DNA from: Terriglobia bacterium
GTDB lineage: Bacteria > Acidobacteriota > Terriglobia > UBA7540
Direction of reading: 5' to 3'
Length of the DNA stretch: 29,052 nucleotides
Assembly (NCBI GenBank): GCA_035490955.1
Contig: DATJKY010000177.1
Location: 1-29,052, forward strand
Made by a program: the position numbers and the translations under genes
Part shown: positions 1 to 29,052 of the stretch, in pieces
Layout of the letters: the number at the start of each line of letters is the position of its first letter
Position numbering within the stretch: the first letter of the stretch is position 1
Notes under the pieces: generated by a model
Seen by the model: the letters and a program-made list of their open reading frames with translations, nothing else
Told to the model about the DNA's origin: nothing
Database searches by the model: none

Positions 1-558
1 ATTGGCGCCGCGCAACAAAGGTTGGTCGATCACGAAACCATGCGCGGTCTCGTGCCCCCAACCGATCGAGCCCACCCCGGGGATGAGGCCCAGCCAATTC
101 CCGGCGAGAATGAAAATGAAAATGGTGGCAAAGAACCAAAAAGTCTTTTTGGCCAGATGCGCGCCAATGATTCCTTCCAGAAATTTGTACAGGCCCTCAA
201 CCAGCCACTCCAGGAAATTCTGCGCTCCATCCGGTATTGGCTTCATGGTCCGAGTAGCGACCTGGGCAAAAATGATCAGGCCCAAGGCGACCACCCAGCT
301 CACGACCATGGAATTGGTGATCGGGAAGCCGAAGGGGCGAGCGATCTGGTCGGGCTTGGGGGAGAGCGTGTGTTCCTCCTGCTCAGAAGTGGCCGCAGGC
401 TGGCGCGCTTGTTCGGAATTGCCTTGTGCGGCCACGGCGCTCGCGGGCGTTGCTGAAGCACGTGCCGGTGGGGCGCCCGCCGCAAACGCCGAGCCGGCGC
501 TAAGGCCCACGAACACGGCAAGAAAGACCAGCATCAATCCAGCTTTCAGTCTGCTCAT
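1..558 (-). CDS. atpB: F0F1 ATP synthase subunit a, 5' part (186 codons; 3' end beyond window), with signal-peptide-like N-terminal extension
   Basis: Manual translation from ATG at 558 is open to base 1: MSRLKAGLMLVFLAVFVGLSAGSAFA...FGFPITNSMVVSWVVALGLIIFAQVATRTMKPIPDGAQNFLEWLVEGLYKFLEGIIG...WFFATIFIFILAGNWLGLIPG...LLRGAN. The TNS, P-x-G-x-QN-x-x-E and NWLGLIPG motifs are typical of subunit a. Confidence 0.9.
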   Translation of the reverse strand, partial: MSRLKAGLMLVFLAVFVGLSAGSAFAAGAPPARASATPASAVAAQGNSEQARQPAATSEQEEHTLSPKPDQIARPFGFPITNSMVVSWVVALGLIIFAQVATRTMKPIPDGAQNFLEWLVEGLYKFLEGIIGAHLAKKTFWFFATIFIFILAGNWLGLIPGVGSIGWGHETAHGFVIDQPLLRGAN

Positions 559-647
559 GAGACAACCAACGATCGGAAGTGCACCGATAAGCTTGAGTGT
601 CCTAACGGCTCCTCACTATGATGCTTGCCTGGCTTTCACAAGGCGCT

Positions 648-676
648 AGCATGGCTCGACACAAAATCGATGTCAA
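648..676 (-). promoter_or_regulatory. Candidate sigma70 promoter for atpB
   Basis: Minus strand TTGACA (676-671), 17-nt spacer, CATGCT (653-648). Perfect -35 and weak -10, about 90 nt upstream of the atpB start. Overlaps an imperfect hairpin (atggct...agccat). Confidence 0.4.
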
Positions 677-772
677 GCCATTTATGAATACAATGGTTGG
701 GCGAATGGGCGAGATACGTCCAGTTGCTAAATTCAGTGCCGCGCCCTAGAATGCATCTCGTGAGGAAATCGA

Positions 773-1087
773 ATGCATCAATTGTTCATTGCCATTGGGA
801 CTATCCTACTTATTGGATCGCTAGTCTGCGTTATTCTCGCCAGTAATCAGTATTGGCAATTGCAGTTCGAGCTCAATGACCACCTACCGGAAGGCGAGAA
901 GTTTGAGCCGAGGTCCTGGCTGTCCTTGACCACCGGCAGGTGGTCAAGTTACAGGGAACTACAGCGGCGCGTCTTACCTGATAGCCCCCGCCCTAGAAGG
1001 GGGCGGCAGCTCGCTCTGAGTGGAATCGCACTTTTGCTTTGCTCCATAGTCCTCTTCTTGCTTGGGTACAGCCGCGTAGTTGGCTGA
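773..1087 (+). CDS. Small hypothetical membrane protein (two hydrophobic segments)
   Basis: 104-aa ORF with a GAGG-type RBS upstream, hydrophobic N- and C-terminal helices and a polar linker. No family recognised. Confidence 0.55.
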   Translation: MHQLFIAIGTILLIGSLVCVILASNQYWQLQFELNDHLPEGEKFEPRSWLSLTTGRWSSYRELQRRVLPDSPRPRRGRQLALSGIALLLCSIVLFLLGYSRVVG

Positions 1088-1768
1088 CAGGGCAAGAGTT
1101 CGTTTCCAATCCCTGACGCATTCGGGCTTTTTGGACCGCGATCTCCTCCGGGCAGTGACTGTGGTGCCTAATCCCGCCGCGATCCTACGATTTGAGAAGT
1201 GTCCTCAGCAACTGTCAAAGCTACCGGTACGTCGGGCGCTGCGCCAATCGAAAGGCCTCTGCCGGTATCGGTAAGGGGTGAGGGTCCAGGCGAGGTTCTT
1301 TGCTGAGGAAGCGCTGTCCGCATGGTGGCAGCAGTGTGGGACCGGCTCGTCCAGTCGCCGATCCTCCCGTCAGGCAGCGGCACCCTTGTGAACCCTTTGT
1401 TCCGGGCGCAGCGGAATGAAGCGCCAGGCGGAACCGTAACAAAGTAAGCTGAAAAAAACCGCCTCCAAGGTCACGGCTCAGAGGATGGTGACCAACGGGG
1501 TTGGCCTGCTCGCTGTGGCGACCAGTTCCTCGTTGGGGTTTGGAGTGGGTCGGAAGCTGAAACAGGCGTTGGAGCGCGGCCCTCAGGGTGACTGTCGCGC
1601 GCACCGATGGTCGCAACTTCCCGTCTCTCCCCGCAACCAGATCAACACTCAAGATGCCACGGTTAGTCTGGACGATTCGTTGGATGACGCGCTGAGCATG
1701 CGACTGGCTTATACTGTCATTCATCAGAGCAACATCGCTCTGGTCCCGGTCACAGCCTGGCGCCGAGG

Positions 1769-1918
1769 TTGACCTACGAGGTTTTCGATGGATGGTGGAC
1801 GGACGCAGGAACTTTTGAGTCGTTGCTGCGCGCCAACAATTGTGTTGGGCATCACGGTGCAAATAAGCTAACGGATGGCGTGGCAGAGGCGTGGACGCGC
1901 TGCGAGGTAACAGCTTAG
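1769..1918 (+). pseudogene. 3' remnant of glucose-1-phosphate thymidylyltransferase / sugar nucleotidyltransferase (rmlA-like)
   Basis: Frame from 1769 reads LTYEVFDGWWTDAGTFESLLRANNCVGHHGANKL...VTA*, matching the GWWTDAGTFESLLRAN...GANK C-terminus of short RmlA/SpsI-type enzymes. Its TAG (1916-1918) overlaps the rmlB GTG (1918). Upstream sequence has no recognisable RmlA similarity. Confidence 0.75.
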
Positions 1919-3018
1919 TGAAAATCTTTGTTACAGGTGGGGCCGGGTTTATTGGCTCGAACTTCGTCCGGTATGTTCTCTCGCTCGGCGAAGGCCATAG
2001 CATCGTCAACTTCGACAAGCTGACCTATGCGGGAAATCTTGCCAATTTGGACACGGTTGCGGGGAGTCCCCGATATCGGTTCGTGAAAGGCGACATCTGT
2101 GATCCTGAAGCCGTCACGCAGGCCATGGAGGGGTGTGAGGTTGTTGTCCATTTCGCCGCGGAGTCCCACGTAGATCGGAGCATCTACGACCCTGCTCCAG
2201 TGATCCAGACCAATGTCACGGGAACGTTCATCCTGCTCCAGGTTGCACGCATGCTCAATATACGACGGTTTTTGCATATTTCAACGGATGAGGTTTATGG
2301 CGACCTGCCACCTGACGTCATTGCCGACGAAAACTGTCCGTTGCAACCGAGCAGCCCGTACGCGGCCTCTAAAGCTGCATCGGACTTATTGGTTCGGTCC
2401 TTTGTTCGGACGTACGGCTTCCCGGCGCTCGTTACTCGCTCTTCCAACAACTACGGCCCCTACCAGTTTCCCGAGAAGTTTCTGCCCCTCATGATTAGCA
2501 ATGCCCTCGAGGACAAGCCTCTTCCAGTTTACGGCGACGGCCGACAGCAACGTGATTGGCTCCACGTGGAGGACAACTGCCGTGGCCTCTGGACGGTTCT
2601 GCAACGTGGGAGAGTGGGTGAGGTTTATAACCTTGGCTGCGGCCAGGTGTTCGCTAACCTGCAAGTGGTTTGGCAACTCCTAAAGCTCATGGGGAAGCCG
2701 GAGTCTCTCATCACGTATGTGGCTGATCGTCCCGGCCACGACCGCCGATACGCCCTGGATTGTTCGAAGATTGAAAAGGAGCTCCAGTGGCGTCCGCAGA
2801 TTCAGTTCGATGGTGGCTTGGAACAGACGGTCAAGTGGTATCGTGAGAACACACATTGGGTGGAGGCTGTCCGCCGGGGCGAATATCGCAGCTACTATGC
2901 AAAATACTATGAGAATCGAAGCAGGTCGTTGGAGGCGGTTATGTCAGCGGGAAGGGACCGTACCGCGGAAGGCAGCGCAGGGAACGAGGCTGCAGGGAAC
3001 AAGCATTCGTCAAATTAA
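1918..3018 (+). CDS. rmlB: dTDP-glucose 4,6-dehydratase
   Basis: Start moved to GTG 1918 (MKIFVTGGAGFIG; GAGG upstream). Motifs GGAGFIG, DKLTYAGN, HFAAESHVDRS, STDEVYG, YAASK, NNYGP, DRPGHD. Confidence 0.95.
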   Translation: MKIFVTGGAGFIGSNFVRYVLSLGEGHSIVNFDKLTYAGNLANLDTVAGSPRYRFVKGDICDPEAVTQAMEGCEVVVHFAAESHVDRSIYDPAPVIQTNVTGTFILLQVARMLNIRRFLHISTDEVYGDLPPDVIADENCPLQPSSPYAASKAASDLLVRSFVRTYGFPALVTRSSNNYGPYQFPEKFLPLMISNALEDKPLPVYGDGRQQRDWLHVEDNCRGLWTVLQRGRVGEVYNLGCGQVFANLQVVWQLLKLMGKPESLITYVADRPGHDRRYALDCSKIEKELQWRPQIQFDGGLEQTVKWYRENTHWVEAVRRGEYRSYYAKYYENRSRSLEAVMSAGRDRTAEGSAGNEAAGNKHSSN

Positions 3019-3123
3019 TGGGCGGGCAAAGGCCCGCAAGCCTTTCGAAAGGTTTGAAATGAAGGCGTGGGAAGGTTTGTGCATTTTCGTTACAGGGTGA
3101 AATGAAATGCCCGGCGCGGTACT

Positions 3124-3159
3124 CTGCGGTACATTCGCCTTCATGACCTCCGCCAGCAT
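3124..3159 (+). pseudogene. Tiny tyrosine-recombinase fragment (catalytic box II region)
   Basis: Translates LRYIRLHDLRQH, resembling the IRLHDLRH motif of phage integrases. Only 12 codons long. Confidence 0.4.
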
Positions 3160-3562
3160 GCCGACTCCCCGATTATGCCGACTCTAGCCTAATAGCCTTC
3201 TTCCTCCTGCCCTTTTGACGCTGAACCCCGCGCCAATGACACCGACTGCCATTCGGCATAATCCCGCAGCGTTCATCTTAGTTAGCTGGTTATGAAAGCA
3301 ACAGGAGAGCACGCGTGCGGGAAAATTCTCTGCAAAAAGCATAAGCGGCGGGTTCGCCGGGGGCGAACCCAAAACACTCCAGCAGTTTCTGGATCATCTC
3401 CGAAAGCGCGTCGTTCCAGGTCGGAAAGTGGTTCGTGACCAATCACCCGTGGCTGACATCCTGAACCGCTACGAAACTTATTTGCGCTCGGAGTGCGGGC
3501 TCGTCACAGTGACAATCCTCCATTACCAGGATTTCGTGCGTAGGTTTCTCCTCGAGCGCTTT
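3156..3562 (+). mobile_element. Degenerate RIT-like (recombinase-in-trio) element end plus fragment of a tyrosine recombinase N-terminal domain
   Basis: gcatgccg (3156) and gattatgccga (3171-3181), the latter with a perfect inverted copy tcggcataatc (3253-3263). These are followed by HKRRVRRG/EPKTLQQFLDHLRKRVV...SPVADILNRYETYLRSECGLVTVTILHYQDFVRRFLLERF, with a +1 shift in a G run near 3359-3363. This resembles the SAM-like N-terminal domain of RIT integrases. Similarity stops at about 3562. Confidence 0.6.
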
Positions 3563-3781
3563 CTCGCCTCCTATATTTCGCAGATTGTTACAGGGGATTC
3601 TATCCTGCATTTCAGTTCGCAGCTCCGCCACGATTGGCGCGTCTCAACAAATCCTCGTGAGAGGTGAAGAACGATTGCATAGGCGAGTAGGCACATAAAC
3701 ATAACTCTGATTGCCGCTGTCGTCATCTCTGGTATCATTACTGAGCGCGTCGGGGTCTGACTTCCAGTTTAGGAGGCGATC

Positions 3782-6700
3782 ATGGTTGCCCAGCCAAAGC
3801 GAACGTCGGCCATCCTCTTGCTGTGCCTGTTGTCTTGCTGCCTCGCCCAGATGCGGCTCTCTTTTGGCCAGGCCGTTTCCGGGAACATCATCGGCACGGT
3901 CACCGACCCCAGCGGCGCCGCAGTGCCGAATGCCGACGTGTCCATCTTCGACATGGAGCGGGGCATCAGCTATCAGACCAAGAGCAATACTGACGGCAAC
4001 TTTACGCAAACCCATCTACTCGCGGGACGCTACCGGGTGACAGTCAGTGCGCTCGGCTTTTCTGACTTCGTCGCCAATGCCGAAGTCCAGGTGGACGCTG
4101 CAACGCGCGTGGATGCGAGGCTTTCACTCGGCAAGGCCGCGAGCGCCGTCACGGTGAGCGCCGACACGCCCCTTCTGAAAACTGATCGCTCCGACGTCAG
4201 CACGACGCTCACCGGAGGCGAGGTTCAGGGCCTGCCAGTGCTCAATCGAAACCTCTCCCAACTGTTGCTGGTGGTGCCCGGGGCGCAGTACAACGCGACG
4301 TACCAGCACGCCTCCAGCGAAAACCCGCAGGGCGGCTTGCAGATTAACGTCAATGGGCAGTTCTTCTTTACCAACGGATTCCAGCTTGACGGCACGAACA
4401 ATGCCAGCGCCATTCTGGGCATTACTGTGATCAATCCCAACCTCGACTCCATGCAGGAATACAAGGTGACCACCGGCAATTACGACGCAGAATTCGGGCA
4501 GGTGAGCGGTGCCCTGCAACAAGTAACCACCAAGTCCGGAACCAACCAGTTCCACGGCTCGGTGTTCGAGTATCTGCAAAACAACGCTCTCAATGCCGCT
4601 GATCCTTTTCTGGGCGCCAACCCACCCCTGCGTTGGAACCAGTTTGGCGGCTCTTTAGGGGGGCCCATTCTCAAGAACAAGCTGTTCTTTTTCGTGGACT
4701 ACCAGGGTTTGCGGCGACACACCGGGTCTGGCGTAGTGACCACGGTGCCGACGGCCAACGACCGTCAGGGCAACCTGAGCGGCCTCTTGGGTAATTACAT
4801 CTGTGCTGACGGCTCGAACTCCACCACGCCCTGCGCCAAACCTTTCATGGTCCAGACCACAGAGGGCGCTACCATCCCGGCCCAGGCAGGGATGGTCTAT
4901 GACCAGCATTCGCCCAGCACCAATGGCAGCGGACCTCAAGTCTTCTCGAGCGGCGGCCAAGTGAACGTCATCCCGCCGGTCCTGATCGCCCAGCCGATGG
5001 TGAGGCTGCTGAACCTGCTTCCTTTGCCGAACGCCGGGGGCGCGGGCGCCATCGCCAACAATTACATCGCCTCCGGCGTCGAGCAGTTCAACAGCGACCA
5101 GGCGGACGCGCGCGTGGATTATACTCTGTCTGAGAAGTCTCACATCTTCGGGCGTTACACGATTGCCGACTTCGATAAGCATGCGCCGGGTGCCTTCGGT
5201 GAACTCGCCGGTGGCCCTGCGCTCAACGGCATCAACTTCGCCGGGGCATCGATTGACCGCAACCAAAGCGGGGCATTGGGCTGGACATACACTTTCAGCC
5301 CCACCTTGATCAGCGAAGTGCGCTTTGGGACCTACCGTTACCGCATCCGGGTCCAGCCAAATGGCGTCGGAACCACGCCAGCCACGGACGCTGGCCTGCC
5401 CGGACTGAACACCGGCACGCTCGAAACGAGCGGCATGCCTGCCTTTTACATCAACGGGGACGGCACCTTCGATTTCGGCTATGCGCTGGGAGTGAACCAG
5501 TGCAACTGTCCGCTCAAACAAACCGAGAACAACTTCGAGTGGATCAATAACTGGACAAAGATCAGCGGCAACCACACCATCAAGTGGGGCGTCGACGTGC
5601 AGCGGGCACAGCAGCAGCGCATTCCCAGCGACGAGCACCGGTCCGGCGAGATCACGTTCGCGCCCTCCATTACCGGCAATTCGGTGATCGACAGCATTCC
5701 CAACATCAGCGTAGGCACTGGCGAAGGCATCGGCGCGTACTTGCTGGCCCAGCCCAGCAGCTTCTCACGGTACTTCACGGGAATCGGGTTCTATCCCGGA
5801 CTACGACAGACCCGGCTTTTCTTCTTCGCTCAGGATTCCTGGCGTGTGACACCAAAGCTCACTTTGAATTATGGGCTGCGTTACGAAAACTACCTGCCCC
5901 AGGCCGCGGCCAGGCCGGGCGGGGCCGGCTCTTTTGACCCCAACACCGCGGAGGTGCTGGCGGCGGGCATTGGCCAGGTGCCGCTCAACATGGGCGTGCA
6001 GGCTTACAATACCGGGTTCGCGCCGCGCATCGGGGTCGCCTATCAGATGAGGCCCACGACGGTGGTGCGGGCGGGCTACGGGCACAGTTACAACCCGAGC
6101 GCCTTCGGAGCCATCTTCGGCCAAGCCCCGGACTACAGTCCGCCTATCACGAATCCACAGAACCTCAACCAGCCCGATCCCTACACGCCCGTCTTCAACC
6201 TGCTGAACGGCCCGCCCGTGCCCGTGAACCCGCCCATCGGGTCGAACGGCCGCTATCCGCTGCCGAACGCTATCAGCACCTACTACTATGTGAACCCGCC
6301 CAGCCACTACCGCATTCCGCAGGCCTATTTTTGGAACTTCACGGTGCAGCAGCAGATCACGCCTGCGTTTACCGCCGAAATCGCCTATGTGGGCAACGTT
6401 GGACGGCACCTTTACGTCAACCCCAACTTCAACCAAGCTGTCCCGGGTCCAGGGCCGTTCGCGCCCAGGCGGCCGTTCTATTCCAAGTTTGTGTCCGAAG
6501 GGCGTGACCTCGAGCAGGGTATCTACGAGACGTGCAACTGCGACACCTCGAACTACAACGGGCTGCAGGTGAAGCTGCAACAGCACGTCTCGCATGGCCT
6601 GGACTTCCTGCTCACTTACACCTACGCGAGGGCTATGACTCATACGGAGTCAGGTAATTCTCCAGCCGACAGTTACAATATCCGCAATGACTATGGTCCT

Positions 6701-7258
6701 GCCACCTGGGATCGGGCCAACTTCCTAACGTATGCTGGCACCTATCAACTTCCGGTTGGGCGGGGCAGGCGCTGGGGCTCAGGTGCCAACAAGTGGCTGA
6801 ACGCGGTGATCGGCGGCTGGAACCTGAACGGTCTCATCACCGTGGGGTCGGGCCTCGCTTTCTCACCCACCACGGCCAACGCCGGAGCCATTGTGAACGC
6901 GGATTTTCCCACCATCCGGCCGGACAAGATCGGGAATCCGCACGTGTCGAATCCGAGCCCGGCGGAGTGGTTTAACGTGGCGGCATACGTCGATCCGCAG
7001 CAGCCGTACCGTCAGGGCACAGCGTCCAGGGACTCACTGCGCGGTCCGGCGGAATACCTGTTTGATCTCGCCCTCGACAAGCAATTCGTGATCAAGGAAG
7101 GCAAGACCCTGGAGTTCCGCTGGGAAAACTATAACGCTTTCAACATCGATAACCTGAACCTACCCAACACGACAATTGACGTCGCAGGCGGCGGTCAGAT
7201 TACGTCGACGCTGTTCCCCATGCGGCAAATGCAGTTCGGATTGCACTTTCGGTTCTAG
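3782..7258 (+). CDS. TonB-dependent outer-membrane receptor (Oar/OmpA-like acidobacterial type) with N-terminal carboxypeptidase-regulatory-like domain
   Basis: 1158 aa with signal peptide. GTVTDPSGAAVP N-domain, plug motifs (QEYKVTTGNYDAEFG, KSGTNQFHG), beta-barrel patterns and terminal RQMQFGLHFRF ending in Phe. Confidence 0.93.
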   Translation: MVAQPKRTSAILLLCLLSCCLAQMRLSFGQAVSGNIIGTVTDPSGAAVPNADVSIFDMERGISYQTKSNTDGNFTQTHLLAGRYRVTVSALGFSDFVANAEVQVDAATRVDARLSLGKAASAVTVSADTPLLKTDRSDVSTTLTGGEVQGLPVLNRNLSQLLLVVPGAQYNATYQHASSENPQGGLQINVNGQFFFTNGFQLDGTNNASAILGITVINPNLDSMQEYKVTTGNYDAEFGQVSGALQQVTTKSGTNQFHGSVFEYLQNNALNAADPFLGANPPLRWNQFGGSLGGPILKNKLFFFVDYQGLRRHTGSGVVTTVPTANDRQGNLSGLLGNYICADGSNSTTPCAKPFMVQTTEGATIPAQAGMVYDQHSPSTNGSGPQVFSSGGQVNVIPPVLIAQPMVRLLNLLPLPNAGGAGAIANNYIASGVEQFNSDQADARVDYTLSEKSHIFGRYTIADFDKHAPGAFGELAGGPALNGINFAGASIDRNQSGALGWTYTFSPTLISEVRFGTYRYRIRVQPNGVGTTPATDAGLPGLNTGTLETSGMPAFYINGDGTFDFGYALGVNQCNCPLKQTENNFEWINNWTKISGNHTIKWGVDVQRAQQQRIPSDEHRSGEITFAPSITGNSVIDSIPNISVGTGEGIGAYLLAQPSSFSRYFTGIGFYPGLRQTRLFFFAQDSWRVTPKLTLNYGLRYENYLPQAAARPGGAGSFDPNTAEVLAAGIGQVPLNMGVQAYNTGFAPRIGVAYQMRPTTVVRAGYGHSYNPSAFGAIFGQAPDYSPPITNPQNLNQPDPYTPVFNLLNGPPVPVNPPIGSNGRYPLPNAISTYYYVNPPSHYRIPQAYFWNFTVQQQITPAFTAEIAYVGNVGRHLYVNPNFNQAVPGPGPFAPRRPFYSKFVSEGRDLEQGIYETCNCDTSNYNGLQVKLQQHVSHGLDFLLTYTYARAMTHTESGNSPADSYNIRNDYGPATWDRANFLTYAGTYQLPVGRGRRWGSGANKWLNAVIGGWNLNGLITVGSGLAFSPTTANAGAIVNADFPTIRPDKIGNPHVSNPSPAEWFNVAAYVDPQQPYRQGTASRDSLRGPAEYLFDLALDKQFVIKEGKTLEFRWENYNAFNIDNLNLPNTTIDVAGGGQITSTLFPMRQMQFGLHFRF

Positions 7259-7517
7259 TCTAGCAGACTGCCGAAAAAAGGGCATGTGTCATGTAGAGCG
7301 AAGCGAGTCCTGTCATTCCGAGCAACTACAGCGGCCGCTGCTGCCTATATACCAGAAACAACAGGAGTTGCTCATGTTGTTTCTGGAGAGGAGCGCAGCG
7401 ACGAGGAATCTGCTTTTGCGGCCGAGAATAGAAGAAGCAGATTCCTCGCTGCGCTCGGAATGACAGCTTGAGGACTTCCACGACCTCCTGAGGGTGTCCC
7501 GCAGCGTACTAGACTAG
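7255..7517. repeat. Composite intergenic palindrome: degenerate MITE left end plus TGTC-type REP doublet with nested hairpin
   Basis: CTAGTCTAG (7255) and CTAGACTAG (7509) are reverse complements. cagactgccgaaaaaaggg (7264) resembles the MITE end at 26997. TGTCATTCCGAGC (7311) pairs with GCTCGGAATGACA (7453-7465), and gagcgcagcgacgaggaatctgct pairs with agcagattcctcgctgcgctc. Inner 12-bp perfect stem at 7352-7363/7375-7386. Confidence 0.8.
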
Positions 7518-7524
7518 GAGCCTG

Positions 7525-8946
7525 ATGCTTGCCTTTGTTGTCCTTGCCACTGCGCTGTTAATCGGACCGAGCACGTGCGCGTTCCCCGTGGCGCGAGGAC
7601 CGGAGGGGAATTTCATCCTGCCGGGGGCGCGCAGCAATCTTGCCTATGAAACCGCCTACTCGCTGGATGCCTACGCCCCGGCCGGCGAACCTCGGCCGGC
7701 GGCAGTGATCATCCACGGCAGCTCCGGCAGCAAGAGCACGCACGTCGATCAGCTCTTCCCCCTCCTGGACAAAGCCGGCTACGCGTGGTTCTCCGTCGAT
7801 TACGGATCGGCGGACGACGTGAGGGCCGCGATCGAATACATTCGCTGTCCGGGCCGCTTCAACATCACGGGCGATATGGTCCTGATTGGCAGCGACAGTG
7901 GAGCCGCTATCGCCCTGGAGTTAGCGGGGCGCGGGATCTTTGACGGAGTGGTTGCGCTTGGCGCCAAGTTGAACGCGGCCCAACTGGCGGATCTTCCAGC
8001 GTCCACCAAGGTCCTGATGATCCAAGGTACTAAAGATGACCAGGTGAAGGCCGGCGAGGTCGCGAGCTTTTGTAAGCATCTTCCAGATTGTACTTACCTC
8101 CCGGTTGCCGGAGCGATTCATGATTTCGAGAACTGGCACCCGGACCAGTGGTACTGGAAGGAAGAGCTTACGGCCTGGTTGCGCGGAGACCGGCGGGGGT
8201 TGTGGAAGGACATTCCTTATTCGCGTCCCGACGGCCGAGACCTGCTGCTGGATGCTTACATTCCGCAAGGCAAGGGTCCATTTCCGGCGGTAATCATCGT
8301 TCACGGTGGCGGCTGGGAGGCCGGCGACAGAATCACCTACGTTTCACCTGTCTTCGCCCCCCTGGCCCAAGCCGGATTCGCGTGGTTCTCCATCGACTAT
8401 CGGCTAACGCCCTACGTTCACGTTCCTGAGCAACTGGAGGACGTGCGCAACGCCGTACGCTTTGTCCGACAGCACGCCGCGTGGTTCCATGTTAACCCCA
8501 ATCGCATCGCGCTCCTTGGGGAGTCCGCTAGCGGGCACCTTGTGGCCCAGTTGGTGTCGATGCGCTGTCCGGGATGCGAGGTCCAGGCTGCAGTCTCATT
8601 TTATGGCGTCTACAATTTCGAGCGCTGGAAAAACGATGCCGAATTCGGCGGTATGCTCGGGCGTCTGTTCGCAGACACGTCTCCGGCCGTATTACGGGAC
8701 TACTCGCCGTTGTATCACGCGAGCGCCAGCCTGCCTCCGATGCTCATTATCCAAGGCACGGCGGATGAGCTCTACGCGGGAACTCAAGAGTACATCAAAC
8801 GCCTGGGCGAGGTGCAGGCCCGCGACGACGTGATTCTGCTGGATAAAGCGCCGCACGGCATGGAAAACTGGGAGGGCCATCCAGAATGGATGTTCTATAA
8901 GAGCCGGATGCTAGAATGGCTGAGCAAAACGCTTGGTCAAGACTGA
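7525..8946 (+). CDS. Secreted tandem alpha/beta-hydrolase (two esterase-like domains; acetyl esterase/BD-FAE-like)
   Basis: Signal peptide and two homologous halves. Domain 1: HGSSG, GSDSG, QGTKD, AIHDFENW. Domain 2: HGGGW, GESASG, QGTAD, APHGMENW. Confidence 0.85.
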   Translation: MLAFVVLATALLIGPSTCAFPVARGPEGNFILPGARSNLAYETAYSLDAYAPAGEPRPAAVIIHGSSGSKSTHVDQLFPLLDKAGYAWFSVDYGSADDVRAAIEYIRCPGRFNITGDMVLIGSDSGAAIALELAGRGIFDGVVALGAKLNAAQLADLPASTKVLMIQGTKDDQVKAGEVASFCKHLPDCTYLPVAGAIHDFENWHPDQWYWKEELTAWLRGDRRGLWKDIPYSRPDGRDLLLDAYIPQGKGPFPAVIIVHGGGWEAGDRITYVSPVFAPLAQAGFAWFSIDYRLTPYVHVPEQLEDVRNAVRFVRQHAAWFHVNPNRIALLGESASGHLVAQLVSMRCPGCEVQAAVSFYGVYNFERWKNDAEFGGMLGRLFADTSPAVLRDYSPLYHASASLPPMLIIQGTADELYAGTQEYIKRLGEVQARDDVILLDKAPHGMENWEGHPEWMFYKSRMLEWLSKTLGQD

Positions 8947-8951
8947 AAACA

Positions 8952-9140
8952 AGCCCCGAAGGGGTGGGCCACGCAGTCCAGGCCATAGGCCCACAAGCGC
9001 TAAGGTAAGCTTTATTTGGTGTCCGCGGCTCGTATCCGCCACGCTGAGCCCGCCAAGGCGGACTCAGGCGCCACGAGCACGCTTGTCCTAGCGCCTATGG
9101 GCCGTTGGCCTGGGCTTTGCTAGATCGCCCCTTGGGGGCT
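8952..9140. repeat. Long imperfect palindrome (GCCCCGAAGGGG-type REP-like element)
   Basis: agccccgaagggg (8952) versus ccccttgggggct (9128-9140) match at 12/13. Inner arms ccaggcca..ggccca..gcgcta pair with the right side. Central hairpin ctgag...ctcag. Confidence 0.7.
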
Positions 9141-9205
9141 CAACGCATGGTGTCGAGCAGAAAATATGGGTAAAGATCAATAGGTCAGCGGGAGGTGCGA
9201 ATGCA

Positions 9206-10642
9206 ATGACGATCGGGAGCTTGCGTCAGGGCATCTTAATCATTGCCTTCATGATTGTGGGTGGAGTCCTTCTTCTAGCACCACGGCTTGAGCCCTCACG
9301 ACAATTGACCGCGGCCCGAACGGCGAGCGGCGGCGAGATCAAGGAGGCGCCACCGAACCCGCCAACGGACGAACGCTTCAAAGCCGACATTCTGGTGGTC
9401 GTGGCGCATCCCGACGACGAAACGGAGATCACCGGCTATCTAGCGCGTGCGATTTTCGACGAACACAGGCGCGTCGCGGCGATCTTCGGCACTTCGGGTA
9501 ATGGTGGGGGCGACGCAGTCAGCAACGCCCAGGCCGCAGCGCTCGGGGATATCCGCGCCACCGAGGCTCGCGAAGCGCTGGCTTTTTTCGGAGTCTTACA
9601 CGTCTGGTTTCTGGGCGGACCCGACACGCCGGGCCAGGACGTGCTACGTTCGCTCGAAACCTGGAACCACGGCAATGCGCTTTGGGAAGCCGTCCGCCTT
9701 GTGCGTTTGACGCGGCCGGAAGTTATCCTCACATGGTTGCCGGACTACGTGGCGGGTGAAAATCACGATGACCATCAAGCCGCGGCGGTTATCGCTACGG
9801 AAGCATTCGACTTGGCGGGCGACCCCACTGCATTTCCGGAGCAAGTTTCCGCGCCGCGCAATCGCTCGAGCATCGCCAACCTGACGGAGGGCCTCGAACC
9901 CTGGCAGGTTAAGAAAATATACTTCTTCAGTGATGCCGCGAGTACGGATTTTCTGAAGGGAAAGGGGCCGGAGTACAGCACGACGGACGTCTCGCCCAGC
10001 AAGCACGAGCCCTACTACAAACTTGCGGCGGAGGAGATGGCCTATCACCTGACTCAAGACGACTCCGGCCAGATGGCGAAGAAGGCGCTCGAGACCGGCG
10101 ACTTTACGTACTTCAAGCAACCTGAGCGGATGGTCCTCGGGAAATCGCTGGTGGGGGGCAGTAAGACCGGTGACGTCTTTGAGGGTGTCACACCCAAGCC
10201 TATTCCGTGCGCACCCGCACGCGGTTACCGGTTCGAAGCTCGCCAAGGGATCTCAATCGAGTTGGGTGGGCCTTGGGTTTTTTATCGCGAGTTCTGGAAG
10301 GCTCACAATCTGGACACGCTGCCCGGTCTGATCACCACTCCGGAGGTTGCAGTTTCGAACGGCGGGCAGCTGCACGTCCCAATTCTGATTCACAACAACA
10401 CTGACGGCCCCGTGGAGGTGACCGTCTCCTCTACCTTCCCGCCGGGCTGGCGGGAGATCAACGGTACCGCACGTTATCCCGTCCGACCCCACGAGGCTTA
10501 CCCGGCTCAAACCGCGTACGTGGCCCCGTCCACGCACGAGCCAGAGTGGCAAACGCTAAGCTGGAAAGCTGAAGCCAACGGGCAGCCAATCGGGACGATC
10601 GCTTTGCGTGTGCGGACGGACTCCCCGGGCCTGCCGCAATAA
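9206..10642 (+). CDS. PIG-L/LmbE family deacetylase with C-terminal Ig-like domain, membrane-anchored or secreted
   Basis: VVAHPDDE and NHDDH metal-binding motifs, LVRLTRPEVILT segment, N-terminal hydrophobic helix and beta-rich C-terminal domain. Confidence 0.88.
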   Translation: MTIGSLRQGILIIAFMIVGGVLLLAPRLEPSRQLTAARTASGGEIKEAPPNPPTDERFKADILVVVAHPDDETEITGYLARAIFDEHRRVAAIFGTSGNGGGDAVSNAQAAALGDIRATEAREALAFFGVLHVWFLGGPDTPGQDVLRSLETWNHGNALWEAVRLVRLTRPEVILTWLPDYVAGENHDDHQAAAVIATEAFDLAGDPTAFPEQVSAPRNRSSIANLTEGLEPWQVKKIYFFSDAASTDFLKGKGPEYSTTDVSPSKHEPYYKLAAEEMAYHLTQDDSGQMAKKALETGDFTYFKQPERMVLGKSLVGGSKTGDVFEGVTPKPIPCAPARGYRFEARQGISIELGGPWVFYREFWKAHNLDTLPGLITTPEVAVSNGGQLHVPILIHNNTDGPVEVTVSSTFPPGWREINGTARYPVRPHEAYPAQTAYVAPSTHEPEWQTLSWKAEANGQPIGTIALRVRTDSPGLPQ

Positions 10643-10688
10643 CGCCGCTCATCAGTTGAGCAGTTTCCAGGCCTCCTCGCAAGATGCG

Positions 10689-11012
10689 CTAGTGTTGTGG
10701 TACCGAGGAAAGGGCCACCGACGCCGGTTCCTGAAGCGACGCCTCCGGCATAACAATCCAGGCGACCAGATAACCCACTACGCCCCAGCCGACAAAAAGG
10801 GCCATGATGACCCAAATCAGACGCACCAAAGTTGGGTCCATGTCCAGGTATTCCGCGAAGCCACCGCACACACCGGCGATCTTCTTGTCGGTCCTGGAAA
10901 GCGCGAGCTTCTTCGGGGGACGGTTGGAAGCCTTCAGCTTCAGGGACGCGCCACACTGGCAGCAGTAGTTTACTGGCTCGGTATACTGTATTCCGCATTG
11001 AGGACAAAACAT
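10689..11012 (-). CDS. Zinc-ribbon plus PspC-domain membrane protein
   Basis: Start placed at ATG 11012 after a [24 protein letters not shown] zinc ribbon, then [30 protein letters not shown]...[10 protein letters not shown], the PspC signature. Confidence 0.88.
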
Positions 11013-11230
11013 GCTTTCCTCCTCCCACGCGCTGTTCTTACTTCCTGTCATATAATACGATTTAGCCGCCGAAAAGTTCCATTGCTGGGGGGGCGCGTGG
11101 GCGTCAGCTTTCAGACTGCTGTTGACGGCACACCCCCTGGCGCGGGTACCGACACACGGCAGAGGAATATTGTGCGTTCGAGGCTGTTTTGAGGTAAGAT
11201 TCGCCCCACTGGTTTGTTTGAGCACGTGGT

Positions 11231-12286
11231 ATGCCTAGGATAGAGTTCCAGTCGATTCTCGGGGGAGTCCGACGGGTAAGCCGCTTGGCTGTGAAGCCCA
11301 TGCGGGTCTTCGCGCGGGGCGCCTCCCTGCGTCGGCGGGTCGCTTACAGCTTGGCCGTTGTCCGCCTCATCCTCGTTCCCGTCATTTTACTGGCGATCTA
11401 CTACCTTTTTGCCATGAGCTCGATCGTCGACCGTATCGTCAGTGTGGATGCGCCCGTGGCCACGCTTGCCGAACGAGCCTCCATCGAGATGATGGATGCA
11501 CGTCGCTCGGAAAGGAACTACGTTCTGTTGCACGACCCAGTGGACCTACAGCACAACCACGAATCGCTCGCCGCTCTCATCCAGATCATCAACACCTGCC
11601 GGGACCTGCAGCCCCAAGAGGAAGTGACGACACGCAAGATGCTGGATCAAGTCAACCTCTACCAGGGCCGACTGGAAGCGCTCGTATCGCACATGGGAGA
11701 ACCCCACGAAGCCCCACTCGCGCGCATCGAGGAGGTGGTTCGAGCTTACCAGAAGCAGACGAATGAACTTCTGAGGCGCGCCCGGCACGAGAGCCATACG
11801 CGCCTGATCGATGACCTGCGCAACCAGGTGGGCTCCTTTGACGCCCAAATCAGCGCCACTCTGGCGGATGATCCAGCCTTGCGCCAGTCATCGATCGACT
11901 TGCAGGCTTCCAGCAGCGAAGTCCTGCGACTGGCCAACGAGCTGGAGAGGCGCAGTTGGGGGAGGGTGCAACTTGACCATCAGGAAGCCCGCAACCTGAA
12001 GGTGCGAGCGGAAGTCGTGCTACTGATCGTTTCTTCCCTTACTCTGATCCTGAGCGTTTTCGTCAGCTTCATTCTGCCCCGCGAGGTCGTTAGGCCCCTT
12101 GCCGACCTGACGGCTGCCGTCGATCACGCCGCCGCCGGGAACTACGAAATCGAGTTCGATTTGCAGGGTGACGGCGAGGTGGTCCAGCTCGCCAACAGCG
12201 TCCGCGAACTCATCTCCCACGTGCGCGAGAAAAGGAACGGTGAGGTGACAACCCGACCCCAAGCGCAGCACGTTGGAAAAGACTAG
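11231..12286 (+). CDS. Membrane sensor: TM, helical periplasmic domain, TM, HAMP, with no output domain
   Basis: Two TM helices flank a helical domain ([13 protein letters not shown]). HAMP ([35 protein letters not shown]) is followed by a stop about 18 residues later. Start could be 11231 or 11300. Confidence 0.8.
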
Positions 12287-12296
12287 GGCAACTTCC

Positions 12297-12465
12297 TTCA
12301 CCATCTAGACACCGAGGCACAGAGAAGGGAGCAAGTGAAAAAAGGACCATTGGCCACCAGCCACAGACCGGCGACGCTTAGGACAAGCCGCGAGCTTCGC
12401 GCACACTTTTGTTCTGTCCTGTCCATCTCTTTTTCTTTTCAGTCCCTCTGTGCCTTTGTGGTGAA
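12297..12465. repeat. CACAGAG/CTCTGTG-type inverted repeat element
   Basis: ttcacc...gaggcacagag (12297-12324) pairs with ctctgtgcctttgtggtgaa (12446-12465). Internal 7-mers ccattgg/ccaccag/ccacaga. Confidence 0.6.
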
Positions 12466-12511
12466 GCCGTTGATTTCTTGTATTGAATATCCATAAAGGA
12501 GACCGCCGCGA

Positions 12512-12982
12512 ATGAAGGGTAAAACCGAAGTTCTGGAAGTCTTGGCAGAGATGCTCAAGGAAGAACTCGGCGCTATCAGCCAGTATTTTGTGCACAGTGA
12601 GATGTGCGAAAACTGGGGCTATGAACGCCTGAGCGATCTGATCAAGAAACAGGCCATCGGCGAGATGAAGCACGCCGAGGTCCTGATTGAACGTATCCTG
12701 TTTCTGGAAGGCATGCCCAACATGGCCGAGCTACCGAAGCTCAATATCGGCAAAGAGGTGAAGCAGCAGTTACAGAACGACTTGGACCTGGAACTCAGCG
12801 CGGTGGCTGCTTACAACAAGGCTATCGCCACCTGCCGGAAGGCGGGCGACGGCGGCACGGAAGACTTGCTGAAAGTGATCCTTAAGGACGAAGAGGAGCA
12901 CGTCGACTTCCTGGAGACGCAGCTCGGAGTGATCAAGGACGTGGGCATCGAGAATTATCTGCTCGAGCAGACTGAGAAATAA
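12512..12982 (+). CDS. bfr: Bacterioferritin
   Basis: MKG start, AAGGAG RBS, ferroxidase residues (ELGAISQYFVH, EMKHAE, EEEH) and ILFLEG motif; 156 aa. Confidence 0.95.
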   Translation: MKGKTEVLEVLAEMLKEELGAISQYFVHSEMCENWGYERLSDLIKKQAIGEMKHAEVLIERILFLEGMPNMAELPKLNIGKEVKQQLQNDLDLELSAVAAYNKAIATCRKAGDGGTEDLLKVILKDEEEHVDFLETQLGVIKDVGIENYLLEQTEK

Positions 12983-13053
12983 CCGGCCCAGGAGTCGACA
13001 GCTGATCATTCCCTCCTTGGACTCGGCAATGCTCTGAACCCCCCGCGCTAGGC

Positions 13054-14502
13054 CTAGCCTTTGATGACCCCGATCGGCTTCAACCGCGCCACGCGCTTGG
13101 CCAGCCCCGCCTTGTAAACGACGTTAATCACAGCGTCTACGTCCTTGTAAGCCTCGGGGATCTCCTCGCTGATGCCGTCACGGGTTTCCGAGCGTACGAT
13201 GATGCCTTGCGCTTCCAGCCGCTCCCTGGCGCCGGAAGAGTAGGCCGACTTCTTGGCTGCCGTCCGGCTCAGCACGCGGCCAGCCCCGTGGCAGGTGGTG
13301 CCGAAGGTCTCCCGCATGGCGCCTTCCGCACCCACCAGAACGTACGACGCGGTGCCCATGGAGCCGGGGATAAGTACAGGCTGGCCGCATGATTGGTAGG
13401 CCTGCGGCACCTCCGGCCTTCCCGCTGGAAAGGCGCGCGTAGCGCCTTTACGGTGCACCATCACTTTGCGTTCGCGGCCATTCACTTTATGCCGCTCCAG
13501 CTTGGCGATGTTATGACAGACGTCGTAAACTACCCGCAACTTTTCCTTCTCCCCAAAAATCCGCTGGAAAGCTCCGCGTGCGAAGTGCGTGATCCCCTGG
13601 CGGTTGGCCCAGGCGAAGTTGGCCGCCGCGCGCATGGCACCCAAATAGGATTGGCCCTCGCGGGAGTGCACGGGCACGCACGCCAGTTGGCGGTCCGGCA
13701 GGCTGATGCTATGGCGCCGCATGCCCTCTTCCATGTCGCGCAGGTAGTCGGTGCAGACCTGATGACCGAGGCCACGCGATCCCGAATGGATGAGTACTAC
13801 GATCTCGTTTTCGTACAGGCCCAACGTCTGGGCGATTTCCGGCTCGTAGACGCGCTCGACGTACTGCACTTCCAGGAAGTGATTGCCGGAGCCGAGCGTT
13901 CCGATCTGCGGCGACCCGCGCTTTTTGGCCCGGTCACTGACTGCCGAGCCGTCGCCGCCGTCCATGGCTCCACTCTCCTCGCAGGTGTGCAAGTCCTCCG
14001 GGCAACCGTAGCCGTGCTCCACCATTGAGGCCGCGCCATCTTCGAGCACGCGGTCCAGCTCCTTGGGGGAGAGGTTTATGTTGCCACGTTGACCCGCACC
14101 ACAAGGGACGTCGCGGAAGAGCTGGTTCACCAACTCGCGGATCTTGGGCTGCACTTGGTCCAGGGTCAGCGAACTCGCCAGCAAGCGCACCCCGCAGTTG
14201 ATGTCGAACCCGACGCCCCCAGGCGAGATCACCCCACCCTCATCCGGCGCTGTGGCCGCCACTCCACCAATTGGAAACCCGTAGCCTTGATGGATATCAG
14301 GCATGGCGAGCGACCGGCCTACGATTCCAGGCAGCATCGCTACGTTCATGGCTTGTTCCAGCGACAGGTCCTTGAGCAGATCCTGCAATAGACGCTCGTC
14401 GGAGTAAACCAAGGCATCCGTCAGCATCCCTGGCTTAAGGCTGCGAGGCACAAGCCAGCGGTAGTCGTCGAGTTTTTCGAGTTGCTGGATGTGAAGAGGC
14501 AT
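13054..14502 (-). CDS. rtcB: RNA 3'-phosphate/2',3'-cyclic-phosphate 5'-OH ligase RtcB
   Basis: Motifs MPDIHQGYGFPIG, GFDINCG, GSGNHFLE, HSGSRG, HNIA, HRKGAT, PGSMG, HGAGR, EEIPEAYK. Confidence 0.96.
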   Translation of the reverse strand: MPLHIQQLEKLDDYRWLVPRSLKPGMLTDALVYSDERLLQDLLKDLSLEQAMNVAMLPGIVGRSLAMPDIHQGYGFPIGGVAATAPDEGGVISPGGVGFDINCGVRLLASSLTLDQVQPKIRELVNQLFRDVPCGAGQRGNINLSPKELDRVLEDGAASMVEHGYGCPEDLHTCEESGAMDGGDGSAVSDRAKKRGSPQIGTLGSGNHFLEVQYVERVYEPEIAQTLGLYENEIVVLIHSGSRGLGHQVCTDYLRDMEEGMRRHSISLPDRQLACVPVHSREGQSYLGAMRAAANFAWANRQGITHFARGAFQRIFGEKEKLRVVYDVCHNIAKLERHKVNGRERKVMVHRKGATRAFPAGRPEVPQAYQSCGQPVLIPGSMGTASYVLVGAEGAMRETFGTTCHGAGRVLSRTAAKKSAYSSGARERLEAQGIIVRSETRDGISEEIPEAYKDVDAVINVVYKAGLAKRVARLKPIGVIKG

Positions 14503-14506
14503 GATT

Positions 14507-14692
14507 CAGGTTACAGGGATCAGGCGCGTGTAGCCTGTTCCCCGCAATCTCACTCTGCGATTCTGGACCTATTCATATGTATTATACCCGGAGAGCGGCG
14601 TCAGAGACTGCCGATTGCCGGGGTTCAGGTTATAGGCTACCAGGGACAGCGGGCACCGCACCTGTGACCTGCCTGCCGATCCCTGTAACCTG
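14507..14692. repeat. 15-bp perfect inverted repeat bracketing the SIS-rtcB spacer, with internal heptamer repeats
   Basis: caggttacagggatc (14507-14521) and gatccctgtaacctg (14678-14692). Heptamers caggtta/taggcta and cctgtga/cctgtaa inside. Lone TATAAT on the minus strand at 14581-14586. Confidence 0.75.
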
Positions 14693-14697
14693 TAACC

Positions 14698-15750
14698 TCA
14701 CTCATCCCGGGTCACGTCGGCGCAGATCCAGAACTTTCCGGGCTCGAGGCCTGCGCGCAGCGCCAGATCGTGGGCCAGTAGCTGGAGATAGAGGCTGTCT
14801 ACCAAAGTACCCAGTCCCAAAGGGACGCTGTCCACCTGGACAATCTGCACGTTGGGAAGGTCCGCAAAGGGCATGTCGGTCAACAGTATCACGCGGCCGC
14901 CGTGGGTGTGGATGTCCCTGGCCAGCTTCAGGAGCAACTCCCCCGTCTTCCTGCGCTGGACGCGGCGGGCGAAAACGATGTAACGGTGTGCCGGATGGAT
15001 GATTTCTATGGGCCCGTGGCGAAACTGGGCGGCGCTGATGGACTCCGCCGCCACCCGCGGCACTTCCTTCAACATCAACGCGCCCTGGTGAGCAGAAGCC
15101 TGATCAGCTCCACGGGCCAGCAGGGCGGCGTAGATGGGGTAGTCAAAGAACTCCACCAGAGGTGGGATGAGGACGTCGCGGCGTTCCAGGATCTCCTCCT
15201 GCGCATCAATAGCCAGGCTCAGGGCGCTCGCGAGGGGGCGTTCCGACTTACGGGCGAGGGCAAACGCCAAGTACATGAGCACAGAGACCGCGCACATGTA
15301 CGTTTTGGTACTGACGCTCTCCTGGCGTCCGGCCATCAGCGGTAGAAGCAAGCTGCTCCGTCGAGCTAGGGTGCTAGCTTCGACGTTGGAAACCGCCACT
15401 ACGCCCGCCTTGGCGGGCAGGCGCGCCAGCAGATTGGTGATCTCCACCGTCTCGCCCGATTGCGACACCGCAACGAGCAAGGTATCGGGTCCCAGAATCT
15501 TCATGTGGTGGTGAACCAGATCCGCCGTCTCCCAAACGATCGCCCGGACCCCGGTCGAGGTGAGAAAAGCCTGGGCGGGGTAGGCGGCAAAAAGAGAGGA
15601 GCCCATTCCGGTGAACACCACGGTAGGTGGCCAGTGGGTCACCAATCGGTGAATGGTCTTGATGGGAATGGCGCCCAGGCTGGCGTAATATTTGCGCACT
15701 CCGGCAAGCACAGTAGGCTGCTGGGAAACCTCGGAGATCATCGGGGACAT
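14698..15750 (-). CDS. SIS-domain sugar-phosphate isomerase/deaminase/deglycase (GlmS C-terminal-like, no glutaminase domain)
   Basis: GMGSS, VSQSGET, STKTY, LMLKE and FRHGP motifs; acidic C-terminus VTRDE reminiscent of GlmS. Confidence 0.88.
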   Translation of the reverse strand: MSPMISEVSQQPTVLAGVRKYYASLGAIPIKTIHRLVTHWPPTVVFTGMGSSLFAAYPAQAFLTSTGVRAIVWETADLVHHHMKILGPDTLLVAVSQSGETVEITNLLARLPAKAGVVAVSNVEASTLARRSSLLLPLMAGRQESVSTKTYMCAVSVLMYLAFALARKSERPLASALSLAIDAQEEILERRDVLIPPLVEFFDYPIYAALLARGADQASAHQGALMLKEVPRVAAESISAAQFRHGPIEIIHPAHRYIVFARRVQRRKTGELLLKLARDIHTHGGRVILLTDMPFADLPNVQIVQVDSVPLGLGTLVDSLYLQLLAHDLALRAGLEPGKFWICADVTRDE

Positions 15751-15808
15751 TGTCCAAGCGCGATTTTCGGGGCCGAAACACCCATAATCGCTCTCCTCTT
15801 CGGAAAGT

Positions 15809-15839
15809 CAGTCGACAGTCCACAGTCGACAGTTAACAG
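15809..15839. repeat. Tandem heptamer repeat (CAGTCGA-type, about 4 units)
   Basis: cagtcga cagtcca cagtcga cagttaa cag. Confidence 0.75.
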
Positions 15840-15857
15840 GCAAAAGCAAAAAAGCGG

Positions 15858-16565
15858 TCAACCGCAATCCAAACAGGTCTCCTCAACCAGGATGGCATAA
15901 ACCTCACGGGGACCGTGCACGCCGCGGATCAGGATTTGCTCGATATCGGCGGAGCGGCTGGGACCAGTGATGAATACGATCGAGCGCCCCGACTTTTCGA
16001 AACGAGCTACCGAGGCCTGCTCGAGGACGCCCTCGAGTGATGCAAGAACCTGGTGGCGTCGGTAGAGGGCGATGTGAACTGGCGGAGCCAGGGAGGCCAG
16101 TTGACTGCCCTCGGTGATGCTGCTCAGGACCAGACTCCCCGTCTCGGCCATGACAAAGTCCACGCCGGTTATTCCAAACCTGGCCTCAAAACAACGGTCG
16201 CGAAAGCCTCGGATGGCAGCCTCACTCGCTCGTAGCGAGGGCCAAACCGCCACCTCCAGGCCCCATGCGCGAAACATGTCTTCCAGACCCAGCTGGGAGA
16301 CTAAGGGGCTCCGCGATAGAACGAGGGGAGAAGAACCCTTCAGTGTGGCCCGAAAGAACCGATCGAGTTCCTCGCGCTTCGCCACCCGGTGGGGGCTCCC
16401 GGCTACATTCCGAAGCTCTGCCTCAAACTTGGACACCAGGTTCCCCGGATCGATGGGCGGCATGACTTGACCCAGGGGCGGGAATTGGATACAACGCGGA
16501 GGCGCCTGCGGCGATCTGCCCAGCGCCTCCCGTATCCGTTCCAGCATCTCTGCTCGATCTGCCAC
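15858..16565 (-). CDS. LutC/YkgG family (LUD domain) protein
   Basis: GITGVDFVMAETGSLVL, SLAPPVHIAL, FITGPSRSADIEQILIRGVHGP signature; GTG start. Confidence 0.9.
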   Translation of the reverse strand: MADRAEMLERIREALGRSPQAPPRCIQFPPLGQVMPPIDPGNLVSKFEAELRNVAGSPHRVAKREELDRFFRATLKGSSPLVLSRSPLVSQLGLEDMFRAWGLEVAVWPSLRASEAAIRGFRDRCFEARFGITGVDFVMAETGSLVLSSITEGSQLASLAPPVHIALYRRHQVLASLEGVLEQASVARFEKSGRSIVFITGPSRSADIEQILIRGVHGPREVYAILVEETCLDCG

Positions 16566-16719
16566 CGGCCCTCCTCTGCGACAACGGGGTTATGCCACGA
16601 TCCTGCAAAAGAACGACGTGACGAGTATAGTCGCGACTCTCCGGGATGCAAAACGCAATTGGGGATGCCCTGGAAGCGAAGCCGGCTGAACGGTAGTAAG
16701 TGTTGTCCTACCAAAACTG

Positions 16720-16748
16720 TCGAGACTACATGGCAAGCATGTTATGCT
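16720..16748 (+). promoter_or_regulatory. Candidate sigma70 promoter for tpiA-secG
   Basis: TCGAGA (16720-16725), 17 nt, TATGCT (16743-16748), with an extended -10 TG at 16740-16741. Confidence 0.4.
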
Positions 16749-16750
16749 TA

Positions 16751-16778
16751 CTGCCCGCTGCCTGCTGCCGACTGCCTA
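16751..16778. repeat. Tandem heptamer repeat (CTGCCNR x4) in the tpiA leader
   Basis: ctgcccg ctgcctg ctgccga ctgccta. Confidence 0.75.
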
Positions 16779-16799
16779 CTTGTGTGGAGTGAGGTGAGA

Positions 16800-17576
16800 A
16801 TGCGTCGTCCTGTGATTGCGGGTAACTGGAAAATGTACAAGGCCATTCGGGAGGCGGTGGAGTTTGTTGAGCAACTCCGGCCGCTGGTGGCGCAGTCCCT
16901 CCACTGCGACGCGGTGGTGGCTCCACCCTTCACGGCGCTGGCGGCGGTGAGCGCTGCAGCGCGGGGCAGCAACATTGCCGTGTCGGCGCAAGACTGTCAC
17001 TGGGATAAGGAAGGCGCTCACACCGGCGACGTTTCGCCGCAGATGGTCGTGGATGCTGGCTGTTCCCATGTCATTATCGGCCACTCCGAGCGTCGCCATG
17101 ACCATGGTGAAACGGACGAACAGGTGAACCGCAAGCTGAAGGCAGCCCTTGCCGCCGGCCTTGTCCCCATCGTCTGCGTAGGAGAGACGCTGGCTGAGCG
17201 CGAAGGCGGCAAGACCCACGACGTGCTGCAACGCCAGTTTCGCGGCAGCTTCGCCGGATTGACCGCGCCGGAGTTTTCCCGTATCATAGTGGGTTACGAG
17301 CCAGTTTGGGCTATCGGCACTGGACGCACGGCGACCCCAGAAATGGCGAGCCAAAGCCACGCGTGCCTGCGCCAAATGGCCTCCGAGTACTTCGGTGACG
17401 TTGTGGCCGGCGGGTTGAGAATTCTTTATGGCGGCAGCGTGAAGCCGGAGAACATCGGCGCTCTCATGGCCCAGGAAGAAATTGACGGAGCGCTGGTGGG
17501 CGGGGCTAGCCTGAAAGTGGACCCCTTCGCCGCTATTGTGAATTATCCGGGCGGCGCGGGAGCTAGCACTTCGTGA
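16800..17576 (+). CDS. tpiA: Triosephosphate isomerase
   Basis: Start at ATG 16800 after GAGGTG. Motifs AGNWKM, IIGHSERR, YEPVWAIGTG, YGGSVKP, GALVGGAS. Confidence 0.97.
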   Translation: MRRPVIAGNWKMYKAIREAVEFVEQLRPLVAQSLHCDAVVAPPFTALAAVSAAARGSNIAVSAQDCHWDKEGAHTGDVSPQMVVDAGCSHVIIGHSERRHDHGETDEQVNRKLKAALAAGLVPIVCVGETLAEREGGKTHDVLQRQFRGSFAGLTAPEFSRIIVGYEPVWAIGTGRTATPEMASQSHACLRQMASEYFGDVVAGGLRILYGGSVKPENIGALMAQEEIDGALVGGASLKVDPFAAIVNYPGGAGASTS

Positions 17577-17604
17577 CACAGACAACCGAACCGAAAGAGG
17601 TTGA

Positions 17605-17940
17605 ATGATTGTAGCTGTGACAGCGCTTCACATCCTGGTCAGCATCCTGCTCATCTTGCTGGTGCTGATCCAAGGCGGCGAGAACGTGGATATCACCGCC
17701 GCCTTCGGCGGCGTCAGCCAGGCGGCGTTTGGACCGCGGGGGGCGGTCTCCACCATGGCGAAGATTACCTGGGGGCTGGGAGCCATCTTTATAGCGACTT
17801 CGGTCACCCTGTCGGTTTGGGCCAGCCGGCAAACCTCGGGGTCGATCTTGGAGAACGCACCTAAGCAAACCACGCCGGCTTCTAAAGCACCTGCACCCAA
17901 GGCAACCGCGCCGGCTCCGCCTCAGGTGCCGAAAAAGTAG
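17605..17940 (+). CDS. secG: Preprotein translocase subunit SecG
   Basis: Two TM helices, VLIQGG..AAFGG..AFG linker and AAAGAGG RBS; conserved tpiA-secG-tRNA-Leu synteny. Confidence 0.93.
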   Translation: MIVAVTALHILVSILLILLVLIQGGENVDITAAFGGVSQAAFGPRGAVSTMAKITWGLGAIFIATSVTLSVWASRQTSGSILENAPKQTTPASKAPAPKATAPAPPQVPKK

Positions 17941-18001
17941 ATTCGTCCGCAGTCAGTGGCCTTCGCGAGTCGGAGAGTTTTGTCGTGAGTGACGGCTGAC
18001 T

Positions 18002-18070
18002 AGCTGTGAAAAAACGGCTGTGAAGCCGCGCCAGCCCATCGCCAAAGGCCGAGCGGGTTTTTTCACAGCT
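18002..18070. repeat. Short element with 14-bp perfect terminal inverted repeat (degenerate MITE-like)
   Basis: agctgtgaaaaaac (18002-18015) and gttttttcacagct (18057-18070). CTAG overlaps the left end, and ttctaag follows the right end. Confidence 0.65.
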
Positions 18071-18101
18071 TCTAAGTTGACAACGGCAAGCTGCCTTTTT
18101 T

Positions 18102-18185
18102 GCGGAAGTGGCGGAATTGGCAGACGCACCAGCTTGAGGGGCTGACGCTCGCAAGAGCGTGGGGGTTCGAGTCCCCCCTTCCGCA
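18102..18185 (+). tRNA. tRNA-Leu(GAG)
   Basis: Acceptor GCGGAAG/CTTCCGC plus discriminator A, D-loop with GG, anticodon loop TTGAGGG, long variable arm CGCTC-GCAA-GAGCG, T arm GGGGG-TTCGAGT-CCCCC. CCA is not encoded (CTA), and there is one C-A mismatch at the top of the anticodon stem. Confidence 0.93.
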
Positions 18186-18215
18186 CTATATCTCGTGTTC
18201 GTTCCGTTCCTCATT

Positions 18216-19580
18216 ATGAGCACGCGACTGATGCAGGAACCGGCTGCCGAGCTTTACCACTCCTTGCACGAAGCCCGCCAGCGAACTCTCGAACTCATCG
18301 AGGATCTCACCGACGAGCAAATGATCGGGCCACGCCTGGCTATCGTCAACCCCCTACGCTGGGAGGTCGCGCACGTAGCGTGGTTCCAGGAATACTGGAT
18401 CGTGCGCCACTTCCGAAAGGAAGCGCCGACTCGGCCCGACGGGGACCGCCTCTACGATTCCGCCCGCATTGCCCACGACACCCGTTGGGATCTCCCACTT
18501 CCCTCCAAGGCTGAGACGCTTGCTTACATTCAACGCATCCTGGAACGTATCGCAGAGCACCGTCAGCCGACCGGTTCCGAGCCGGGCACGCAGGTCGATG
18601 GCTATGACGAAGCGTATTTCATTCGCCTGGCTCTCCTGCATGAATACATGCACGCGGAGGCCATCACATACACTCGTCAGACATTGGGCTATCCGGCGCC
18701 GAAGATTGGCAGCAGCTCGGAATTCGAGACCCGAGGTTCGGGGTTGGGCAAAACTGACGAGGCCTCCCGAAGCCCGGACGGTGACGCCGAGATTCCAGGC
18801 GGTACTTTCCTCCTCGGTACTACCCCAGGCACGACGTTTGTGTTTGACAACGAGCAATGGGCGCATCTCGTCACTCTAGCCCCATTTCGCATGGCGCGTA
18901 CCGCCGTGTCCAATGGGGAGTTCGCTGCTTTCGTTGAGTATGGCGGCTATAAACGGCGCGACCTTTGGACGGAGGAAGGGTGGCGATGGCGCGAGGGCGT
19001 GGGAGCTAACCATCCGGTTTACTGGCAAAGGCAAGCCGGCGGCCGCTGGCTGCGACGCAACTTCGATGAGTGGGTTCCCCTGGAAGGGCGCCTGCCCGTG
19101 CTGCACGTGAACTGGTTTGAGGCGGACGCTTACTGCCGCTGGGTCGGACGCCGGCTCCCCACCGAGGTGGAATGGGAGATGGCGGCGTGTTGCGAACCCA
19201 CGCCGGATGGCCGCAGCGTAACCGCGCGCAAGAGACTGTTTCCCTGGGGCGACGATAAGCCTAGCCCAGACCGCGCCAACCTGGACTGGCGCGCCATGGG
19301 TTCGGTGGATGTCGACGCGTTGCCGGCCGGTGACTCCGCTTTCGGCTGCCGGCAGATGATCGGCAACGTGTGGGAGTGGACGGCCACCGACTTTGGTCCC
19401 TACCCCGGCTTTGCTCCCGGTCCTTACAAGGAGTATTCCGCACCCTGGTTCGGGGATCACAAGGTGCTGCGCGGCGGCTGCTGGGTGACGCGCTCCGGCC
19501 TGATCCGCAATAACTATCGCAACTTCTATAAGCCCCACCGCCGCGACGTCTGGGCCGGCTTCCGCACCTGTGCCCTTTAG
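18216..19580 (+). CDS. senA: Selenoneine synthase SenA-like (EgtB/OvoA-family non-heme Fe enzyme; DinB plus FGE-sulfatase domains)
   Basis: GPRLAIVNPLRWEVAHVAWFQE, HEYMHAE (H-x3-H-x-E iron motif), RLPTEVEWE, GNVWEW, GFR C-terminus. The SenA call over EgtB rests on the adjacent SenB-like gene. Confidence 0.8.
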   Translation: MSTRLMQEPAAELYHSLHEARQRTLELIEDLTDEQMIGPRLAIVNPLRWEVAHVAWFQEYWIVRHFRKEAPTRPDGDRLYDSARIAHDTRWDLPLPSKAETLAYIQRILERIAEHRQPTGSEPGTQVDGYDEAYFIRLALLHEYMHAEAITYTRQTLGYPAPKIGSSSEFETRGSGLGKTDEASRSPDGDAEIPGGTFLLGTTPGTTFVFDNEQWAHLVTLAPFRMARTAVSNGEFAAFVEYGGYKRRDLWTEEGWRWREGVGANHPVYWQRQAGGRWLRRNFDEWVPLEGRLPVLHVNWFEADAYCRWVGRRLPTEVEWEMAACCEPTPDGRSVTARKRLFPWGDDKPSPDRANLDWRAMGSVDVDALPAGDSAFGCRQMIGNVWEWTATDFGPYPGFAPGPYKEYSAPWFGDHKVLRGGCWVTRSGLIRNNYRNFYKPHRRDVWAGFRTCAL

Positions 19581-19588
19581 AATGCAAC

Positions 19589-20581
19589 GTGAAGATTGGA
19601 ATCGTCACCCCCGCTCCTCCCCGCTCTCGCTACGGGAACCGGCTGACTGCCGTTCGCTGGGCTGGCATTCTCAGAAGACTTGGCCACCGAGCGAGCATCA
19701 TTCAAGCTTACGAGGGTGAAGCGTACGGTCTGCTGGTGGCCCTGCACGCGCGGCGCAGTTACCCGTCGATCCGTCGCTTTCACCTTGACCATCCAGAGTG
19801 CCCGCTGCTGGTTGCACTCACCGGAACGGACCTCTACAAAGACCTGCCAGGAAGTCGAAGAGCGCGCCAGTCCCTGGAGCTCGCCACTCGTCTGATCGTG
19901 CTTCAGCCTAAGGCCAGCGAAGCGTTGCCGCCTCATCTGCGCCCAAAGGTGCGCGTAATCTACCAGTCCGTTTCTCGGGGTTCGGGGTTCGGAATTCGGG
20001 GTCCGGGAAAGGACGCAAAACCCAATCCGAATCCTGTCTCTCGCGGCCGGAGCTTCGACGTCGTTGTGATTGGGCATCTGCGCCCGGTCAAAGACCCGTT
20101 TCGTACGGCGCGCGCGGTGCGGCAGCTTCCGTTGTCGTCTGGCGTCCGCGTCCTGCATTTGGGTGCGGCGATGGATGAAGCGATGGCCCGCCGCGCACGT
20201 GCCGAAATGAGGGTGAACCCGCGTTACCTCTGGCTGGGTGAGCAGCCACATTGGCGCGTGCAACAAATCCTCAGGAGCAGTAAGCTCTGTGTGCTCTCAT
20301 CGAAGCTGGAAGGTGGCGCCAACGTTGTATCGGAGGCGATCGTGGCCGGGGTTCCGTTGCTAGTTTCGCGGATCCCCGGTTCCATGGGCCTGCTGGGCGA
20401 GAGCTACTCCGGTTACTTCAGAGTAGGTGATACTAAGGGGCTTGCACAGCTCCTGCGCCGCACCGAGACGGACCCGTCATTGCTGAGCAAGCTTCGGTCT
20501 CACTGCAGGAAGCTTGTACCTCTTTTTGATCCCGGCGGCGAAAAGACCGCTTGGGACCGGCTGCTGCAGGAACTGATTTAA
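19589..20581 (+). CDS. senB: Selenosugar synthase SenB-like GT-B glycosyltransferase (TIGR04348-type)
   Basis: IVTPAPPRSRYGNRLTAVRWA, VALHARRS, LTGTDLY, GHLRPVKDPF and SKLEGGANVVSEA match my recollection of the TIGR04348/SenB family. GTG start 8 nt after the senA stop. Confidence 0.85.
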   Translation: MKIGIVTPAPPRSRYGNRLTAVRWAGILRRLGHRASIIQAYEGEAYGLLVALHARRSYPSIRRFHLDHPECPLLVALTGTDLYKDLPGSRRARQSLELATRLIVLQPKASEALPPHLRPKVRVIYQSVSRGSGFGIRGPGKDAKPNPNPVSRGRSFDVVVIGHLRPVKDPFRTARAVRQLPLSSGVRVLHLGAAMDEAMARRARAEMRVNPRYLWLGEQPHWRVQQILRSSKLCVLSSKLEGGANVVSEAIVAGVPLLVSRIPGSMGLLGESYSGYFRVGDTKGLAQLLRRTETDPSLLSKLRSHCRKLVPLFDPGGEKTAWDRLLQELI

Positions 20582-20817
20582 ATGTCACTTTGCAACCCGT
20601 CCTGAAATGGGTCGGAGCCGGTGTTGGTTGGATTTAGTGAGGCTCGCGGTAAGGTTAGAATCCTGCCTACGTCCCGGATGCCGGAAGCGTGCCGAAGGCG
20701 TATGCCGCTTGAACCTGCAGCTATAATGTTGAGTCATTTCAAGAGCGACGCGACTTCGACGGCCCATATTCTTGTGCTCCCGTCAGCTCGCGATCTCACG
20801 TCTGAAGTACTCGTCCA

Positions 20818-21363
20818 ATGCCGAGGCCTTCGAGCTCACCCTCTCCGCTGGTTCCGCTGAGTGACAGAGTACGCAGCGGACTCTACGCGGGGCAAAGCGG
20901 GTCGCGCGGGGTCGTCTCCCACGATCGGGCCATCATTCTTCTGATCGCCGTGTTCAAGCTGGCGAAAGGCATGCTCCTGATCGCGGCCGGAATCGGCGCT
21001 CTCAAATTGCTGCACCGTGATATGGCGAGTAGCGTCGCACACTGGATCACCGTGCTGAGAGTGGACCCCGACAACCGGCATATCAATCGATTGGTCGAAT
21101 GGCTCCTGGCGGTGAACCGTCGCAAGTTGGAAGAGATCAGCGTTGGGACGTTTTTCTATGCCTCGCTTTTTCTTACTGAGGGAACCGGGCTTGCCCTCGG
21201 CAAACGCTGGGCGGAGTACTTCACAAGCATCGTCACGGGATCGTTCATTCCGCTCGAGATATACGAACTGATTCACCATTTCAGCGTCGGCAAGCTGAGT
21301 GTGGTGGCAATCAATGGAGCGGTCGTCTTGTATTTGGTCGGCAGGCTGAAAAGGCGCCCGTGA
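20818..21363 (+). CDS. DUF2127-like membrane protein
   Basis: IAVFKLAKG...IGALKLLH, EGTGLALGKRWAEY, IPLEIYEL pattern with four TM helices. Start uncertain. Confidence 0.75.
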   Translation: MPRPSSSPSPLVPLSDRVRSGLYAGQSGSRGVVSHDRAIILLIAVFKLAKGMLLIAAGIGALKLLHRDMASSVAHWITVLRVDPDNRHINRLVEWLLAVNRRKLEEISVGTFFYASLFLTEGTGLALGKRWAEYFTSIVTGSFIPLEIYELIHHFSVGKLSVVAINGAVVLYLVGRLKRRP

Positions 21364-21592
21364 AGATCCCGGCCATTTCGCACAAAGCGTTGACTACCGT
21401 TACCGCCGTCGAAGGCGGCGGCGTGCGCAGGTCATGGGGAGCGCCGCCCCCTACGGCGGAACTTGCAGTGCGGCTGTCGGCCAGCAGGAGTCGTTAGTCG
21501 AAATTCCAATTAGCAGCTGCCTCTTCGTTTGGAGGAAGAATTCGACGCTTCCAGCTCTTTCGAATCTCGATGCGAAGGGTAGGCCAAATGAA

Positions 21593-24109
21593 ATGATGCC
21601 TCGTGTCCGTTCTCTCGAAACCCTCGCTGGTGGCTTCATTATGCTCTTTTCGGTGCTGTCTGCACGGGTCCTGGCTCAGACCAATCTCAACTATCGGCGG
21701 CCGCCCAAGGCGATCGTCGATTTGGTAGACATCCTGCCCACTCCTTTTGTCGAGGTTTCGCCCGCCGGCGCCTCCGGCAAGAAAGAATTGCTGATCGAAT
21801 TCGTTTCCGGCTTTCCCACCATTGCCGATCTCGCGCAACCGGAGTTGCGCCTCGGCGGTTTGCGCTTCAATCCTAAGACCAATGGTCCCAGCCGCGGCCG
21901 GTACCTTACGTCCCTCGACCTGAAAGCTCACCCCGAAGGAGCTGAGACCACCGTCAGCGGACTGCCGGTAAACGCGAAGATCCGCTTTGCCAGTTGGGCG
22001 CCCGATGGCCGGAGCATCATGTTCGTTAATACCAGCGACCTGAGCCGAGATCCCGGTCTCAGCCTCTGGATCGTGGACGTTTCGACCGCGCGTGCCCGCC
22101 GCGTTCTCGGCATTGCGCTCAATGGCATCTTCGGTGCGCCTTGCGAATGGCTCAGCGACAGCCAGAGCCTTCTTTGCAAGACCGTTCCCAAGGATCGCGG
22201 CGCCGCTCCCGGGCGTAGCGAAGTGCCCTCGGGCCCCGTCATCCAGGAAAACCTCGGCCGGGTCACCCCGGGCCCCACCTATGAGGATTTGCTCAAAAGC
22301 CCCGAAGACGAGCGCATTTTCGACTACTATGCCACCTCGCAGGTCGAACTCATTCGCCTCGACGGCGCGGCTACGCCCGTGGGCAAGCCCGGCGTCATCG
22401 TCAACGCCTCGCCTTCACCCGATGCGCAATACGCACTCATCGACGAGCGCCACCATCCTTACAGCTACCTGCTCCCCCTCGAGTTCTTCCCCGAGCACGT
22501 CTCGGTGATCAATCTGAAAACCGGTGCCGTGCGCGAGGTCGTCGACAAACCGCTTGAAGACACCATTCCCAACATTCACGACGCCGTTCCCCCCGGGCCG
22601 CGCGATTACCGGTGGCGGAGCGACTCGCCCGCAACGCTGTTCTGGGTGGAAGCCGGAGACGGCGGCGACCCCCGCGAAGAAGCTCCCATTCGCGACTCGC
22701 TGTTCCTCCTCGACGCGCCTTTCGCGACTTCTTCCCACGCTGCGCCTCGCAAGCTCGCCGATCTTCCTCTCCGCTTCCACAATGTCTCGTGGTCGAGCGA
22801 CCGCTTGGCAGTCATCGAAGAACGCCGCTGGAAAGACCGTAAACGCATCATCCTCGCCGTTGCTCCCGGGAAGGCTGCGCCCGCGCCGGCCGTCACCTTG
22901 TTCGAAGGATCATTCGAAGACCGATATCATGACCCCGGCATCCCCTTTGAGATCATGAATTCCACCGGCAAGCAGGTCCTGGAGACGACTCCGGACTCAC
23001 GCGGCATCTTCTTCCAAGCCCAGGGTGCCTCGCCCGAAGGCGATCAGCCTTTCGTTTCCGTGGTCGATGTCGCGGATGGCGCTACCAAGCGACTCTGGCA
23101 GTCTGCCCCGCCGTATTTCGAACTGCCTTCCGCTGTTTTGAGCGCGGCTACACCCACTATTTTGATTCGCCGTGAGTCCGCCGAGCAAAGCCCCAACTAC
23201 TACATCAAGAATCTTGCGCAGAACACTCTCGCCCAGGTTACATCATTTCCAAATCCTTACGGCAGCGCGCCGCTTCCGAGAAAGCGTGTCCTCAAGTACA
23301 AGCGCGCCGATGGCGTCGATCTCAGCGCCAATCTCTATCTCCCGCCCGGCTACAAACCCAGCGACGGCCCACTGCCTACTTTACTGGAAGCGTACCCCGT
23401 GGAATACAAAACCAAGGCCGCCGCAGGACAGATGACCGGTTCGCCCTACGAATTCACCATTCTCTATTGGGGTTCGCCTGTGCCGTTCGCTGCGGTGGGC
23501 TACGCGGTTCTCCAGAACGCCACCATTCCCATCGTCGGTGAGGGCCAGACCGAGCCCAACGATACCTACGTCGATCAGCTCGTCTCGAGCGCCAAGGCCG
23601 CCATCGACGAAGGCACTCGCCTCGGCTTCGTTGACCCCAAGCGCGTCGCCGTTATGGGCCACTCCTACGGCGCATTCATGACCGTCAATCTTCTGGCCCA
23701 TTCCGACTTCTTCAAAGCCGGCATCGCGCGCAGTGGCGCCTACAATCGCACCCTCACGCCGTTCGGCTTTCAGAATGAAGACCGCACTTACTGGCAGGCG
23801 CCCGAGGTCTATTACAAGATGTCTCCCTTCTCTTATGCGGACAAAATCAAGGCGCCGCTTCTGCTCATCCACGGCGAGGCCGACAACAACACCGGCACGT
23901 GGCCCCTGCAAAGTGAGCGCCTCTTCAGCGCTATCAAAGGGCACGGTGGCACGGTCCGCCTCGTGTTGCTGCCGCTGGAGGCTCACGGTTACGCGGCGCG
24001 CGAATCGGTGCTCCATATGCTCTGGGAAATGAACAACTGGCTGGAAACCTACGTCAAGAATCCGCAAACCGCCCCCGCCCCGGCAACCGCCGCTGCCGGG
24101 CAACCCTGA
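21593..24109 (+). CDS. Secreted S9 family (prolyl oligopeptidase/glutamyl endopeptidase-like) serine peptidase
   Basis: Start placed at ATG 21593, followed by a signal peptide. Beta-propeller N-part and catalytic GHSYG, HGEADNN, EAHGY. Confidence 0.92.
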   Translation: MMPRVRSLETLAGGFIMLFSVLSARVLAQTNLNYRRPPKAIVDLVDILPTPFVEVSPAGASGKKELLIEFVSGFPTIADLAQPELRLGGLRFNPKTNGPSRGRYLTSLDLKAHPEGAETTVSGLPVNAKIRFASWAPDGRSIMFVNTSDLSRDPGLSLWIVDVSTARARRVLGIALNGIFGAPCEWLSDSQSLLCKTVPKDRGAAPGRSEVPSGPVIQENLGRVTPGPTYEDLLKSPEDERIFDYYATSQVELIRLDGAATPVGKPGVIVNASPSPDAQYALIDERHHPYSYLLPLEFFPEHVSVINLKTGAVREVVDKPLEDTIPNIHDAVPPGPRDYRWRSDSPATLFWVEAGDGGDPREEAPIRDSLFLLDAPFATSSHAAPRKLADLPLRFHNVSWSSDRLAVIEERRWKDRKRIILAVAPGKAAPAPAVTLFEGSFEDRYHDPGIPFEIMNSTGKQVLETTPDSRGIFFQAQGASPEGDQPFVSVVDVADGATKRLWQSAPPYFELPSAVLSAATPTILIRRESAEQSPNYYIKNLAQNTLAQVTSFPNPYGSAPLPRKRVLKYKRADGVDLSANLYLPPGYKPSDGPLPTLLEAYPVEYKTKAAAGQMTGSPYEFTILYWGSPVPFAAVGYAVLQNATIPIVGEGQTEPNDTYVDQLVSSAKAAIDEGTRLGFVDPKRVAVMGHSYGAFMTVNLLAHSDFFKAGIARSGAYNRTLTPFGFQNEDRTYWQAPEVYYKMSPFSYADKIKAPLLLIHGEADNNTGTWPLQSERLFSAIKGHGGTVRLVLLPLEAHGYAARESVLHMLWEMNNWLETYVKNPQTAPAPATAAAGQP

Positions 24110-24601
24110 CCCCCGCATCGCTTAGGCACACCTTCGAAGTCGCTTGGGCAAGCGGGGAAGACTGTAATTTTGGAGGTCCTGCCGGTTAATTAAGTGCTTG
24201 AGGGGCGCAAAGGCCGGCCTCAGAAGTCTTCTTTCTAAGACATTGTAAATAATTAACTTATTCTATATCCTCAATGGAGGCCAGGCGCAATGTCATTCAA
24301 ATTTCGCCAAAAAACGGCCTAATTCCGCCGTAAGTTGCTGACACCGTTAGACATATCACCTTTGGGTTTGTTTCTCTCATTTGCGAGCTATGTTGTTGAT
24401 AAAAAGCAGGTTAATTCCATTGGGTTTGTTTTCCATCCCTCCCCTCTTCTTTGTTTTCTTTGTTGCGGTCGTCGGCGTCGGGTCCTCGGAATTCTAGCCA
24501 CCGGCTTATCAGTCCTGAATTCGGCATCGCGAAACGTGAATCTTCATCACCACCGCCCATCTAGTTGTCGTCGACAACTTGAGGCTTCGCCTCAGACATC
24601 A

Positions 24602-24721
24602 CCCCTCACCCGGCTCTCCCGCGACTCCCCAAGGGAGAGGGCAAGAAGTCTAGAAACTCAGCCCTCTCCCAAGGGGCCCAAGGGGAGAGGGTGGTCCCGC
24701 GTCGCGGGACCGGGTGAGGGG
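24602..24721. repeat. CCCTCTCCC/GGGAGAGGG-type REP-like palindrome
   Basis: cccctcacccgg (24602-24613) and ccgggtgagggg (24710-24721) form a perfect pair. Nested stems ccctctccc/gggagaggg and ggtcccgcg/cgcgggacc. Confidence 0.8.
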
Positions 24722-24937
24722 TTCCCTTGCTTGCAAACTGCCGAAAAAGTTGACTCAAAAGGTCAAGTTTCGAACCTCCAGCCCCCTAGATGCGCCCAGC
24801 AAAGCTCCAGTATAAACATAGTAATAGAAGATTGTCAATAGGGTAAACTATGTAGGGTGTGCTGCTTCGGAAATTCGCGTCAGAAAGACCGCCGAATGCC
24901 GCGGGAAGCAATCTCTGAGGAGCACCGGGGGCTCGAA

Positions 24938-25060
24938 CTAGCGTAGTGTCCAGTAATTGGCTTCACGATATAGCAACGCCATCTTGGCGGGCATTTGGCG
25001 GCAGGACGCCGGCGCTACGGCCACGACGACAGTCTAGGCAATTCGTGGACACTACACTAG
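24938..25060. mobile_element. CTAG-flanked MITE-like element containing a GTAG-type REP doublet
   Basis: CTAG at 24938 and 25057. Ends cgtagtgtccagtaattg and caattcgtggacactaca match at 15/18 as inverted repeats. Core tagcaacgccatcttggcgg...ggcggcaggacgccggcgctac at 24971-25018. Confidence 0.7.
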
Positions 25061-25125
25061 CTTATTGCTGACAAAAAACGGTCTTGCCTTCAGTGCCCAC
25101 GTCAGCGTAAAAGGCCTCTGGGGAT

Positions 25126-25160
25126 CTTGAATTTTGTGCATGCTGCGCTCATAATTCAAG
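25126..25160 (+). promoter_or_regulatory. Sigma70 promoter with overlapping 8-bp inverted repeat; predicted leaderless transcript
   Basis: TTGAAT (25127-25132), 17 nt, CATAAT (25150-25155). The ATG A (25162) is 7 nt after the -10, and there is no SD. CTTGAATT (25126-25133) pairs with AATTCAAG (25153-25160). Confidence 0.6.
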
Positions 25161-25161
25161 C

Positions 25162-26313
25162 ATGGTCGAACGCCGTGCGCTCCTTAGCCATGTCCGCCGA
25201 GCCCTTCGTGCGAACCCTGTCGTCGTGCTCTACGGCCCGAGACAGTGTGGAAAAACGACGCTGGCGAGGAGAATCAGTCACGCAGGGACCGCAAACTACT
25301 TTGACTTGGAAAATCCCGTGGACCAGCGCCGCCTTTCCGAACCGATGCTGGCCCTCGGGGAACTCCGCGGGCTGGTGGTCATCGATGAAGTCCAGCGCCA
25401 ACCCGGATTGTTTCCCGTCCTGCGGGTCCTGGCGGACCGAAAACCCCTACCCGCTCGCTTCCTGATCCTCGGCAGCGCCTCACCCGACTTACTTCGCCAG
25501 AGCTCAGAATCACTGGCCGGGCGCATCGCGCTAGTAGAGATGGGTGGCTTCGATGTTTCAGAGGTAGGCCTTAAGAACGTGCGGCGGCTGTGGTGGCGCG
25601 GGAGGTTTCCGCGTGCGTTCCTGGCCAGGACTGAGGCTGAGAGCCGGTCCTGGCAAGAGAATTTCATCCAGACTTTTCTGGAGCGAGATATCCGCGAGTT
25701 CGGCATTTCGGTGCCGCCGGTCACTCTTCGTCGCCTTTGGATGATGCTGGCCCACTATCACGGGCAGATCTGGAATGCTTCCGAGTTGGCCAGGTCGCTT
25801 GGCGAGTCGCATACCACCGTGAAGCGCCACCTGGACATCCTGACAGGGGCTCTCGTGGTGCGGCAGCTTCAGCCTTGGCACGAAAACCTTGGCAAGCGGC
25901 AAGTGAAGTCGCCCAAGATCTACATTCGCGATACAGGGCTGCTGCACGCGCTCCTGGGCGTACCTTCCTTCCGGTCGCTCGAAGGACACCCGAAGGTGGG
26001 AGCGAGCTGGGAAGGATTTGTGATTGAAGAGATTCTTCAGTGGGTTGGGGAACGCCACGCCTATTTCTGGGCCACGCAGTCAGGGGCGGAGTTGGACGTC
26101 TTGCTCATGACCGGCGGCGCGCGCTATGGAGTTGAGGTCAAGTACGGTGATGCGCCCGGCATCACCAAGTCGATGCGCATTGCATTGGATGATCTGGGGT
26201 TGCGGCAGCTCTTCGTGGTCTATCCGGGCCGCGAGGCCTACGACTTGGACAAAAGGGTTACAGTGCTTCCGCTGGAGCAGGCAAGAACCCGAGTCGCGCA
26301 CGGTTGGCGATGA
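25162..26313 (+). CDS. AAA_14-type ATPase with DUF4143 C-terminal domain
   Basis: Walker A GPRQCGKT, Walker B VVIDEVQR, LGSAS, KRQVKSPKIYIRDTGLL, GASWEGFV, ELD...GVEVK. Confidence 0.9.
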   Translation: MVERRALLSHVRRALRANPVVVLYGPRQCGKTTLARRISHAGTANYFDLENPVDQRRLSEPMLALGELRGLVVIDEVQRQPGLFPVLRVLADRKPLPARFLILGSASPDLLRQSSESLAGRIALVEMGGFDVSEVGLKNVRRLWWRGRFPRAFLARTEAESRSWQENFIQTFLERDIREFGISVPPVTLRRLWMMLAHYHGQIWNASELARSLGESHTTVKRHLDILTGALVVRQLQPWHENLGKRQVKSPKIYIRDTGLLHALLGVPSFRSLEGHPKVGASWEGFVIEEILQWVGERHAYFWATQSGAELDVLLMTGGARYGVEVKYGDAPGITKSMRIALDDLGLRQLFVVYPGREAYDLDKRVTVLPLEQARTRVAHGWR

Positions 26314-26415
26314 CCCGACACCGTGGGGTGACCAAACGAGCGGATCGGGTGACCAGAGGATTCGAACCCGCTGACCCGGGGATTCGAACTCGGGCCTATA
26401 CCGTGTCAAGTGAAA

Positions 26416-27674
26416 ATGCCCCCGATAGATAAATCCTATTCAGCGCTGCTCTCCAGAGTGGCGCAGCTTCTCGCGCAGGCCAGACGAGCCTCCGCGCGTT
26501 CTGTCAACGCGGTTATGACGGCGACTTATTGGGAGATTAGGCCGACGGATTGTTGAACATGAGCAGAGTGGCAAGGCCCGAGCCGCATATGGCGAGGCAC
26601 TAATCGACAGGCTGGCTGCAGATGTGACGGCCAGGTTCGGGAAGGGATTTTCGCACACCAATCTCAAGCAAATGCGGGAGTTTTTCATAGCTTGGCCGAT
26701 TCGCCGGACGCTGTCTGACGAATCACCGGCCGCCCCGGCGTTACCGACCGAATCCGGAAAAGGTCAGACAGTGTCTGACCAATTGCAAGCTCAGCGATTC
26801 CCGCTTCCTTGGTCGCATTACGTTCGATTGCTCTCCCTGAAGAACCTCGAAGCCCGCGCTTTCTATGAAAGGGAAGCCTTGAGCGGGGGATGGTCGGTGC
26901 GCCAGCTTGACCGCCAGATTTCCAGCCAATTCTATGAACGCATAACGCTCTCCCGCAATAAGGGAGCGTTGCTAAGAAAGGGTCGGCAAGCCCTAGCAGG
27001 CTGCTGAAAAAGGGTATCTGTCATGCTGAGCGCAGCGAAGCATCTGCTGTTCCTCATTGAAAACAAACAAAAAGCAGATCCTTCGCTCCGCTCAGGATGA
27101 CGTGCTCGGAGGTTTTTTCAGCAGCCTGCTAGACGCTGACGATGTGACGCCAGAGGAGGAGATCAAGGACCCCTTGGTCTTGGAATTCCTCGGTCTCAAA
27201 GACGAGTACTCCGAAAATGTCCTGGAGGAAGCGCTCATTCGGCGCCTGGAACACTTCCTGCTTGAACTCGGGAACGAATTTGCCTTCGTGGGCCGCCAGC
27301 GCCGGCTTCGGGTCGGAGACGAGTGGTACCGGATTGACTTGCTTTTCTATCATCGCAGGCTTCGCTGTCTCATCATTATCGACCTTAAGATCGGTCGCTT
27401 CAGCCATGCCGACGCCGGGCAGATGAACCTCTACCTCAACTATGCACGCAAGCACTGGACTTTGCCCGACGAGAACCCACCGGTGGGCCTGATCCTATGT
27501 TCCGAAAAGAACGATGCGGTGGCCTATTACGCTCTGGGTAATCTCAAGAACAAAGTTCTCGCCAGCGAGTACAAACTTGCCTTGCCCGATGAGAAGCAAC
27601 TCGCAGAGGAAATCGACAAGACCCGAAGGGCACTCATGTCCACGAACAAAGACCTGCAATCGAAGCTTTTCTGA
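26416..27674 (+). pseudogene. YhcG/DUF1016 PD-(D/E)XK nuclease, disrupted
   Basis: VNAVMTATYWEI, then a +1 shift at about 26539, then GRRIVEHEQ...LPWSHY...WSVRQLDRQI, then a 136-bp insertion, then IKDPLVLEFL...LLELG..FAFVGRQ...IDLLFYHRRL...IDLK...GQMNLYLNY. Removing both lesions gives 373 aa. Confidence 0.9.
26993..27132. mobile_element. 132-bp MITE with 15-bp perfect TIR and CTAG target duplication, carrying a TGTC-type REP doublet
   Basis: CTAG at 26993-26996 and 27129-27132. TIR CAGGCTGCTGAAAAA / TTTTTCAGCAGCCTG. Core tgtcatgctgagcgcagcgaagcatctgct...agcagatccttcgctccgctcaggatgac. Excision restores the reading frame RQAL-DADD. Confidence 0.92.
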
Positions 27675-27745
27675 TTGCACTGGCGTACCTGTCGATCGGC
27701 AAGATTGGGGTAAGTTTGGGACAAGCTAAGCGCGTAAGTCATTGA

Positions 27746-27787
27746 GGGCCCATAGCTCAGTCGGTTAGAGCAGCGGACTCATAATCC
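27746..27787 (+). pseudogene. 5' half of a tRNA with CAT anticodon (probably tRNA-Ile2), truncated in the anticodon stem
   Basis: GGGCCCA TA GCTC AGTCGGTTA GAGC A GCGGA CTCATAA TCC, then tRNA similarity stops (TG instead of the expected pairing bases). No T arm or 3' acceptor strand found downstream in the window. Confidence 0.85.
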
Positions 27788-28171
27788 TGTGAAGGCATCT
27801 CAAGCCGCTGCAAGCCCACTGCTAACGATTGAAAAGCCAAGACATAGGGTTAGTCGTTTCCTGACCCACTTCCATCAGAAAGCAGGCACCTGCTACATTA
27901 TCCGCTACAGTAGGCTACTGGGGAGTCTGGCAGCGTCCGCGTTGATTCTGGTGCAACCTGACGCAAATGGGGGAGGGCTTAAGCGAAGGTTCGGCAACTT
28001 AGGGCGAAACTCTGCGGGCTTGCTCGATGTTGTTGGCTGTGTGGTCTGTGGCTGTGTCCCCTGGCAAGCCGCCGAAGTTTCCGAGAAGTTTCGGCTACCG
28101 CCAGGGGGTGGGGCACCCTCCACAAAGCATGCTTTAGGTCGCGCAAAAATTCGAAATCCAATGGGCTAGTC

Positions 28172-28335
28172 AGTGCCTTCAGCAAGAAACTGGACAACCC
28201 TCAGGGCGGCGGTCGCCCTTTATGTTGGCTTGGTACAACGTCTGCCGGGTCGGTCCACATGACCTGCGGGTAACCCGTGCAATGGCGGCGGGAATTACTG
28301 GTCATGTGTTGAACTTAGGGCAGCTTCTAGCGTAG
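28172..28335 (+). pseudogene. Frameshifted C-terminal remnant of an IS1-family-like transposase
   Basis: Pieced across frames: SAFSKKLDN / LRAAVALYV / WYNVCRV / H / LRVTRAMAAGITGHVLNLGQLLA*. This resembles the AFSKK..N..AAVAL..AWYN.CR.H.TLRVTPAMAAG tail of these transposases. Confidence 0.7.
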
Positions 28336-28428
28336 CATTCTGAACTATAGAAATCGCCGCTGAGAAGAGTTTTCCAAGGTAATGGCACAGGCGTACAGGA
28401 AGTCCAGTGCGACGTTTGGGGGTTTACC

Positions 28429-29052
28429 ATGAGAAAGTCACTGCTAAGCCTTTGCGGTTTGGCAATCTTATTCGTAGGGTGTGAGGGGAATCCGAACAGT
28501 TCCCAACCTGCACCAGCTAAATCAGCGTATGTCCTGCCTTCAGAATTGTTCATAAAAACAACGGCCAGCCGGGGAGCAGAGGGGGAAGTCTATGTTCGTG
28601 GGTCAACAAACCTGCCAGATGGCATGAACATAAACGTTGAGCTTATTCCCGCCAAGCCTCCTGTAGGAGCTACAGCTACAGTTAAGGATGGCTCATTCAC
28701 CACTGCAGGGCTCATGTCAAAGACCCCGAATTCACATTTCATACCGGGATTACCGCAAGCTGGCAACTCAAGATACATCGGAATTCCATTTCCTGCGGGA
28801 AGAAGGGAAGTTCACTACCACGCCTCTTTCTTCGCCCATCACGCCACTACTTTTGACGCGACCTTCCAGAGGCCAGAGGTTCTAAAGGTTGTCGGAGAAG
28901 GAGGTAAAAGCCTTAAAGGGAAGATGTTTAAAGAAACCGACCCTGATGTTGTTGACAGCCCCAAAGAGTTGGATTACTCGCAGACCGTGGAGTTCCCTCC
29001 GCTCACACCGGAGGCTGAGACAATCAACTTAGTCAAGAGAGCGGTTCTCACC
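28429..29052 (+). CDS. Uncharacterised lipoprotein, 5' part (208 codons, runs off the window)
   Basis: Manual translation has no stop to the edge: MRKSLLSLCGLAILFVG-C (lipobox), VRGSTNLPDG, FQRPEVLKVVGEGGKSLKG. Codon usage is visibly more AT-rich than in neighbouring genes. Confidence 0.75.
   Translation, partial: MRKSLLSLCGLAILFVGCEGNPNSSQPAPAKSAYVLPSELFIKTTASRGAEGEVYVRGSTNLPDGMNINVELIPAKPPVGATATVKDGSFTTAGLMSKTPNSHFIPGLPQAGNSRYIGIPFPAGRREVHYHASFFAHHATTFDATFQRPEVLKVVGEGGKSLKGKMFKETDPDVVDSPKELDYSQTVEFPPLTPEAETINLVKRAVLT

Follow-up and report, generated by a model that had tools for sequence, protein, structure and literature searches.

The 29-kb window analysed here (29,052 nucleotides, the entire contig) comes from a soil Terriglobia MAG (83% complete, 907 contigs) and carries a senA-senB pair that, judging by its sequence, very probably constitutes a functional two-gene selenoneine module, with selenophosphate supplied by an unlinked Sec-SelD, hercynine by an unlinked EgtD and transcription most likely provided at least partly by read-through from a tRNA unit. 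For a soil acidobacterium the locus is genuine but ordinary, senAB without senC being the usual layout in Acidobacteriota.

Identity of the senA and senB products

The senA gene (18216..19580, + strand) starts with ATG, ends with TAG at 19578-19580 and encodes a predicted selenoneine (selenoxide) synthase of 454 aa. It is followed after 8 nt (19581-19588) by senB (19589..20581, + strand), which starts with GTG and encodes a predicted selenosugar synthase of 330 aa (GT-B, TIGR04348). In alignments with 14 family homologues, both start codons fall at the matching positions. The original prediction of an EgtB-fold enzyme with an H-x3-H-x-E motif next to a TIGR04348-like glycosyltransferase is borne out. 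SenA is composed of a DinB-like N-domain and an FGE-sulfatase domain (Pfam), carries the motif as H142-EYM-H146-A-E148, and reaches 495.5 bits with the SenA model NF041186 (cut-off 420), compared with 335.6 bits for the EgtB model TIGR03440, which is under its cut-off of 360, and 157 bits for ovoA_Nterm (cut-off 400). SenB reaches 371.2 bits with TIGR04348 (cut-off 300), and the next-best family is a GT4 with 112.5 bits against a cut-off of 400. Both proteins thus pass the cut-offs of their own equivalogs, and neither scores best to canonical EgtB or to an unrelated GT4 family.

The active-site residues of SenA are N45, E50, H53, H87, R90, H142, M145, H146, Y404, Y407, N436, F437, Y438 and R442, as read from HMMER alignments to solved OvsA, SenA and EgtB structures and from motif positions. 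The resulting composite motif xNEH--HRHMHYYNFYR, checked individually at every position except the first and the two gaps, fits the published 17-position SenA pattern xNEH--HRHxHYYN(F/Y)(F/Y)R (PMC11030361) and not that of OvsA or EgtB. Where EgtB has the thiol-binding Arg87 and Asp416, SenA has His and Phe/Tyr, respectively (Kayrouz et al. 2022, bioRxiv 10.1101/2022.04.13.486033). His87 and Tyr438 occupy these positions here, and the same is true of the 14 family homologues. One relative (G208) has a second senA-like gene, which is frameshifted.

For SenB, previous work has identified a catalytic Lys158 that cleaves the Se-P bond, together with the sugar/UDP residues N20, T23, E231 and E239 (PMC10891094). 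When SenB is aligned to the Variovorax paradoxus enzyme 8jjn (208 bits), all five are kept, N17, T20, K168, E241 and E249 corresponding to N20, T23, K158, E231 and E239. The sugar-binding motif, which holds E241, reads EGGANV where the published one is EGGAHV, so that a His is changed to Asn and the E231 equivalent is retained; EGGAN(V/L/I/A) is present in all 15 Terriglobia family SenB sequences. A further peculiarity is an in-frame insertion of 10 aa, GSGFGIRGPG (aa 131-140, 19979..20008, + strand), built from CGGGGTT-type heptamers and missing from 14 of 14 aligned family SenB sequences. It lies in the inter-domain linker, which is hypervariable in both sequence and length among relatives. 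Related heptamers are found at 18717-18748 in the linker of senA, and there are 15 such arrays genome-wide. A candidate Sec-containing SenB in the relative G106 was set aside, since its TGA, the fourth codon, aligns with a Gly and more probably reflects a problem with the start site or the sequence.

The tRNA-Leu junction and transcription of senAB

The pair stands behind an array on the + strand consisting of tpiA (triosephosphate isomerase, 16809..17576; Pfam TIM, 314.8 bits, residues 141-386 of a long ORF), secG (17605..17940; Pfam SecG, 60.9 bits) and tRNA-Leu(GAG) (18102..18186, ARAGORN), the start of tpiA being approximate as the listed ORF opens at 16389. The coordinates and ARAGORN agree with the predicted spacing, senA starting 30 nt past the last base of the tRNA after a spacer of 29 nt (18187..18215, + strand). 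The array is kept in 73 of 80 Terriglobia/Acidobacteriota loci with tpiA as its first gene, and secG adjoins tpiA and tRNA-Leu in relatives too. Compared with the loci of these 80 relatives, it is in the source genome alone that senAB follows. The next gene after senB, at 20818-21363, is DUF2127-like as foreseen (130 bits).

At the junction itself, the 3' end of the tRNA matches that of relatives with one mismatch, reading GCA-CTA where 69 of 73 relatives have GCA-CCA, and the encoded CCA is thereby lost. A conserved terminator hairpin found approximately 40-75 nt past tRNA-Leu(GAG) in 7-9 relatives is missing. A pattern scan from the tRNA to senA (18187..18215) revealed neither a sigma-70-like promoter nor a terminator-like site on the + strand, as the original prediction held, and no Shine-Dalgarno sequence is visible before senA or before senB. 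TTGACA at 18077-18082 was considered as a -35 element, but by inspection it is too near the 5' end of the tRNA for a normal spacer. An integration island was also considered. A search of the window for a second, att-like tRNA-Leu 3' end with up to 3 mismatches matched only the tRNA itself and chance 10-mers, and downstream direct repeats likewise gave only chance 10-mers. As the GC and GC3 of senA and senB also match those of the neighbouring genes, there is no case for a recent island.

The loss of the encoded CCA and the lack of a terminator after the tRNA make read-through from the tRNA unit into senAB plausible. Since nothing resembling a terminator intervenes, we propose that senAB is at least partly read through from the tpiA-secG-tRNA-Leu unit; the senAB mRNA would then begin where the 3' end of the tRNA is processed, and translation of senB could be coupled to that of senA over the 8 nt between them. 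A more specific scenario, which we regard as possible but rather doubtful, is that senAB was captured by an ancient secG-tRNA-Leu(GAG) transcription unit in an event that removed the encoded CCA and the terminator, leaving the pair under constitutive read-through expression, with an RNase Z-type cut and CCA addition maturing the tRNA and creating the 5' end of the senAB mRNA. If true, the tRNA would be a natural processing signal for a downstream small-molecule pathway. The co-transcription had been called unusual. This does not hold for the secG-tRNA-Leu(GAG) part, which is classic and has a precedent in Escherichia coli (PMC2241853); what is specific to the source genome is the proposed extension into senAB. 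Short pieces of senA, 99-100% identical, occur in three small runs labelled metatranscriptomic that are probably DNA. The contigs from these runs and from one run of unknown type are few, 150-320 nt long and at a depth of 1-5, and the sole contig bridging the tRNA to senA is from a run of unknown type.

The same junction raises the question of whether senAB, for all its intact sequence, is silent or impaired in the source genome, having been moved behind a tRNA as a remnant that lacks a promoter and ribosome binding site of its own and whose SenB bears a repeat insertion. The missing promoter-like and Shine-Dalgarno sequences, the insertion unique to this SenB, a genomic context shared with no relative and the lost CCA all point in this direction. 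However, neither frame is interrupted or shortened and all catalytic residues are kept, the insertion is in frame in a hypervariable linker, GC3 is like that of the neighbours, and expression is favoured by a position behind a housekeeping transcription unit that is not closed by a terminator. In addition, sequence of the sen locus is found in at least 22 soil metagenome runs with a word share of 0.89-0.96, so that this allele is established in a natural population. We therefore consider a silent locus improbable and a working senAB module the better reading.

Product and supply of selenophosphate and hercynine

The functional module would operate as follows. SenB would convert selenophosphate, made by the single unlinked Sec-SelD, and a UDP-sugar, probably UDP-GlcNAc or UDP-Glc, to a 1-selenosugar; SenA, acting as a non-haem-iron selenoxide synthase, would join the selenosugar to C2 of hercynine supplied by EgtD, whose gene lies unlinked in an EgtB-IV/EgtD ergothioneine locus; and the selenoxide would eliminate the sugar spontaneously to give selenoneine. 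Hercynine-dependent C2 selenylation by SenA is supported indirectly, by the Y/N/F residues for hercynine preference and by egtD in the genome.

Among solved structures, OvsA gives the best scores for SenA (321 and 312 bits), with V. paradoxus SenA reaching 267 bits, and the protein has in common with OvsA and EgtB a segment of approximately 54 aa (aa 329-382) that is absent from V. paradoxus SenA. On these grounds the synthase could be an OvsA-type or other non-SenA selenoxide synthase, with ovoselenol or another selenohistidine derivative as product. This is quite unlikely: the substrate-preference residues Y407, N436 and F437 are of the SenA type and not M/Q/A, the top match is in fact an engineered OvsA-YNF variant that prefers hercynine, the SenA equivalog cut-off is passed, and the genome contains egtD and no OvsM-like N-methyltransferase (TIGR04345, best score in the genome 28.9 bits against a cut-off of 170).

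With selenoneine as the preferred product, both precursors have a source in the genome. There is one selD (contig C479, 371.7 bits) with a single in-frame TGA (Sec) where the E. coli protein has Cys17, and egtD (contig C886), over its cut-off, adjoins an EgtB-IV-type synthase; the suggestion that a housekeeping SelD and a distant EgtD are borrowed is thus supported. Among the other genes named in the original prediction, selA (contig C234, 567.7 bits) and selB (contig C238, 341.4 bits) were also found, and nothing over the cut-off was obtained for selU (2-selenouridine synthase). No tRNA-Sec is among the 29 tRNAs reported by ARAGORN, and the sole Rfam RF01852 match over threshold is tRNA-Leu(UAA), which we do not take as absence of tRNA-Sec because the MAG is fragmented and 83% complete. 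As anticipated, no selD-like gene exists anywhere on the 29-kb contig, so that selenophosphate must come from the lone housekeeping Sec-SelD.

This arrangement is common in relatives. Within the same family senB is present in 17 of 100 sampled genomes, with senA directly adjacent in 15 of the 17 loci and no selD in the flanks retrieved for any of them (up to 10 kb on either side), while one Sec-selD is located elsewhere in 16 of the 17 carriers. As for egtD, 15 of 17 carriers have it, compared with 54 of 83 non-carriers. Across the phylum 30 of 400 genomes (7.5%) contain senB and all 30 contain selD, which is unlinked in 27, at a distance of 0.34-3.7 Mb in closed or large contigs. Taking the family and phylum samples together, 44 of the 47 carriers examined have selD unlinked from senAB, and none of the 44 senB carriers with a completeness of 90% or more lacks selD; the base rate of selD is 96 of 120 phylum genomes and 68 of 71 high-quality family genomes. 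With housekeeping selD nearly universal in the lineage, a dedicated senC is not needed. The novelty ascribed to senAB without senC was accordingly overrated, and such loci are already implied by published counts. When ORFs within 6 kb of senAB were clustered at 18 loci in search of a senC replacement, nothing recurred in more than 3 loci, the most recurrent neighbours being a transglutaminase-like protein and a two-component system, and no substitute donor enzyme is therefore apparent.

The original prediction had also allowed for new Se/S donor chemistry, which is not needed given selD in the source genome and in every high-quality carrier. That SenB uses a donor other than SelD-made selenophosphate, e.g. 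thiophosphate in a thiosugar route to ergothioneine, would fit the contig without selD, the unlinked layout in the phylum and a sugar-binding motif one residue off, but is highly improbable considering the 44 of 44 high-quality carriers with selD against a phylum base rate of 80%, the lack of a recurrent alternative donor gene, the conservation of the Se-P-cleaving K158, the very poor performance of the published enzyme with thioglucose, which gave no ergothioneine, and the EgtB-IV/EgtD ergothioneine route already in the genome.

Significance and relation to known systems

According to these data, uncultured soil Terriglobia possess the full genetic capacity to make selenoneine, and a literature search found no paper naming both selenoneine and Acidobacteria. 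The working unit appears to be senA-senB, drawing selenophosphate and hercynine from unlinked housekeeping genes, and genome surveys built around selD or the three-gene definition overlook almost all such loci. This bears on estimates of organoselenium antioxidant makers in soil and adds no new chemistry.

The sen BGC in print comprises an egtB homologue, a TIGR04348 gene and selD within 5 kb. The present genome has a selenophosphate synthetase, but it is not co-localised with senA and senB, and the locus would therefore work like a sen cluster yet is not the three-gene sen BGC. The closest known counterpart is senABC of V. paradoxus DSM 30034 (Kayrouz et al. 2022; 8k5i for SenA, 8jjn and 8fbx for SenB), in which both committed enzymes recur, again in the order senA-senB, with the same SenA composite motif and the same SenB catalytic residues, and which alike relies on an unlinked egtD for hercynine, as do most published clusters. 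The two systems differ in that no senC (selD) is found here within 5 kb or on the 29-kb contig, in that SenA is 454 aa with the segment of approximately 54 aa, compared with 416-427 aa without it in V. paradoxus, and in that SenB has EGGANV and the 10-aa linker insertion in contrast to EGGAHV.

OvsA, which scores highest among the solved homologues (312-321 bits) and belongs to the ovoselenol (ovs) genes of Marinobacter vinifirmus and Halomonas utahensis (PMC11030361), has substrate-binding residues of the M401/Q430/A431 type, acts with the partner OvsM and uses free histidine, whereas here Y407/N436/F437 are found, OvsM is absent and egtD is present. EgtB type I from Mycolicibacterium thermoresistibile (4x8b) has the same fold of DinB and FGE-sulfatase domains with a 3-His iron site (H53, H142, H146), and the catalytic Tyr is common to both enzymes, as are the residues that bind hercynine. 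It differs in the thiol-binding Arg87/Asp416, here His87/Tyr438, and in the EgtB equivalog, below cut-off here. With respect to the transcription unit, E. coli secG-leuU gives a polycistronic transcript of secG followed by tRNA-Leu(GAG), and this order on the same strand is common to E. coli and the source genome; leuU is followed by a Rho-independent terminator, whereas here there is none, and a 29-nt spacer leads on to two protein genes.

Identity of the senA and senB products

The senA gene (window 18216-19580, ATG start, 454-aa frame) and the senB gene (19589-20581, GTG start, 330-aa frame) are both located on the + strand, 8 nt apart, and senA starts 30 nt past the final base of tRNA-Leu(GAG) (18102-18186, + strand), which ARAGORN reports as the sole tRNA in the window. 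ORF coordinates and ARAGORN thus agree with the spacing read earlier from the sequence. tpiA and secG are found upstream of the tRNA on the same strand as senAB, and a DUF2127 membrane protein, as originally predicted, and an S9 peptidase are encoded downstream of senB. No selD-like gene was found across the whole 29,052-bp window.

The senA product scores 495.5 bits on the NCBIfam SenA profile NF041186 (cut-off 420) and stays under the cut-offs of both EgtB (335.6 vs 360) and OvoA. An EgtB identity is rejected by this score and by the replacement of the thiol-binding Arg87 and Asp416 of EgtB with His87 and Tyr438, as reported for all SenA proteins (Kayrouz et al. 2022). The ovoselenol enzyme OvsA deserves more attention, since two OvsA structures (321 and 312 bits) score above Variovorax paradoxus SenA (267 bits) among the solved structures. 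The higher of the two is the engineered OvsA-YNF variant, and the score of V. paradoxus SenA, a short proteobacterial protein, is lowered because a segment of approximately 54 aa in window SenA (aa 329-382), which it lacks, splits the alignment. Composite active-site motifs of 17 positions have been defined for these synthases, in which M401/Q430/A431 (OvsA) versus Y/N/F (SenA) decide between histidine-C5 and hercynine-C2 chemistry (PMC11030361). Window SenA has Y407, N436 and F437 at the three substrate-choice positions, and its complete motif (N45 E50 H53 / H87 R90 / H142 M145 H146 / Y404 Y407 / N436 F437 Y438 R442) matches the SenA pattern. As, furthermore, no OvsM-like methyltransferase was found in the genome and egtD is present, the OvsA identity is rejected and the synthase is, judged from its sequence, SenA.

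The senB product reaches 371.2 bits on TIGR04348 SenB (cut-off 300), in agreement with the original glycosyltransferase call, and the next-best glycosyltransferase family falls far under its own cut-off. Residues N20, T23, K158, E231 and E239 of reference SenB, whose importance is known from mutagenesis (PMC10891094), align with N17, T20, K168, E241 and E249. In place of EGGAHV, window SenB has EGGANV, a variant common to all 15 family sequences. It alone carries an insertion of 10 residues (aa 131-140), which falls in the variable linker between its domains. Since both frames are open and all catalytic residues are kept, loss of function in senAB appears unlikely.

The insertion is built of CGGGGTT-type heptamers, an array at window 19976-20008 giving the in-frame 10 aa. 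Such dispersed CGGGGTT/CGGAATT arrays number 15 genome-wide, CGGGGTTCGGGGTT occurring 13 times against about 0.1 expected; another (18717-18748) falls in the variable linker of senA, and a similar self-complementary copy was seen by eye directly upstream of the selD start (L001, about 1400-1480).

Selenium and hercynine supply

The window is the whole of contig C177 in a soil MAG of 907 contigs with 83% completeness and 59% GC. The MAG carries a single selD (contig C479, 371.7 bits) whose one in-frame TGA aligns with E. coli Cys17, and SelD is therefore selenocysteine-containing. The genome also encodes selA (567.7 bits) and selB (341.4 bits); selU was not found in the contigs, nor was tRNA-Sec among the just 29 tRNAs assembled. 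The egtD gene (contig C886, 300.9 bits, cut-off 290.9) adjoins an EgtB-IV-like synthase (L003:2467-3810 on C886, 235.7 bits to 8vih, NWF motif), whereas Chloracidobacterium has the EgtB-II type. Because of this pair, gene content indicates that a hercynine supply is present and that ergothioneine is probably synthesized. The original prediction had offered either a borrowed housekeeping SelD with a distant EgtD or, if SelD were absent, another Se/S donor for SenB; the genome supports the former, conservative branch.

In the same GTDB family senB was found in 17 of 100 sampled genomes and 10 of 30 genera. Flanks of up to 10 kb on either side were fetched, 4 of the 17 loci being on short contigs (4.5-8.6 kb). 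senA directly adjoins senB in 15 loci (one divergent), a 467-aa beta-propeller gene separates them in another (L028:7901-9304, genome G022), and one senB (L029:7561-12514, genome G001) is without senA nearby, its neighbours encoding a histone-deacetylase-family amidohydrolase and a GFO/IDH/MocA oxidoreductase. None of the 17 fetched regions contains selD, egtD, tpiA or secG, and comparison of neighbour ORFs across loci revealed no recurring third gene. One Sec-selD is located elsewhere in 16 of the 17 carriers, the exception being an 80% complete genome, and egtD was found in 15 of 17 carriers vs 54 of 83 non-carriers. In the carriers G068 (97% complete) and G056 (89% complete) no egtD was detected at E <= 1e-40, which could reflect a divergent egtD, hercynine uptake or an assembly gap.

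In a set of 400 high-quality genomes from the phylum, senB occurs in 30, each of which also has selD. On closed or large contigs, selD is 0.34 to 3.7 Mb away from senAB. G307 has selD within about 5 kb of senAB, G427 has a selD fragment at 3.3 kb, and in G392 selD adjoins senAB with a second copy elsewhere. Only at the G392 locus (L124, C21:427306-430547) does the phylum sample contain a canonical senA-senB-selD cluster. The selD there matches the second copy (C20:220972-221886) in score and TGA, pointing to recent copying of the housekeeping gene into the cluster. The presence of selD in 44 of 44 high-quality carriers, family and phylum combined, fits a dependence of senAB on selD, although the genomes are related and the count is thus no formal test. 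The base rate of selD is 68/71 in high-quality family genomes and 96/120 in a phylum sample (the unpublished G123 entering this phylum rate alone). The simplest reading is that, with a universal housekeeping selD, the selenoneine module requires senA and senB alone.

Members of one acidobacterial family (f32) have, next to the housekeeping Sec-selD and far from senAB, a second SenA-like synthase that scores 340-350 bits on the SenA profile, under its cut-off (G417:C9:991548-995634; G433:C3:131798-134228; G289:C94:62312-66325; G307:C26:82134-88588, L125). In G307, selD, this synthase, senA and senB form a single cluster. The second synthase is a candidate for another selenium-dependent enzyme. 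A second senA-like gene in G208 (L123, C1:1207006-1208166) is a frameshifted pseudogene. For the senB of G106 (L122, C2:159324-160256) a selenocysteine reading was rejected: the TGA, its fourth codon, aligns with a conserved Gly and probably reflects a problem with the start site or the sequence.

The tRNA-Leu junction

Of 80 related loci, all from MAGs of Terriglobia or other Acidobacteriota, 73 keep the order tpiA-secG-tRNA-Leu(GAG), and these matches also settle where the genome belongs taxonomically. The same secG-tRNA-Leu(GAG) pair forms the secG-leuU polycistron of E. coli (PMC2241853). The gene that follows varies between genomes, and senAB follows in none of the 80 relatives. In the window the tRNA 3' end reads GCA-CTA (18184-18190), the encoded CCA found in 69 of 73 relatives being lost, and a strong terminator hairpin 40-75 nt past the tRNA, common to seven to nine relatives, is absent. 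Scanning the + strand from secG to senB gave no terminator-like site, as had been claimed for the tRNA-senA interval, except a weak 5-bp stem (17961-17975) ahead of the tRNA, and none was found after senB. Transcription of the housekeeping unit could therefore plausibly continue into senAB, and tRNA 3' processing would then set the mRNA end. The available RNA-labelled runs are thin and of doubtful type.

Recent integration at the window tRNA is not supported, as neither an att-like repeat nor a compositional anomaly was found. In several relatives (e.g. L034, L042 and L054 of loci L034-L113) part of the tRNA 3' end is repeated approximately 45-55 nt downstream, and these copies look like scars of past integration. 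In another Terriglobia MAG (L101:2517-4439) egtD and an EgtB/SenA-like synthase are located just downstream of tpiA-secG-tRNA-Leu(GAG) on the opposite strand; in that MAG the flank of this tRNA is thus occupied by a different thio/selenoimidazole locus.

Comparison with published loci

Our literature search found no paper naming selenoneine and Acidobacteria together. Collectively, the data confirm the window senAB and support its conservative reading; the pair is of known type and its significance is modest. Of 2,353 TIGR04348 genes, only 827 lie within 5 kb of an egtB homologue as well as of selD, and hercynine usually comes from an unlinked egtD (Kayrouz et al. 2022). A 2026 survey found SenB adjoining 8.1% of these synthases and SenC 6.3%. 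Chromosomal separation of ovs genes is possible (PMC11030361). Loci with senAB and without linked selD are therefore implied by the published counts, though undiscussed there.
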